Source: Candidatus Nomurabacteria bacterium (GTDB lineage: Bacteria; Patescibacteriota; Minisyncoccia; Phycocordibacterales; UBA918). From it: a stretch of DNA of 64,000 nucleotides. The DNA lies in the NCBI GenBank assembly GCA_020632015.1, contig JACKGI010000002.1, positions 27,121-91,120 of the forward strand. Reading direction: 5' to 3'. Below, in pieces: positions 1 to 64,000 of this stretch (position 1 is its first letter; every line of letters begins with the position of its first letter). The notes beneath the pieces are model-generated. The model worked only from the letters and a program-made list of their open reading frames with translations, ran no database searches and was not told the origin of the DNA. Both the position numbers and the translations under genes were made by a program.

Positions 1-971
1 AAGATAGTGAAGCTATTATCTTCGGTGACCCACCACGACCACCAGAAATAGGTTCGCCGACTTTCTTAGATCCTGAGGTTTGGTACAACGAAACAAACGG
101 TTTGTTCTCATGGACACTACCATTTGATGTGAATGCGGTAGCGATTGAAATTACAAATGACCCAGAAAATGTACCTGAAGACAATGAGGAAGCGATAATC
201 GATCCGCCGGTTGAAGAGTTTGCTATCACAAAAGAAAATATTTCAGACGGTGTTCAATACGTAAGTGTTAACTTCAAAAATCAAGTTGGTTGGGGAGCAG
301 TAACAAACAGAAAGCTTCAAATTGACACCACACCACCTGAACCATTTGCTATTAGTGTTCAGGCTGGAAACTCACCATCATCGTTCCCGTTGCTAAGGTT
401 TGAGGCTAAAGACGTAACGTCAGGTATTGAATACTATGACATGACCATAGCTGATAAGGAGCCTCTGAGGATTACTCCAGATGAAGCAAGATTAGGATAT
501 CTACTGAAAGAGTTGGAGGATGGAACATATACAGTTAAGGTGGTTGCAACTGACAAGGCGGGGAACATAAGAGAAAGTAGTGTGGCTGTTCTGATTACCG
601 CTGGCTGGATTAAGCCAATTGAGCTCGTAGACGAGGGTTCATTCTGGGATTTCTTCACAGCAGTTAACCTCTTTATATTCTTCCTACTTGTTGTTATAAT
701 TCTACAGATCATTTACTTCTGGTATGAACACAAGCAACTCAAAGAAAGAGAAGAGAAGCTAAGAAGGGAGACTAGAGAAATTCAAGATCAGATGGAAAAA
801 ATATTCTCAGCTCTACGCGATGAAATTTATGACCAGATAAATTCTATAACCAAACGTAAAAGGTTATCAGCTAAAGAAAAAGAAGCGGTAGAAGGTCTAA
901 CTCAGGCACTAGAAGTATCAGAGACCTTGATAGAGAAAGAAATCAATGACGTAAAAACGATTTTGAAGTAA
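1..971 (+). CDS. Surface protein, C-terminal part only (gene begins left of the window): Ig-like extracellular modules, one TM helix, charged coiled-coil-like tail
   Basis: Frame 3 is open from nt 3 to the TAA at 969-971; the track start at 102 is only an in-frame TTG. The product is colinear with the C-terminal part of the 36486..38255 product: W-Y-x-E..W, F-K-N-x-x-G-W-G-x-V-T, an x-D-x-A-G-N module, hydrophobic LFIFFLLVVIILQIIYFW, then a K/E/R-rich tail. Confidence 0.8.
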   Translation, partial: DSEAIIFGDPPRPPEIGSPTFLDPEVWYNETNGLFSWTLPFDVNAVAIEITNDPENVPEDNEEAIIDPPVEEFAITKENISDGVQYVSVNFKNQVGWGAVTNRKLQIDTTPPEPFAISVQAGNSPSSFPLLRFEAKDVTSGIEYYDMTIADKEPLRITPDEARLGYLLKELEDGTYTVKVVATDKAGNIRESSVAVLITAGWIKPIELVDEGSFWDFFTAVNLFIFFLLVVIILQIIYFWYEHKQLKEREEKLRRETREIQDQMEKIFSALRDEIYDQINSITKRKRLSAKEKEAVEGLTQALEVSETLIEKEINDVKTILK

Positions 972-1003
972 AATAGACTCGAAATCCACATAATATGAGG
1001 ATA

Positions 1004-1032
1004 ACCGCGCACTTCCGAAAGGAGTGCGCGGT
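1004..1032 (+). terminator. GC-rich hairpin after the upstream gene (possible intrinsic terminator)
   Basis: ACCGCGCACT (1004-1013) and AGTGCGCGGT (1023-1032) form a perfect 10-bp inverted repeat around a 9-nt loop, 33 nt after the stop codon. No clean T-tract follows (ATACTTATAATT), so terminator function is uncertain. Confidence 0.45.
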
Positions 1033-1067
1033 ATACTTATAATTGGCCCCTCTTCTAATTTAGTGGG

Positions 1068-4000
1068 GTGGGGTCAAACGTACAAGTGAAGCATTTTCGA
1101 TTTCACAACTTACGAGAAAATAGAATAAAAACATTATTTAAAGCGCCAAAAAGGAATATGCGGGCTGTTTTTGGTGTCTTAGCAAAAAAGAAGTTTGTTT
1201 CTACATTAGTGCTAGCTATTTCAGTAGCTGGCTTGTTGCCGTTTGTACATGCTCAATTTTTCGCTGACGCAGTTGTAGTAAGGACTGTTAATGTTTTCCC
1301 GTCTAAGATTTCTGCAGAGGGATGGAGTAATGCTGAAACTATAACTTTCCAGAATCTAGATGAATATGCATTGTTGCAGGAATTCAACGCAATCAATTCT
1401 GCAACTATTGATACAAGTAGAGCGAAACTAATTGATAAAAATAAACTAGACCAAAACGAAGTTCATGACATTCTGGATAATTCAGATGAAGCGACTTCTA
1501 CTTCGTCTAATGAAACTGCTTCGACAAGTGCTGATAATACTTCTGTACTTAACGACGATGAAACAGTTACAGGCAGTGCGGATAATAGCGCTACCTCAAC
1601 TCAGGAAGTTCAGTTTGGTTTACCGTCAGAATCTTCAGAAGAGGAAGTATTAAATGAATCAGAAGCGTTACCTACACAGAACACCTCGACCGTTCCAATT
1701 GTAGACGAGGAGCCTGAACAAGAACAAGATACTCCTGCGTCTATAGATGAGGCGACAACTACAGTTATGCGAAAGGCAGAATCATTCTTTGCTTTAGCTG
1801 TTTCTACTGTCACTGCTTTGTTTGATGAAGCTTCAACAACTGAGAATGAAATTGATGAGGTTCTTGAAGAAGTGATTGATGGTGGTACTGATGTGCCTGC
1901 TCCTGTTTCTGTGGAAACTGAAGAGGTTGATGAAGAGGTTGGGTACGCTTCATCTACCACAATTGAAACTGTTGTAGAAGATGAGGTTGAGAGCTCTGCA
2001 TCAACCACCGAACTGCAAGAGACTGTTAATGAAGACTTGATTCAAGATGAGGTTGTAGACGACACTGAAGAGAGTGTTGTGGAGGAGGTAGAAGAGGTTG
2101 AAGGCATACAAGAAGTAACTGATTGTGCAGATGATTGTGTACCTTATGTTATTTCGATGTCAGACTTCGGATTCCCATTAGGTGAAAACGTTGAAATTTC
2201 TGGTGCACAGTTCAGATTATCTTTTGCTGCAAAGAAAAAAATCACAAGAGAGCATATACCTCAGTTTTCAATTAGATACTCGGTAGACAGTGGTCTTACA
2301 TGGAGTGCGGGTGGAGTAATTATTATAGATGATGAAATTTCAAATAGTATAAATGGCGGATACTTCCTATTCTCACTACCAGAGATTGATTCACAATCTG
2401 CTTTAGATTCACTAAAGGTTGAATTGGTTTACAAAGACAATCCTGAGGTTTTAGATGAGCTTTACGTGGAAAGCGCTTGGCTAGAAATGTTTACTCTTGA
2501 GTCATCGACTGAAGAAGCTACGACGGACTTCCTAGAACTTCTGGCTGATGATGGATATCAAGACAAGGTTCTTTCTGGCGATGAATTAGTTCTTCCTGAT
2601 GGTAAAGAGTTGGACTTCAAGTTTACTGATGATAATGAGGACGAAACTTTAATAATTAAAACAAACGAATCTACTTACAAGGGTCTTTCTGAAGTAACTA
2701 CTTACTTTAGTGTTACGAACACAACTAATGATGAGGAAGACTTCTCTGTTCAAACATATTTCCCTAATGGAGTTGGTGAAGTGACTTCTCTTGAAGTGTT
2801 CAATCAAAACAAACCAAGACAAGTTGTTATACCTGAGTACCGACCTTATGTTTATCATTGTGAAGATGGATGGGATTATGTTGGTCAGGTAGTTCCGGCA
2901 ACCCTAAAGGAGCTTTCTGAGCAACTGTCTGATACAGAAGAAGCGGAAGAAGTTAATGACATAGACTTCTCCTTACCGACTACAACTATTCCGGAACTTG
3001 ATGGTTCGCTTGATGATTCTTCATCAAATACCACCACTACTGTTCTGAAACATTTGCCGTCGATATCTCAATTGATGCAATTTTCAGGTACCACCTCAAT
3101 AGAGAATCTAGAAGTAAGTAGCAGCTCAGATGGTGTCGATAGTACTGTTTCTTCTGAAGACGAGGTAGATCAAGTACCAGCTTACAGTTGTAGAAATACA
3201 AACATTGTTCGTGAATGTGACGAATTGGATGGAGGTAACACCGCTTGTCGAATGAATCAAGTTAAGGTTCAGGATCATGATGTTACTAAGTATGCTCCAG
3301 GTTGGGATGTTGTTGATATTGCTTCTGGTTCAGTTCCAAAACCTAGTTTATTGAGACGAGTGGCTGAATTTATTGGATTCGGTCCTGATAGAAAGGAGGT
3401 TCCTGATAATTTTGAAGTAAGAGTTCATACACCTGAAAAGCACACGATTGCACCTGGTGAAACGAAATACTTTAGAATGGATATTTCCTTCCCACCATTC
3501 ACTAATGGTGAGTACTGGATTGAGGCCATCGGAAACAGTGAATACGGATTACTCGACCCATTCTGGTCTTCACAGTGGTCATATAGAATGCCTATCCAAA
3601 TTGATAACTCTACTGGTACAAATCAGACAGAGTATCAGGTGTTCATGGAGCTAGATAGTTCTTTGAGTGATTTCTGGTCAAATGTTAACAGCGACGGTTC
3701 AGATATTCGGTTTGTTCAAGAAGTTGCTCAGAGTAATTTGAATTCTGTTATCGGTGAGACATCTGACAACGAATACAATCCAAGCTGGACTGGACGGGTA
3801 GCCCTTACTATTCCTGCTTCAAGTCTTGATGAGACGCTAACAAATTTCCCAGTCTATGTTGATTTGTCGACTTTAGGTGATGACTTTTGGTCAAACGTAG
3901 AGTCTGATGGTAAAGATATCCGTATTACTACTGCTGACGGAAGTACCGAAACAGCCTACGACCTAGTGGCGATTAATACTGGCGCAAAAACTGGTCAACT

Positions 4001-7000
4001 TCATTTCTTAGCTCCTTCGTTAAGTAACGCATCAGATAATACTTTCCATATTTACTATGGTAATTCTGGTGCGACTGCGTATGCACCAGGTGATACATAC
4101 GGAAGAGAAAATGTTTGGATTAATGATTTTATTGCCACCTACCACCTTGAGGAGGATTCAGCTGGTGCAGGAAATGCTGGTCTATATGTAGACTCTACAA
4201 GTAATTCTTATGATGCAGATGATGAAATTACCTCAACAGGAAAGACTGGTCAATTAGGTCTTGGTCAGGAAATTCGCGCTCGAGAAAGTGTTCTTGACGA
4301 CTATATCTTATATCCGAGTGCAGTTGTAAATAATCAGAATGAATTAACAATGTCATTCTGGATTAATACTTCTCAAACTGGCGATCAGGCGATTTTGAAT
4401 GCTGGAGCAAATAACGAGTTAATTGTCTTCTTACAGAATACCAACCTCACTCTCTATAACGGGGGAACCTCAGACACATTTGCTCTAGACAGCACAGTAA
4501 TCGGTACAGGCTGGAAGCACATGACAGTAATTCGTGACGCAAATAATGACGAGTGGAGTTTGTACATTGATGGTGTAGCCGATAATCAAAACCCATTGTC
4601 TGAAACAATGTCAGCAATGTCTGTTCCAGCAAACTGTGTACTGTCTGGACTTGAACAAGACGGTAGTTGTTTGAATTCAGGTGCTGCTAATCAACACTAC
4701 GACGGATATCTAGATGAAGTGCGCTTTTCAAGTACAACAAGAAGTAGTGGCTGGATTGCGGCAGAGTTTGACAACCAGTCTGCTCCGACAACCTTCTACT
4801 CCACAAGTACCAATGGAATTGGACAGGCTCCGGTAACTGGTTGGTTCAGCACCAGTTGGGATAAGCGACAATTAATCACAATTGCAGGTTCTAACGTTGT
4901 TGATGATGTCACTGATTTCCCAGTTTATGTGGATTTATCCATGATGGGTGACGATTTCTTTGATGATGTTGCTTCAGATGGACGTGACCTACGTGTGACA
5001 GCATGGGACGGACGAACTGAACTACCGATAGAAGTAGTAAATATTGATACTGGAGCAAAAACTGGCCAGATATACTTCAAAGCTGATTTGGTGTCTGGTG
5101 TATTGGATAATGAATTTTACCTATACTTTGATAACTCTGATGCAGACTTCTACGATAGAACAGACACCTATGGTTCTGACAATGTGTGGACTAACGGCTT
5201 CCAAGCGGTTTACCACTTAGAAGAAAATATCGCTGGTACCGGTAACATTGATGCGTACAAAGACTCTACAAGTAATCAGTACGACGGCGACGACGAAAAT
5301 AACTCCTCAGGTAAAACTGGTCTCTTTGGTGCTGGACAAGAGTTCGGTATTGATTCAGTTGACTATATTAGTCTGCCGTACCAAGCGATGGATGGCTTAA
5401 CTGACACTACTGTTTCGTGGTGGCATGTTACTGCATCCTCAACTGATGATATGACTATTTTGAGCGGTGCAAACGCTACCCAGTTTAATGAGTTCTGGAC
5501 AAGATTTGATAATAGCACCCGATACTTCCATTACTATCAAGGAGCAGGTGAGCAGTTCAATCTAGACAATCCGACTACTTATAACGACGAAACATGGCAG
5601 CATTTCTTGGTAACTTCAGAGGATGCTATTGATTCAATGAATTTGTATGTAAACGGTGTTGGTGACAATGAAAACCCAGACCCTCAACCAATCGCTGCGC
5701 TTGATATTGCTCCAGGTGGTTTGATTGTTGGTCAAGACCAAGATGCTTTAGGTGGAAACTTTAGTACGGCAGAAAACTTTGAAGGATTCCTTGATGAGTT
5801 GCGTATTGCGAGTGTGGTTCGTTCGGCAGAATGGGCAGAGCTTGAGTACGAAAACATGGCCAATCAGGCTACCTTTATTGCTACTTCTTCAGTAGAAACT
5901 CTAACACCAACTCAATTCGTAGAGTTAGATTTCTGGATACAACACTTTGATAATACTGCAGACGAAGCAGATATTTGGGTTCAAGTCGCCGACTTACAGG
6001 CAGGAACTAGTACTACTATTTATATGTACTACGGTAACTCGGGAGCTCCATCAGTAAGTGATGAGTTCGCTACTTTCTCTTACAGTACTTCTACTGATAT
6101 TTTCTACGTAACAGATAATCATGGTGCTTCGAGTATAAGAGTACAAAGTTTGGTTGATAATAACGAAGTTTCTATCGACGGTGGTACTCCAGTTTCTCTT
6201 CAGCAAGGAGAGTCTACAACATTCGGTACCTTCACTGGTGCTTCAGTGATAAGTGTTCTTGGTCCGATCTCAGGAACCGTAACTGGAGCAAGTACAGACG
6301 GTGGTGACATGTTGGCGCCGATTAGTTTTGCTACCACTACGTTTGCAATTCCAAGCAGTAGAAGTGTAGATAGGTGGTATACCTATGCCCCTTTTGCCAG
6401 TACGACTGTGAGAATCTACGAAGGAGCATCTGCTACAGCCTTGAATACAATTAATGTTAACCAAGGTGCAGTTGGAACTTTAAATACTGACATAACTGAT
6501 ACAGCTCAGGGAGCAGATGGAGCAGGGGCTGTAGTTGAGGCGAGTAGTCCAGTTCTGTTGTCTCACCGAACAACAAACCCTGGTGATGGTATGGTTATGT
6601 ATCCTCCAACTGAAAGAGATATCTTTGGTGTTAACAACCAATACATGCACTTCTCTGCCTTGGCTTCCAATTCAGATCCTCTACTTTCATGTTCGGCAGG
6701 ATCTGGAGGAACACTTTCTGGTATTACTAGAGGAGATCAGGAAGCCGATGCGTCTTGTACAGCCGGAACAGAAGGTTCTGGAGCTGCGGTAAGAGCTAGT
6801 GCACAAGCTAGTCCGATTACTGCAATTGGTCAGGCAGACTCAGACGGTAACGAATCAACAGTATTTTGGCCGCAACACGAATTTGGTACTAGATATGCAA
6901 TGACTAACACCTCTGCTTATGCTGCAATTGTGTGTTCTCCTCGGTTTGGTTCAGTAGATTTAGAGATACAGGATAGTACCGGAAATCAGATTGAGATTGG

Positions 7001-10000
7001 TACATGTACACCAGGTGCATCAACTCCAGGTAAAGCGTTCTTTAATAACGGAAATGGGGCAAACGGTGACGCTGCAAACTTTGCAGCTGGCGCTCAGATT
7101 GTCTCAACAAATGGTGTTCCTTTCTATGTCATATATGAGGATGTCTCAAATGAGCAAGATGAAAAAAATATTGCCGGCTCAGTACAGGCTCGAAAGTTTG
7201 ACGGAACAGTAAGCAAGGATTACACATTTGGCGCTCAAGAAATAGCTAATGACGCTGAGTATGAACAACTATCGTTCTTGTGGTATGAAAATTCAGCACT
7301 CAACACCCCTGTAGATAAGTGGCCACTAAACGCAACGGAGTTTGTATCAGAAGGTGAAGCAATTAGAGGAGCTGGAGCGATAGACGATGGAGATGAGTTA
7401 CGTTTGCGAATGAACCTAACCGTCTCAAACGCTACAGGAACAGTTGGCTCTGAAGCCTTCACATTGCAATATACTTCAGCTGAAGCTGGGCAGTGTGATG
7501 CCGTGATTGACTGGTTTGACGTTGGAGAACAGGGAAGTACTACAGCTATATTTGCAGGATTAGACAATAGTGGTATCTCTGATGGAGTTAGACTTGCTAC
7601 TACCACTTTGGCTGATTCAACCATCCCAGGTTCTTATGAGGAAAGGAATTACTCTGAACTTATTCCTGAAGACGTTGCTCCTGGTGAGACAATAGAGTTC
7701 GATTGGGTGATTGTTGCTAACGATGTTGATGTAAATACCAACTACTGTTTCCGCATGGTTCGTGCTAGCGGTGGGGCCTTGAAGACATATACAACGTATC
7801 CAGAACTTGAGACAGTTGGTCCACCAAATACTCCAACAAATGCGACCTTCTTTGATAACGAAAAGACTACAAGCCTTACTCCGGTATTGGAATTCTCAGC
7901 CGTAGACATTGCTGGTGACGATATTCACTACAGAGTTCAAATCGATGATGATGCAACTTTTGGTTCTGTTAATGTTGATAGGAATTCAGAAGATGACTTC
8001 ACCCAGTTTGAAAACCTTGTCTTACCATCGGATAAGGCGCCATTTATCTCTGGAAACAGAATCAGATTTACTGGTGCAACTGAGTTGTCACCTACAACAA
8101 CTTACTGGTATAGAGTAAGCGCGTCAGATCCAGGTGGCTCTGCTACTTCTAGTGATTGGTCAACCCCAACCAGCTTCACTACAGATACAGTAATTTCAAT
8201 TTCAGAGTGGTTCCAAACTACAACTGAACAGTTTGAAACAAACTCATACTCAGGAGTAACCATTGGTAGTGGTCAAGTATCAGTCGCTTCAAGTCCTGGG
8301 ACGATGACAAGTACTCCGATAGATTTCGATGATGCGGTTGTTGGTAATGCTTGGGGAGAGATAGACTGGAGTGACACTGAAACGTCTGGAGAAATTACTA
8401 TACAGGTGCAGTACAACGATAACGGTACATGGAAACTTATACCTAATACAGATATCCCAGGGAACTTGGTTGGTACAACAACTTCACCGATTAACATATT
8501 GAGTCTCGATACTGACGAATACAACGAAATCCGCTTAGTAGCTAAGTTTACTGGAACAACCCTATCTCTACAGGATTGGGTGGTTCGTTGGGCATTGAGA
8601 GTTGATACTCCTACTCAAGGAGATTTGTTCGACAATCAGAAAGTTAACACTACTGTGCCAGTGTTTGATTTCTACTCCACTGACCCTCAAGGTGATGATT
8701 TGGAGTATGAGATTTCATTCAGTACTGACATTGATTTCTTAGTCAGCTCATCGACATTCAACTCTAGTACTAGCCCAGGTTTTGCAAGTCAGCAGTACAC
8801 CTCAGGGGATACAGTTTTGTACACAACTCAAATTGGTGATGCTTTTACAGACGGTGAGACTTATTGGTGGAGAACTAGGGCTAAGGATCCAGATGGGGGT
8901 AACGCATGGTCTCCATGGGCAGAGCCTGATTCGTTTACAGTTGATACTGGAATTTCTCTTTCAACGTGGTTCCAAACTACAAAAGAGCAGTTTGAACAAG
9001 GATTTGGAGAAGGTACAACAGCATCTACCAGTGGTTCAGTAGTGGTTTCAACTGATATTGGTGAATACGGAACAGTCTCGTTGACCAACAATAATGAGGT
9101 TACCATCACTACTCAATTGAGTTACGAAAATATGGTTGTAGTGGCGTCTCCAGAGTACAACAGTACTTCATATCTGGACGCACGCACACCAAGAGTGTAC
9201 GACAAAACAGCAAACACTTTCAAAATAAAGGTTGATGATTACACTGGCGCATTTAGTGGTTCCACAGTGGTTGACTACATTGTTATGGAAGCAGGTGACT
9301 GGACACTCGAAGATGGCTCTTCTGGTTTTAGAGTAGTAGCTGGTACTGAGTCGGTAACAGGTGTACAAAACCAACCATATGCTAATGGAGTAGGAAGTAT
9401 TGTTACATTCTCACCTGCTTTTTCTACTGCACCAGTACCTCTAGCTACTGTTTCAAGTAATAACGATAGTACATGGACTGGGGTTGCAATAGACGACGGT
9501 GTTGGTTACCAGAATGAAGTAACAACTACCCAGATGGGGCTCTCTCTTTCAAAGAGTCGTTCACTTCTATCTCACTCACAAGCGGAAGATATAGACTATA
9601 TAGTCTTCGCGCCCGTAATAGGAACTAATAACGGAACTAAGTTTAGAAGTTTCAATTCAGTTGATTCAGTAGATGATTACCCTCTTAATGGAGGACACGC
9701 ACAAGCTCTGGGTGCTGGATTCACCGCTACTCCTGGTGTAACAGTAACTGCTAATAACGGTACTGATGGAGGAGACGGAGGTTTTGTATTCAAAAACTTA
9801 GTTGGAACTCAGTCTAATACATCATTGTTCTTGTCCGTACACGAAGCAGGTGCGACAGCTGACCAACACACTCAAGAAATCGCTTCAATTGTTGCTTTTG
9901 AAGGTTCTTCAGGGATTATTAAGCGACAAAACACTGGTAGCCTTAGCGGTACCTTTACTGGTGAAGATATTATCTTTAGTGATGGCTCCGGTCCAAAGTT

Positions 10001-13000
10001 CGACAACTTCTCTTGGAATGCAACAACCACAGGTGGTAGCTCAGTCTTGATGCAGATGCAGTATCAAGTTAGTGAAGGAGTGTATGCTCTTATTCCAGAT
10101 ACTGAAATTCCAGGAAACAGCTCGGGAACAACAACCTCACCAATTGATTTAACAGGAGTAGATATTAATCTTTATCCGCAGATTAGAGCTTTTGCAACTC
10201 TTACATGTAACGCCGGAAACTGCCCATCTATTAATGACTGGAAGCTTGAATGGAGTGAAGGTGTAAATATGAGTGGTACTTTGAAAGGGTATGACCGGTT
10301 GACCAATATTGCGACTGGTACAGTTAAGGTTGCGGTAAACGGTACTATATTGGCCGGTGCAACCGATGGAGTTGTGAGTGGTGGAGTGTGGTCAATGGGC
10401 AATGTGTCTGCTTTGGCTGGTCAAATCGTTACTGTCTTTGTGGATAATGTTGTAGATTCAGAAGAAGCAGTGGCCTCGTTTGTGTATGACGGTTTGGGAG
10501 ATATAACAGGTGTTGAGCTCTTCCAACAACACTTGTCCTTGTCCGCTGATGAGCTTGGGACTACAACAAATGCATTACTTGCTCTCAATGACAGCTCAGC
10601 TCTAGGAGAGGAGGATATCTTCTTTGAAGTTGATGGTTCAAATAATTTATCAGTATGTGGAACAGGTGCTTGCTCAGACGCAAGTCTATATGTAGGTCCA
10701 GATAATATTTATATTCCAGCTGAAGCCGGAGGCGTCTCTGTTTCTACAAACAACTTCATCAATGATGGAAAAGTCGAGCTCGATAGTAACACCATGCGTG
10801 TTAATGGATCGTGGGATAACAATTCCATCTTCGTGCCAAATACTTCATCGGTTATCTTTACAGCAACAACTTCAGCGACTACTACGAGCTTATCTTGGTA
10901 CAACACAAACTGGCTAAGCAGGACTGAGATTACTATTGCATCTACAACTATTAATTCTTCACTTACTGATTTCCCAATCTACGTCGATTTGTCAGACCTA
11001 GATACTGCCTTCTTCGATAATGTTTCTCCAGATGGGGCAGATATCAGAATTACTGAAAGCGACGGGCTAACAGAGTTGCCAGTTGAGTTGGTCTCCATAG
11101 ATACAGATGCAATGACCGGAGAGTTGTACTTCAAGGGGGATCTTTCAACCGCTGCAGATAATTCATTCTTTATTTACTTTGATAACCAAAGCGCTTCTGC
11201 TTACGCATCATCTGATCCTTATGGTTCTGAGGCGGTGTGGAGTAATGGCTACTTGGTTGTTTACCACATGAATCAAACAAGTGCTGTCGACTCGACTGCT
11301 TACAGTAAAAATGGTACAGCAACTGGTGATTCACTTTCGACTACAACTGGTCGAATCGGAACCGGTGTAAGTATTATTGATAACGGAGGAAGCGACTACA
11401 TCAATATTGGCGATAATCTTTCAGAGCTAACTGGACTTTCTGGTATGACGGTTTCTGCTTGGGTGAATATCAGTGATGACTCTGATGACGACTCATTCTT
11501 CACTCGAGACACTTCAGGAGCTACCCCAATTTTGATGTGGGATAACATATCCGGTACCACGGATAATGACACTTACACCTTTAATGTGGGTAATACTGGT
11601 GTTGGTGGAAACCGAGTCGATGGTGCGACAGGAGCTTCTATTGGTGATCAGTGGCAGTACGTAGCCGGTGTAATGAGTAGTGGAAATCGTACTGTTTATG
11701 TAGACGGAAGTTCAAGTGGAACAAACACTGGGGGAGTTACAACTATTCCAGCCAACAGTAGTGGTGCCACTATCGGTTACTGGGGAGGTTCATCAAACTT
11801 CGACTTCAGTGGAACAATCGACGAATTTAGAATTTCAACCACCTCACGTTCTGCTGACTGGATTGATGCAGAGTACAATAACCAAAATGACGCTTCTACA
11901 TTCTATGTAACCAACGCTCCAATCAATTACATAGATTACTCAGCGGGTCTAAATACACTCGAAGATGAAGATGGAATTCTAGATTTCTACAACGTAACTT
12001 TTGGTGAAACATCTGGATATTCAACATGGTTACCACAAGAATTGATGGATATTAATGGAAGTCTGACAGTTTCAAATGGTATTTTGAGTCGAGATGATAT
12101 CGCCATCAGAGTAGCTGGAAACATTACAACTGGAGCAGGAGGATACTGGGAAGGAACTGCAACCACCACCTTTGATGGAAGCGGTGCTGGAAAGACGTGG
12201 ACTGACAACAATCCAGTCTCACAAAACATCGGAGATGTTGTTATTGATGGAGCAAGTACAATTGTTTCAATTACGACAGACGTCGCAGCGTACGATATCC
12301 GTATTGGTGCGAATGATACTTTAGTAGGAGGTTCTGGTAATTTAATTGCAGTTGGAGGAGACTGGGTAAATCAGGGTACATTTAACGCTGAGACAAGTTC
12401 AGTAGAAATAATGGTAGATGACAGGGAATATCCAGCGACAGTGCTGGGCTCTCAAGATTGGTATGCCGATAATAATTTTGTAAATCGTGTTCCCGTAGTT
12501 ATTGATGACGCACTTGTTCCAAGTAATGTTTCAAACTTCCCAGTCTACGTGGATTTGTCGCTTCTCGGTGATAGTTTCTGGAGTAATGTAACAAGTGATG
12601 GTCGTGACATCAGGGTTACAACAAGCGATGGTCAAACTGAGTTGCCGATTGACTTGGTTGAGATTGATACGACTGCAAAGACAGGAGAACTCCATTTCTT
12701 AGCTGATAACATCAGTTCAACTATCGCAACGTCGTTCTTTATTTACTACAACAATATTGCAGCTGTCGCATATGGTCCTGAAGACACCTATGGAAGAAAC
12801 GCAGTCTGGGCTGAGTATGAAGCTGTTTACCACTTCACTGATGATCCTACTGCTGTAAGTAATGTTATTACTGATGCAACAGGTAATAACTATAATCTGG
12901 TAGTAGAAAGTACTGGACTGGCGACTTCTAGTGGTCAACTTGGTCTTGGTGCAGACATGAATGCAATAGCCGGGCGATTCCGAGCCTCTAATTTCCGATG

Positions 13001-16000
13001 GGAGGCTGGAGATCCGCTTACAACCTCTGGTTGGTACAAAATGTCTGCGGCTAATGTTGAAGCTCTGTGGCAGTTTGGAACTGGTGCACAGCCAGACAAC
13101 CTATACTTCGAACCATGGGATAACGGCACAGACAGAGGTCAATACATTTTCGGTAATACAACTGGCTCAACTTATAACTTCTCTCCACGAGACACTCTAA
13201 ACTGGAGCCACTTTACAACTATCGGAGCTACTTCAACCAGTGACTCAAACTATGTATACGTTGATGGAATTTTGCGTGAGACTCAAGCTCAAACAGTTGC
13301 TAATCCATCAAACACTGACGGAAATGGTCTACAAATCGGACGGAATGGAACTGCGGGAGACTGGGATGGTGAGGTAGACGAGCTTAGATTTGCAGCTGTC
13401 CTACGTGGCGCAGACTGGATTACGACTGAATACAATAACCAATACACACCTAGTCTGTTCTTTGCGACAAGTTCAGCTCAGACATATATTCCAGACCTTG
13501 TAATCGATAGTGCAACTCATGATATTACTGCCGGAGGTTCTGCTTTCAACAATCTAACAATCAATGATGCTACTACGACTGCCGCTTTCACTGAGTCCTC
13601 GGTTGTAGTTAATGGCGACTTCACAGTAGCAACAGGAACAATCGCCCTTCCAACTGGAGTACTTACAATCGGTGGTTCGTTCTTAAATAGTGGCTACTTT
13701 ATGCACAATAACGCTGAAGTAAGATTTGTGGGTTCTGGCTCAGAATCTATAACTCTAAATGGAACTGAGTTCTTTAATGTCTTGTACGATGTTACTTTTG
13801 ATGGCTCCGGAACATTTACTTTCACTGATACAAATGCCACTACCACAAATGATCTGGTGATAGACGATGGTTCGGTCGTATTCCCTTCAGGAGTTATGGC
13901 TATCGGTGGCACACTTGATGTGGATGGAGGAAGTTTCAATGCTAATGGCGGATTAGTTAAGTTTGTCTCTGCCGAAAATGAAAACATTAAGACAGGTGGT
14001 TCTTCATTCAATGACGTTGTCTTCGGTTCAGAAAGTACATCAGCAGGATGGTATGGAGTAGCGTGGGATGGTCGAGTAAAAATCGATATTGCTTCTACAT
14101 CTGTCCTTTCTACACTTACTAATTTCCCAGTGTTTGTCGACATGGGTAATTTGGGGGCTGGATTCTGGAGCGGAGTAACAACTGATGGACGGGATATCAG
14201 GGTTACTCTAGCGGATGGTAAAACAGAAGTTCCGGTCGAGGTGGTTGAAATAGATACTGGTGGAGACAGTGGAGAATTACACTTCTTAGCGCCAGTATTG
14301 TACTCAAATACTGATACAACATTCTATGTTTACTTCGGAAACGAAGATGCAGAAGCGCCTGCCCCAGATAGTACATATGGTTCAGAAGCAGTTTGGTTTG
14401 AGTATGAAGCCGTTTACCACTTCAGTGGTGATTTGCAGTTGGGAGAGGAAGATTCAACCAGCAATAATCGTGATTTGGCGCCATCAGTTGGTACACCATC
14501 AACCACACCTGGTCTTATGGGTAGCGCTCTTGATACGACAGATCAAAACGTGATGTTGGAGGATGCTGATTGGACTTGGACATCTGGAGAAGATTTGGTT
14601 TCTTCTGGTCTTTACTTTATGACCAATTTTGACACAGGTGCACTGTGGGAATTTGGAAGTTCTTGTCCAAATGATAACTGTCTAGCGTTTATGCCTTGGT
14701 ACGGAAGCGTTACTCAAGGGTATCACCGGTTTGGAGAATCTAGTGGTAATAACTATGACTTCGCTCGTGACAATTCAGTTTGGCACCACTTTACTACTTT
14801 AGGTCGAGCAACAGATGGTGAAGAAGTAGAGTTTTACGAAGATGCAGTATTGCAAGATTTCTACACCCAGACACCAACAGGAGCTAATCCATCTCAAACT
14901 GGTTTGCAAATTGGTCGTTACACTACAAATACCTACATGGACATTGATGTGGACGAACTTCGTTTTGCTACGACAACTAGGAGCTTCGAGTGGATTAATA
15001 CCGAATACACAAACTTTACTGATGTAAATAATTTCTACGCAACAACATCACAAACATATATCGGGGTTGTACCTTCGTTTACTCTAGACGAAGCGGTTAC
15101 TGACGCTGACGGTGATGTAAGTATTGCCTTTGCTAACTTAGTAGCCCCTACAAGCAACTTCACAATTGGTGGTTCTGCCCTAAATACGAATGGATCTTAT
15201 GATTCAAACACTGCCACTACAACATTCAATAGTACTGACACAGGCGAAACAGTAGACTTTGGAACTGGAGAATTCTACAACCTGAGCTTTAATGGTGTAG
15301 GTGGAGGTTGGACTATTTCAACCACAACAGTTGCAAATAATGCTTCATTGGTTACTGGTTCTGAGTTTACTTTGTCTCCGAAAACAACCATGTCAGTTGG
15401 TGGAATATTTAGTAACTCATTTAGTTCAGCTTCTACTACTTGGACAGACAGTACTTTAGTTTTGTCGGGAGGGGATTACGTTGTTACGGGTAGACTAGAT
15501 TCTGGTGACGATTATGCAACATTGGTGGTCTCGAATGACTCTGACTTGGTGATTTGGAATTCTTCAATCAGTACTTCTTCTATTAGAGATACTTCTTCCA
15601 TCTATATGCCAGATTTCAATGGCAACAATGGAACGCTAAGAATCTATGGTGACTATACGAGACTGTCTGGTACTGAGTATTGGAGCTATGATACTGATTT
15701 CGATGGAACAGATTTGACCGGTGGTTCAGAGCGCCCTGTAACGGTTGAAATCGGCCGAAGTTCTGCGATAGTTTTTGCAACAAGTACAACACTAGAAATG
15801 CTTGGCGCAACAGGCGCGACTACAACAGTAAGTTCAATTAGTGGAATCTACTCACTAAATGTTAACGCGGGTACACTCAATGCTCAGTACGCATCATTAC
15901 AGAACACAGGACCGAAGGGGTTGTATCTATCAAATGGAACAAGTATTACGAATCTGGATACGGTTGATTTTTCAGTGGCAGGAGGTCGAAGTGGTCTAAC

Positions 16001-19000
16001 TGCTGATGCGGACACTATTAATGCGCAACCAACTTCTGAATATTCGAACATCCAGTTTGCGACCTCATCCGCTAATAGCATCTATGAGCCACAGTGGACA
16101 GACCAAGTGATTGTATCGGTACAAAGTTCTGCTTTGTATGAAGATTTCACTGAATTCCCAGTTTATATTGACCTTTCTACATTAGGTTCTGATTTCTGGG
16201 CAGGAGTTCAAAGTGACGGTCGTGACATTAGAGTTACGACAGACAACGGTCTTGAGCTCCCAATCGACTTAGTTGAAATTGACACAAGTGCTCAAACTGG
16301 TGAATTACACTTCTTGGCTCCAAGTCTATCTTCAACTGAAAACACACCGTTCTATATTCACTTCAACAATCCATCTGCAACTGCGTATGAACCTTCTGAT
16401 GAATATGGTGCGAATTCTGTGTGGGTAAACTACGAAGCTGTTTACCACTTCAACGAAGATCCGGCTGTGAGTATTACTGACATGTCAGGTAATAATCGCA
16501 ATTTGTTCCCACTAGTGGGTACTGCCGCAACTACTACTGGTCTACTCGGAACAGCTCTTGATACAACTGCTTCTAACGTCGTACTTGTAAATGGTGGCTG
16601 GGTATGGACAGCAGGAGAAGATTTGATTTCTTCTGGATTGTATTACCAAGACGCTTTTGATACTGGTGCGCTTTGGGCATGGAGTAGTACTTGCCCGACA
16701 GATAATTGTATAGCTTTCATGCCGTGGTACGACAATGCAACTCGTGGTTACCACCGATTCGGAGAGACTACTGGTAACGATTACAATTTTACTCGAGACA
16801 ATTCAATCTGGCACCACTTCACTACAATTGGTAGAGCGACTGATGGAGAAGCAGTAGAAATTTATGAAGATAACATTCTTCGTGATTCATACTTCCAGTC
16901 AAGCACTGGAGAAAACCCATCACAAACTGGTTTGCAAATCGGTCGCTACGGCGGTGGTACATATATGGATATTAATGTCGATGAACTTAGGTTTGCTACT
17001 AGCGTTCCTTCTGTAAACCGAATGGATGCTGAGTACACCAACCTAACAGACGTTACTAGTTTCTACGCTACAAGTTCAGCCCAATCATTCTTCTACAACG
17101 TAACAGCGGAAGGAGTTCCTTCAACCTTCTGGCTATTCTCTGCAGGAACAGGAAATATTTACGGCGAAGCTTTTGACAACGATGATGGGGACCCAGGTTC
17201 TATACAATGGGACGATAGTAATTACGCGGTGAGCATCTCAGGAACTGTTTATAGTGATGACGGAGTTACTCCACAAGGCTTCCCGTTATGTAACAACTCA
17301 ACCGAAGTTGTCACAGTCGTACTAGATGGTGTTACTACCTATACTGCACCGTGTAATCCAATAGATGGTTCGTATGAAGTCTCAGGCATTGTTTACACAG
17401 GAGAACCTCAGATAACCACATACATCAATTCTGAAGCAACAGAAACTCAAGTTAATGCTGGAATTTACGCAGAAACATCAGGTACGGGAACAGTATCTTC
17501 AAACCTAATGACTGTTTCTCGACCAAGTGCAGTTGATAACTCGGTCTTGGTTCTTATTCTCGGAAAGGATGACGATACTCCATTTGGTGCACCTCCAGCT
17601 GGATGGAACACGCTCCATGACTATGGAGATGCGACTGGAGACCAAATAGGAACAGGTGTTTGGTATAAGGTTGTGTCAGACGCTTCTACAGAACCGGCCA
17701 CTTATGATTTCCCGGTAGCAGATAACGGTGAAGAATTTAGTTATTGGATGGGAACTTTGATTAACGTTGATACAGTGACTCCAGTAGATGTGGCTAGTAC
17801 ATGGACCAAGTATCAAAATAATGGCTCTCCATCTGCTCAGGGAATCACCACAGTTACCAACGGCGCATTAGTTCTTTCGGCTTGGTATGTTGATAATGAT
17901 ACAGAGGTGGTGGTACCAATATATGGCTGGGATTCAAGAGTTGCTAATCTGGTAAGTGTAGGTGGAAACAACCTGTCTGTTTCTTCTAAGTTACAAGAAA
18001 CTGCAGGCCTCACCGGAAGTTCAACTCTGTATAGTGCTGTGTCTACTCGTGATCCTCACGCAGGGCAGTTTGCATTCCGACCAGCAAGTTCTCCAACTGC
18101 AACAGGAACAATGGTTGGTGCAGTTGTGACCAAGACCCCGTTAGGAAGTACAGAACCATACGCAGTTGTTGAACAGAGAGATCAGACAACTGGATTTGGA
18201 ACTGTTGATGCTGGCTTAGATATCGTGGTAGATATGCCTGCTGTAGAAAACGGAGATGTTGTGGTGGCTATTGTGGCTCGAGAAGATGAATTTACAATTA
18301 CTCCTCCAGCCGGATGGATATTAGGAGACTTCAGGTCAGAGATAACCGGTAATGATATGTTCACTGGTATCTGGTACAAGGTAATTACGAATGCTGGTTC
18401 TGAGCCTGCAACTTACAACTTTACAAGTAACGATACAAGCATAGAGGAATACAGTTACTGGGTTGGCTCGTTTGATGGAGTGGACGTAACTGATGTGTTT
18501 GATGTTGACCCTCTCTGGAGCAACTTACAAAACACGTCATCACCATCTGCACCTGCTATTACTACTCTTCGAGATGGTTCCTACGCAATCGCTTCTTGGT
18601 ATGTGATTGATGACGCTGCTTTGGATATGCCAGGGTCACCTTGGGATAGTTTGGCAGTAGATATTCAGCAAGCCAGTCGATTGCTTGCGGTAGCTGGACG
18701 TTCCATGACAACAGCTGGTAATACAGGAGCTGCTACTCTTACAAATGGTAGTACAGATGATGTGAACGTAGTTCAGTTCTCTCTAAACGCTGCTCCTATT
18801 TCTGTTACAGATAGAGTCACAGATATGGATATCTATCAAGATAGAGTTATCGTTCGTCACGAAAATATTTCTCCACTTACTATCTCAGACATGATTATCT
18901 TTGATAATGATGATGATAGTGATTTACCATTTACTGCCACACTTGGTTCGCCAGACAACCTAACAGTTGAATCTGGCAGCGGATTGGTAGTTTGGAATGA

Positions 19001-22000
19001 TAGAACCTTTGACGCTGGTGGAGAGATTATTTTGTCAGGTTCTGGTTCAACTATAGCCGATGGTTCGTTGTTACTTAATCCTTCAGCTACATTATTGGCA
19101 AATCTAAATGATGATATTGATATCGGAGGTTCTCTGTATCTTGAAACGGGAGCTGTATTTAATGGTGCATCAAGTACAGTTAATTTCGCTTCAACTAATT
19201 CTGGACAATATATTGGTTCTGGTGCTAGTTCAACCATCACTCTTTATGATATTGAGTTCACTGGTGTCGGTGGTAACTGGGCAGTACAAACTCCACTTGT
19301 GTCACAAACTGGTATTCTTGTTTCGACAGGTACCATGTCTGGTATTGCAAATGTCACAGTCCAAAACGGTTCTTTGTCCGGAAATGGATTGGTCGATATG
19401 ACGGGTGGTACTGTGCGCATAAACAGAAACAATACTCTTGGTGGAACTCAGCCATGGTCATTCAATAACCTGACTCTAGGTAACGGAATAAATGCAGATA
19501 TTACAACTCCAGCGGGTACAGCAACAACTACTGTTAGAGGTGTGTTAACAATATCAGCCGCCCACTTCTTGGATGCTAACAACTCGCTCTGGGACTTGTC
19601 TGGTAACGGCAATGTTTTCGTGGAAACCGGAAACTTCCTGGAAGATACAAGTACCGTTAGATACAGTGGTGCGACTCCAAATATTCTTAGAACCACATAT
19701 CATAATTTAGTAGTAGACACTGATAAGGGCGGCACGGTAAACGCTACTGCGCCAACAATTGGTCTACAGGTGGTCAATAATCTGCGTGTCGGCGCACTTG
19801 GTACATCGACACTAAATGTGAACACAAACGATCCAGTATTTGCAGTTGGTGGAGACTTGTACATAGGTACTCTCGGTACAATTGAGGCAAGTAACCTGCA
19901 AGCTCTGACGCTCAATGGTGACTGGGATAACGACGGTGTGTTTAACGCTAATGGCGGAACCGTTTCTATGATTAACACTGGAGGTGGGGCTACTGTGGCG
20001 GCTGGAAATTCATCATTTGCAAACCTAAGTATCGTTAGCGGTAATGCTTACGTGTTTACTGAAAGTGCTACCACTACAAACAACATGACATTGTCAGCCG
20101 GAAACTTCACACTTAATCCTGGTCTGACTCTAGCTGTAGGTGGAGCTTTCACAAATACTATGTCTAACATCAATACAACTTGGACTGGAACTACTCTGAG
20201 TTTATATAGTGGAACATCATTCCAGATAAGTTCTAAATCAGTGGGTGATACTTATGAAAACATCGTCCTTGCAAACAATACTCACGCTCGACTTTGGAAT
20301 TCTACCTCTACGCTAGTGACAACAAATGGCTCTAGTTCTCTATATTCAATGAATCATCAAGGTGTATCAGGTAATTTGTATATATTTGGTGATTATGTAA
20401 ATGATGGTTACAACGATTATTGGAGCTACAAAAATGACTTTGATGGAGCTGTTCTCGGAACTGGACGACAGGCAAATGTTCTTATTGAAGCTGGTGGTTC
20501 AGCTCGATACCCAAGTGGTTCCTTGTATGTAATTGGAACTTCAACCGCTTCTACTAGTATTGCTGTGCAGTCAGCTGGTACTTATGAGTTTGTAATTGGT
20601 GGTGATGCTGAAGTAGAAATGAGCTTCTACAAAATACGGGACACTATTATTGACGGACTAGTATTCACAGGAACACCAAACGTGATTGACTTATCAAATG
20701 GTGACTTCGAAGTGGCGATTCCTGAAGGTTCAGCCATGACTGTTGGGGGAACCGTGATTGATGTAAATCCTGCTAAAGAATTTAACTTGGTTGGTCTGGC
20801 AACTACAACTCCAATAAATGCCTACAACGTAACTGCAACTGGAACAAGCGCGAGTGCTTGGAGGTTCGTAAACGTTATCGGTAATCTTGATGGTGAAGAT
20901 AAAGATGTGGACCCAGGAGGGGACCCAGGTTATTTAACATGGCAAGACTCTGCAGCAATCATAAATATCTCAGGAAGAGTTTATAGCGACGAGGGTACTT
21001 CTGTTTCTGCTGCTTGTGATAGTACGACTGAAAATATTTACCTAAGTATCAATGGTACAACTCATGCAACCACCACCTGTAATGGTGACGGTCTTGGTGG
21101 TGGTACTGGAGCATATAGCTTCACTGGAATCAGTTACGGTCTTGGAAACACTCTAACTGTCTACATTGACAATGAGCCGGAGAAAGCCGTGACTGTGACA
21201 CAGGACCCTATTTCTTCTATTTCAAATCTTGATTTGTATGAAAACAGGGTAATTATCAAACATGAAAGTGGTGCTCCAATGACAATTGCTGATATGGGAA
21301 CTTGGGACAGTGATGATGATGCTGACGTGTTGTTTGATGTAGATACTAGCGGTTCTCCTGATACTCTAACGCTTCCTGCCGATACAAAACTAATTGTTTG
21401 GACTGGTAAAAGTTTTGCTCCAAATGGTGATGTGACAGTTTCAGGTGGTGGAGCTGGTGATGCAAAAGATGGAACAGTCCAGTTGTATAACAACGCATCC
21501 TTCATTGCCGCTAATGGAGAATCCCACACAATTGGTGGAAGTTTGATTCTTGGTACTGGTTCAGTGTTTACTCCAGCTGAGTCAACCGTTTCCTTTACTT
21601 CTACTGCTTCAGGCAGAACCGTGGACACAAATGAGTCTGGATTCTACAACGTAAACTTCACTGGCGCTGGTGCATGGACAATGTCAGATACAGCATTGCT
21701 TGTAGGTAATGATATGACTATCGGCAACGGAACAATTACTCTACCTTCAGGCACAACAACAATTTCAGGTTCGTTCGACAATACTGGAGGCGCCTTTGAT
21801 GCTAATTCTGGAGCACTAGTATTCAATTCTCCATCTGGTGGTAACTCAATTGAGTTCGGTGGTTCTGATGCCAATCTTGTAATGTTCACAAATTCTGGCA
21901 GCTGGACTTTTGCGGACGTTGACGCCACAACCACTGATTCATTTGTAGTGGCAACAGGTACTGTCACTCTGCCATCAGGTATTTTGACCATCTCAGACGA

Positions 22001-25000
22001 CTTCGTAGTTGAAGATACGGTCGTCCATAGCGGAGGTACGGTTCGACTAGTTGGAACAGGTGGAGGTAATCTCCTAACTCTGAATGGTAGTGACTTAGCA
22101 GACTTACGAGTTGTGGCCGGAGCGGGCGACTACACTTTAACCGACGTGTCAGCTTCATTGACTGGTGACCTGTTTATTGAAAGCGGAACCTTCACAACCG
22201 GTACTGGAACTCTCTCCATAGCTGGTTCCTTCGATGCGACAGGAGGAGTGTTTGATAGTAATTCAGGAACTATTTTGTTCAATTCAAATGATACTGGCGA
22301 ACTCATTGACCCTGGTTCGAACGACTTCAGCACAGTTGTGATCGCTGGAGCTGGTGGAGGATGGACAATCCTAAATAATGCAACTACTACCGGTAACTTT
22401 ACCTTGAGTACAGGCTCATCCTTCACAATGAGTTCGGGTACCGTGTTGTATGTTGGAGGTGTGTTTACCAACACTCTTGGTGGTTCGGCCACTAATTGGC
22501 AAGGCTCAAATCTAGTTCTAGATAGTGGTACAGAGTATGAAACAAATCTAAAGTCTACCCCGACTGAACGGTATAACATCCTAACGTTGGGTGAAAACAC
22601 AGATATCAGTAGTTGGAACTCTAGTGCGACAAGTACAGCGGTGCCGGCTTCATCATCATGGTATTCACAAGATCATTCAGGTACAGACGGAAGTTTATAT
22701 ATCTATGGTGATTACCATATTGCTACAACTACCGAATACTGGAGTCGCGCTATTGATTTTGACGGCGCAGCAACGTCTCCTAGAACTGTAAATGTGTCTA
22801 TCGCAAGTAGTTCTGCTGTTTCGGTTGACGGAGGAACCTTGAATATGATTGGGGCCGCAGGAGCTACTACTACTGTTAATAATCAGGGAACTGGCCGTTA
22901 TTCATTCTTCGCTACAAGTGGAAATATCAACGCAAGTTACTACTCATTTAGAAATATGGATGTAGACGGTCTTCAAATGACTGGCAATATAGATGTTGCT
23001 TCCTTAAGTAATGGTGACTTTGAAATTGCTCAAGATAACTCCAATGCTATAACAATTAATTCCTCAACAATTAATGACAACGCATCGCTAAGTGTTGTAA
23101 ATACTCGGTTTGCAGATGGCGGATTTACTGGAGGAGTAAACGTTAGCTTGGACGCTACTACAACAAATAGTTGGACATTCACAGGCTCAATTGGAGATAT
23201 GTGGGGAGAAGCCTTCGACGTTGACGGTGTAGACGACTGTAGTTCTATCCGTTGGGATGACAGTGCCTGTCTTCTTACAGAACAAACAACCTATCGTTGG
23301 CGAAATGATAATGGTGGCGAAGGAGCTCCTATAGGAACTTGGTACAACACTAGCTGGAGCGCGAGAAAGAGAGTGAGGGTTATTAACGACGATCCGTCAG
23401 CTTATAACGACGTAGCAGTTAAATTAACTGTAGCTTACGATTCCGATATGCAGTCAGACTTTGACGATCTTCGCTTTACAGATTCTTCTGGAACAACAAC
23501 TATTCCGTACTGGAAGGAAAGATTTACCACTGGTAGCGAAGCCATAGTCTGGGTAAAGGTGCCAAGTATGGCCACATCAAGCGTGACTGAGATTTATATG
23601 TACTACGGTAACGTGGGTGCAAGTTCGGCATCGGATCCAAGTAACGTGTTCGATACTTACGAAGACTTCGAAGATAACGACATAACTGATTACACGGGAG
23701 ACAATTCTTTGTTTGCTACTGCAGGTACCCTTGTTTATGGTGGCGGGTACAGCCTTGACGCTTCGCCAAACCCTAACGCTAAAGCAACTGATGGTATTGG
23801 TACTGGTTCACGAACTGTTTATCAAGGAAATATTATCCGCTACATGCAATACGTTGACACATCTGCCGGAAGTGGAGATGAAGCTTGTACAATGTTCGGT
23901 GTCACTGGCTCGGTCGTAAACAACCAAAACTACGGTGTTTGTCTAGAACAATTCGGAACCGATAGAGTTTCTTTGGTTAAAAACGTAGTTAATACTGATT
24001 CAACTGGTACAAAATTAGCAACAACTACTATTACATACAGTACAGGTTGGTATGAGGTTGAAGTTGATTGGCAAACAAATAATACGATTGATGTTTCTGT
24101 CTACAATAGTGCCGGTACTTTGGTAGCTACTACTTCAGCAGTAGATAGCACATACTCAACAGGAGGTATCGGATTTACATTCTGGGGTCAACATGGAGCC
24201 TGGGACAGTCTCGTGTCATGGCCAAGAACTGACACGAAACCAACTACGTTCTTTGGCGCAGAACAAGTAAGAAGTGGTGCTACGTGGGCTGCACCTCAAG
24301 ATACTGCTGTTGGTGGCTTTAATATCGGCCAAACAGCACGACTTAGAATAGGTATAGAAAATACTGGTCTACCGATCACTAATCAAAAGTTCCGACTTGA
24401 GTTTGCTCCAAAACTAGCAGCTCCAAGTTGTGAGGCGGTGTCATCTGGATCATTCGTGCAGGTTCCGGTATTGGCAAGTTGTGGTTCTTCAGCTATCTGT
24501 ATGACAACATCTGCTAGTACAACAAATAATAATCCAACAACGGACCATTTGGTGACAGATGCAGGACAGTTTGTACCAGGTAAAATTGTTGCCAATACAG
24601 CGAACCAATCAACAAACATTGACGTTGATCAAAATCAGTACACTGAGCTTGAGTATTCCATCAAACTTACAGTAAACGCTGTTAACGATGAATATTGTTT
24701 CCGTGTTACAGACGCTGGCTCATTGCTTGATTCTTATGCTTTGCTTCCAGAGTTAACCCTAGCCTTCGATCCGTATATCGACACTGTAACGCTAAATAAC
24801 GGAATCGATATCTCACTCAATCCAGCCACCACTACTACAGTCATCGCCTCTACAACTGTTACTGATTTGAACGGAGTAGCTGACCTGGCTTACGCAACAA
24901 CAACCTTCTTCAAGACTTCGGTCGGAGCATCGTGTACGCCAGACAATAATAATTGTTATGTAGCTACTAGCACAGCGTGTTCATTTACAGGTTGTGATGC

Positions 25001-25544
25001 GACTTCATGTACATTGAGTTGTAGTGCAGACTTCCAATTCCACACTGATTCAACTGACTCAGATGGTGGGGAGCAATGGTATGCCTTCATGGAAGTAAGT
25101 GATATGTCCGGAGGACTAGACTTTGGTACATCTCCAGGTGTTGAGGTGCTTACTCTCCGTGCTTTGGACGTACAAAATGCTATTGGTTATGGAGTAGTTG
25201 ACGTCAATCAAGACACAGGAACCTTTAATCCATCAACTTCAATCGTAAACATTGGAAACGAGGCAATCGACGTTCAGGTTGCTGGTACTGATATGACAGA
25301 CGGTGTTACTTCGGTGATTCCAGCTACCCAACAAAAGTTTGCGACCACAACCTTCGATTACGCATCCTGTGCAACATGTAACGCGCTTTCAGTAACAGGA
25401 ACAAATATTGAAGTTGATTTGAGTAAGCCAGTTGTGGATGATCCGCTGATATCAGACGATATCTATTGGGGTATTGCCGTTCCGTTTGGCACAGCAAGCA
25501 ATCCACACACAGGTGTAAACACATTTACAGCAATTTCTGATTAA
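1068..25544 (+). CDS. Giant secreted modular surface protein (8,158 codons as drawn): signal peptide, acidic low-complexity stalk, repeated DUF2341-like + LamG/concanavalin-like modules, beta-helix-like G-G-x-F-x-N repeats, FN3/Ig-like modules, and a C-terminal module shared with 29839..31701
   Basis: Single uninterrupted 24.5-kb ORF. GTG at 1068 is the most upstream start. ATG at 1158 (preceded by AAAAGGAA) gives a classic signal peptide MRAVFGVLAKKKFVSTLVLAISVAGLLPFVHA/QFF. Recurrent motifs FP(V/I)YVDLS..FW..V..DG.DIR(V/I)T and (Y/F).G..DE(L/V)R(F/I) are read directly from the translation. An Asp-box-like SVDSGLTW lies near 2285. Confidence 0.9.
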   Translation: MGSNVQVKHFRFHNLRENRIKTLFKAPKRNMRAVFGVLAKKKFVSTLVLAISVAGLLPFVHAQFFADAVVVRTVNVFPSKISAEGWSNAETITFQNLDEYALLQEFNAINSATIDTSRAKLIDKNKLDQNEVHDILDNSDEATSTSSNETASTSADNTSVLNDDETVTGSADNSATSTQEVQFGLPSESSEEEVLNESEALPTQNTSTVPIVDEEPEQEQDTPASIDEATTTVMRKAESFFALAVSTVTALFDEASTTENEIDEVLEEVIDGGTDVPAPVSVETEEVDEEVGYASSTTIETVVEDEVESSASTTELQETVNEDLIQDEVVDDTEESVVEEVEEVEGIQEVTDCADDCVPYVISMSDFGFPLGENVEISGAQFRLSFAAKKKITREHIPQFSIRYSVDSGLTWSAGGVIIIDDEISNSINGGYFLFSLPEIDSQSALDSLKVELVYKDNPEVLDELYVESAWLEMFTLESSTEEATTDFLELLADDGYQDKVLSGDELVLPDGKELDFKFTDDNEDETLIIKTNESTYKGLSEVTTYFSVTNTTNDEEDFSVQTYFPNGVGEVTSLEVFNQNKPRQVVIPEYRPYVYHCEDGWDYVGQVVPATLKELSEQLSDTEEAEEVNDIDFSLPTTTIPELDGSLDDSSSNTTTTVLKHLPSISQLMQFSGTTSIENLEVSSSSDGVDSTVSSEDEVDQVPAYSCRNTNIVRECDELDGGNTACRMNQVKVQDHDVTKYAPGWDVVDIASGSVPKPSLLRRVAEFIGFGPDRKEVPDNFEVRVHTPEKHTIAPGETKYFRMDISFPPFTNGEYWIEAIGNSEYGLLDPFWSSQWSYRMPIQIDNSTGTNQTEYQVFMELDSSLSDFWSNVNSDGSDIRFVQEVAQSNLNSVIGETSDNEYNPSWTGRVALTIPASSLDETLTNFPVYVDLSTLGDDFWSNVESDGKDIRITTADGSTETAYDLVAINTGAKTGQLHFLAPSLSNASDNTFHIYYGNSGATAYAPGDTYGRENVWINDFIATYHLEEDSAGAGNAGLYVDSTSNSYDADDEITSTGKTGQLGLGQEIRARESVLDDYILYPSAVVNNQNELTMSFWINTSQTGDQAILNAGANNELIVFLQNTNLTLYNGGTSDTFALDSTVIGTGWKHMTVIRDANNDEWSLYIDGVADNQNPLSETMSAMSVPANCVLSGLEQDGSCLNSGAANQHYDGYLDEVRFSSTTRSSGWIAAEFDNQSAPTTFYSTSTNGIGQAPVTGWFSTSWDKRQLITIAGSNVVDDVTDFPVYVDLSMMGDDFFDDVASDGRDLRVTAWDGRTELPIEVVNIDTGAKTGQIYFKADLVSGVLDNEFYLYFDNSDADFYDRTDTYGSDNVWTNGFQAVYHLEENIAGTGNIDAYKDSTSNQYDGDDENNSSGKTGLFGAGQEFGIDSVDYISLPYQAMDGLTDTTVSWWHVTASSTDDMTILSGANATQFNEFWTRFDNSTRYFHYYQGAGEQFNLDNPTTYNDETWQHFLVTSEDAIDSMNLYVNGVGDNENPDPQPIAALDIAPGGLIVGQDQDALGGNFSTAENFEGFLDELRIASVVRSAEWAELEYENMANQATFIATSSVETLTPTQFVELDFWIQHFDNTADEADIWVQVADLQAGTSTTIYMYYGNSGAPSVSDEFATFSYSTSTDIFYVTDNHGASSIRVQSLVDNNEVSIDGGTPVSLQQGESTTFGTFTGASVISVLGPISGTVTGASTDGGDMLAPISFATTTFAIPSSRSVDRWYTYAPFASTTVRIYEGASATALNTINVNQGAVGTLNTDITDTAQGADGAGAVVEASSPVLLSHRTTNPGDGMVMYPPTERDIFGVNNQYMHFSALASNSDPLLSCSAGSGGTLSGITRGDQEADASCTAGTEGSGAAVRASAQASPITAIGQADSDGNESTVFWPQHEFGTRYAMTNTSAYAAIVCSPRFGSVDLEIQDSTGNQIEIGTCTPGASTPGKAFFNNGNGANGDAANFAAGAQIVSTNGVPFYVIYEDVSNEQDEKNIAGSVQARKFDGTVSKDYTFGAQEIANDAEYEQLSFLWYENSALNTPVDKWPLNATEFVSEGEAIRGAGAIDDGDELRLRMNLTVSNATGTVGSEAFTLQYTSAEAGQCDAVIDWFDVGEQGSTTAIFAGLDNSGISDGVRLATTTLADSTIPGSYEERNYSELIPEDVAPGETIEFDWVIVANDVDVNTNYCFRMVRASGGALKTYTTYPELETVGPPNTPTNATFFDNEKTTSLTPVLEFSAVDIAGDDIHYRVQIDDDATFGSVNVDRNSEDDFTQFENLVLPSDKAPFISGNRIRFTGATELSPTTTYWYRVSASDPGGSATSSDWSTPTSFTTDTVISISEWFQTTTEQFETNSYSGVTIGSGQVSVASSPGTMTSTPIDFDDAVVGNAWGEIDWSDTETSGEITIQVQYNDNGTWKLIPNTDIPGNLVGTTTSPINILSLDTDEYNEIRLVAKFTGTTLSLQDWVVRWALRVDTPTQGDLFDNQKVNTTVPVFDFYSTDPQGDDLEYEISFSTDIDFLVSSSTFNSSTSPGFASQQYTSGDTVLYTTQIGDAFTDGETYWWRTRAKDPDGGNAWSPWAEPDSFTVDTGISLSTWFQTTKEQFEQGFGEGTTASTSGSVVVSTDIGEYGTVSLTNNNEVTITTQLSYENMVVVASPEYNSTSYLDARTPRVYDKTANTFKIKVDDYTGAFSGSTVVDYIVMEAGDWTLEDGSSGFRVVAGTESVTGVQNQPYANGVGSIVTFSPAFSTAPVPLATVSSNNDSTWTGVAIDDGVGYQNEVTTTQMGLSLSKSRSLLSHSQAEDIDYIVFAPVIGTNNGTKFRSFNSVDSVDDYPLNGGHAQALGAGFTATPGVTVTANNGTDGGDGGFVFKNLVGTQSNTSLFLSVHEAGATADQHTQEIASIVAFEGSSGIIKRQNTGSLSGTFTGEDIIFSDGSGPKFDNFSWNATTTGGSSVLMQMQYQVSEGVYALIPDTEIPGNSSGTTTSPIDLTGVDINLYPQIRAFATLTCNAGNCPSINDWKLEWSEGVNMSGTLKGYDRLTNIATGTVKVAVNGTILAGATDGVVSGGVWSMGNVSALAGQIVTVFVDNVVDSEEAVASFVYDGLGDITGVELFQQHLSLSADELGTTTNALLALNDSSALGEEDIFFEVDGSNNLSVCGTGACSDASLYVGPDNIYIPAEAGGVSVSTNNFINDGKVELDSNTMRVNGSWDNNSIFVPNTSSVIFTATTSATTTSLSWYNTNWLSRTEITIASTTINSSLTDFPIYVDLSDLDTAFFDNVSPDGADIRITESDGLTELPVELVSIDTDAMTGELYFKGDLSTAADNSFFIYFDNQSASAYASSDPYGSEAVWSNGYLVVYHMNQTSAVDSTAYSKNGTATGDSLSTTTGRIGTGVSIIDNGGSDYINIGDNLSELTGLSGMTVSAWVNISDDSDDDSFFTRDTSGATPILMWDNISGTTDNDTYTFNVGNTGVGGNRVDGATGASIGDQWQYVAGVMSSGNRTVYVDGSSSGTNTGGVTTIPANSSGATIGYWGGSSNFDFSGTIDEFRISTTSRSADWIDAEYNNQNDASTFYVTNAPINYIDYSAGLNTLEDEDGILDFYNVTFGETSGYSTWLPQELMDINGSLTVSNGILSRDDIAIRVAGNITTGAGGYWEGTATTTFDGSGAGKTWTDNNPVSQNIGDVVIDGASTIVSITTDVAAYDIRIGANDTLVGGSGNLIAVGGDWVNQGTFNAETSSVEIMVDDREYPATVLGSQDWYADNNFVNRVPVVIDDALVPSNVSNFPVYVDLSLLGDSFWSNVTSDGRDIRVTTSDGQTELPIDLVEIDTTAKTGELHFLADNISSTIATSFFIYYNNIAAVAYGPEDTYGRNAVWAEYEAVYHFTDDPTAVSNVITDATGNNYNLVVESTGLATSSGQLGLGADMNAIAGRFRASNFRWEAGDPLTTSGWYKMSAANVEALWQFGTGAQPDNLYFEPWDNGTDRGQYIFGNTTGSTYNFSPRDTLNWSHFTTIGATSTSDSNYVYVDGILRETQAQTVANPSNTDGNGLQIGRNGTAGDWDGEVDELRFAAVLRGADWITTEYNNQYTPSLFFATSSAQTYIPDLVIDSATHDITAGGSAFNNLTINDATTTAAFTESSVVVNGDFTVATGTIALPTGVLTIGGSFLNSGYFMHNNAEVRFVGSGSESITLNGTEFFNVLYDVTFDGSGTFTFTDTNATTTNDLVIDDGSVVFPSGVMAIGGTLDVDGGSFNANGGLVKFVSAENENIKTGGSSFNDVVFGSESTSAGWYGVAWDGRVKIDIASTSVLSTLTNFPVFVDMGNLGAGFWSGVTTDGRDIRVTLADGKTEVPVEVVEIDTGGDSGELHFLAPVLYSNTDTTFYVYFGNEDAEAPAPDSTYGSEAVWFEYEAVYHFSGDLQLGEEDSTSNNRDLAPSVGTPSTTPGLMGSALDTTDQNVMLEDADWTWTSGEDLVSSGLYFMTNFDTGALWEFGSSCPNDNCLAFMPWYGSVTQGYHRFGESSGNNYDFARDNSVWHHFTTLGRATDGEEVEFYEDAVLQDFYTQTPTGANPSQTGLQIGRYTTNTYMDIDVDELRFATTTRSFEWINTEYTNFTDVNNFYATTSQTYIGVVPSFTLDEAVTDADGDVSIAFANLVAPTSNFTIGGSALNTNGSYDSNTATTTFNSTDTGETVDFGTGEFYNLSFNGVGGGWTISTTTVANNASLVTGSEFTLSPKTTMSVGGIFSNSFSSASTTWTDSTLVLSGGDYVVTGRLDSGDDYATLVVSNDSDLVIWNSSISTSSIRDTSSIYMPDFNGNNGTLRIYGDYTRLSGTEYWSYDTDFDGTDLTGGSERPVTVEIGRSSAIVFATSTTLEMLGATGATTTVSSISGIYSLNVNAGTLNAQYASLQNTGPKGLYLSNGTSITNLDTVDFSVAGGRSGLTADADTINAQPTSEYSNIQFATSSANSIYEPQWTDQVIVSVQSSALYEDFTEFPVYIDLSTLGSDFWAGVQSDGRDIRVTTDNGLELPIDLVEIDTSAQTGELHFLAPSLSSTENTPFYIHFNNPSATAYEPSDEYGANSVWVNYEAVYHFNEDPAVSITDMSGNNRNLFPLVGTAATTTGLLGTALDTTASNVVLVNGGWVWTAGEDLISSGLYYQDAFDTGALWAWSSTCPTDNCIAFMPWYDNATRGYHRFGETTGNDYNFTRDNSIWHHFTTIGRATDGEAVEIYEDNILRDSYFQSSTGENPSQTGLQIGRYGGGTYMDINVDELRFATSVPSVNRMDAEYTNLTDVTSFYATSSAQSFFYNVTAEGVPSTFWLFSAGTGNIYGEAFDNDDGDPGSIQWDDSNYAVSISGTVYSDDGVTPQGFPLCNNSTEVVTVVLDGVTTYTAPCNPIDGSYEVSGIVYTGEPQITTYINSEATETQVNAGIYAETSGTGTVSSNLMTVSRPSAVDNSVLVLILGKDDDTPFGAPPAGWNTLHDYGDATGDQIGTGVWYKVVSDASTEPATYDFPVADNGEEFSYWMGTLINVDTVTPVDVASTWTKYQNNGSPSAQGITTVTNGALVLSAWYVDNDTEVVVPIYGWDSRVANLVSVGGNNLSVSSKLQETAGLTGSSTLYSAVSTRDPHAGQFAFRPASSPTATGTMVGAVVTKTPLGSTEPYAVVEQRDQTTGFGTVDAGLDIVVDMPAVENGDVVVAIVAREDEFTITPPAGWILGDFRSEITGNDMFTGIWYKVITNAGSEPATYNFTSNDTSIEEYSYWVGSFDGVDVTDVFDVDPLWSNLQNTSSPSAPAITTLRDGSYAIASWYVIDDAALDMPGSPWDSLAVDIQQASRLLAVAGRSMTTAGNTGAATLTNGSTDDVNVVQFSLNAAPISVTDRVTDMDIYQDRVIVRHENISPLTISDMIIFDNDDDSDLPFTATLGSPDNLTVESGSGLVVWNDRTFDAGGEIILSGSGSTIADGSLLLNPSATLLANLNDDIDIGGSLYLETGAVFNGASSTVNFASTNSGQYIGSGASSTITLYDIEFTGVGGNWAVQTPLVSQTGILVSTGTMSGIANVTVQNGSLSGNGLVDMTGGTVRINRNNTLGGTQPWSFNNLTLGNGINADITTPAGTATTTVRGVLTISAAHFLDANNSLWDLSGNGNVFVETGNFLEDTSTVRYSGATPNILRTTYHNLVVDTDKGGTVNATAPTIGLQVVNNLRVGALGTSTLNVNTNDPVFAVGGDLYIGTLGTIEASNLQALTLNGDWDNDGVFNANGGTVSMINTGGGATVAAGNSSFANLSIVSGNAYVFTESATTTNNMTLSAGNFTLNPGLTLAVGGAFTNTMSNINTTWTGTTLSLYSGTSFQISSKSVGDTYENIVLANNTHARLWNSTSTLVTTNGSSSLYSMNHQGVSGNLYIFGDYVNDGYNDYWSYKNDFDGAVLGTGRQANVLIEAGGSARYPSGSLYVIGTSTASTSIAVQSAGTYEFVIGGDAEVEMSFYKIRDTIIDGLVFTGTPNVIDLSNGDFEVAIPEGSAMTVGGTVIDVNPAKEFNLVGLATTTPINAYNVTATGTSASAWRFVNVIGNLDGEDKDVDPGGDPGYLTWQDSAAIINISGRVYSDEGTSVSAACDSTTENIYLSINGTTHATTTCNGDGLGGGTGAYSFTGISYGLGNTLTVYIDNEPEKAVTVTQDPISSISNLDLYENRVIIKHESGAPMTIADMGTWDSDDDADVLFDVDTSGSPDTLTLPADTKLIVWTGKSFAPNGDVTVSGGGAGDAKDGTVQLYNNASFIAANGESHTIGGSLILGTGSVFTPAESTVSFTSTASGRTVDTNESGFYNVNFTGAGAWTMSDTALLVGNDMTIGNGTITLPSGTTTISGSFDNTGGAFDANSGALVFNSPSGGNSIEFGGSDANLVMFTNSGSWTFADVDATTTDSFVVATGTVTLPSGILTISDDFVVEDTVVHSGGTVRLVGTGGGNLLTLNGSDLADLRVVAGAGDYTLTDVSASLTGDLFIESGTFTTGTGTLSIAGSFDATGGVFDSNSGTILFNSNDTGELIDPGSNDFSTVVIAGAGGGWTILNNATTTGNFTLSTGSSFTMSSGTVLYVGGVFTNTLGGSATNWQGSNLVLDSGTEYETNLKSTPTERYNILTLGENTDISSWNSSATSTAVPASSSWYSQDHSGTDGSLYIYGDYHIATTTEYWSRAIDFDGAATSPRTVNVSIASSSAVSVDGGTLNMIGAAGATTTVNNQGTGRYSFFATSGNINASYYSFRNMDVDGLQMTGNIDVASLSNGDFEIAQDNSNAITINSSTINDNASLSVVNTRFADGGFTGGVNVSLDATTTNSWTFTGSIGDMWGEAFDVDGVDDCSSIRWDDSACLLTEQTTYRWRNDNGGEGAPIGTWYNTSWSARKRVRVINDDPSAYNDVAVKLTVAYDSDMQSDFDDLRFTDSSGTTTIPYWKERFTTGSEAIVWVKVPSMATSSVTEIYMYYGNVGASSASDPSNVFDTYEDFEDNDITDYTGDNSLFATAGTLVYGGGYSLDASPNPNAKATDGIGTGSRTVYQGNIIRYMQYVDTSAGSGDEACTMFGVTGSVVNNQNYGVCLEQFGTDRVSLVKNVVNTDSTGTKLATTTITYSTGWYEVEVDWQTNNTIDVSVYNSAGTLVATTSAVDSTYSTGGIGFTFWGQHGAWDSLVSWPRTDTKPTTFFGAEQVRSGATWAAPQDTAVGGFNIGQTARLRIGIENTGLPITNQKFRLEFAPKLAAPSCEAVSSGSFVQVPVLASCGSSAICMTTSASTTNNNPTTDHLVTDAGQFVPGKIVANTANQSTNIDVDQNQYTELEYSIKLTVNAVNDEYCFRVTDAGSLLDSYALLPELTLAFDPYIDTVTLNNGIDISLNPATTTTVIASTTVTDLNGVADLAYATTTFFKTSVGASCTPDNNNCYVATSTACSFTGCDATSCTLSCSADFQFHTDSTDSDGGEQWYAFMEVSDMSGGLDFGTSPGVEVLTLRALDVQNAIGYGVVDVNQDTGTFNPSTSIVNIGNEAIDVQVAGTDMTDGVTSVIPATQQKFATTTFDYASCATCNALSVTGTNIEVDLSKPVVDDPLISDDIYWGIAVPFGTASNPHTGVNTFTAISD
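3786..5885 (+). repeat. Two adjacent in-frame copies of a ~1-kb module (DUF2341-like segment + LamG-like segment) inside the giant ORF
   Basis: Copy 1 has FPVYVDLSTLGDDFWSNVESDGKDIRIT (FPVYVDLS at about 3846) ... YDGYLDEVRFSS. Copy 2 has FPVYVDLSMMGDDFFDDVASDGRDLRVT (about 4917) ... FEGFLDELRIAS. Degenerate partial copies flank them at about 3570-3720 and 5900-6070. Confidence 0.75.
10911..17080 (+). repeat. Four further copies of the DUF2341-like + LamG-like module (starting about 10911, 12478, 14064, 16095), separated by beta-helix-like spacers
   Basis: FPIYVDLSDL at 10971, FPVYVDLSLL at 12537, FPVFVDMGNL at 14124 and FPVYIDLSTL at 16155. Each is followed by DG.DIR(I/V)T, a conserved ELP..(L/V)V.IDT..G(E)L(H/Y)F stretch and a LamG-like half ending (V/I)DE(L/F)R(F/I). 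The copies at 14064-15050 and 16095-17080 are the most alike (CPNDNCLAFMPWYGSVTQGYHRFGE vs CPTDNCIAFMPWYDNATRGYHRFGE). An identical 19-nt run GAAGCTGTTTACCACTTCA occurs at 12819-12837 and 16434-16452. Confidence 0.75.
17498..18790 (+). repeat. Tandem pair of a ~195-aa domain of unknown function (P-P-A-G-W ... W-Y-K-V ... E-P-A-T-Y) inside the giant ORF
   Basis: Copy 1 (about 17498-18090): VLVLILGKDDDTPFGAPPAGWNTL..GVWYKVVSDASTEPATYDF..EFSYWMG..SPSAQGITT..SAWYV. Copy 2 (about 18212-18790): VVVAIVAREDEFTITPPAGWILG..GIWYKVITNAGSEPATYNF..EYSYWVG..SPSAPAITT..ASWYV. Confidence 0.7.
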
Positions 25545-25551
25545 TTCTAAT

Positions 25552-27141
25552 ATGTTGTCTTTACACAAAACATCACGTGCTAAACTTATGGTAATGAAAC
25601 TAAGGTGTACAAACTCGATAGCATTTTTGCTTTTGTTTACCATGCTGTTTTCTGTACCTTTTTCTTCCTTAAGAGCAGAAGATCAAGTGGCTCCGGAAAT
25701 CTCTGCAGTGGAAATTTCTCAAGTAAACGACACAAGTGTGACTATTACATGGGAAACCGATGAAGATGCAGATTCATTGGTAAACTATGGTTTGCAGCCT
25801 GATTACGGTATTGTCAGAATTCCAGTGGCCGATAGGACGTCGCACTCTATTACTCTTGATAACCTTGAACCAGGTAGAGTTTATTATTTCCGTGTTGTGT
25901 CAGCCGATGAAGAGGGAAACCAGGGGATTTCTGCAGATTACAGGGTGCAGACATCTGGCACACCACAAGCAGATGGTTCCGGCACTGCTGATGGACAAGG
26001 GGAGGGGACAAAACCTCAGGTTGGTGATGGAAGTAATCGAGATCCACAATCACAAATTACAACTGACTCACTCACCGATTCGGAGGCAACTCTTAGAGTG
26101 ATTGAAATGATTAATGAAATTAATAATCCTGAGCAACTGCAAGAAATTGTAAATGAAACAGTAAAGGCGATTGAGGGTATTACGGAAGACCTGACCATTG
26201 TGGGTCCACCAACAGTTATTCCAGAAACAAACACTGCAACTATAAAGTGGACCACCGATCGTGAAGCTTCATCTGAAGTGCGGTTTTCACCGACAAAAAG
26301 TTTCAATGGAGGGGTATACGCCTTCTCGCAGCAATCCACTGGAGGAAATACAACCGACCACGAAATTCAGGTTATTGGTCTAGATGCTTTTACAGACTAC
26401 AGCTTCAAGGTTCTTTCTACTGATACATTTGGTATTACAGGTGAAAGTCGAAATTACACCTTTAAGACAAAAGCAACAGCTCCAGGAATTAGAAACCTTC
26501 GAGTAGTTAAAGTTGAAGAGAACGCAGCGACTTTGGCTTGGGATACAAATGTTCCAGCAAAAGCCTTGGTTGAGTATCAGGACCAAACAACTGGAGCACA
26601 AAGCTCGGTTGGACGTCCTACACTAGCTACAACACACCAAATGCGACTTGCTGATCTAACTCTAGGTACTAGATATGTTGCCTTTGTTACAGCGGAAAAT
26701 TCAGGTGGAGACAGAGTAAGGAGTCAGCCAATTCAGTTTATTACCGTTAGAGATATTGCTCCGCCGATTATTACTAACGTTACAAACGAATCTACACTTT
26801 TCCCAGGTAGTGAATCAAGAATTCAAACTATTATTGAATGGGATACCGATGAACCAGCTTACTGTCTGATGACCTATCAAGAAGGTGTGGCTGGAGGAAC
26901 AGACCCTTACACGATTGAAAAAGAACAGGTCCAGTTTACAAGTAAACACGTAGAAGTGGTGGTCGATTTCGCGCCAGCCACGGTCTACCAGTTCCACTTA
27001 GAGTGTGAAGATGAGGCCGGAAATAAGGTTAAATCAGAGAATTTCGTTCTCTTCACTCCAATACAGGAAAAGAATATTATCGACCTAATCTTGGAGAACT
27101 TTGAAGCAACCTTCGGTTGGGTTAAGAATATAGGCGGTTAG
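25552..27141 (+). CDS. Secreted protein with four FN3-like domains
   Basis: The ORF starts 7 nt after the giant gene's stop. A signal-peptide-like MKLRCTNSIAFLLLFTMLFSVPFSSLRA/EDQ suggests alternative starts at 25588 or 25594. It has four ~90-aa units with the pattern (V/A)T(I/L).W.T(D/N).....V.Y ... Y.F.V.S.D..GN. Confidence 0.8.
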   Translation: MLSLHKTSRAKLMVMKLRCTNSIAFLLLFTMLFSVPFSSLRAEDQVAPEISAVEISQVNDTSVTITWETDEDADSLVNYGLQPDYGIVRIPVADRTSHSITLDNLEPGRVYYFRVVSADEEGNQGISADYRVQTSGTPQADGSGTADGQGEGTKPQVGDGSNRDPQSQITTDSLTDSEATLRVIEMINEINNPEQLQEIVNETVKAIEGITEDLTIVGPPTVIPETNTATIKWTTDREASSEVRFSPTKSFNGGVYAFSQQSTGGNTTDHEIQVIGLDAFTDYSFKVLSTDTFGITGESRNYTFKTKATAPGIRNLRVVKVEENAATLAWDTNVPAKALVEYQDQTTGAQSSVGRPTLATTHQMRLADLTLGTRYVAFVTAENSGGDRVRSQPIQFITVRDIAPPIITNVTNESTLFPGSESRIQTIIEWDTDEPAYCLMTYQEGVAGGTDPYTIEKEQVQFTSKHVEVVVDFAPATVYQFHLECEDEAGNKVKSENFVLFTPIQEKNIIDLILENFEATFGWVKNIGG

Positions 27142-27180
27142 TCTATATTGTGGATGAGAGCGATTTTTCTCACATAAGGA

Positions 27181-27189
27181 TGCGATAAT
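27181..27189 (+). promoter_or_regulatory. Candidate extended -10 element (TGCGATAAT) 8 nt upstream of the ABC ATPase start codon
   Basis: TGN + GATAAT at 27181-27189 with the ATG at 27198. No Shine-Dalgarno motif lies in between, so a leaderless or near-leaderless mRNA is possible. Such hexamers can arise by chance in AT-rich DNA. Confidence 0.3.
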
Positions 27190-27197
27190 ATCTATAC

Positions 27198-28520
27198 ATG
27201 GCAAAACCGCTCATTATAGCTAGGGATCTTTCGATTATTTACAACAAGGGTAAATCAAACGAATTTAAAGCGCTTTCTGGAGTCAGTACTGACATTTTTG
27301 AGGGTGAATACATCATTCTCTTTGGTCCCTCAGGGTGTGGAAAATCAACCCTCATGTATTCTATTCAGGGTTCTTTACCTCCGGGTGAAGGTACACTTTT
27401 GATTAAAGGAGACGACGTGTACTCGTACCCGCCTGCTGAGCGAGTCTACTTTCAGAGGTATGTGATGGGTATTATTTTCCAGTCATTCAACCTTATTCCC
27501 TCACTTTCTGTGTTAGACAACGTGGCACTCCCGATGATTTTTTGTGATGCTGACAAAACAACACGTGATAGAAGGGCTCAGTCCCTACTTGATCGTTTTG
27601 GAGTAGGGCATGTATCACACAAGATTCCAGCCATGCTTTCTGGAGGTCAGCAACAGCGTGTCTCGGTATCGCGTTCCATGGTTAACGATCCAAAGATTTT
27701 GCTAGCCGATGAGCCAACCGGAAACCTGGACTCGGTTTCAACCCAACAGGTAATGGATAAAATTGATGAAATTAATACCTTTGATAGACGAACAATTATC
27801 ATGGTTTCCCACAACGCCGCACACTTGAGCTACGCTCACAGAGTTTATTACCTCAAAGACGGAAAAGTGGTACGTGAAGTTGTAAATCCACAGAGAAAAC
27901 AAATTAAGCCAGTTAGAGAAGGGGAGACTATTGTTACTGAACTCGAGCAATTGGCAAGGTTGTTCCCTTATGATTCAGTGGAGACACTTAGAGTAAAAAG
28001 CTTGGTTAACTACTTAACTCAAGATTATTCATTCGACCAGTTAATGAGACTTGAAAAAGCTACCTCATTGTTTATTCAAGGAAAAATTGATAGAGATTCC
28101 TACATCAAAAGCCTTATTCTTCCTCTCGAAAGAGGCGGTGTTCAGGTGGATGAGAAAGAAGCAAGGAGAATGTCCACTATTGCGCAAAAAATGATTACGC
28201 AAGGAGATGATATTAGACGTTATCGAGCAAGAAAAGATAATGACGGTATCTTCTTTAGTCAGCATAAGCTAGCAGAAAGAATGAAGGAGCACTTGATTCA
28301 TGGTCACAGAATTAAGCTTTCAAAGGATCAGGACAAGAACATGGTCGAAATGATAGCCGACAGAGTAACTGGTGTGATAGAAGATGAGGAGATGAATGAA
28401 CGTATGATGAAAGGAGTCCGTTCAGGAGGTATGGCGTTGAGTGAGAAAGAAGCGGACGATTTGACTCGATACTTTGAAAAAGTGATTGCTCAAGGAGTTG
28501 ATGTTAACTATAAAAACTAA
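27198..28520 (+). CDS. ABC transporter ATP-binding protein (MacB/LolD/FtsE-like NBD) with a ~210-aa C-terminal helical extension
   Basis: The first ~225 aa carry Walker A GPSGCGKST, signature LSGGQQQRV, Walker B ILLADEPT and H-loop MVSHN. A non-ABC extension follows, with an internal repeat (ERGGVQVDEKEARRMSTIAQKMITQGDDI vs RSGGMALSEKEADDLTRYFEKVIAQGVDV). Confidence 0.9.
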   Translation: MAKPLIIARDLSIIYNKGKSNEFKALSGVSTDIFEGEYIILFGPSGCGKSTLMYSIQGSLPPGEGTLLIKGDDVYSYPPAERVYFQRYVMGIIFQSFNLIPSLSVLDNVALPMIFCDADKTTRDRRAQSLLDRFGVGHVSHKIPAMLSGGQQQRVSVSRSMVNDPKILLADEPTGNLDSVSTQQVMDKIDEINTFDRRTIIMVSHNAAHLSYAHRVYYLKDGKVVREVVNPQRKQIKPVREGETIVTELEQLARLFPYDSVETLRVKSLVNYLTQDYSFDQLMRLEKATSLFIQGKIDRDSYIKSLILPLERGGVQVDEKEARRMSTIAQKMITQGDDIRRYRARKDNDGIFFSQHKLAERMKEHLIHGHRIKLSKDQDKNMVEMIADRVTGVIEDEEMNERMMKGVRSGGMALSEKEADDLTRYFEKVIAQGVDVNYKN

Positions 28521-28522
28521 TC

Positions 28523-29737
28523 ATGAGAATTCAAGATCTTGCACAACTTTCAACTAGAATGTTCAAAACAAACCCGCTCCGTACATGGCTGACTATTTTA
28601 GGTATGGGAGTTGGAACAGGAGCCGTGGTAGTTTTGGTGGGTCTAGGTTTCGGACTTCAGCAAATCATTTTGGAACAAATCGTTTTTGGAGAGACTCTAC
28701 TTTCACTGGGTGTATCTTCAACTGGAGCACAAGGATTACGTCTTACTCCAGAAACAGTTATTGATTTTGAAAAGAATGAAGCTGTCTTGGATGCTGCTCC
28801 CTTGGCAAAATTCCCAGCTCTTGTGACCTACAAGGGTCTAACGGGTAATATTTTTGTGCAAGGAGTTGAACCTCCGTATTTGAGGTACGCAGGAGTAACA
28901 GCTGTGGCCGGTACTGTATTTGCTGAAGAAGATATTGGAGACTCTAACTCAATTATGCTTTCGCCAGCAACCCTTAAGCTTTTTGGTATACCAGATGAAG
29001 AGATTAAAGACTTTATTGGACAGAAGGTGTCCTTACGACTTTTAGTGCCAGCCGATGATGGTACAGAAAATGTAAACGAAATCTTGATTGATAAGGAATA
29101 CATCGTACGTGGTATCACAAAAGAAGAAGGGGTGTTAAACGCCATGATGATGCTTCCCGAGCTAAGAAATTATGTTGGTATAGAAGAATATGAGCGCATT
29201 CAGGTGCGTGTAGATACAAACGAAAACCTTCCGTTAGTAGAAACTAAATTGATTGAAGAAGGCTATCGAGTAACAGCACTTTCAAAAACAGTCGAACAAG
29301 CTTCCAAGATTTTCCAAGGGATTCAGGCTGTGTTGGCAACATTCGGTGGTATTGCGCTGGTGGTGTCAGCTATTGGTATGTTTAATACAATGACAGTTAC
29401 CTTGCTTGAACGTACAAAAGAGATTGGAATCATGCGTACAATCGGCGCTTCTCCCAATGACGTAAAGTATCTTTTCGTATCTGAGTCAGTGGTTGTAGGC
29501 TTTCTTGGAGGGGTCAGTGGTATTTTGATGGGAGTCACTCTCGGTATAACCGTAAATATTTTCTTAAATATAGTGGCGGGACAATTTGGCGGTCAGTCTG
29601 TGACCCTGTTTTCTTTCCCGATTAATTTCCTAGCTTTCATTGCTGTTTTCTCTGCTGCGGTAGGGTATTTAACAGGTATTTTCCCAGCACGCCGTGCTTC
29701 AACACTTAATCCTTTAGACGCTATTAGATACGAATAG
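28523..29737 (+). CDS. ABC transporter permease, FtsX/MacB type (1 TM + large extracytoplasmic domain + 3 TM)
   Basis: The ATG lies 2 nt after the ATPase stop. N-terminal TM LTILGMGVGTGAVVVLVGLGFGL is followed by a ~230-aa non-hydrophobic domain, then three C-terminal hydrophobic helices with the FtsX-type motif LLERTKEIGIMRTIGAS. Confidence 0.85.
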   Translation: MRIQDLAQLSTRMFKTNPLRTWLTILGMGVGTGAVVVLVGLGFGLQQIILEQIVFGETLLSLGVSSTGAQGLRLTPETVIDFEKNEAVLDAAPLAKFPALVTYKGLTGNIFVQGVEPPYLRYAGVTAVAGTVFAEEDIGDSNSIMLSPATLKLFGIPDEEIKDFIGQKVSLRLLVPADDGTENVNEILIDKEYIVRGITKEEGVLNAMMMLPELRNYVGIEEYERIQVRVDTNENLPLVETKLIEEGYRVTALSKTVEQASKIFQGIQAVLATFGGIALVVSAIGMFNTMTVTLLERTKEIGIMRTIGASPNDVKYLFVSESVVVGFLGGVSGILMGVTLGITVNIFLNIVAGQFGGQSVTLFSFPINFLAFIAVFSAAVGYLTGIFPARRASTLNPLDAIRYE

Positions 29738-29838
29738 ATTCTTTGTCCACAGTTTTTAGGTAATCCTGTGTATAACTCACAAATTTTATTGCAATTAAAC
29801 AGTACAATATAGCAAAAGTTATTTAGTTATATTTTATT

Positions 29839-31701
29839 ATGTTGTACAACAGGGAAAACCTACCAAACTATGTTCGAACCGCAGGGAAGATAACCGTGGT
29901 TACGGCCTTGTCCGGACTTCTCGTCTTCCTCGTCGCTTTCGTGTTTGATTTCAGCGCTCAAGAACTGAGTAAAGTATCTGCAGCCGGAAACGCGACTACT
30001 ACGCTAACTGTATTGAACACACCTCCAGTGTTCACACTCAACCCATATGAAGTTATCGGGTCATCTACTTCAACACCAACCAACTCTGGTGACGTTCTGC
30101 AGTGGTCTGCTATCGGTACTGACGCCAACGCAGCTGACTACTTCCTGCTTGTATGTAGTACAGACTCTGCTTCAGCAACGCCTAAAACAAATGCTCCTCC
30201 TGAGTGTGGAGCTGGAATACAATGGGGAGTCTCTGCGACTACAACTAGTGGAGCTCTAGCAACAGTGTCTACAACTACTGCTGAGTGGGGTACTGGAGAT
30301 TTCTCTGAAGTAAACCAGTGGTATGCGTGGGTGTGTGATGCTAACCCAACCGACCCAAAGTGTAGTGTTATTCCTGAAACAGGAGATTACGCAACCAGCT
30401 CATCTCCATTCCACATCAATAACAGACCAGTTTTTGATATTAATCTAACTAATGACGGACCAGTAGACCCAGGTGGAGTTATCGCATGGAATTCTACTTC
30501 TTCAGACCCAGACACAGTTGATGCTGAAGATGAAATTTACTTAGTTATCTGTAGCTCAAACTCAGACTACGATCCAAACCTAAACACTTGCCCGTCAGAT
30601 TTCTTAGCTTCAACTACGTTAACTGGAATCCTTAGTGACGTAGCTGCAACTCTTACAATTCCTGCTATTCAAGTAGACGATACATATCCTGCTTATGGAT
30701 ATATTGTAGACGAACATGGACACGAAGCCCTAGGCAACGGACAACAAGCAAACTACATTGTAAGTAACGTAGCTCCTGTTGTCGTTGGTGGCGATATCAT
30801 CCTGAACGGTGGTATTGACATGTCTTTGACAAATGCAGACGCAGGAGAAACTACTGGCTTTAGTTTGACATTCAAAGTTAGCGATGCAAACAGTTGTGAA
30901 AACTTCAGTGCTGGAGCAGAGATTACAGGATATAGAGCAACGGTATTCCGTTCGGATATTGGGACAACTACCTGTGATGGAAGCGGGGCAAACTATAATG
31001 CTAACAATTGTTACGACAGTGGTGTTGCGACAACCACATGGAATCTCGTATGTACTCCTGATGCTTGTGGCGGTACCGGTGATGCCGATATTGACTACAC
31101 TTGTTCATTCCCGCTTTGGTTTATTGCAGATGCAACAGATGCTGGTCCGAATACCCCAGCTGCACAAGAGATTTTGAACTGGTCTGCCGGTGTATACGGA
31201 ATTGATGACAATGCTGCGGTTGGCTCAATGGCAACAGCTACAAATGGTGTTGATGTAGAAAGTGCTGCATATATTGATGTTGGTTCCAGTCAGATTGCAT
31301 ACGGAGGAGTAGAGCCTGGTAATGCGACTGACTTGGTAGCTACTTCAACAACAATCAATATCGGAAACACAGGATTAGACCAGGACTTGCAAGGATCATC
31401 AATGTGTAACACATATTCGTTATCAACTCCGTGTCCGGGTTCAGCCACCTCTACAGTAGATGCTAGTGAACAAAAATTTGCTTCAACCACGATGACTTAC
31501 GGTAACGTACTAGCTACAAATCTATCTTCAACAAGCCCAACTCACTTAGAGCTTGATGTAGCTAAGTCAACATCAACAACGACCCCAAACAATAAGCTGA
31601 CTTATTGGGGAATCAATGTACCATGGACAATATCATTCGCTGGTAGCTATACAGGGCTCAACACTTTCACAGCCATCGTTGCTGAGCCAGGAGACTGGTA
31701 G
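29839..31701 (+). CDS. Secreted/anchored Cys-containing Ig-like repeat protein; its C-terminal half is paralogous to the giant protein's C-terminus
   Basis: N-terminal hydrophobic segment VVTALSGLLVFLVAFVF. The C-terminal ~300 aa (from about 30793) align with the giant's last ~250 aa: NGGIDMSL/NNGIDISL, NNCY, QKFASTTMTY/QKFATTTFDY, LTYWGINVPW/IYWGIAVPFG, GLNTFTAIV/GVNTFTAIS. Confidence 0.8.
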   Translation: MLYNRENLPNYVRTAGKITVVTALSGLLVFLVAFVFDFSAQELSKVSAAGNATTTLTVLNTPPVFTLNPYEVIGSSTSTPTNSGDVLQWSAIGTDANAADYFLLVCSTDSASATPKTNAPPECGAGIQWGVSATTTSGALATVSTTTAEWGTGDFSEVNQWYAWVCDANPTDPKCSVIPETGDYATSSSPFHINNRPVFDINLTNDGPVDPGGVIAWNSTSSDPDTVDAEDEIYLVICSSNSDYDPNLNTCPSDFLASTTLTGILSDVAATLTIPAIQVDDTYPAYGYIVDEHGHEALGNGQQANYIVSNVAPVVVGGDIILNGGIDMSLTNADAGETTGFSLTFKVSDANSCENFSAGAEITGYRATVFRSDIGTTTCDGSGANYNANNCYDSGVATTTWNLVCTPDACGGTGDADIDYTCSFPLWFIADATDAGPNTPAAQEILNWSAGVYGIDDNAAVGSMATATNGVDVESAAYIDVGSSQIAYGGVEPGNATDLVATSTTINIGNTGLDQDLQGSSMCNTYSLSTPCPGSATSTVDASEQKFASTTMTYGNVLATNLSSTSPTHLELDVAKSTSTTTPNNKLTYWGINVPWTISFAGSYTGLNTFTAIVAEPGDW

Positions 31702-31722
31702 AACACAAAAAACATAATTTTT

Positions 31723-31760
31723 CAACAGCCATTGTTATACAACAATGGCTGTTGCTTTTT
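31723..31760 (+). terminator. Rho-independent terminator
   Basis: Perfect 14-bp stem CAACAGCCATTGTT (31723-31736) / AACAATGGCTGTTG (31741-31754) with a 4-nt loop, followed by CTTTTTAAAGCTTTTTTT. Confidence 0.85.
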
Positions 31761-31783
31761 AAAGCTTTTTTTCCGATAATAGT

Positions 31784-32749
31784 ATGACGTACATGAATTT
31801 TATTTCACGAAAGTTTTTGCTAGTTCTTTTTTTGCCTGTGCTTTTTTTTAGTACGGGTATTTACAAAGCTGAAGCAGGATTTGGTATTACTCCTCCCTAT
31901 GTTAGAAACACTAGCCTAACTCGTAATTCTACTTACGAGCAGCAAATTCTTTTGGTGAGAGGTGATGCGAACATTGCACAAAAGGCTGAAATTATTATCG
32001 ATGCTCCAGACATTGAAGGTTGGATAGAAGTTCTTGAAGGCGAAGAAATTAAAATGCCAAAAGGTACTCAAAAGGTACCAATGACTGTACGAGTAACAGT
32101 TCCAGACAATGCTCAGTTTGGCGAGTATAAGGGGTCTATTAGAATCAGAACGCTTCCTGATGACGATCAGGTGGCTCAAGGAGCAGTAAGTATCTCTCTT
32201 GGTGCATTGGTGGATATTGATTTGTTAGTCATAGATAGACAGATTAAGGACTTTAGAGTGCGTAAGATTTCAGCGCCTGACCTCAACGAAGGAAACAAGG
32301 TTGGTTGGCTATTTTTCCCGGGAAAGATTAATTTTGAAATGTTAATTGAAAATACTGGTAACGTAGACATCGCTCCTTCAAAAGTAGAGTTTAGAATCTT
32401 TGATCGTTCAGGAAAGGTTATGCTTGAGGAATCAAAGAATATTGGAAGAGTTACAAAAATTAAACCCTACGCCACGGAAAGTGTTATTGCAAAAATACCG
32501 ACTAGACTACCGGCGGGTGGCTACATCGCTAGGTATAAGGTATTCAATGGGGATGAGATTAAACAGGAAGGAGACATAACTCTTAACATTTTACCTGAAG
32601 GTAGCCTTCAAACAGCTGGCTTTGGCTTTATCGGTCTTTCTATAGCACATAAAATCTCAATCCTTTTGCCAATATTTGCTGTAATAATTGCTGCGCTATA
32701 TATCTGGCGTTCACGAGCTCAAGTTCGTGTACGTACCCGAAGAAAATAG
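31784..32749 (+). CDS. Membrane-anchored double beta-sandwich protein (signal peptide, two ~120-aa beta-rich domains, C-terminal TM + basic tail); architecture resembles DUF916/DUF3324 proteins of WxL loci
   Basis: Signal peptide FLLVLFLPVLFFSTGIYKAEA/GFG. First domain motifs W(I)EV..(G)..I..P.G....P..V.V.VP.....GEY.G.I.I. Second domain motifs (L)IEN(T)GN(V)....(V)EF.I(F)D..G... C-terminal TM ILLPIFAVIIAALYIW is followed by RSRAQVRVRTRRK. It is a paralog of 47869..48885 and of the first 300 aa of 48851..50485. Confidence 0.8.
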   Translation: MTYMNFISRKFLLVLFLPVLFFSTGIYKAEAGFGITPPYVRNTSLTRNSTYEQQILLVRGDANIAQKAEIIIDAPDIEGWIEVLEGEEIKMPKGTQKVPMTVRVTVPDNAQFGEYKGSIRIRTLPDDDQVAQGAVSISLGALVDIDLLVIDRQIKDFRVRKISAPDLNEGNKVGWLFFPGKINFEMLIENTGNVDIAPSKVEFRIFDRSGKVMLEESKNIGRVTKIKPYATESVIAKIPTRLPAGGYIARYKVFNGDEIKQEGDITLNILPEGSLQTAGFGFIGLSIAHKISILLPIFAVIIAALYIWRSRAQVRVRTRRK

Positions 32750-32750
32750 T

Positions 32751-33860
32751 ATGCGCAATTATCTATACCTTCTTTTCTTATTTGTCTTTGTAGCAGTTCC
32801 TCTTGCTTCTTTTGCGCAATCTACAAATATCGCAACCACAACACTAACAATAAGTATTTGTGGTAATGAGATTGTTGATGGCGGTGAGGAGTGCGACGTG
32901 CTTGGCGAAACAGGAGTCTATAGCCAAACTATTGCTGGTAGACAATGTACCGCGTCGTGTAATTTTGGTCCTTATTGTGGTGACGGAATTCTTCAGACGG
33001 CTTTTGCTGAGGAATGTGATGACGGCAATAACGACAATGGGGACTTCTGTTCTGCTATTTGTAAAATTGAACCAGCTGGTTCTGGCGGTGGTGGTTCTAG
33101 TGGTGGAGGAACGTCAGGAAGAGGGGGAAGTACTGTTGACTTAGGAGATACGATAATAAATGTAATAGGTCGTGGGTATCCGCTCAGAACAATTAATTTT
33201 TTGCTCGATACTGAATCTGTCGGAACTGTTCGTTCAGACAGTAGTGGAAGGTTTGAATTTTCTACAAATGCGTCTCCAGGTACAGCTACTCTGGGTATCT
33301 GGACCACAGACGTCGATGGTACACGCTCTATCACTTTAAATAATACTTTTGATGTAACTCAGGGTGCTATAACAAATCTTAACGGAATAATTCTACCGCC
33401 AACTATTTCTGTGCCAAATCCTAACGTTAACCCTGGTGATACTATTTTGATTTCTGGTCAGTCAATTCCGAGTTCGAGAGTTGAAGTTCATGTCGACAAT
33501 AGTACTATCGTTGAGACTGTAACTGCTGGAACTGATGGAAAATGGAGTTTGAGTTTTGACACAAGTAGAGTGTCTGTAGCTCAGCATACTCTGAGAGCTA
33601 GAACATTGACTGGCAACCCACCGTTACGAACTGAAAGTAGTTTCAGTACTTCAATCCAATTGTTCGTTGGTGTTGACGGTCAAGCCACACTACCCTCTGA
33701 CCTAAACAGAGATGGCTTCATTAACCTTATTGACTTTTCTATTCTTATTTTTTGGTGGCAAACAAATGGTGGCGATTCAGATCCACCAGCTGACATAAAC
33801 CAAAACGGAAGAGTTAGTCTCGAAGATTTTTCTATTCTTTTGTTCAACTGGACAGGATAA
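32751..33860 (+). CDS. Secreted protein: Cys-rich (myxococcal-type) repeats, Gly/Ser linker, Ig-like domains, C-terminal dockerin-like module
   Basis: ATG at 32751 (1 nt after the previous stop) gives signal peptide MRNYLYLLFLFVFVAVPLASFA/QS. Repeats CGNEIVDGGEECD and CGDGILQTAFAEECDDGNNDNGDFCSAIC are present. The C-terminal region has two EF-hand-like loops, DLNRDGFINLID and DINQNGRVSLED, each followed by FSIL (about 33699-33851). Confidence 0.8.
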   Translation: MRNYLYLLFLFVFVAVPLASFAQSTNIATTTLTISICGNEIVDGGEECDVLGETGVYSQTIAGRQCTASCNFGPYCGDGILQTAFAEECDDGNNDNGDFCSAICKIEPAGSGGGGSSGGGTSGRGGSTVDLGDTIINVIGRGYPLRTINFLLDTESVGTVRSDSSGRFEFSTNASPGTATLGIWTTDVDGTRSITLNNTFDVTQGAITNLNGIILPPTISVPNPNVNPGDTILISGQSIPSSRVEVHVDNSTIVETVTAGTDGKWSLSFDTSRVSVAQHTLRARTLTGNPPLRTESSFSTSIQLFVGVDGQATLPSDLNRDGFINLIDFSILIFWWQTNGGDSDPPADINQNGRVSLEDFSILLFNWTG

Positions 33861-33862
33861 TT

Positions 33863-33885
33863 CACAAAATTTATAAAATTTTGTG
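33863..33885 (+). terminator. AT-rich hairpin after the dockerin-like gene (weak candidate terminator)
   Basis: CACAAAATTT (33863-33872) / AAATTTTGTG (33876-33885) form a perfect 10-bp stem with a 3-nt loop. The T7 run (33895-33901) is not adjacent to the stem. Confidence 0.35.
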
Positions 33886-33901
33886 TATAAGTAATTTTTT
33901 T

Positions 33902-34126
33902 CAAATCTTCTCATCGTACAATGAGATTGTATCTGTAAAGGAGGTAATCATTTAGTATTACTGCACGTTCATTTTGTACGTGAGCACTTCAGCCGGGTGT
34001 TACTTTGCAGATATGCTTGCAGTGCTATTTTGTAAAGCGGAGTGGAGACCACTTTACGGTATGAGCTCACGCTCATTTGTTACCTCACCACGAGTAACAG
34101 ACTGTTAGCCTAATACAACGTAGAGT
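33902..34126 (+). promoter_or_regulatory. Long hairpin-rich non-coding leader upstream of the 388-aa gene
   Basis: This is the largest intergenic gap in the window (266 nt). Hairpins: TCTCAT/ATGAGA 33909-33926, CACGT/ACGTG 33964-33982, GTAAA..GTGG-aga-CCAC-TTTAC 34032-34057, ATGAGC/GCTCAT 34061-34076, GTTAC/GTAAC 34079-34098. An orphan SD-like AAAGGAGGT at 33937-33945 has its complement TTACCTC at 34080-34086. A candidate -10 TACAAT lies at 33917-33922. Confidence 0.35.
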
Positions 34127-35293
34127 ATGATCAGAACGTCAAAATCGTTCTCAATACTCCAAGCAACGGCAGCGATTGTAGCCCTAACCATTCTTCTATG
34201 GTCTGCGGGTCTACCATCACTACAATTTGTAGAAGCTGCAAATGTCACCACACTTAGCGACACGCTCACAGACTCTGGTCCGGGCGTAGTCTCAGATCAC
34301 ACCATCTCGTTTGTAACTCCAACTGGAGTTGCTAACGGTGAGACAATCACGATTGATTTCTCAGACGGTCCATTCGTAGTTGGCTCAGTTGATGAAACTG
34401 ATGTCGACGTATTGGATGACACAAACGATCTCGTTATTGCAGCAGACTGTTCAGGTTCGGATGAAGCAAGTGCTGTCTTTTCAGGAACCACCCTTACTAT
34501 CACACTATGTGCTGGTGATGGAGCGTTTATCCCTTCTAATGGTACAACTACCATTAAAATCGGTTCAAATGCTACATACGGTGGAGATACTGGAGATGCA
34601 GACGCTCAGCTAACCAACCCGAGTGCTGGCTCTTACGAGATTAATGTAACTGCTGGTTCAGCTGATACTGGTTCAACAAGAGTTGCTATCGTGTCGGCGG
34701 TAACAGTTACTGCTTCTGTTGATACACTTTTTACATTTACTGTAGCAGGTGTGGCAGGAGGTCAAACTGTTAACACAGCAGACGTCACTGATGGTCCAAC
34801 AACAGCTACAACCATTCCTTTTGGAGAGCTTGTAGCTGATACAGCAAGTACAACAGCGCAAGACTTAACAGTTGTTACAAACGCCTATAATGGTTTTGTC
34901 GTAACTGTGGTATCTGATGGTCAACTTGTCTCAACTAATGGTGCAGATATTGATAGTTTCCGAAATGGAAATGATCAGTCAACACCAGTAGATTGGGAAG
35001 CACCAACTCCTGTTTTAGGAGATGAAGATACTTATGGTCACTGGGGTCTTACTTCAGATGATGATGCACTAGCTGGTGCTGCTGATCCCTTCGATGCAGG
35101 AGGAGCAGGAGGTCGTTATGCGGCCGCTTCAACTACACCTGTAGAAGTGTTCAGACACACAGGACCAACAGATGGAACAGTAACTGGCGAGGGTACCACC
35201 CGAGTTGGTTACAAAATTGAAGTTACAGCTTTGCAAGAAGCTGCTGACGACTACACAGCTACGCTGACATACGTAGCAACACCAGTGTTCTAA
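34127..35293 (+). CDS. Secreted 388-aa beta-rich protein, probable major structural surface subunit; C-terminal module shared with the 2,060-aa protein
   Basis: Signal peptide MIRTSKSFSILQATAAIVALTILLWSAGLPSLQFVEA/AN. T/V/G/D-rich, Cys-poor beta-type sequence. The C-terminal ~200 aa align with the end of the 41670..47852 product and finish DDYTATLTYVATPVF (vs GDYTTTITYIAVPVF). The gene is bracketed by its own leader and a strong terminator. Confidence 0.85.
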   Translation: MIRTSKSFSILQATAAIVALTILLWSAGLPSLQFVEAANVTTLSDTLTDSGPGVVSDHTISFVTPTGVANGETITIDFSDGPFVVGSVDETDVDVLDDTNDLVIAADCSGSDEASAVFSGTTLTITLCAGDGAFIPSNGTTTIKIGSNATYGGDTGDADAQLTNPSAGSYEINVTAGSADTGSTRVAIVSAVTVTASVDTLFTFTVAGVAGGQTVNTADVTDGPTTATTIPFGELVADTASTTAQDLTVVTNAYNGFVVTVVSDGQLVSTNGADIDSFRNGNDQSTPVDWEAPTPVLGDEDTYGHWGLTSDDDALAGAADPFDAGGAGGRYAAASTTPVEVFRHTGPTDGTVTGEGTTRVGYKIEVTALQEAADDYTATLTYVATPVF

Positions 35294-35326
35294 CGAATAT
35301 TGGCTCTAAGCTTGGAGTTAAAAGAC

Positions 35327-35362
35327 AAAAAACCCTATCTCCCACCACGAGAAGGGTTTTTT
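35327..35362 (+). terminator. Rho-independent terminator
   Basis: AAAAAACCCT-A-TCTC / GAGA-AGGGTTTTTT stem (35327-35341 / 35349-35362) with a 7-nt loop and a T6 tail, 34 nt after the stop. Confidence 0.8.
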
Positions 35363-35397
35363 GTATGTGTACAGGTAGCAATAATTTGTGATTACGC

Positions 35398-35406
35398 TGG
35401 TATACT
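35398..35406 (+). promoter_or_regulatory. Candidate extended -10 element (TGGTATACT) 7 nt upstream of ATG 35414
   Basis: TGN + TATACT at 35398-35406, directly downstream of the 35327-35362 terminator. No SD lies before the ATG, consistent with a leaderless transcript. Confidence 0.35.
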
Positions 35407-35413
35407 AAGTGTA

Positions 35414-36493
35414 ATGAAACAAATGTTTGTTCGGGTTTTTTATTTGGCTACAGTAGCTCTTTTATTCATCGTACCTAGCTCCGTTCAGGCTGCTTCGCTC
35501 TACATTGACCCTCCTTTCAGTACTTTATTTAGTGGTGACTCAGTCACATTAGCCGTTCGCTTGGATACAGACGAAGCTGCGGGTGAGTGTATTAATGCAG
35601 TTGATGCAAAAATTACTTACCCGGCAAACGTTGAACCAGTGGATATTTCCATAGGTAAATCCATTTTTAATATCTGGGTTGAGCAACCAAAAATTAATAA
35701 ACAAGAGCGAACAATAACCTTTGCTGGTGGCATTCCTAATGGATATTGTGGTCGCGTATCGGGAGACCCTAGGTTAACCAATACTCTTGTTGAGGTGGTT
35801 TTTCGTTCACCCGGATTTACGATTGGTGGAGGGTCTTCAGATAGTTCTGAAGCAGTTGTGACATTAAGTGATGAATCTACTGCGTACCTAAATGACGGTC
35901 GTGGAACCAAAGTGTCTCTAGCGCTATATCCTGCGAAAATAAGTTTAGAGAAGGGAGCTGGTTCTGCCTTGGTTAATCAGTGGCAGGAGGAAGTTGATGC
36001 GGACGTCGTTCCACCCGAAGATTTTAGTATTCTCTTGCAAAAGGGAGAGGGTAATTTCTCAAATAAATACTACATTATCTTCAACACAACTGATAAACAA
36101 ACTGGTGTAGATCAATATCAGGTTATGGAAGAACCATTAACTCAATTCGGTACTTTTCAGTGGGGAAGAGCTGACGCTCCGTGGGTGGAAGCACGAAGCC
36201 CATACGTGCTAAAGGATCAAAGTCTTAACAGTATTGTCAGAGTCAAAGCTATTGATAAAGCTGGTAATGAATACGTTGCAACTCTTATTCCTGATGGCTC
36301 TATGCGTACATTATCTTCTTCGCAGATACTAACCGTGGCTCTCACAGTAGTTTCACTAGTTGTTCTGCTCGCTGTAGGCTTCATTTCTTGGCGTGTCATT
36401 AGAAACAGGAGAAAAGAACGTATCAACACAGATGATGATTATGAGAATGACGAAACCGCAACATCCGATGATAATGAAATCCACAATGATTAA
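35414..36493 (+). CDS. Cohesin-like domain protein with an Ig-like module, C-terminal TM anchor and acidic cytoplasmic tail
   Basis: ATG at 35414 gives signal peptide MKQMFVRVFYLATVALLFIVPSSVQA/AS; the track start at 35300 would translate through the terminator hairpin. N-terminal ~150 aa: LYIDPP...G..V.L.V.L......INAVD..I.YP...........SIFNIWV..P......TI.FAGGIPNGY.G. TM VALTVVSLVVLLAVGFISW. Confidence 0.8.
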   Translation: MKQMFVRVFYLATVALLFIVPSSVQAASLYIDPPFSTLFSGDSVTLAVRLDTDEAAGECINAVDAKITYPANVEPVDISIGKSIFNIWVEQPKINKQERTITFAGGIPNGYCGRVSGDPRLTNTLVEVVFRSPGFTIGGGSSDSSEAVVTLSDESTAYLNDGRGTKVSLALYPAKISLEKGAGSALVNQWQEEVDADVVPPEDFSILLQKGEGNFSNKYYIIFNTTDKQTGVDQYQVMEEPLTQFGTFQWGRADAPWVEARSPYVLKDQSLNSIVRVKAIDKAGNEYVATLIPDGSMRTLSSSQILTVALTVVSLVVLLAVGFISWRVIRNRRKERINTDDDYENDETATSDDNEIHND

Positions 36494-47600: not shown

Positions 47601-47852
47601 ACTGGCTGTTCTGGTTCTGCTGTAAGCTGTTCTGGATACCACACAACTGACGCAACATTGGAAGGAGGGTCTGGTAGATTTGCGCCGACAGATTCATACG
47701 CTGCCTTAAGCACATCTCTTAGTGAGATTATGTATAGCTCAGTCCCTTCTGTTGATGTTGAGAACATAATTTACAGACTCAGGATAGGTGCCTTACAGCC
47801 AATTGGTGATTACACAACTACGATTACTTATATAGCCGTACCAGTCTTTTAA
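41670..47852 (+). CDS. Large (2,060-aa) secreted modular surface protein: BNR/sialidase-like propeller region, duplicated ~350-aa unit, four W-R-N-D-D..Y-C-F-R modules, C-terminal module shared with the 388-aa protein
   Basis: Uninterrupted 6.2-kb ORF. The alternative start at ATG 41709 gives MRKLVVMLLITTFVF..LLFQAFA/AEV. An Asp-box-like TTNGGTSWG lies near 41960. The repeats and the C-terminal ...GDYTTTITYIAVPVF are read from the translation. Confidence 0.9.
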   Translation: MFFLEHKKSGFLCMRKLVVMLLITTFVFTDFDTILDWPLLFQAFAAEVTIDDTPSTNGLSHTAVQPTTVFISDQVGYKFYRDGSGGGGTNGTCVYKKTTNGGTSWGTETIVDSQTDCEAIVVWYDKWTPGDAGSYIHIATMDSGDDDLWYNRLDTTSDTLLMGSNPTSTSLTQSAMSITAATANHSMTKGTDGTLYMSISDNTDRFVVSCSSGCGTGSNWTEVGDGTFMDLDEDITLLLPLDGGNILLINRDISANDIRSKVWNGSSWSASWSTVDANAVESGAYDIQMSAVRSPVTGDIYLAYIADANNFTVADHDIRLAKYSGGSWSNLPDLITDDTRGLTSISLTVDENTDTVYVAYSARTTLATADSANVYWATSTSAMTSWGAEQGPVNTSSGNFYGVSFNYSSVQRLYVTWFGAVVDDLFGETIADVAPATTVDVSGTQETEVRASTTDFYVGGKFVITEESASRNVTDIVITENGSVDASTGLNNIKLRYDLDTSSPYDCASESYGGGESQFGSTDTNGFSGADGTSAFSGSVSVSPTQAMCVYVVMDVLKEAADSSDIEIEIANPSTDVLVSGGVTAIPETVKLISGTTNVVDSDLTQTHFHWRNDDGNETGATSRTAGVEDVPLLALQQEVPRRLRFGVSNEGSTSSLPTTLRLEYALNTSSCDLATGWTDVDAVNDDWNMYDSTFVTDGTDTTDIGIGIGGVSNENSVLLSPNGGQKDTSSTVGPLTLLPTNWVETEFSIVASTSATEGNTYCFRLTNNGEELPVYTNYPRATIAADVKVSATSSQISTVDIPTPDFYVGGKFSIIENESSRNVTSITITENGTVDGTTGVENIRLFYDLDTSFPYDCASENYVGGEAQFGTASSSFSSANGSSTFTGSVAITTTQAMCVYTVLDVTSSANNGETLDISINSGSQDVLVSGGGSVGPLTALDITGSTTLAGGIVTLTNYHWRNDDGTETGATSATGGSEDTPLTDFSIGSPIRLRIGLSNEGGTSSVPQRYGLEYGIKSSTCEDIAVWTDADGGGVSWSMHDSGFLTNGEDTTDIAEVNGGVSDPNSSFLSSNGGVRDTESFSATTTLTETEYVDLEYSITSTFDTPYESTYCFRVTQNGSPLLQYDVYPEISIEAKRDFKIQRGTTTVSGTSGVTLTAGVDYVAPSASTSAFVRITNAHHTGAGKDTLGGNQNSDDYTVYILNPGNIETSFTLMRDTDSINNSYVAWEIIEYVGPVGGDNEIIVRDQSVVSYSNSQLVATGTAVSGVVDDNDVVVFITGQMHNGGNRSESFAQQSTSFWASTSSEPVFTRGATGNNSGNVSYSVVEFTGLNWKIQRVEHLFTAVGTTQTENITAVNSLSRTFIHTQKRYDGAISLADYGHDVWLSSIGAVSFFLEPSATTTGVNHYSVAWVVENTQTSAGQMVVQRSNGNTIAGGPEPVAISVPITTHVNATNNASIFLMTSLDSTGNQFPRVLMGATIVSTSTYQIWRSESANSASYRTEIVQWPAADLAVRQNYYRFYVDNDALLPTDPWPAGATDLGENTSVGALDEPLADGDVVRIRMSAKVTNATLPAGLLETKLQYALRDTTCSAVTVWSDVGSPASGEIWRGYDASGVTDGDSLSGNPPTGGDLLISISDRAGRYTETGPSAANQYAVYDGEDIEYDWIIEQNGASQRKTYCFRMVKSDDTQLDGYFHYPEIRTEGFTPVVDSWRWYDDETNETPTTALAAENIAPTNVSKGNAVKLRVTLDEIKNLSQINARFKLQFAEEADFSDVQDVVASTSCIASSVWCYYDGAGIDNDVITSSVLSGSDSCVAGVGAGCGTYNESSEYYNGFTHGASNDTEYEFTLVYTNVTGKFGKVYYFRLYDIANDEVVVASSTNPTLAGESTSLVFSVDGVDANTTIAGIVTDATTTATSLDFGLLPFDTDVEVAQEITVNTNATEGYQVYKYVDQQLLNSYSDQIQPITGTNAVPVSWGTGCSGSAVSCSGYHTTDATLEGGSGRFAPTDSYAALSTSLSEIMYSSVPSVDVENIIYRLRIGALQPIGDYTTTITYIAVPVF
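42970..45075 (+). repeat. In-frame tandem duplication (~1,053-bp period, two copies) inside the 2,060-aa gene
   Basis: DFYVGGKF(V/S)I.E..SSRNVT.I.ITENG.VD..TG..NI.L.YDLDTS.PYDCASE.Y.GGE.QFG is followed by (T/N)(H/Y)(F/Y)HWRNDDG.ETGA...YCFR(L/V)T.NG. GATTTTTATGTTGG starts at 43032 and again at 44085. DNA identity is roughly 70% by eye in the best-conserved stretch. Confidence 0.75.
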
Positions 47853-47853
47853 A

Positions 47854-47862
47854 TGTTATTAT
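47854..47862 (+). promoter_or_regulatory. Candidate extended -10 element (TGTTATTAT) 6 nt upstream of GTG 47869
   Basis: TGN + TATTAT at 47854-47862, in the 16-nt gap after the 2,060-aa gene's stop. There is no SD. It could equally be chance in AT-rich sequence, with the gene co-transcribed. Confidence 0.25.
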
Positions 47863-47868
47863 ATTTTT

Positions 47869-48885
47869 GTGAAAAGAAACTTATTTAGAAATCTTTTAAT
47901 CCTGACAGCAATTTTTTTGCCTGCATCACTTACCTTTGCTGGCGAATTTACAGTCAGACCGTTTCTGATTGATGTCACAGCAGAACCGAGAGAAACGATA
48001 ACTGAAACAGTCCAACTTACTAATGATAGTGAGTATAGAAAGTATGTTGTCTATGCAACAGTAAATGAAATATCGGTTGATAAAGAAGGAGAAATTAAAG
48101 AATTTGTCTCTCCAGTGATGACTGACAGAACAAACACTGTAACTAGTTGGATAGAAGTAAAGAGGGGGAGGATTGAAATTGAACCAGGCCAAAAGGCAGA
48201 AATTCCTGTGGTTCTTAGGGTCAATCCTTTTGCAGAGCCAGGCGAATATCATGCTTTTATCGGTTTTGTGCCGGCGCCAAATAGGCCAAAGGCAGAAAGT
48301 ATTGCGATGTCTGGAGAAGCAGATGGGGTAGTTATTAAGATTACTGTTGAGGATAAGAGGGAAGACAGTATGAAGATTTCAGGCTTCATAATAAATCGTT
48401 TTATAACAGATGATAGTAAGCGTGAGGTCGATGTGGTGATTGAAAATACTGGCGATCTCCCATCAGCACCAATGGGAGAAATCATATTCTATGATTCAAC
48501 AGGAGTTGAAATTGATTCGGCCCCTTTCAATTCTGACGGTGTGGTTATTGCTCCAGGAGAAACTGCTACTCTAAAAGGGTTTGTGCCTGTCGACAAGACG
48601 CTTGGGCGATTTAAAGCGAACCTTTCCCTTAAGTACGGCGAGAATCAAAGAGCATCACTGTACGACACTACAACATTTTTTCTGATGCCTCTAAACTTAC
48701 TATTACTGATATTCGGTGGTATTTTATTAGGAGCGATTATTGTTGCGTTGTTATTTAGAAAAGCATTCATTACGCCGAATACAGATGCAGATGATGGTGA
48801 CGCTGTTACAATGTATGTAAAAGAAGGTCACGAACCAAACCCACAAGATCATGATATCGACCTTAAAAACGTTAATAAAGAGTAG
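47869..48885 (+). CDS. Membrane-anchored double beta-sandwich protein (paralog of 31784..32749); DUF916/DUF3324-like architecture
   Basis: GTG start. Signal peptide LLILTAIFLPASLTFA/GE. Motifs SWIEVKRGRIEIEPGQKAEIPVVLRVNPFAEPGEYHAFIGF and VVIENTGDLPSAPMGEIIFYD. C-terminal TM LLLLIFGGILLGAIIVALLF is followed by a charged tail. Confidence 0.8.
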   Translation: MKRNLFRNLLILTAIFLPASLTFAGEFTVRPFLIDVTAEPRETITETVQLTNDSEYRKYVVYATVNEISVDKEGEIKEFVSPVMTDRTNTVTSWIEVKRGRIEIEPGQKAEIPVVLRVNPFAEPGEYHAFIGFVPAPNRPKAESIAMSGEADGVVIKITVEDKREDSMKISGFIINRFITDDSKREVDVVIENTGDLPSAPMGEIIFYDSTGVEIDSAPFNSDGVVIAPGETATLKGFVPVDKTLGRFKANLSLKYGENQRASLYDTTTFFLMPLNLLLLIFGGILLGAIIVALLFRKAFITPNTDADDGDAVTMYVKEGHEPNPQDHDIDLKNVNKE

Positions 48886-50485
48886 GCCTCTTCAAGCGGG
48901 GTTAGTCCTTTTTTCTATATTTATTTTTTCATATCAGTCTGTCTCTGCACAGTCAGCTCTTTCACTGAGTGTATCCCCAACAATTTTTGACATGTCTGCA
49001 AACCCGACTCAGAACTGGACAAGTTTTGTAAGAGTGATTAATCCTAATCCGTACGAAATAAGGGTCTATGCAAATGTTGTGAACTTCGCGCCTCAAGGTG
49101 AATTAGGGCAGGGTAAATTTGTCCCTTTAATTGAAGAAGAATCTAAAGGAAAAACTATAGCGGAATGGATAGACGTGACAGCAGATGAAATTGTTATCCC
49201 TCCGGAGCAAACTATAGAAGTGCCTTTTATTGTAAACGTACCTGAAGATGCTCCTCCGGGAGGTCACTTTGCCGCGCTACTAATCGGCACTAAGCCACCA
49301 AAGGAAGATAAACAAACTCAGGTTATTACCTCTCAAATCGTTACCACTCTTTTGTTCCTGCGTGTAACTGGAGACATAGATGAGTCGGGAAATATTCGCT
49401 CATTTAGAACGACAAAGAAAATTTTAGAACAACCGCAAGCTACTTTTGAGCTTAGGTTTGAGAACACAGGGAATGTTCATATCCTCCCGCAGGGTGAGAT
49501 AAGAATTACAAATATGTGGGGTCAAGAAAGAGGCGTTATCCCTATTAATAGATCATCGCTGTATGGCAATGTTTTGCCAGATAGTGTCAGAAAATATGAT
49601 TTCACTTGGACAGGTGAATGGTCACCTTCAGATGTTGGGAGATATACAGCTATAGCAAGTCTAGCCTATGGAGAAGACGGAAGGAAATTTTCGTCTAGCG
49701 AAGTTACTTTTTGGGTTATTCCATGGAAGATATTATTGTCTGTTCTACTGGTCTTGGTAGGATTCGGATTATTGTTTACTTGGGCAGTTAAGCTGTATAT
49801 CAAAAAGATGCTTCTTATGGCCGGGGTGTCACAGAATTTAGGAGCGAAGCCCCTTGTTTCAGTCAAGACAAAGCGGAGAGTTTCAGTAGTTGCACCGATT
49901 GAGGAAGGAATGCTAGACCTTCGAGAACAGTGGCAGGAAACATCAAGTCTAAGAGAAAGGGTCAGCACACTTACATCATTTGTTGGAACATATAAAGTAT
50001 TTTTTGGAGTGGTATTCCTAGTAATTCTGTTTATAACACTCATTTTTGCTTATATTCAGTCTGCCTCTGTGTCAGAGAGGGCGTACGACGTTACTTTCGA
50101 TGGTTTAAGTGAAGAAGTGAAGATTTCTTCTGAGGATGTAAAGTATCAAGAGCTTAAAGAGCAGTCTGTTTATGATGCTAGTACTGAGCCAGATTTGTCA
50201 CTACCGAAAATTCAAATAGTAAACAGAAGTGGGGTAAGTGGTCTAGCTGCCGACTTAAGGTTGAAGCTTGAATCTGATGGTTATCAAGTCATCGGCATAG
50301 AAAATGATTTAGGTTCAGCAGAAAAAAATACTGTTATTGTCTATGATCCCGAGTTGTCAGAAGAAGCATTAGTTCTAAGTCAAAAAGTTTACGGAGCACT
50401 ATTGTCTGCCTTTTCTGATGAGACTGATAGCGAAGCACTGATAACTATATATGTAGGCGAAGATCTTCAAAATGCTGTACAATAA
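48851..50485 (+). CDS. Double beta-sandwich protein + TM segments + C-terminal LytR_C-like domain
   Basis: ATG at 48851 overlaps the previous gene by 35 nt; no later start precedes the signal peptide LVLFSIFIFSYQSVSA/QS. Motifs EWIDVTADEIVIPPEQTIEVPFIVNVPEDAPPGGHFAALLI and LRFENTGNVHILPQGEIRITN. TM helices lie near aa 295-315 and 370-395. The C-terminal KIQIVNRSGVSGLAADLRLKLESDGYQV...TVIVYD...ITIYVGEDL (about 50208-50470) matches the LytR_C pattern. Confidence 0.8.
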   Translation: MISTLKTLIKSRPLQAGLVLFSIFIFSYQSVSAQSALSLSVSPTIFDMSANPTQNWTSFVRVINPNPYEIRVYANVVNFAPQGELGQGKFVPLIEEESKGKTIAEWIDVTADEIVIPPEQTIEVPFIVNVPEDAPPGGHFAALLIGTKPPKEDKQTQVITSQIVTTLLFLRVTGDIDESGNIRSFRTTKKILEQPQATFELRFENTGNVHILPQGEIRITNMWGQERGVIPINRSSLYGNVLPDSVRKYDFTWTGEWSPSDVGRYTAIASLAYGEDGRKFSSSEVTFWVIPWKILLSVLLVLVGFGLLFTWAVKLYIKKMLLMAGVSQNLGAKPLVSVKTKRRVSVVAPIEEGMLDLREQWQETSSLRERVSTLTSFVGTYKVFFGVVFLVILFITLIFAYIQSASVSERAYDVTFDGLSEEVKISSEDVKYQELKEQSVYDASTEPDLSLPKIQIVNRSGVSGLAADLRLKLESDGYQVIGIENDLGSAEKNTVIVYDPELSEEALVLSQKVYGALLSAFSDETDSEALITIYVGEDLQNAVQ

Positions 50486-50515
50486 GTAGCGAAGTTACTC
50501 GTAACTAAATTTTGT

Positions 50516-50995
50516 ATGAGTCAAAAATCTATAATCTTAACCGTTGTACTATTTGCATTGTTGATAGTGGGGATGTTCATTTATGCGCACCTAAAAAGCT
50601 CTGAGTTGGAGGTAGTTACAGTCACTCCATCGCAGGAGGAAGAAGCACCTGTGCTTTATCCTGATATCACTAGAGTCGACGCTAAACACTTCAACATAGA
50701 TGGTAAGCACACATTTGTTGGAGAAATAGTGTTTCCTTCACCTTGTGATTTGTTAGAAACTGATGCAATTGTTATGGAATCTTATCCAGAGCAAGTCATT
50801 CTTGATTTTTCCGTCATTAATAATTCAGACTCTTGTGTCGAGATACCAACTGCTCAAAGGTTCAAGATTGATGTCGTTGCTTCTGAGAACGCAAGTTTTA
50901 AAGCGAGGTTTATGGGTAGGGATATTGAGCTCAATCTAATACCTGCAGCTGAAGGTGAATTCCCAGATGATTTTGAAATATTCATAAAAGGATAG
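50516..50995 (+). CDS. Hypothetical N-terminally anchored small protein
   Basis: 159-aa ORF with TM IILTVVLFALLIVGMFIY, then a beta-type domain with two Cys. I recognised no family. Confidence 0.6.
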   Translation: MSQKSIILTVVLFALLIVGMFIYAHLKSSELEVVTVTPSQEEEAPVLYPDITRVDAKHFNIDGKHTFVGEIVFPSPCDLLETDAIVMESYPEQVILDFSVINNSDSCVEIPTAQRFKIDVVASENASFKARFMGRDIELNLIPAAEGEFPDDFEIFIKG

Positions 50996-50996
50996 C

Positions 50997-51557
50997 GTGG
51001 ATTTCGTAAAAGAACACAAGATAATATTTGGTTTTATTTTTGTAGTCATCCTAGCTTCAGGTATTTATACGTGGAGCGTCATCTCCAAGAATAGAAACGC
51101 AACTACAGAAATTAGCCCAGCTATGCGCTCATTGTCTGTTTCTGGTGACGACACGCCTTATACGGACTTAAATGGAAACTCAGTGTCGCTGTCTGATTTT
51201 GTTGGTCAGGTTCTAGTGGTTAATTCATGGGCAAGTTGGAGTCCTGCATCGGTAAATGAACTAAAAACCTTGTCAGTGATTACAAACGAATATAAAGACA
51301 GTTCAGTAAAAGTGATAGCTATTAATCGAGGAGAACCGGCTAATACGGCAAAGTCATTTCTACAAACCTATAGTATTAGTGAGGATGTAATGCTTGTACT
51401 TGATTATGACGATAGGTATTTTGCTTCGATTGGTGGATATAACATGCCTGAAACTGTGGTGTATGACACAAAAGGAAATATCTTCCATCACGAAAGAGGA
51501 GCCATGTCTGAATCAAAATTAAGAAGAATCATTTCGCAAGCAATGGCAATACAGTAG
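50997..51557 (+). CDS. Membrane-anchored thioredoxin-fold protein of TlpA/ResA type lacking both active-site cysteines
   Basis: GTG start 1 nt after the previous stop, preceded by AAAGGA. TM IIFGFIFVVILASGIY. VLVVNSWASWSPASVNELK aligns with the F-W-x-x-W-C-x-x-C-x-x-E motif of TlpA/ResA proteins but reads W-S-P-A-S. The protein contains no Cys at all. Confidence 0.7.
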   Translation: MDFVKEHKIIFGFIFVVILASGIYTWSVISKNRNATTEISPAMRSLSVSGDDTPYTDLNGNSVSLSDFVGQVLVVNSWASWSPASVNELKTLSVITNEYKDSSVKVIAINRGEPANTAKSFLQTYSISEDVMLVLDYDDRYFASIGGYNMPETVVYDTKGNIFHHERGAMSESKLRRIISQAMAIQ

Positions 51558-51579
51558 AAACTTTTTTTTTAAGATTCTG

Positions 51580-51588
51580 TGTTATAAT
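51580..51588 (+). promoter_or_regulatory. Candidate extended -10 promoter (TGTTATAAT)
   Basis: TGN + consensus TATAAT at 51580-51588, after a T9 run. It lies ~250 nt upstream of the strong terminator at 51839-51866. Confidence 0.4.
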
Positions 51589-51596
51589 AAAAAAAG

Positions 51597-51833
51597 GTGG
51601 TAGTCACTAATGCGATTGGGCCCGAAATCAGTTGGGACTTCTCCGTCGAAGAGAAGCTCCAGTCGCAATTGAAAACTATGCGTAATGCACTAGGACTACT
51701 GATAGTTCTTTGGGGACTATCTAAATTTTTTACAACATCTTTCACGGCACTAGATGATGCTGCGAGAGAATCATTGAAGCTTATTGAAGTCACTGCGGTG
51801 GCATCACAACAGCAAATCAAAGAAAAGATTTAG
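51597..51833 (+). CDS. Hypothetical small membrane protein (78 aa from GTG 51597, or 51 aa from ATG 51678); could instead be a small RNA
   Basis: The ORF fills the promoter-to-terminator interval and stops 5 nt before the terminator stem. It has one hydrophobic segment, ALGLLIVLWGLSKFF. It has no clear SD and I recognised no homology. Confidence 0.35.
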   Translation: MVVTNAIGPEISWDFSVEEKLQSQLKTMRNALGLLIVLWGLSKFFTTSFTALDDAARESLKLIEVTAVASQQQIKEKI

Positions 51834-51838
51834 AAATC

Positions 51839-51866
51839 GGGTCAAGCTATAAGCTTGACCCTTTTT
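51839..51866 (+). terminator. Rho-independent terminator
   Basis: GGGTCAAGCT (51839-51848) / AGCTTGACCC (51852-51861) form a perfect 10-bp GC-rich stem with a 3-nt loop, followed by TTTTT. Confidence 0.85.
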
Positions 51867-51898
51867 GCTTATTGGTTGGATAATGTATACTTAGGCTT

Positions 51899-52951
51899 AT
51901 GAAATTGGGAAGAATTGTAGAGTATGTATTCTTTTTTGGATTGTTACTATTGGCTGGTTACATGGTTTGGTTAATCATGGCCCCGTTTCTAACTGCCTTA
52001 GCCTTATCAGTGATTATTGTAACTATTTGCCACCCACTCTATCTCAGACTGAAAAAAGCAATGCCAAGAAAGAACAAATCCTTGGCAGCTGTGGCTGCAA
52101 CCCTGGTTGTCTTGACTGTGATTGTTTTACCTTTGGTACTAATGTCGTCACTTGTTGTCCATGAAATCGTTACATTCTATCAAGAACTAGGTAGTGGTGA
52201 AGGTGGTATCCAAACTCAAATCGACAAAGTAGAAATGACGCTTCAGGCATTGATCCCAGGCTTTAATATTGATCTAGCTTCACAGTTAGAATCAGGTGCA
52301 AAATGGCTTACTGGGAACTTGGGCGCTATTTTCGCAGGCACACTTTCGACACTGTTTATATTCTTTATTGCGCTCATTGGATCATTCTATTTCTTTAGAG
52401 ATGGTAACGAACTCTTACAGCTTGTAATTAAAGCAAGCCCACTTCCAGATAATGAAGATAGAATCATCCTAAATCGTCTTGCGAGAGCTGTTCGTGCTGT
52501 GGCTACTGGTACAGTTCTAGTGGCTATTATTCAAGGGTCGCTAGTGGCGATTGGGTTCACTATTTTTGGTATTGAAAGAGCTGTACTATGGGGTTCATTT
52601 GCTTCTTTGGGAGCCTTGATTCCAGGTATTGGTACAACTATCGTCACAGTGCCCGCAATCGTTTATCTCTTTTTTACAGGTCAAATGTTCAGCGCAATTG
52701 GACTTTTGGTTTGGTCAGTTCTAATTGTCGGTCTGGTAGATAACTTTATTGGCCCGTATTTGATTAGTAGAGGAAACAACTTACACCCATTTATTATTCT
52801 TATTTCCGTACTTGGCGGTATATCCTTAATGGGACCAATTGGTTTCGTGATTGGACCAGTTATTGTAACTCTTTTTGTCGTTTTGTTGGAAATTTATAAT
52901 CAGTATATTGTGAAGGAAGAATCGATTGAAAATGTAGAAGATGATATATGA
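51899..52951 (+). CDS. AI-2E family (PerM/UPF0118-type) integral membrane transporter
   Basis: 350 aa with ~8 hydrophobic helices. It shows the typical layout of a family-like FYFFRDG after TM3-4, a central hydrophilic loop and a Gly-rich C-terminal helix cluster. TATACT at 51886-51891 lies 7 nt before the ATG. Confidence 0.75.
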   Translation: MKLGRIVEYVFFFGLLLLAGYMVWLIMAPFLTALALSVIIVTICHPLYLRLKKAMPRKNKSLAAVAATLVVLTVIVLPLVLMSSLVVHEIVTFYQELGSGEGGIQTQIDKVEMTLQALIPGFNIDLASQLESGAKWLTGNLGAIFAGTLSTLFIFFIALIGSFYFFRDGNELLQLVIKASPLPDNEDRIILNRLARAVRAVATGTVLVAIIQGSLVAIGFTIFGIERAVLWGSFASLGALIPGIGTTIVTVPAIVYLFFTGQMFSAIGLLVWSVLIVGLVDNFIGPYLISRGNNLHPFIILISVLGGISLMGPIGFVIGPVIVTLFVVLLEIYNQYIVKEESIENVEDDI

Positions 52952-53349
52952 TGAATAAGAATCAAATTGAGACAATCCTAAAAATAAACGGAGCTTCTGT
53001 AAGCTCGCCCGATGAAGTAATTCGTTCGGTTTTATTGAGTGCGAGATACAAAAAGGACGAAGTGGACACTGCTATCATGGTTCTTAGAGAAAATACCAAG
53101 ACTAATAAAACCAGAGTAGAAGGCCTCCACAAAATCTTTAGGACAGATGAAACTCTAAAGCCAAACGAAATATCTCAGTTATTAGGTATTGATGTAAGTA
53201 TCAACGAAAAGGTTGAGCCAAAGAGTAAAGCGCGTGAAATTAACGGCTTTCAATTTGTTTTAATTTGGGTATTGTCAGTCGTTTGCGCCGTTGTTGGAGT
53301 TTTAATTTATATGTACTTACACAAGGTCGGGTTATTCTTTCAAGCCTAA
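52948..53349 (+). CDS. Hypothetical tail-anchored membrane protein
   Basis: The ATG overlaps the previous stop (ATATGATG). 133 aa with a single C-terminal TM, FVLIWVLSVVCAVVGVLIYMY. I recognised no family. Confidence 0.6.
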   Translation: MMNKNQIETILKINGASVSSPDEVIRSVLLSARYKKDEVDTAIMVLRENTKTNKTRVEGLHKIFRTDETLKPNEISQLLGIDVSINEKVEPKSKAREINGFQFVLIWVLSVVCAVVGVLIYMYLHKVGLFFQA

Positions 53350-53401
53350 ATTTGTTGCAGTATCACTAAAAATAGCTATTATAAGCTTATAAATCATTAA
53401 T

Positions 53402-53947
53402 ATGTTTAATAAATTTGAATTAATAGGAGCTGGAGTTAGTGTTTTCTTTATGGCGCTAGCAATATATCTAGTCCAAGTTGAAACAACACTGTTTCAGTCA
53501 GGAAAGGCTGGTCAATCTGCGCAAGTTATTGAATCTGCGGTACCGGATGTGGTTATTGTGTCTGAGTCCGATGAAAAAACTAGAGCAGGAGCTTACTTAC
53601 AAGCAGTTGATAAGAAGGGTAATTTCAATAGTATGGTTATAGACGATATTAAATTAGGTACTGGTGATGCAGTAAAGGAAGGAGATACAGTAGCTGTGCA
53701 CTACGTAGGAAACTTGCAAGGAGGGGCTGAGTTTGATAACTCAAGAAAACGAGGAACCCCTTTTGAGTTTACAGTCGGAAAGGGAATGGTGATAGAAGGC
53801 TGGGATAAAGGTCTAGTTGGGATGCAAGTTGGCGGACAAAGAGCGTTGGTTATTCCACCTGAAATGGCATATGGTGAGCAAGGAATAGGACCAATACCTC
53901 CAAATTCAACCCTTGTCTTCATGATTGAACTAGTTGAGATTAAGTAA
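53402..53947 (+). CDS. FKBP-type peptidyl-prolyl cis-trans isomerase with an N-terminal membrane anchor
   Basis: TM LIGAGVSVFFMALAIYLV. FKBP core VAVHYVGNLQGGAEFDNSRKRGTPFEFTVGKGMVIEGWDKGLVGMQVGGQRALVIPPEMAYG...IPPNSTLVFMIELVEI. Confidence 0.9.
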   Translation: MFNKFELIGAGVSVFFMALAIYLVQVETTLFQSGKAGQSAQVIESAVPDVVIVSESDEKTRAGAYLQAVDKKGNFNSMVIDDIKLGTGDAVKEGDTVAVHYVGNLQGGAEFDNSRKRGTPFEFTVGKGMVIEGWDKGLVGMQVGGQRALVIPPEMAYGEQGIGPIPPNSTLVFMIELVEIK

Positions 53948-53948
53948 A

Positions 53949-55151
53949 ATGACAGAGATTCCAATTTCATTTGAGATTGTAAAACGACAGCCCGGCACTC
54001 TTGGTCGGGCTGGTGTTATTCATACGCCCCATGGAGATATAGAAACTCCTGCTTTTGTTGTGGTTGGAACAAAAGGAACAGTAAAAAGCCTAAAGCCAGA
54101 AGACATGAAAAGTTATGTCGGAAACCAAGTAGCTCTTGCTAATACTTATCATCTTTTTTTACAACCAGGTGACGATGTTGTTAAAGAAGCTGGTGGTCTA
54201 GCAAAATTTTCAAATTGGGATATGCCAACCATTACTGACAGTGGTGGTTTTCAGGTTTTTTCTCTTGGCGCTGCTTTTGGTAAAGGAGTAACTAAATTTG
54301 CCAAAGGAGAGACTGAAACAGTAAATGAAAAAGCAGGTCTGAATGTGTACTCAAAGAAACTCGCGGAGGATCATGGAAAGTTATGTGTAATTGATGAAGA
54401 AGGTGTGACTTTTACTTCACATATTGATGGCTCAATGCACAGGTTTACGGCAGAGCGCTCAATTGATATCCAGCACAATATTGGAGCCGATATAATCATA
54501 GCTTTTGATGAGTGCACCAGCCCAACTGCTGACAAGGCTTATCAAAAAGAAGCTATGGACCGCACTCATCGTTGGGCTAAGCGCAGTATCATGGCACACA
54601 AGCAGAACTATGAAGCTTTGAAAAGACAGGGTTTGTACGGTGTGGTACAGGGCGGACGTTATTTGGATTTACGAGAAGAAAGTGCTCGTGTTCTTTCAAA
54701 TATGGATTTCGATGGCTTTGGCATAGGCGGATCCTTCTCAAAGGAGGATTTAGGAGACGCTCTTCGTATTGTTAACGAAAATCTCCCTGAAGATAAGCCC
54801 CGACACTTATTGGGTATAGGTGAACCAGAAGATATTACAGAAGGTGTGTCTTTAGGTTGTGACACATTTGATTGTGTTGCTCCAACTCGAATTGCCAGAA
54901 CAGGAACCATTTATGAGATGACAAATCAAGGTCATAAGCGAACCAATCTTTTAAATACCAAGTACCAACGTGATTTTTCAAAACCTGATGAATCTTGTGA
55001 TTGTTATGTGTGCACAAACTACACCAAAGCATATCTGGCGCATCTATTTCGCTCTGGAGAAATGCTTGGCCCACATTTAGCTTCTCTTCACAATCTTTAT
55101 TACATTGTTAATTTTACAAAAAAACTAAGGGAGCAAATACTGCTAAGCTAG
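53949..55151 (+). CDS. tgt: tRNA-guanine transglycosylase (queuine/preQ1 tRNA-ribosyltransferase family)
   Basis: GRAGVIHTPHGDIETPAFVVVGT, TDSGGFQVFSL, IIAFDECTS, GVVQGG, LLGIGEPEDI, FDCVAPTR, and the zinc motif CDCYVCTNYTKAYLAHL. ATG 53949 (1 nt after the FKBP stop) is preferred over the in-frame TTG at 53934. Confidence 0.9.
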   Translation: MTEIPISFEIVKRQPGTLGRAGVIHTPHGDIETPAFVVVGTKGTVKSLKPEDMKSYVGNQVALANTYHLFLQPGDDVVKEAGGLAKFSNWDMPTITDSGGFQVFSLGAAFGKGVTKFAKGETETVNEKAGLNVYSKKLAEDHGKLCVIDEEGVTFTSHIDGSMHRFTAERSIDIQHNIGADIIIAFDECTSPTADKAYQKEAMDRTHRWAKRSIMAHKQNYEALKRQGLYGVVQGGRYLDLREESARVLSNMDFDGFGIGGSFSKEDLGDALRIVNENLPEDKPRHLLGIGEPEDITEGVSLGCDTFDCVAPTRIARTGTIYEMTNQGHKRTNLLNTKYQRDFSKPDESCDCYVCTNYTKAYLAHLFRSGEMLGPHLASLHNLYYIVNFTKKLREQILLS

Positions 55152-55221
55152 TACTTTCAATTCAGATGAGAAGTTAAATAATTTACTTCTTTAATTCACA
55201 AATAAAAGCTATAGTACAAAC

Positions 55222-57249
55222 ATGAAATTCGAGATATCGACAGACAAAACTCCAGCTGGTGATCAGCCTCAAGCTATAGAAACCTTGGTTAAGGGAATAA
55301 AATCAGGTGAAATTCACCAGACTCTTTTAGGTGTGACAGGTTCAGGTAAGACTTTTACTGCTGCAAATGTTATTCAGCAAATTCAAAAACCCACTCTTGT
55401 TATTGCACATAATAAAACTCTTGCTGCTCAATTAGCTCAAGAGTATAGAGACTTTTTTCCCAATAATGCAGTTCATTACTTTGTTTCATATTACGACTAC
55501 TACCAACCTGAGGCTTATATGTCGACAAGCGACACTTATATTGAAAAAGAAGCTCAAATAAATGAAGAGATCGATCGCCTAAGACACGCTTCGACTCAGG
55601 CGCTACTTACTCGGAATGATGTAATTATAGTGGCGTCGGTTTCATGTATTTATGGTTTAGGTTCTCCTGAGCAATATAAAAAGAAATTGATAAAATTTTC
55701 TGTTGGTTACGAAACTACAAGGTCATTGATGCTTCGTACCTTAGTAGACATGCAGTTTGAACGAACAAACGCAGACCTAACACCAGCCTCATTCAGAGCC
55801 GTCGGAAACACAATTGAAATAATGCCTACAAACGAACGAGCAATTTATCGTTTAAGTTTTGCAGGAAACTCAATTAGTTCCATAACTAAGATAGATGAAG
55901 TTACAAGACAAATATTGGCTGACTTAGATGAATTCTACTTGTTTCCAGCTAAACATTTCGTTACGCCAGAAGAAGAAAGAAAGTTGGCTGTTCAGGATAT
56001 TGAGCTGGAACTGAAGGAGCAGTTAAAGAAGTTTAAAAAAGAAGGTAAATTACTAGAGGCAGAAAGACTAAAGAGGAGAACTCAGCATGACCTAGCACTC
56101 ATGAGAGAAGTTGGTTATTGTAATGGAATTGAGAATTACTCACGACACTTTGACCGACGAAAGGCGGGTGAGGCTCCGTATACATTACTTTCTTATTTTC
56201 CGCACAAGGAAGATGGGACTCCAGATTTTTTGACTATCATTGATGAGTCCCACGTTACTGTTCCTCAGCTAAATGGTATGTATGCTGGTGATAGGTCCCG
56301 CAAGGACAATCTTGTAGAGTTTGGGTTTAGGTTACCATCTGCAATAGACAACCGACCACTCAAATACGACGAAATTGATGAGCGTCTAGGCCAGAGAATT
56401 TATACTAGCGCCACACCAGGCAAGTATGAACTAGAAATGCTAAAGAAGCATAATCTAAAACCAGTGGAACAGGTAATTAGACCAACTGGTTTGATTGACC
56501 CAGAGATTGAGGTCAGGCCAATAGTTGAAAAAGGTGCGTATCCTGGTCAGATTAAGGATTTTATAGAGGAGGCAGAAAAGATAGTTAAGGGCGGAGCAAG
56601 AGTTTTGGTAACAACCTTAACAAAAAGAATGGCCGAGGACTTAGCAGAATTTTTGTCTGAGCGAAATTTAAGCACCAAATACATACACAGTGACGTCGAT
56701 ACGATTGAAAGAATTGAAATACTAACTGATTTTAGAAAAGGAAAGTTCGACTGTTTAGTCGGAGTAAACTTACTACGAGAGGGACTCGACCTACCTGAAG
56801 TTGAACTTGTGGCCATACTTGATGCAGATAAAGCTGGTTTCCTGAGAAGTGAGACAGCCTTAATCCAAACAATTGGTAGAGCCGCTAGAAATGTTAACGG
56901 TAGAGTTGTTTTATATGCAGACGAAATGACCCCAGCCTTAGAATATGCAATAGGGGAGACTAATAGAAGGCGCGAGAAACAAATAGCCTATAATAAAAAA
57001 CATGGTATTACACCCAAAACCATTATTAAAGAGATTAAGTCAATAGCAGATCAAATGCGTTCGGAACATGATGAGACCATTGATACGTTGTTGAAAATTG
57101 ACGTCGATTTGTACAAAAAAAATCCAAAAAAGGTACTAAAAGAAAAGAATCGACAATTGGAGGAAGCTGTCTCAATACTAGATTTCGAAACGGCTGCGAT
57201 AATCAGAGATGAAATAATCTATCTTGAGACGTTAGAGAGTAAGCAATAA
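55222..57249 (+). CDS. uvrB: Excinuclease ABC subunit B
   Basis: Walker A GVTGSGKTF, FVSYYDYYQPEAY, helicase motifs DESHVT and LVGVNLLREGLDLPEV, QTIGRAARN, and the C-terminal UVR motif FETAAIIRDEI. Confidence 0.95.
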   Translation: MKFEISTDKTPAGDQPQAIETLVKGIKSGEIHQTLLGVTGSGKTFTAANVIQQIQKPTLVIAHNKTLAAQLAQEYRDFFPNNAVHYFVSYYDYYQPEAYMSTSDTYIEKEAQINEEIDRLRHASTQALLTRNDVIIVASVSCIYGLGSPEQYKKKLIKFSVGYETTRSLMLRTLVDMQFERTNADLTPASFRAVGNTIEIMPTNERAIYRLSFAGNSISSITKIDEVTRQILADLDEFYLFPAKHFVTPEEERKLAVQDIELELKEQLKKFKKEGKLLEAERLKRRTQHDLALMREVGYCNGIENYSRHFDRRKAGEAPYTLLSYFPHKEDGTPDFLTIIDESHVTVPQLNGMYAGDRSRKDNLVEFGFRLPSAIDNRPLKYDEIDERLGQRIYTSATPGKYELEMLKKHNLKPVEQVIRPTGLIDPEIEVRPIVEKGAYPGQIKDFIEEAEKIVKGGARVLVTTLTKRMAEDLAEFLSERNLSTKYIHSDVDTIERIEILTDFRKGKFDCLVGVNLLREGLDLPEVELVAILDADKAGFLRSETALIQTIGRAARNVNGRVVLYADEMTPALEYAIGETNRRREKQIAYNKKHGITPKTIIKEIKSIADQMRSEHDETIDTLLKIDVDLYKKNPKKVLKEKNRQLEEAVSILDFETAAIIRDEIIYLETLESKQ

Positions 57250-57298
57250 CTGTGAGTTATTAATGTATTGAGGTTACACTAGTGATAATATTAGTATT

Positions 57299-58105
57299 AT
57301 GTCAGTACTTACTAACAAGCGGGTTCTTTTTGTCGGAAATCCAAATCACCAAGTTGATTCTTTGATAAGCGAGCTCGAAGCAAGGGGTGTAGAAGTTAGT
57401 AAGCAAGAGTGCTCGACAGTTTCTACGGACTTAGTTAGTGATGATAAGGTAGATTTAATTATTTTAAATCACGAGCATGCAGACGATGTGTGTTCTGGAG
57501 CTCAAACTCTTCTCACTAGCAAAGAGGTTGCACCGATTCCTCTTTTTGCAGTTGTTAGAGATAATCCAGACGATATACAAAAAGTACTGTCTGAGGGTGC
57601 TACAGACTACATTATTCCAACTGAATCTGTTGACTCAATTATTCAAAAAATTGAGGCTGTATTTGATGAAGGAGATATATTCTCTGGCAGTGCATCCATC
57701 GATATTTCACCATTAAAGGCAGATGTGTCCGCGACTGGAATTAGAGTCTATGTAGTCGAAGATGATCCGCTCTTAAGAAACCTTTTGTCTATTAGACTAG
57801 ATAAATCTTCTTTCCCGTTCGAGTTTAGTAAGGATGGCAATGACATTGTTCCAATCCTTAAGCAGTTCAAACCAGATGTAATTATTCTAGATCTTATGTT
57901 ACCTGGTAAAAGTGGTTTCGACGTACTTGCTGAGCTTAAGTCAGATGAGTATACAAAAGACGTTCCAGTAATCGTTTTTTCAAACAGAGATGGAGCAGGA
58001 GACAGAACACGTGCAAAGGAACTGGGAGCCTCAAGCTTTTATGTAAAAGCTATGACAGATCTGTCTGAACTTGTTGAGACAATTGAAACTATAGCTAAGA
58101 AGTAA
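57299..58105 (+). CDS. Stand-alone tandem-receiver protein: degenerate N-terminal pseudo-receiver + canonical C-terminal receiver, no output domain
   Basis: The C-terminal half has VYVVEDD, DVIILDLMLPGKSG, VIVFSN and FYVKA (acidic pocket, phospho-Asp, S/T, K). The N-terminal half has VLFVGNPN and DLIILNHEH at the equivalent positions, so its Asp residues are replaced. Confidence 0.8.
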   Translation: MSVLTNKRVLFVGNPNHQVDSLISELEARGVEVSKQECSTVSTDLVSDDKVDLIILNHEHADDVCSGAQTLLTSKEVAPIPLFAVVRDNPDDIQKVLSEGATDYIIPTESVDSIIQKIEAVFDEGDIFSGSASIDISPLKADVSATGIRVYVVEDDPLLRNLLSIRLDKSSFPFEFSKDGNDIVPILKQFKPDVIILDLMLPGKSGFDVLAELKSDEYTKDVPVIVFSNRDGAGDRTRAKELGASSFYVKAMTDLSELVETIETIAKK

Positions 58106-58123
58106 TGTTGCTCTATTTTTACT

Positions 58124-60622
58124 ATGCCTGCTGAAAAAAAACAAAAAACCGCAAAGACTGCTCCTAAAAAAAGGGCTGTAAAAAAAGTTGCTAAAAAAGT
58201 TGCGAAAAAAACAACTAAAAAAATTGTTAAGGGAGATTCTCCTTCAAATAAAACAACAGCGCCACGAAAGACAGCCAAGAAGGTAGTCGCTAAGAAAAAG
58301 AGTGTTACAAAAAAGGACGCAGAACAAAAGAAACCCAAAGATAAATCACTTGTACAAGAGACAGTTAATCTGCCATCTGGCATGAGTATTAAAGCAGTTA
58401 ACAAGTCACTGGCACTTAAGAAAGAGCTCAGTGACTACATAAATCGCTCTGTTTACATCGTCGCTTACGTGTCGGCAATCTGCTTTATTTTGGTGGGTTC
58501 TTTTGCAGCTTTTTCTGAATTATTTACCGAAGGTACTATTAGAGCAACACAAAAGGCAGAAATTATTTCAGCTTCTACAACTGTATTACTCACGCCACAA
58601 GTTGATATATTAACAAGTATTCCTGGAAATATAGAAGGCGAGTTTAAGTTAAACTTTTCTGCACGGAACGTTGGATCCGTACGTGCTTTTTTGAGGTCTA
58701 ACGAAACTGGACTCACTATCCCGCTAGACATGGAACCTCTTTTAGATGGAAAGTACCGCGTTAGGTTTTCTTCTAACCTTGGAGTAGGTTACTACATGGT
58801 TAAGATTGTCTACACACCACTCGGGTCAGCACATGAGTCAGGATTAACCACGCGAACGTTTTTCCTAGGCTCTGAGAACGCTGAGTTTTTGTATAACAAC
58901 CCGCAAAAGCCAGCAAATGAACAGGTCGAAGAAGATAAAGAAGACGTAGAAGAGGAGGCTGATTCGGCTGAAGAGCAAAATGCTTCAGAAAAGGATTCAA
59001 GTCAGGAAACCGTTGAGAGGACACCATTAAAAATTGCTGAACCTGTATTACGAGAGGAGTCAGATTTCAAAAAAAACTCTACCTCGACTGAAGAAATAAT
59101 TTCTAAACCTGATTCTGAAAGTGAAGTTGAATCTAGATTAGAAGAAATCGAAAAGCCTTCTTCTTTGGAGTTAAGTACTAATAACGATGTCTTGTCAGGT
59201 CCATCTGTATTAAGTATCAAGACTGAATCAAGTTTTTCATTTATCGAGCTTTACGCAAGACCATTACACTCTCTGCAAGACAAGTTTGTAGCTTTGGCGG
59301 TCAGACGGACAACCGGATGGGTATTCCCAATCAATACAAGCAATCTTCCGAATGGTGACTACGAATTTACAGCTAAAGCAAAAAGTAATGGAAAAGCTGT
59401 CACATCAAACTCACTACAAATATCAATTAAGAACTCTTCTACTGTTCCTAAAATAGCAGAGCTGGAAGAAAAACTTGATGAACAAATGCTTGACGACCAA
59501 TCTGAGGTTTTTGATACTGAACCGCTGAGACCTAATAGACCATTTGCTGAGAGTGTAAAGGAGGAATTTGATCCAAATTTATCAGTTAAATCAGACGTAG
59601 AGAGGAAAGCCAATCAGTTGCTCAATGAGGATTCAGAAGAACTAGACAGCTTACTGAAGCGTTATGCTGTGGCTCTTCAGTCTGGAGACTCAGTGTTAAT
59701 AGCAACTGCTGAAAGCGATCTTAAAAAGCGACGTGAATCCATCGTTTTAAAAACTCTTCAAGATGAGGCTACTAAGGATATCTCCGACAACATCGACGTA
59801 GATCTTAAATTCAAGTTTGAAGTATTGCAACAGAAAGTTAGAACCTTTGAAGAAATTAGAAAGGAAAAAACTAGTGGTAACACATCTAAGGATACAGACG
59901 GAGATGGTATTTCAGATTTTGATGAATTAAATTTGTACCAAACAGATCCTGCATCACCCGATACTGATAACGATGGTATCAACGATGGTATCGAAATTAT
60001 GAAAGGCTTCAATCCACGTGATGAAAAGCCAGAAGCTTTAATTGTATTTGAATCACCAAAAGAAGTTAGAAATCTTCAAAGAGATGATGTGCTAAGAGTA
60101 GAGTCTGTCGTCCCAATGGTTGAGGCAAAAAGTAATTCAGATAAAGAAGCGCCTGTTAGAGCTGAAATCAGAGGAACTGCTCTCCCAAACAGCTTCGTAA
60201 CTCTTTACATCTTTAGTAGCCCTACTGTGGTCACGGTAAAAACTGACGACACAGGAGCATTTGTTTATACTTTTGACAAAGAGCTAGAAGATGGCCTACA
60301 CGAAGTATATGTTGCTGTCACTGACAATACTGGTTCAATTATTGCTCAAAGTAACCCATTCTCATTCGTTAAAGAGGCGCAGGCCTTTTCTCCAATTGAT
60401 TCTGATAGTGAATTTGTAACAAATAGTTACCCTGACGTTTCGCCTGTAAACACCTCTTACAACCTTGCGATTGGTTTAGCAGTACTTTCACTTGGAATTA
60501 TTTTGCTAATGCTTGGAATTGGTTTGAGAACTAAAGAGCAAGAATTAGAAGCAGTGTCAGTTAGCGATGAGGACGGCATTACTATAACCGACAACACCGT
60601 AAAAACAGACGAAGATAAATAG
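58124..60622 (+). CDS. Bitopic/bipolar membrane protein: Lys-rich histone-H1-like N-terminal tail, TM, large extracytoplasmic region with acidic stretch, Asp-rich Ca-binding-type repeats and an Ig-like domain, C-terminal TM
   Basis: aa 1-80 are KK(A/V).KK repeats (PKKRAVKKVAKKVAKKTTKK...). TM YIVAYVSAICFILVGSFAAF. DTDGDGISDFDE and DTDNDGINDGIE lie at about 59890-59995. Ig-like RAEIRGTALPNSFVTLYIFSSP..VKTDDTGAF. C-terminal TM AIGLAVLSLGIILLMLGIGL. Confidence 0.8.
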   Translation: MPAEKKQKTAKTAPKKRAVKKVAKKVAKKTTKKIVKGDSPSNKTTAPRKTAKKVVAKKKSVTKKDAEQKKPKDKSLVQETVNLPSGMSIKAVNKSLALKKELSDYINRSVYIVAYVSAICFILVGSFAAFSELFTEGTIRATQKAEIISASTTVLLTPQVDILTSIPGNIEGEFKLNFSARNVGSVRAFLRSNETGLTIPLDMEPLLDGKYRVRFSSNLGVGYYMVKIVYTPLGSAHESGLTTRTFFLGSENAEFLYNNPQKPANEQVEEDKEDVEEEADSAEEQNASEKDSSQETVERTPLKIAEPVLREESDFKKNSTSTEEIISKPDSESEVESRLEEIEKPSSLELSTNNDVLSGPSVLSIKTESSFSFIELYARPLHSLQDKFVALAVRRTTGWVFPINTSNLPNGDYEFTAKAKSNGKAVTSNSLQISIKNSSTVPKIAELEEKLDEQMLDDQSEVFDTEPLRPNRPFAESVKEEFDPNLSVKSDVERKANQLLNEDSEELDSLLKRYAVALQSGDSVLIATAESDLKKRRESIVLKTLQDEATKDISDNIDVDLKFKFEVLQQKVRTFEEIRKEKTSGNTSKDTDGDGISDFDELNLYQTDPASPDTDNDGINDGIEIMKGFNPRDEKPEALIVFESPKEVRNLQRDDVLRVESVVPMVEAKSNSDKEAPVRAEIRGTALPNSFVTLYIFSSPTVVTVKTDDTGAFVYTFDKELEDGLHEVYVAVTDNTGSIIAQSNPFSFVKEAQAFSPIDSDSEFVTNSYPDVSPVNTSYNLAIGLAVLSLGIILLMLGIGLRTKEQELEAVSVSDEDGITITDNTVKTDEDK

Positions 60623-60638
60623 AGAAGTCTTGTAATAC

Positions 60639-61991
60639 ATGATATCTAAACTACTACTAGCATTAGAAAAAGGGATTACCGTCATGCGTTCAAATTCTAG
60701 AATGTTGCTAGTGGCAATTCTAGTCTTTGTGTTTCCATTGCTATTTACTTGGTTGACGCACAGTTTTCTAGCAACAGCTACTACAAACATCGAAACTGTT
60801 GATGGAAAAAGACTAGGTGCAATACATAAGGCTGTCTCAACTGTAATTTCCTACAACGAAACACAATCTGATTTTATCAATAATCTTCTAAGGGATTTAG
60901 TTGCTGACAACAAGCAGGACTTGGTAACGCTTCGAGTCCTTGTGGAGGGCGAAGATGGGTTTGAGGTGCTATATGCTGACGACACGTCTGTCATAGGAGC
61001 AAAACAGCCTATTAACCAGCATGTTTTGAATGCTGGGTTCACTGAAGAACGTGACTTTAATCGATTTGCTTTTACTTTTCAAGGGCAAAGAATTTGGCAT
61101 GGATACACTAAGGTCTCAACTCTGAAACGAGATTATTATATTTTTAGCGAACAAAACTTCACTGTTATTGATGGAATAATGTCCAACCGACAGATGCAGG
61201 CTTACTATGGTTTAACCGCCATTTTTGTATTTTTAATTGCTCTTGCGTACTGGTTAAATAAGCAAGTTGATTGGCACAGAAAATACGTCACGCTCTCGGC
61301 ACAACTAAAAGAGAGGGATTTATTCTCAAATATGATTGCCCATGAATTCCGTGCACCGCTAACTGCAATTAAAGGTTATGCGAGTTTTCTGCAGGACGCT
61401 AAAGAAATAAGCGACGAGGAAAAACGCTACGTATCAATTATTCGTTCACAAGCAGAAAGGCTAGTGCTACTAGTAAATGATTTCCTTGAAGTGGCGAGAT
61501 TGCAGTCAGGAAAAATGAAACTACAAAATGAAACTATAGACATTAGAGAGATAATAATTGCTGTCACAGAAGACCTAAAGATTACCGCAAAAGAAAAAGG
61601 ATTAGAGCTTAAGTATAATCCTGGAGCCGTGAAGATCTTTATTGAAACAGACAAAAATAGACTTACTCAAGCTTTAATAAATATAATAAACAACGCAATT
61701 AAATACACTGAAAAGGGTCAAATAGAGGTATCGTGTACACAGAAAAATGATGAAATCAAAATTCGTGTCATGGATACTGGGGCGGGTATTAGTGCTGAGG
61801 ATCAAAAGAAGCTTTTTGCACCTTTTGAAAGAGTTGGTGGTGCCGAAGATTCTGAAAAAACTGGGACAGGATTGGGTATGTACATCACAAAAAAGTTGGT
61901 TGTTTTACTAGAAGGCAGTATTAGCGTTGAATCTATAGAAGGTGTAGGTTCTCACGTGGTTTTAAACTTCAAAGCTAAATCATTGCGATAA
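60639..61991 (+). CDS. Sensor histidine kinase (two TM, extracytoplasmic sensor, DHp + HATPase_c)
   Basis: TMs MLLVAILVFVFPLLFTWL and LTAIFVFLIALAYWL. H-box FSNMIAHEFRAPLTAIKGY, N-box INNAIKYT, G1 DTGAGI, G2 GTGLGM. Confidence 0.9.
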   Translation: MISKLLLALEKGITVMRSNSRMLLVAILVFVFPLLFTWLTHSFLATATTNIETVDGKRLGAIHKAVSTVISYNETQSDFINNLLRDLVADNKQDLVTLRVLVEGEDGFEVLYADDTSVIGAKQPINQHVLNAGFTEERDFNRFAFTFQGQRIWHGYTKVSTLKRDYYIFSEQNFTVIDGIMSNRQMQAYYGLTAIFVFLIALAYWLNKQVDWHRKYVTLSAQLKERDLFSNMIAHEFRAPLTAIKGYASFLQDAKEISDEEKRYVSIIRSQAERLVLLVNDFLEVARLQSGKMKLQNETIDIREIIIAVTEDLKITAKEKGLELKYNPGAVKIFIETDKNRLTQALINIINNAIKYTEKGQIEVSCTQKNDEIKIRVMDTGAGISAEDQKKLFAPFERVGGAEDSEKTGTGLGMYITKKLVVLLEGSISVESIEGVGSHVVLNFKAKSLR

Positions 61992-62010
61992 ATCATGTTA
62001 TCCGTATAAT
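61983..62010 (+). promoter_or_regulatory. Candidate sigma-70-type promoter for uvrA
   Basis: -35 TTGCGA (61983-61988), a 16-nt spacer and -10 TATAAT (62005-62010). It is followed by SD GGAGG (62036-62040), 9 nt before ATG 62050. Confidence 0.45.
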
Positions 62011-62049
62011 TAGCTTTCAACCTTCACCCACACGTGGAGGCGGATTAAT

Positions 62050-64000
62050 ATGGCAACGCCAAAAAAGAAAACAAAAACTAAATGGGAGGAACCTGCTAGC
62101 ACGGAAGCCAGTAAGATTATTGTACGTGGAGCACGAACACATAACCTAAAGAATATTGATGTAGAAATGCCAAGAGGTAGCATGATAGCTATTACTGGTC
62201 CATCCGGTTCAGGTAAGTCTTCTTTAGCTTTTGATACTATTTTTGCCGAAGGTCAACGTCGTTATGTCGAATCCCTTTCTCCATACGCAAGACAGTTTTT
62301 AAATAAAATGCAAAAACCTGACGTAGATGAAATCTCTGGTCTCTCTCCAGCTATATCAATTGATCAAAAATCCGCTTCAAGAAACCCTCGTTCAACAGTC
62401 GCAACTATTACTGAGATATATGACTATCTGCGTATTGTTTATGCTCGCATAGGTCAACCATACTGCTTAGATACAAACGTTCCCATTCAAAAATTATCAC
62501 AAGATGAAATCTTAGGTATTGTTTTAAAGTCTATTGAAGAAAGAGAGGTTAAAACTGCAACAAAGAAACAATCTCAGCAAGTAATGGGTATAGAACTGTC
62601 GAAAGGACGAGTCGCTATATTCGCTCCAGTAGTTGTTGGCCGAAAGGGAGAGTACTACCAAATGCTTTACGACTTATTAAGTAAAGGGTATGAAACGGTC
62701 AAAATTGATGGCCAGATAAAGCAATTACGTGAAAAAATCACATTGACAAAAACAAAACGGCACGATATCGACGTTTTGATTGATGAAATCTATGTTAGCG
62801 AGTTTACAGATGACCCAAAGAGCTCAAGGGAAAGACTTTCAGAAGCTGTAGAACTAGCTTTAGCGGAAGCAAATGGTCTGGTAAAGATAGAGAGTCCTGA
62901 TGGTACAGAGCGTACCTTATCCGCAAAGTTTATCTGTCCCGTTGATGGTTCATCATTCCCAGAAGTTGAGCCTAGACTATTCTCGTTCAACTCTCCCTAC
63001 GGGGCATGTCCTGAATGTAACGGTCTTGGAGTTGTTGGCATCTTCCAATCAGATGAGTGTCAATCATGTAAAGGTGCCAGATTACGACCAGAAGCACTAC
63101 GAGTATATCTAGGGGGCGACGGAAAGAAAAATTTAGGGACAAATATTGTTGATTTTACTAATTTTACAGTAGCTGAAGCTGTTGAATTTGTTAAAAACCT
63201 TAAGCTCTCAAAAAAACAAGAGGAGATAGCATGGCCAGCCCTTAGAGAAGTTATTGAAAGGCTGGATTTTATGATGGACGTTGGAATTGAGTACCTAACT
63301 CTTAATCGTCGAGCAAACACACTTTCAGGTGGTGAAGCGCAAAGAATCAGACTGGCGTCACAGTTAGGTTCTGGCTTAGTAGGTGCGCTTTATGTATTAG
63401 ATGAGCCAACAATTGGCCTACACCAAAGGGATAACGACAAGTTGATAAAAACTCTGCAAGAGCTACGTGATTTAGGTAACACTATCATTGTAGTAGAGCA
63501 CGATGAAGATACGATTCACGCTGCTGATTATTTGATAGATATTGGTCCAGGAGCTGGCGTGCATGGAGGAGAGGTGATTGTTTCGGATTACCTAGGTAAA
63601 CTACTTTCTGAAAAAACTAACGAAACAAAATCAGTTACTCTAGATTATTTGCGAGGTGACAAAGTTATTGAGGTTCCCGAAAGAAGAACTGCAGAAAAAG
63701 GCAAAATTATAATCAAAGGTGGAAAAGCTTTTAATATTAAAAACCTAAATGTTGATATCCCGCTCGGAAAACTAATTTGTGTAACTGGTGTTTCAGGTTC
63801 TGGAAAGTCTACTTTTATGTACGAGATAGTAGACAGAAATCTAAAGTCTCGACTCGAAAAAAGACATCGAAACGCAAAGACTCATAATTGCTCTACTTTT
63901 ACAGGAACAGAATACTTAGGTCGATCAGTTTTAATTGACCAGTCTCCGATTGGGAGAACACCAAGAAGTAATCCAGCTACTTATACTGGCGCATTCACTC
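62050..64000 (+). CDS. uvrA: Excinuclease ABC subunit A, N-terminal ~650 aa (continues past the right edge; absent from the ORF track because no stop is reached)
   Basis: My own translation from ATG 62050: MATPKKKTKTKWEEP..IIVRGARTHNLKNIDVEMPRGSMIAITGPSGSGKSSLAFDTIFAEGQRRYVESLSPYARQFL, then ...CPECNGLG..., LSGGEAQRIRLA, and a second Walker A GVSGSGKST near 63790. The frame stays open to nt 64000. Confidence 0.95.
   Translation, partial: MATPKKKTKTKWEEPASTEASKIIVRGARTHNLKNIDVEMPRGSMIAITGPSGSGKSSLAFDTIFAEGQRRYVESLSPYARQFLNKMQKPDVDEISGLSPAISIDQKSASRNPRSTVATITEIYDYLRIVYARIGQPYCLDTNVPIQKLSQDEILGIVLKSIEEREVKTATKKQSQQVMGIELSKGRVAIFAPVVVGRKGEYYQMLYDLLSKGYETVKIDGQIKQLREKITLTKTKRHDIDVLIDEIYVSEFTDDPKSSRERLSEAVELALAEANGLVKIESPDGTERTLSAKFICPVDGSSFPEVEPRLFSFNSPYGACPECNGLGVVGIFQSDECQSCKGARLRPEALRVYLGGDGKKNLGTNIVDFTNFTVAEAVEFVKNLKLSKKQEEIAWPALREVIERLDFMMDVGIEYLTLNRRANTLSGGEAQRIRLASQLGSGLVGALYVLDEPTIGLHQRDNDKLIKTLQELRDLGNTIIVVEHDEDTIHAADYLIDIGPGAGVHGGEVIVSDYLGKLLSEKTNETKSVTLDYLRGDKVIEVPERRTAEKGKIIIKGGKAFNIKNLNVDIPLGKLICVTGVSGSGKSTFMYEIVDRNLKSRLEKRHRNAKTHNCSTFTGTEYLGRSVLIDQSPIGRTPRSNPATYTGAFT

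What the first reader, a model, noticed from the sequence alone, without database searches (positions are those of the whole stretch)
33861..35362. Stand-alone transcription unit for the 388-aa protein: 266-nt structured leader, orphan SD-like box and strong terminator
Seen: this is the only gene in the locus flanked by a long non-coding gap upstream and a strong terminator (35327-35362) downstream. The leader carries at least four hairpins (coordinates in the feature list). It also has a perfect AAAGGAGGT (33937-33945) with no usable start codon after it, and a 7-nt complement TTACCTC at 34080-34086, about 40 nt before the real ATG, which itself lacks an SD. Known: genes for very abundant structural proteins (S-layer proteins, major pilins, flagellins) are often monocistronic with long, stable, structured 5' UTRs. 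Inference: the 388-aa protein is the high-copy building block, and the 2,060-aa protein sharing its C-terminal module is a low-copy specialised subunit. The leader may stabilise the mRNA or regulate translation.
Basis: partly seen in the sequence, partly recalled or inferred. Interest (0 to 1): 0.55.

Follow-up and report, generated by a model that had tools for sequence, protein, structure and literature searches.

The report
Conserved structured mRNA leader in Parcubacteria
The long gap before this gene encodes a folded RNA leader, apparently undescribed, that is conserved together with its promoter and terminator in dozens of ultra-small (CPR) bacterial species and always sits on the same secreted-protein gene; its 'ribosome-binding-like' box is probably a structural part of the fold, not a ribosome site.

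Summary
The 266-nt gap, AAAGGAGGT, TTACCTC and the terminator are all at the stated coordinates.

The gap is not just hairpins. From about 33929 to 34126 it is a roughly 200-nt leader RNA found in 57 GTDB species loci and 20 metagenome contigs. It occurs once per locus, always directly before homologues of the 388-aa gene. It has no Rfam match.

Covariation is strong: 92% of cells pair, against 36-45% in slid controls, and 33 of 39 pairs show compensatory changes. The fold is two adjacent four-way junctions, and helix P1 starts at the predicted 5' end.

A conserved promoter precedes the leader: a TGTGnATAA box plus an invariant TAnAAT. A nearly invariant 3' UTR follows the gene, with terminator loop CCACCAC.

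GGAGG lies in the core of junction I and is mostly paired. TTACCTC belongs to helix P7, and its pairing with the box is not conserved (9 of 52).

These lineages show no Shine-Dalgarno enrichment (7.5% against 7.9% in the control window). A STAB-SD reading is therefore unlikely.

Most likely this is a cis-acting UTR pair that protects both mRNA ends and presents invariant loops to an unknown partner. High protein abundance remains untested.

The parts
33863..33885 (+). AT-rich hairpin CACAAAAUUU-AUA-AAAUUUUGUG directly after the upstream stop codon. It lies outside the predicted transcript. It is terminator-like for the upstream gene, and its 3' arm overlaps the promoter box.
   Evidence: Sequence and fold. 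23 of 68 homologous loci have a hairpin of -8 kcal/mol or stronger abutting the box.
33879..33892 (+). Conserved upstream promoter box TTTTGTGTATAAGT (core T.TGTG.ATAA). It is centred about -45 from the predicted start. It could be an activator or RNA-polymerase contact site.
   Evidence: Nearly invariant in alignment A2. Spacing to the -10 box is fixed at 24-26 nt in 45 loci. There are 2 copies in the window against 0.06 expected.
33917..33922 (+). -10 box TACAAT. T1, A2, A4 and T6 are invariant and position 3 is free. There is no conserved -35.
   Evidence: 68 instances.
33928..33929 (+). Predicted transcription start, 6-7 nt after the -10 box. Helix P1 begins here.
   Evidence: Inferred from the -10 position and the start of P1. 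No transcript data.
33929..34014 (+). Leader domain I, a four-way junction. P1 33929-40/34003-14 (12 bp). P2 33943-48/33957-62 (loop CAUUUAGU). P2b 33964-68/33978-82 (variable). P3 33983-89/33995-34001 (loop with invariant CAGCC).
   Evidence: RNAalifold and pair counts. WIN coordinates. Covariance model R1 finds 5 non-training loci at E 1e-14 to 1e-17.
33937..33945 (+). SD-like box AAAGGAGGU. GGAGG (33940-44) forms the P1/P2 junction: G40 closes P1, G41 and A42 are the 2-nt linker, and G43/G44 open P2.
   Evidence: GGAGGT is nearly invariant. Pairing.
34015..34109 (+). Leader domain II, a four-way junction. P4 34015-23/34101-09. P5 34030-40/34049-59 with invariant loop AGUGGAGA (34041-48). 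P6 34061-66/34071-76. P7 34077-86/34092-34100 with apex CUC-ACCAC-GAG.
   Evidence: GTGGAG is present in 72 of 72 leaders.
34080..34086 (+). TTACCTC: 5' strand of P7 plus its first loop bases. It is not a conserved partner of the SD-like box.
   Evidence: CCTC occurs in the P7 region of only 9 of 52 leaders. Chance 5.8%.
34110..34126 (+). Single-stranded tail with invariant AAUACAACGUAGAG (34112-25), ending 1-5 nt before the AUG.
   Evidence: It is unique to this gene in the window and in each locus.
34127..35293 (+). 388-aa ORF. It has an N-terminal hydrophobic helix plus an AEA|A site (Sec-type signal, inferred) and two beta-sandwich domains. No Pfam, NCBIfam or PDB sequence match.
35282..35317 (+). 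3' UTR hairpins. H1 35282-90/35295-303 encloses the stop codon. H2 35304-08/35313-17 is CUCUAAGCUUGGAG.
   Evidence: Alignments. 93% of cells pair against 35-61% when slid.
35327..35362 (+). Intrinsic terminator whose loop and apical stem are conserved in sequence (CUCCCACCACGAG 35339-51; loop CCACCAC 35342-48).
   Evidence: A hairpin of -7 kcal/mol or better plus a U-run in 50 of 55 loci. CCCACCACG is 40-60 nt after the stop in 60 loci. It is unique in the window.
29767..29808 (+). Second copy of the bipartite promoter-like motif (TGTGTATAAC-N25-TACAAT), 31 nt before the 620-aa ORF at 29839.
47334..47852 (+). C-terminal module of the 2,060-aa ORF that is homologous to residues 198-388 of the 388-aa protein.

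Best explanation
The 388-aa gene is transcribed as its own mRNA from a conserved promoter: the box TGTGnATAA, then TAnAAT 24-26 nt downstream, with a start near 33929.

Its roughly 200-nt 5' UTR is a conserved RNA fold of two adjacent four-way junctions. P1 closes the first (with P2, P2b and P3). P4 closes the second (with P5, P6 and P7). P1 begins at the first or second transcribed base and abuts P4 with 0-1 nt between them. The 5' end is therefore probably tucked into a quasi-continuous P1-P4 helix. A 17-nt invariant single-stranded tail leads from the fold to an SD-less AUG.

The 3' UTR is a second conserved module. One hairpin spans the stop codon, a second is palindromic, and the third is a terminator with an invariant CCACCAC loop.

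Proposed mechanism (inferred): the two UTRs act in cis at the RNA level. Burying both ends protects the mRNA from end-dependent RNases and gives long-lived, high expression. The invariant loops (UUAG, CAGCC, GUGGAGA, CACCAC), the GGAGG junction and the tail are contact points for tertiary packing or for a dedicated partner that sets translation initiation.

Shown here: conservation, covariation, exclusive association with the gene, and position relative to the promoter. Inferred: the transcription start, coaxial stacking, stabilisation, and the existence of a partner.
For: - Leader sequence is conserved over its full length in 56 loci (nhmmer E 1e-36 to 1e-4). A profile search finds one hit per locus, always just before the homologue.
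- A DNA pattern that ignores the coding sequence recovered 20 true leaders from metagenomes. All 18 with enough downstream DNA are followed at once by the homologue.
- Covariation: 92% of cells pair against 36-45% when partners are slid. 33 of 39 pairs carry compensatory changes. The covariation score is 0.569 against 0.10-0.13. 0 of 500 shuffles reach the observed value.
- The unconstrained MFE of the window's leader from the predicted start reproduces P1-P4, P6 and P7.
- The -10 box shows the pattern expected of a promoter hexamer, and P1 starts 6-7 nt after it.
- The 3' UTR is nearly invariant and 93% paired.
- No conserved uORF: the invariant block is read in three different frames.
- CACCAC sits in a hairpin loop in 26 of 72 leaders (shuffle mean 1.1, maximum 5) and in 60 of 60 terminators.
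- Established precedent: 5'-terminal helices and 5'/3' UTR features stabilise mRNAs of abundant proteins (B. subtilis hbs, PMC5737220; cry3A, PMC4113751).
Against: - There are no transcript, half-life or abundance data. The start site is inferred only.
- Simple stabilisers do not need invariant loops or about 200 nt of fold, so stabilisation alone under-explains the conservation.
- Leader-to-3'-UTR duplex energies are no better than shuffles.
- Codon bias of the gene is only mild.
- Which RNases these organisms have was not checked.
Confidence: 0.5

Rival explanations
1. The leader and terminator loops are operators for a trans-acting RNA-binding protein. This could be a translational repressor or activator that couples synthesis of the secreted protein to export or assembly, in the manner of CsrA on the B. 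subtilis hag leader. Regulation, not stability, would be the main function.
For: - Loops and tail are invariant across species whose proteins are only 55-60% identical.
- Three GGA-containing elements are present: GGAGG, the GUGGAGA loop and UUGGAG in H2.
- The CACCAC loop module is reused in P7, P2b and the terminator.
- The tail next to the AUG is unique to this gene.
Against: - No candidate binding protein was identified in the window.
- Whether these genomes encode CsrA or similar proteins was not tested.
- This reading is compatible with, and hard to separate from, the best explanation.
Confidence: 0.25
2. The leader is a new riboswitch, with one or two aptamers. It would sense a metabolite, ion or second messenger and control translation of a surface protein, as c-di-GMP riboswitches do for pilin and adhesin genes.
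For: - Its size, multi-helix junctions and strong covariation resemble large aptamers.
- It has no Rfam match, so it would be a new class.
Against: - No expression platform was found. The tail and AUG are unpaired in the consensus.
- There is no leader terminator.
- The only alternative pairing noticed (5' strand of P1 with the tail) is not conserved.
- Conserved bases lie mainly in hairpin loops, not in junction cores.
- It is associated with a single gene family of structural type.
Confidence: 0.1
3. The GGAGG box is a STAB-SD-type element. A 30S subunit would pair with it through the 16S 3' end near the mRNA 5' end. That would block 5'-exonuclease or act as a stand-by site for the SD-less AUG.
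For: - GGAGG(U) is nearly invariant.
- It lies about 12 nt from the predicted 5' end.
- No start codon follows it.
- Precedent: cry3A STAB-SD (PMC4113751).
Against: - Four of the five bases, or their neighbours, are held in P1 and P2.
- 531 ORFs of these lineages show an SD core in 7.5% against 7.9% in a control window. Window genes lack SD.
- The anti-SD motif is reported missing in about half of Parcubacteria (PMC9297842).
Confidence: 0.07
4. The invariant P5 loop (GUGGAGA) kisses the invariant terminator loop (UCUC-C-CAC / CCAC), joining the two ends of the mRNA. In some lineages it would instead kiss internal CACCAC loops in P7 or P2b.
For: - The loops are complementary over 4 bp, or 7 bp with one bulge (sequence).
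- CACCAC loops are strongly enriched and always apical.
- Precedent: 5'/3' UTR pairing in hbs and icaR (PMC5737220; PMC3868564).
Against: - Both partners are invariant, so covariation cannot test the pairing.
- The complementarity is short.
- Global duplex energies are not better than shuffles.
- About 60% of leaders have no internal CACCAC loop.
Confidence: 0.1

Closest known systems
B. thuringiensis cry3A mRNA: STAB-SD 5' stabiliser plus 3' terminator 'retroregulator' (PMC4113751)
   Same: A monocistronic unit with a long 5' UTR. An SD-like box lies near the 5' end of the stable transcript and starts no ORF. A stable terminator hairpin lies at the 3' end.
   Different: - Here the box is built into a covarying four-way junction.
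- The lineage shows no SD usage and may lack an anti-SD.
- The fold is about 200 nt with invariant loops.
- The terminator loop itself is conserved in sequence.
B. subtilis hbs mRNA: structured 5' UTR and a 14-bp 5'/3'-UTR interaction that limits RNase Y and RNase J1 (PMC5737220)
   Same: Both UTRs appear to cooperate in the stability of the mRNA.
   Different: - hbs relies on a strong SD and initiating ribosomes, and on a long 14-bp pairing.
- Here only 4-7 nt of loop complementarity exists, without energetic or covariation support.
- Here the start codon has no SD.
5'-terminal stem-loop stabilisers (E. coli ompA, B. subtilis aprE) and long S-layer gene leaders (Lactobacillus slpA, Thermus slpA); from my own knowledge, not re-checked here
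   Same: The 5' end is base-paired from the first nucleotides. The gene encodes an exported envelope protein. The leader is long.
   Different: - Those are one or two hairpins with little sequence conservation between species.
- This is an eight-helix fold conserved across many families of Paceibacteria.
B. subtilis hag (flagellin) leader bound by CsrA; from my own knowledge
   Same: Several GGA-containing sites, one of them in a hairpin loop, on the mRNA of a secreted self-assembling protein.
   Different: - In hag one CsrA site overlaps the SD. Here there is no SD.
- Presence of CsrA in these genomes was not tested.
Riboswitches and other Rfam cis-regulatory leaders
   Same: A covarying, gene-specific 5' UTR fold.
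   Different: No Rfam family matches, even at E up to 10. No expression platform was found.

Membership tests
Any Rfam 15 family | Score at or above the family's gathering threshold, or at least a credible E-value | tested here: not met
   Whole window at gathering threshold: 0 hits. Region 33700-35500 at E up to 10: no hit inside the leader. Only weak minus-strand hits lie over the terminator.
Structured cis-acting leader RNA (generic) | Conserved secondary structure supported by compensatory changes | tested here: met
   33 of 39 pairs have changes on both sides. 92% of cells pair against 36-45% when slid. 0 of 500 shuffles reach the observed value.
Structured cis-acting leader RNA (generic) | Constant position and strand relative to one gene family | tested here: met
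   One hit per locus, directly upstream and on the same strand. 18 of 18 motif-first metagenome hits are followed by the homologue.
STAB-SD element | SD-like sequence with no start codon at initiation distance | tested here: met
   AAAGGAGGT is followed by AATCATTTAG. The first start of the ORF is 34127.
STAB-SD element | Located at the 5' end of the stable transcript | tested here: inconclusive
   It lies 12 nt from the start predicted from the -10 box. No transcript data.
STAB-SD element | Free to pair with the 16S 3' end in an organism that uses SD/anti-SD pairing | tested here: not met
   The box is held in P1 and P2. SD core is found in 7.5% of 531 ORFs against 7.9% in the control window. 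The 16S of this MAG is not in the window. The literature reports anti-SD loss in about half of Parcubacteria.
STAB-SD element | Stabilises the mRNA | not testable with these tools
   Needs decay measurements.
Intrinsic (Rho-independent) terminator | GC-containing hairpin directly followed by a U-run | tested here: met
   35327-35362 folds at -11 kcal/mol and is followed by UUUUUU. The same holds in 50 of 55 loci.
Sigma-70-type promoter | -10 hexamer TATAAT-like | tested here: met
   TAnAAT has T1, A2, A4 and T6 invariant in 68 instances.
Sigma-70-type promoter | -35 hexamer 16-18 nt upstream | tested here: not met
   No conserved hexamer at that position. Instead there is a conserved box 24-26 nt upstream.
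Riboswitch | Expression platform: alternative pairing that hides the start region or forms a terminator | tested here: not met
   The tail and AUG are unpaired in the consensus. There is no leader terminator. No conserved alternative helix was found.
Riboswitch | Specific ligand binding | not testable with these tools
   Needs probing with ligands.
   No Pfam, NCBIfam or PDB sequence match. The N-terminus is Sec-like, not G|FTLIE. The fold is two generic Ig-like sandwiches.
   Only weak codon bias was seen.

The most novel reading that the evidence does not exclude
The two UTRs form one RNA device that replaces SD-based initiation on the main surface-protein mRNA of Parcubacteria that lack SD usage. 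The double four-way-junction leader would recruit the small ribosomal subunit or a dedicated factor directly, in an IRES-like way. Its invariant GUGGAGA loop would communicate with the invariant CCACCAC loop of the terminator, and with lineage-specific copies in P7 or P2b, so that the mRNA works as a closed loop.
Probability: 0.12. Interest if true: 0.85.

Novelty: new variant of a known kind. Interest (0 to 1): 0.7.

Why it matters
- Very few structured regulatory RNAs are known from the candidate phyla radiation. This one is large (about 200 nt, eight helices), has strong covariation support, and is absent from Rfam.
- It is unusual in that promoter, 5' UTR and 3' UTR are all conserved as one package around a single gene of a widely conserved envelope gene cluster.
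- It occurs in lineages that show no Shine-Dalgarno usage. It therefore offers a concrete, testable mRNA for asking how such bacteria achieve selective, strong or regulated translation and mRNA stability.
- It also corrects an appealing but probably wrong reading, that the 'orphan SD' is a ribosome-binding or STAB-SD site.

Tried and rejected
- **Rfam.** Gathering threshold and E up to 10: no family matched.
- **tRNA/tmRNA.** None found.
- **Upstream ORF in the leader.** Rejected. The invariant block is read in three frames and stop positions vary.
- **SD box pairing with TTACCTC.** Rejected as a conserved feature (9 of 52; chance 5.8%).
- **General P2b-P7 kissing loop.** Only a few lineages fit (GUCGCG/CGCGAC in L027, L042, L044, L061). 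It is not significant overall.
- **Long 5'/3' UTR duplex.** Energies are not better than shuffled 3' UTRs.
- **RNAalifold on the 3' UTR.** Almost nothing was predicted because the sequence hardly varies. I supplied the helices by hand.
- **Leader in the distant protein subfamily (40-45% identity; L059, L063-L080).** Absent by both HMM and covariance model.
- **Identity of the protein.** Pfam, NCBIfam and a PDB sequence profile gave nothing. Foldseek gave only generic Ig-like adhesin, BslA and cohesin-dyad matches with low TM-scores. hhalign against the window's cohesin protein and the downstream 359-aa protein gave no relation. The AlphaFold model of the C-terminal module alone failed (pLDDT 44.6).
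- **Literature.** Searches for this RNA or for a Parcubacteria S-layer or major surface protein found nothing relevant.
Full report
**Source and observation**

The 388-aa ORF (34127-35293) is identical to a hypothetical protein of a Candidatus Nomurabacteria MAG.
- The upstream 390-aa ORF stops at 33860, which leaves a 266-nt gap.
- AAAGGAGGT is at 33937-45, with no usable start codon after it.
- TTACCTC is at 34080-86.
- A bulged hairpin with an A6/U6 extension is at 35327-62.

The C-terminal 190 residues are shared with the 2,060-aa ORF, and with no other ORF of the window.

**The gap is a conserved RNA**

I fetched 80 homologous loci from one-genome-per-species contigs. A long non-coding stretch upstream of the gene is the rule.

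The window's leader aligns collinearly over its whole length with 56 of these loci (nhmmer E 1e-36 to 1e-4; alignment A2). A profile of the leader hits once per locus and once in the 64-kb window, always directly before the homologue.

I also ran a DNA pattern built only from leader elements (GGAGGT...TTCAGCC...GTGGAGAC) against metagenome contigs. It returned 120 stretches, of which 20 are true leaders. All 18 with enough downstream DNA run straight into a homologue with 47-68% identity.

The distant protein subfamily (40-45% identity) lacks the leader by both HMM and covariance model. Rfam has no matching family. Literature searches found no description.

**Promoter**

Two blocks precede the RNA.
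- **TACAAT (33917-22).** T1, A2, A4 and T6 are invariant and position 3 varies in 68 instances. This is the signature of a -10 hexamer, not of an RNA element.
- **TTTTGTGTATAAGT (33879-92).** Its core is T.TGTG.ATAA and it lies a fixed 24-26 nt upstream of the -10 box. No -35 hexamer is conserved between the two blocks.

The same bipartite motif occurs once more in the window, 31 nt before the 620-aa ORF at 29839. That makes 2 copies found against 0.06 expected.

In about a third of loci, a hairpin belonging to the upstream gene abuts the box. In the window that hairpin is 33863-85. It lies outside the predicted transcript. The start site (about 33928-29) is inferred from the -10 position only.

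**Structure**

I aligned 52 leaders from the predicted start to the ATG (A3). RNAalifold predicted seven helices. The pair counts are:
- 92.0% of cells pair, against 36-45% when the 3' partners are slid by 1-3 columns.
- 33 of 39 pairs have changes on both sides.
- The covariation score is 0.569 against 0.10-0.13.
- 0 of 500 shuffles reach the observed values.

In window coordinates:

| Helix | Coordinates | Note |
|---|---|---|
| P1 | 33929-40 / 34003-14 | 12 bp |
| P2 | 33943-48 / 33957-62 | loop CAUUUAGU |
| P2b | 33964-68 / 33978-82 | variable |
| P3 | 33983-89 / 33995-34001 | loop with invariant CAGCC |
| P4 | 34015-23 / 34101-09 | |
| P5 | 34030-40 / 34049-59 | invariant loop AGUGGAGA |
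| P6 | 34061-66 / 34071-76 | |
| P7 | 34077-86 / 34092-34100 | |

After P4 comes an unpaired tail (34110-26) with invariant AAUACAACGUAGAG.

The unconstrained MFE from the predicted start gives P1-P4, P6 and P7, plus an isoenergetic alternative in place of P5.

The RNA is therefore two four-way junctions with almost no linker bases. P1 starts at the first or second transcribed base and is separated from P4 by 0-1 nt. I infer coaxial stacking that buries the 5' end next to the point where the tail exits.

A covariance model of domain I found five loci that were not used for training, at E 1e-14 to 1e-17.

There is no conserved upstream ORF. The invariant GGAGUGGAGACC block is read in three different frames in different species.

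**The SD-like box**

GGAGG(U) is nearly invariant, but it is the core of junction I:
- G33940 closes P1.
- G41 and A42 are the only linker bases.
- G43, G44 and U45 open P2, whose stem covaries.

TTACCTC is the 5' strand and first loop bases of P7. A CCUC there is found in only 9 of 52 leaders. A 7-nt complement to the box arises by chance in 5.8% of shuffles.

None of about 26 window genes, bar one (uvrA-like, GGAGG-N9-ATG at 62036), has an SD. Over 531 ORFs of the window and the 80 loci, an SD core occurs at -18 to -4 in 7.5%, against 7.9% in a control window.

Tsurumaki et al. (RNA 2022, PMC9297842) report that the anti-SD motif is detected in only 48% of Parcubacteria. I could not inspect the 16S rRNA of this MAG. 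Together these results make a STAB-SD or 30S-docking role unlikely. They suggest the box is kept for the fold or for another partner.

**3' UTR**

The region after the stop codon is almost invariant across species. It has three elements:
- H1 (35282-90 / 35295-303) encloses the stop codon. It shows some compensatory change coupled to the last codons.
- H2 (35304-17) is the palindrome CUCYAAGCUUGGAG.
- The terminator (35327-62) carries CUCCCACCACGAG at its apex.

Overall, 93% of cells pair, against 35-61% when slid.

CCCACCACG lies 40-60 nt after the stop codon in 60 loci, and with two exceptions (L007, L013) nowhere else in them. It is unique in the window.

The same apical motif (CACCAC in a hairpin loop with a covarying stem) recurs inside 26 of 72 leaders. 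It sits in P7 in the window's subgroup and in P2b in another. The shuffle mean is 1.1 and the maximum is 5.

The motif is complementary to the invariant P5 loop over 4 bp (GUGG/CCAC), or 7 bp with one bulge for the terminator. Because both sides are invariant, covariation cannot test this pairing. Whole-UTR duplex energies are no better than shuffles.

**Protein and context**

AlphaFold (pLDDT 79.7) gives an N-terminal helix followed by two beta-sandwich domains. Foldseek finds only generic Ig-like adhesins, BslA and cohesin dyads, with low TM-scores. Pfam, NCBIfam and PDB sequence searches are empty.

The gene lies in a conserved cluster, in the order 620 aa, 321 aa, 390 aa (with dockerin), leader, 388 aa, 359 aa, 620 aa. 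Its members are 45-80% identical across 42-59 loci. The 388-aa protein is therefore not uniquely conserved, but it is the only member with this leader.

Its codon usage is mildly distinctive: Nc 44.0, and the lowest GC3 of 27 ORFs. Abundance remains untested.

**Interpretation**

The evidence shows a gene-specific, cis-acting RNA package of promoter, 5' fold, tail and 3' hairpins, all under strong purifying selection.

The reading I favour, at about 0.5, has two parts:
- The UTRs protect both mRNA ends. This follows the logic of 5'-terminal helices and of hbs and cry3A.
- The UTRs present invariant loops to a partner that governs initiation at an SD-less AUG.

The alternatives are:

| Reading | Confidence |
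|---|---|
| Mainly regulatory protein operator | 0.25 |
| New riboswitch | 0.10 |
| P5-terminator loop kissing | 0.10 |
| STAB-SD | 0.07 |

**Verdict**

The feature is a previously undescribed structured leader and UTR system of Paceibacteria.

Noticed in passing
window 29767-29808 and 31723-31754: The 620-aa ORF (29839-31701) carries the same bipartite promoter-like motif as the 388-aa gene (TGTGTATAAC-N25-TACAAT), only 31 nt before its ATG. It ends with a perfect 14-bp terminator hairpin. The two genes may share a regulator. The 620-aa gene is also conserved in 42 loci, but there its upstream region is cut off.
   Followed up: partly
window, all ORFs; loci L001-L080: These genomes show no Shine-Dalgarno enrichment (7.5% against 7.9% in the control window over 531 ORFs). 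The one clear exception in the window is the uvrA-like ORF starting at 62050, preceded by GGAGG-N9-ATG (62036).
   Followed up: partly
window 1068-25544: A single open reading frame of 8,158 aa fills over a third of the window. It was not analysed.
   Followed up: no
window 32688-33860, 38952-39695: Dockerin (390-aa ORF) and cohesin-plus-dockerin (247-aa ORF) signatures sit next to Ig-like and beta-propeller proteins. This suggests a cohesin-dockerin-type surface assembly in a CPR bacterium. Scores are near or below the Pfam thresholds.
   Followed up: no
L027, L042, L044, L050, L061 and related loci (P7 apex); L013, L015, L017, L021 (P7 region): In lineages without a CACCAC loop, the P7 apex carries palindromes (GUCGCGAC or UCGCGA; UGUACA). 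These could support loop-loop dimerisation of two mRNAs. In four loci the P2b loop is complementary to P7 (GUCGCG/CGCGAC).
   Followed up: partly
window 48851-50485: The 544-aa ORF has a LytR_C domain and a weak WxL-interacting-protein peptidoglycan-binding match (E 0.0019). This hints at a Gram-positive-type cell-surface complex.
   Followed up: no
window 40295-40326 and 39727-39747: A perfect 14-bp palindrome lies inside the 592-aa ORF. A 9-bp palindrome lies in the gap before it. Both were flagged by the terminator scan, and the second reads the same on both strands.
   Followed up: no
window 34127-34160 and homologues: The first roughly 10 codons are also unusually conserved at the DNA level (ATG.A.AGAACG.C.AAC.CGT). 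Selection on the RNA may therefore extend past the start codon.
   Followed up: no

Follow-up and report, generated by a model that had tools for sequence, protein, structure and literature searches.

Overlapping genes for two divergent WxLIP-like membrane anchors in Patescibacteria, a candidate dock for a large secreted protein

Two overlapping genes in the window (the whole 64,000-nt stretch of Candidatus Nomurabacteria DNA analysed here), ORF1 and ORF2, encode what their sequences identify as paralogous membrane anchors, and on balance we favour the view that these are a translationally linked pair of divergent WxLIP (DUF916-type) proteins which serves as a dock for the large protein encoded upstream. 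Each anchor would be exported by its signal peptide, present two Ig-like sandwiches outside the cell and be held by a TM helix, with ORF2 re-crossing the membrane via a second helix and ending in an extracytoplasmic LytR_C domain. The ectodomains would capture the ~2,060-aa protein, and a 388-aa protein as well, by their shared and conserved C-terminal domain, through beta-strand complementation of the kind seen between E. faecium WxLIP and WxL; large surface proteins would in this way be kept on the cell without covalent attachment. LytR_C might position or oligomerise the dock in the envelope, one possible route being contacts with the LytR_C domains of wall-assembly proteins, and the conserved gene overlap would keep both subunits co-expressed. 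Anatomy, homology, topology bias, start codon, conservation and gene neighbourhood are shown by the analysis, whereas we infer that the anchors bind the cargo, that they form a heteromer and what LytR_C does. Patescibacteria are presumed to attach to partner cells by means of the very large surface proteins they encode, and we know of no mechanism by which they hold these giants on the cell; the ORF1/ORF2 locus offers a testable answer in the form of a WxLIP-like membrane dock. The features on which the argument draws are as follows.

31784..32749, + strand: third anchor paralog, 321 aa, directly after the gene of a 620-aa protein
34127..35293, + strand: 388-aa secreted protein, the 'small' partner; its C-terminal domain is common with the 2,060-aa protein (BLASTP E 7e-15)
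41670..47852, + strand: 2,060-aa secreted protein, the presumed cargo, directly upstream of ORF1
about 47280-47849, + strand: conserved C-terminal domain of the 2,060-aa protein (last ~190 aa), ending ...GDYTTTITYIAVPVF
47869..48885, + strand: ORF1, the short anchor; GTG start, 338 aa
ORF1 aa 1-24, + strand: signal peptide
ORF1 between signal peptide and TM helix, + strand: two Ig-like sandwiches
48685-48756, + strand: ORF1 TM helix, aa ~273-296
ORF1 aa 297-338, + strand: cytoplasmic tail (42 aa), ending in the conserved motif V.MYV.(E/D)GHEPNPQDHDIDLK
48851..48885, + strand: ORF1/ORF2 overlap, 35 nt, with ORF2 in the +1 frame
48851..50485, + strand: ORF2, the long anchor; ATG start, 544 aa
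48851..48949, + strand: ORF2 signal peptide, aa 1-33; basic n-region (K6, K10, R12), hydrophobic core, cleavage motif VSA|QS
48950..49288, + strand: ORF2 beta-sandwich 1, aa 34-146, DUF916/WxLIP_PGBD-related
49289..49339, + strand: ORF2 conserved loop, aa 147-163, a candidate donor strand; T147, T160 and Q162 invariant
49340..49717, + strand: ORF2 beta-sandwich 2, aa 164-289, from the AlphaFold2 model, placed where WxLIP has its host-binding domain
49721..49789, + strand: ORF2 TM1, aa ~291-313
49790..49990, + strand: ORF2 cytoplasmic loop, aa 314-380 (67 aa), net charge +5, with the conserved motif VSVVAPIEEGMLDLR
49991..50059, + strand: ORF2 TM2, aa ~381-403
50060..50206, + strand: ORF2 acidic extracytoplasmic linker, aa 404-452, with a conserved ER.Y(E/D)V strand
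50207..50464, + strand: ORF2 LytR_C domain (PF13399 match), aa 453-538
50516..51557, + strand: 159-aa membrane protein and TlpA-like redoxin, apparently co-transcribed with the anchor pair

The overlap was found at 48851-48885, where the preliminary description had placed it, and the ORF2 ATG is set across the invariant ORF1 codons His328-Asp329 (gat cAT Gat). The ORF1 product is identical to the NCBI entry 'hypothetical protein H6781_01230 [Candidatus Nomurabacteria bacterium]'. Its identity with ORF2 is 26% over 283 aa (BLASTP, E 9e-19), and the profiles of the two families align over 289 columns with a probability of 99.6% (hhalign, E 1.7e-24), which bears out the earlier proposal that the two are anchor paralogs; the paralogy statistics, like those for LytR_C below, are far above chance level. 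Every element that had been described for ORF2 is also present, namely the sandwiches, TM helix, loop (67 aa in length), second helix and C-terminal domain. Basic n-region, hydrophobic core and A-x-A-type cleavage site are sequence features of both signal peptides, and the pattern MIST...A(Q)|S is conserved among ORF2 relatives. The AlphaFold2 model of ORF2 (pLDDT 81.8, pTM 0.71) has sandwiches at aa 45-146 and 164-289 and helices at ~292-323 and 382-405, with a pLDDT below 50 at aa 151-160; the loop that contains these residues (aa 147-163) may act as a donor strand, by analogy with the hairpin described for WxLIP (PMC10599100). A cytoplasmic motif, (I/L/M)DL(K/R), is common to ORF1 and ORF2, and an NCBIfam search gave no useful match. 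Minus-strand ORFs of 108, 78 and 125 aa also lie within the region, antisense to conserved coding sequence.

Fold and profile comparisons of ORF2 point to WxLIP. The top PDB fold matches of the ORF2 model were 9i1y_A (E 1.2e-11) and 9i25_C (E 2.3e-11), entries described as 'WxLIP from E. faecium ... bound to long WxL', over ~270 columns spanning both domains (Foldseek); the TM-scores of ORF2 against WxLIP are modest, at 0.45-0.47 with an rmsd of ~8.7 A, and those against PapD-like chaperones similar. PF06030 (WxLIP_PGBD) scores 18.6 bits in ORF2 itself, under its cut-off of 27.3, and matches 58 of 66 ORF2 relatives at E<=0.01 (best 2.3e-9), while the first ORF2 domain aligned with 7 annotated Firmicute WxLIPs at probabilities of 89-94% (hhalign; best 93.9%, E 1.6e-7). 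For the ORF1 family just 4 of 56 members gave a match to WxLIP_PGBD, and a weak one. The WxLIP motif NQIDKxxxYFDLK is reduced to ...T(I/L)F(D/E)M... in the anchors, and DUF3324 (PF11797) was found by Pfam in 0 of 66 ORF2 and 0 of 56 ORF1 relatives, with hhalign probabilities of 7-14%. Searching PDB sequences with the ORF2-family (A1) profile gave a weak match to EfmWxLIP1 (E 0.2); a single ORF2 sequence returned nothing meaningful in the PDB search and the A2 profile no match. We conclude from these profile and model comparisons that the ORF2 ectodomain is a predicted divergent relative of WxLIP (DUF916), a point absent from the preliminary description and one that provides a concrete docking mechanism. 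The WxLIP/DUF916 family would thereby extend well beyond Bacillota, uncoupled from recognisable WxL domains; in the literature searched we found no paper tying DUF916 or LytR_C to Patescibacteria.

The arrangement of the locus is widely conserved. Short and long anchor occur as a pair in 77 of 79 species-level loci, and in 72/74 the upstream gene encodes a ~2,050-aa protein with the same conserved extreme C-terminal motif family, while the WxLIP-like dock, as we read it, is conserved in at least 285 species-level genomes. The preliminary description had left it to be seen whether the LytR_C fusion recurs elsewhere, and it does so beside this same large protein (72/74 species). Going downstream from the pair, a strong terminator-like hairpin is first reached at 51839-51861, and between the 2,060-aa gene and 51839 no terminator-like site scored near the strongest one. 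The C-terminus of the 620-aa protein that precedes the third anchor matches that of an 8,158-aa giant protein. We considered whether the C-terminal domain of the presumed cargo is a WxL domain, and rejected this as an assignment: Pfam found no WxL domain (PF13731) in the 2,060-, 388-, 620- and 592-aa proteins, the C-terminus of the 8,158-aa protein or other neighbours, nor in any of 53 members of the 388-aa family; hhalign gave probabilities of 1.5-2.7% against 9 WxL domains (from seven Firmicute plasmids); and no WxL chain was among the Foldseek top 50 for the 388-aa model. What remains as a lead is a co-linear motif resemblance only, between ...AG.Y.T.I.Y.A.P in the cargo and ...Y.TT(I/L)TW.L...P in WxL.

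A cargo motif at the extreme C-terminus is also what pilins have, and it could mean that the anchors are membrane-tethered PapD-like assembly chaperones whose Ig domains transiently cap the C-terminal strand of the 388- and 2,060-aa proteins and then pass them on to form a polymer, either a fibre or a surface layer. Consistent with this, the chaperones Caf1M, CfaA, CsuC and DraB were the next-best fold matches (E 7e-10 to 1e-8), their target-normalised TM-scores of 0.50-0.56 are on a par with those of WxLIP, and the 388-aa protein is very strongly conserved (61-79% identity among its best 120 relatives), with a model whose Foldseek matches (MSCRAMM-type adhesins, BslA) are adhesin- and pilin-like. 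However, chaperone-usher chaperones are soluble periplasmic proteins of diderm bacteria, whereas the anchors are TM-held in the manner of WxLIP; moreover, neither PapD_N nor PapD_C is matched by Pfam in the anchors or their relatives, the window has no usher-like gene, and the sequence-level signal is specific to DUF916. We regard a chaperone role as unlikely, if the least so of the rivals to the WxLIP-like dock.

The C-terminal part of ORF2 matches PF13399 with E 1.8e-9 over profile positions 3-85 of 86, its 38.8 bits exceeding the Pfam cut-off of 22.2, so that the earlier assignment to LytR_C stands; the domain was present in 66/66 ORF2 relatives scanned and has an alpha/beta fold with pLDDT ~90 in the AlphaFold2 model, and the M. 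tuberculosis LytR_C structure 2m5y was a weak match to the ORF2-family profile (E 0.14, PDB search). With respect to topology, the loop is net positive in 66/66 relatives, the linker behind TM2 net negative in 63/66 and LytR_C net negative in 66/66. From these charges the domain is predicted, by the positive-inside rule only, to be extracytoplasmic, and a cytoplasmic placement was not borne out. The preliminary description went on to read the fusion as a link to cell-wall polymers and thus as wall anchoring. Here the domain itself is genuine, but the tie to polymers exceeds what is known of LytR_C, which has been termed a domain "of yet unknown function" (PMC11481543) and for which the sole direct data concern VirR, a LytR_C-only protein, and its LytR_C-to-LytR_C contacts with LCP ligases (PMC11832169); furthermore, a catalytic LCP domain is absent from the Pfam matches of ORF2 at E<=1 and from the scan of its relatives. 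Nor does a wall-anchoring role for LytR_C hold up, since two predicted TM helices already provide membrane attachment and ~40% of the closest cluster representatives do without LytR_C while keeping the TM hairpin, which argues that the domain is accessory. A link of ORF2 to wall polymers via LytR_C is thus putative. ORF2 gives the domain a new protein context. As to origin, a simple fusion of a short anchor to a separate TM-LytR_C gene finds no clear support, LytR_C-less relatives already having TM2 and the ER.YEV tail; gain or loss of LytR_C on a two-TM protein fits better with the sequences compared.

These findings also bear on whether ORF2 mainly serves envelope homeostasis, in the way of LytR_C-only proteins such as VirR and Cei of M. 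tuberculosis, and has Ig domains unrelated to the neighbouring large protein. The TM-linker-LytR_C layout is that of LytR_C-only proteins, the profile match to 2m5y points the same way if weakly, and VirR and Cei alter wall permeability and bind LCP proteins via LytR_C (PMC11832169). But the representatives that lack LytR_C keep everything else, 12/79 species loci are without it and retain the gene neighbourhood, and a primarily homeostatic function leaves the linkage to the large protein in nearly all species unaccounted for, which makes it quite improbable.

It is likewise doubtful, and in our view distinctly so, that the anchors act as adhesins without need of a cargo, their second sandwich binding to a host or partner cell. 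DUF3324 has been proposed to bind host surfaces (PMC10599100), and a largely episymbiotic lifestyle is assumed for Patescibacteria (PMC11665869); however, in the alignment of relatives the ORF2 ectodomain is highly conserved, with a mean column identity of 56% and numerous invariant residues, across lineages with presumably differing partners, and tight linkage to the large protein would again be unexplained.

The dock reading further depends on where ORF2 begins, and the sequence evidence identifies the overlapping ATG at 48851 as its true start, as the preliminary description had proposed. An in-frame stop lies 33 nt upstream, and the next ATG, GTG or TTG is codon 48, past the signal peptide. 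Residues A33, Q34, S40, S42, P43 and T44, all upstream of Met48, are at least 90% conserved in the alignment of relatives, from which it follows that this stretch is translated; residues 34-62 read …SALSLSVSPTIFDMSANPTQNWTSFVR. The ORF2 ATG falls within the conserved tail motif of the short anchor, ...DHDI(D/N)LK, and the overlap is kept in 72/78 species-level loci, mostly at 20-38 nt, when the start closest to the signal peptide is taken at each locus. Shine-Dalgarno motifs are uninformative here because just 1/26 genes of the window has one. That ORF2 starts instead at Met48 (window 48992), with neither overlap nor signal peptide, as in the 497-aa product held by NCBI (MCA9359751.1 and others, 'LytR C-terminal domain-containing protein'), is scarcely credible, given that Met48 falls inside the first conserved beta-strand region, that the conserved upstream residues, the overlap and the A-x-A|Q cleavage site would all be left without explanation, and that the Ig domains would lack a signal for export. 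Here as in other genomes, the NCBI start thus cuts off the signal peptide in this gene family.

A bolder extension of the WxLIP-like dock, which we put forward only tentatively, is that Paceibacteria-type Patescibacteria possess a lineage-wide, Trp-less counterpart of the WxL display of Gram-positive bacteria, in which a ~2,050-aa adhesin and the 388-aa protein would sit on a heteromeric short/long WxLIP-like receptor, their common C-terminal domain, with its end ...AG.Y.T.I.Y.A.P.F, would act as a cryptic analogue of WxL, and the (I/L/M)DL(K/R) motif and LytR_C would couple the complex to the cytoplasm and to the wall-assembly machinery. If true, the giant surface proteins of these episymbiont-like bacteria would gain their first defined means of anchoring.

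Among known systems, PapD-like chaperones resemble the anchors in their two-Ig-domain fold, in the plausibility of strand complementation as a binding mode and in a partner motif at the extreme C-terminus; they differ in working with an usher in the periplasm of diderms, and the likeness is at the fold level only. LytR_C-only proteins (M. tuberculosis VirR Rv0431 and Cei Rv2700, Streptomyces Vnz_18655) and LCP-LytR_C ligases carry, as ORF2 does, a C-terminal extracytoplasmic LytR_C behind a TM helix and linker; unlike the ligases, ORF2 lacks the LCP catalytic domain, and unlike the LytR_C-only proteins it has LytR_C appended to a WxLIP-like display module, a combination of which we found no description in the literature searched. 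The closest comparison is with the WxLIPs themselves (DUF916/PGBD, DUF3324/HBD and TM; CscA/Duf of Lactobacillales and Listeria; 9i1y, 9i25). The unlike features are a host among Patescibacteria rather than Bacillota, partners without a detectable WxL domain and no LPXTG gene nearby, two adjacent paralogs with overlapping genes and a conserved cytoplasmic motif, and, in ORF2, an added TM hairpin and LytR_C together with a second domain not recognisable as DUF3324 by sequence. Common to both are the signal peptide, two tandem Ig-like sandwiches and TM helix, and the size (337-365 aa against 338 aa for ORF1); WxLIP is also the top match by structure, and profiles indicate homology of the first domain; the single C-terminal TM helix of WxLIP is matched by ORF1, and ORF2 has it at the same position before continuing into loop, TM2 and LytR_C. 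In both, moreover, the gene lies directly beside those of the secreted proteins served, a small and a large partner with one common C-terminal domain. A WxL gene cluster comprises at least one WxLIP and at least two WxL proteins within four genes (PMC10599100), in Firmicutes with a small-WxL/large-WxL/WxLIP layout (PMC9772566, PMC10599100), and this layout is mirrored here by the single C-terminal domain shared between the small and large proteins near the anchors; the third anchor, too, follows a gene with a shared C-terminal domain.

The locus is a WxLIP-like anchor of Patescibacteria that has been duplicated into overlapping genes and tipped with LytR_C (PF13399), WxLIP being the WxL-interacting protein of Gram-positives. 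The pair, as found by ORF listing, consists of:

47869-48885, + strand: ORF1, the short anchor (GTG start, 338 aa)
48851-50485, + strand: ORF2, the long anchor (ATG start, 544 aa)

The genes overlap by 35 nt, with the ORF2 frame at +1 relative to ORF1. BLASTP aligns the products over 283 aa (26% identity, E 9e-19), a stretch that begins at the signal peptide and reaches the first TM helix, and the family profiles match at E 1.7e-24 and 99.6% probability (hhalign), and thus the overlapping anchor paralogs of the preliminary description are borne out. They sit in a dense + strand gene array, 16 nt from the 2,060-aa gene upstream and 30 nt from the gene that follows; no strong terminator-like hairpin occurs after them before 51839-51861. 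ORF1 has the same sequence as 'hypothetical protein H6781_01230' from a Candidatus Nomurabacteria MAG (100% identity).

Because an in-frame stop 33 nt 5' of ATG 48851 closes the ORF2 frame, and no canonical start follows before codon 48, this ATG is the sole start preceding the hydrophobic N-terminus (MISTLKTLIKSRPLQAGLVLFSIFIFSYQSVSA|QS). The NCBI records of the gene (MCA9359751.1, MCB9810203.1, MCB9818149.1) instead begin at Met48 (window 48992) and give 497 aa, and several NCBI/JGI relatives are truncated likewise (P0009, P0016, P0093); however, models of this type leave out both signal peptide and first strand, and the overlapping start proposed earlier is therefore the better one. Residues A33, Q34, S40, S42, P43 and T44, all of which precede Met48, show conservation of 90% or more, so this stretch is translated. 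Moreover, an ATG stands at the equivalent place within the short anchor's conserved tail (...HEPNPQDHDIDLK) in 5 independently assembled lineages, in one of which the gene caller began upstream and the equivalent start is Met13. The overlapping ATG corrects a recurrent start-site error in database records. A Shine-Dalgarno-like motif at usable distance precedes 1/26 gene starts in the whole window, which makes such motifs uninformative about the ORF2 start, and translation initiation in the source genome appears to proceed largely without such pairing.

We scanned one genome per GTDB species, found a relative encoded in 285 and analysed 80 loci. The long anchor is present in 79 of these 80, with the short-anchor paralog directly upstream in 77/79, and the two genes overlap in 72/78 when the start nearest the signal peptide is used. 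Overlaps are mostly 20-38 nt with LytR_C and mostly 4 nt (ATGA) without it (L046, L071-L072, L077, L081-L090), therefore long overlaps go with the LytR_C extension. Three loci (L035, L036 and L037) have typical Patescibacteria gene content in MAGs labelled Acidimicrobiales, Patiriisocius and Azotimanducaceae, labels that probably reflect binning contamination of public records.

An AlphaFold2 model of ORF2 built with 66 relatives (pLDDT 81.8, pTM 0.71) agrees with hydropathy on two TM segments:

N-terminus: signal helix
aa 45-146: beta-sandwich 1
aa 164-289: beta-sandwich 2
aa 292-323: TM1, a long helix (model and hydropathy)
aa 324-348: disordered stretch
aa 382-405: TM2 (model and hydropathy), with two helices leading into it
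after TM2: small beta-beta-alpha element
C-terminus: LytR_C alpha/beta fold, modelled confidently

Pfam places a true LytR_C, previously described as LytR_C-like, at aa 453-538 (E 1.8e-9; 38.8 bits where the curated cut-off is 22.2), and its WxLIP_PGBD/DUF916 match at aa 44-142 stays below threshold (18.6 bits; cut-off 27.3). Loop 314-380 holds 11 K/R against 6 D/E, and the linker after TM2 4 K/R against 12 D/E; the bias recurs among relatives, with a net positive charge on the loop in 66/66 and a net negative one on the linker in 63/66 and on LytR_C in 66/66. By the positive-inside rule this bias points to ectodomain out, loop in and LytR_C out, so that the domain would lie outside the cell, in line with the preliminary description, and not in the cytoplasm. 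Just past TM1, each paralog carries a conserved cytoplasmic motif:

48757-48882: V.MYV.(E/D)GH.PNP.DHDIDLK, in ORF1
49790-49990: VSVVAPIE.G.LDLR, in ORF2

The short anchor tail V.MYV.DGHEPNPQDHDIDLK aligns with the long anchor loop VSVVAPIEEG..LDLR, and both paralogs thus present one small motif to the cytoplasm; the loop motif is retained in relatives without LytR_C.

Foldseek against the PDB returned 'WxLIP from Enterococcus faecium' first (9i1y_A, E 1.2e-11), along with 9i25_C, a WxLIP bound to a long WxL (E 2.3e-11), in an alignment of ~270 columns that takes in both ectodomain sandwiches. PapD-like pilus chaperones rank after WxLIP in this search. WxLIP_PGBD is matched by 58/66 relatives (best 2.3e-9) and LytR_C by 66/66. 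Against seven plasmid proteins annotated 'DUF916 and DUF3324 domain-containing' (from Enterococcus, Lactiplantibacillus, Listeria, Latilactobacillus and Lactococcus), the long-anchor family aligned over signal peptide and first domain (93.9% probability, E 1.6e-7, hhalign) and the first domain alone reached 89%, while the second sandwich had no recognisable sequence likeness to DUF3324 (7-14%). The short-anchor family has diverged further.

The best 120 database relatives of ORF2 are all ~540 aa with full-length coverage, some entries being named 'LytR C-terminal domain-containing protein' or 'DUF916 domain-containing protein' by NCBI, from Nomura-, Kaiser-, Pace- and Parcubacteria. The anchors are thus already in databases under generic domain names, and we found no description of a LytR_C-tipped WxLIP-like anchor of Patescibacteria in the literature searched. 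When 1.84 billion cluster representatives were searched with a profile, 9,728 clusters matched at E<=1e-3, and 1,243 did so at E<=1e-30; among the best 150 representatives LytR_C is present in 89 and absent from 61. Relatives without it (~420-460 aa) retain TM1, the P..G..DLR loop, TM2 and the ER.YEV tail, and therefore the family core is the WxLIP-like module plus TM hairpin. Judged from these sequences, LytR_C is a frequent accessory at the predicted outer end of the long-anchor family.

Genes and domains of the neighbourhood are:

1068-25544: 8,158-aa giant protein
29839-31701: 620-aa protein, directly before the third anchor
31784-32749: third anchor paralog, 321 aa (E 3e-6)
34700-35290: C-terminal domain (~190 aa) of the 388-aa protein (gene 34127-35293)
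47280-47849: C-terminal domain (~190 aa) of the ~2,050-aa protein

In all lineages examined the gene order is kept, running from ~225-aa, ~247-aa cohesin/dockerin-like, ~600-aa and ~2,050-aa proteins through short and long anchor to a ~159-aa membrane protein and a redoxin, so the fusion does recur beside a large protein elsewhere. The gene directly upstream of the pair encodes ~1,400-2,500 aa ending in ...Q.AG.Y.T.I.Y.A.P.(F/Y/H) in 72/74 species loci (L011-L090), and in the window its ~190-aa C-terminal domain is common to the 388-aa protein (E 7e-15). This terminal motif resembles the distal WxL motif with Tyr replacing Trp, at a homology below significance. Identification of the domain as WxL was rejected, with no Pfam match and an hhalign probability of 1.5-2.7%; the two WxL-motif regions alone align, co-linear and below significance. 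The secreted 388-aa protein (100% identical to 'H6781_01265' of a Candidatus Nomurabacteria MAG) is conserved beyond its neighbours (61-79% identity over the best 120 relatives), its model (pLDDT 84) returns MSCRAMM-type adhesins and BslA, including BslA/YweA 'bacterial hydrophobin' structures over ~155 aligned columns, and it may serve as an abundant structural protein of the surface.

The 620-aa C-terminus (...YWGI.VP...G.NTFTAI) matches that of the giant protein (E 2e-17), and by sequence the third anchor and 620-aa protein appear to form another cargo-and-anchor set, one whose C-terminal domain is of a different type. Between the giant and 620-aa genes lies a MacB-type ABC transporter (27198-29737; ABC_tran, MacB_PCD + FtsX), whose ATPase has a ~200-aa C-terminal extension without family match. 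Small secreted proteins at 38952-39695 and 32688-33860 give weak cohesin and dockerin/EF-hand-like matches (Dockerin_1 in the 390-aa protein, 28.3 bits), which hints at a second, cohesin-dockerin-type assembly principle within the same surface-protein island. The apparent operon continues past the anchors at 50516-51557 with a 159-aa single-TM protein, in which two Cys look conserved, and a TlpA-like redoxin, an arrangement seen in most lineages checked; the two may handle disulfides of the Cys-containing large protein outside the cytoplasm.

In the best-supported reading, we infer that ORF1 and ORF2 form a two-subunit, co-expressed membrane dock that would capture the large secreted protein encoded next to it, and probably the 388-aa protein too, by strand complementation of their C-terminal domain. 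The conserved ORF2 loop 147-163, with T147, T160 and Q162 invariant and low model confidence, is a candidate donor strand, and LytR_C would be an envelope-facing accessory. Rival explanations hold that the anchors are PapD-like assembly chaperones, that the pair's role is purely envelope-homeostatic, that the anchors are themselves adhesins, or that ORF2 starts at Met48. LytR_C is 'of yet unknown function' (PMC11481543), and in mycobacteria LytR_C-only proteins influence the integrity of the wall and make contact with LCP ligases through this domain (PMC11832169); the direct link to cell-wall polymers drawn earlier therefore remains a plausible proposal. The preliminary description stands in every observed detail and in part of its interpretation. 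The dock offers a concrete, testable model for how these bacteria might hold giant surface proteins.

WxLIPs comprise signal peptide, PGBD, HBD and TM helix in 337-365 aa, their gene adjoins those for small and large WxL proteins, and a WxLIP strand is predicted to complete the WxL sandwich (PMC10599100; PMC9772566). ORF1 has this layout and size, with two Ig-like sandwiches at the positions of PGBD and HBD, ORF2 is the same module lengthened, and the locus resembles Firmicute WxL clusters in combining small and large proteins that have a common C-terminal domain with a two-Ig anchor.
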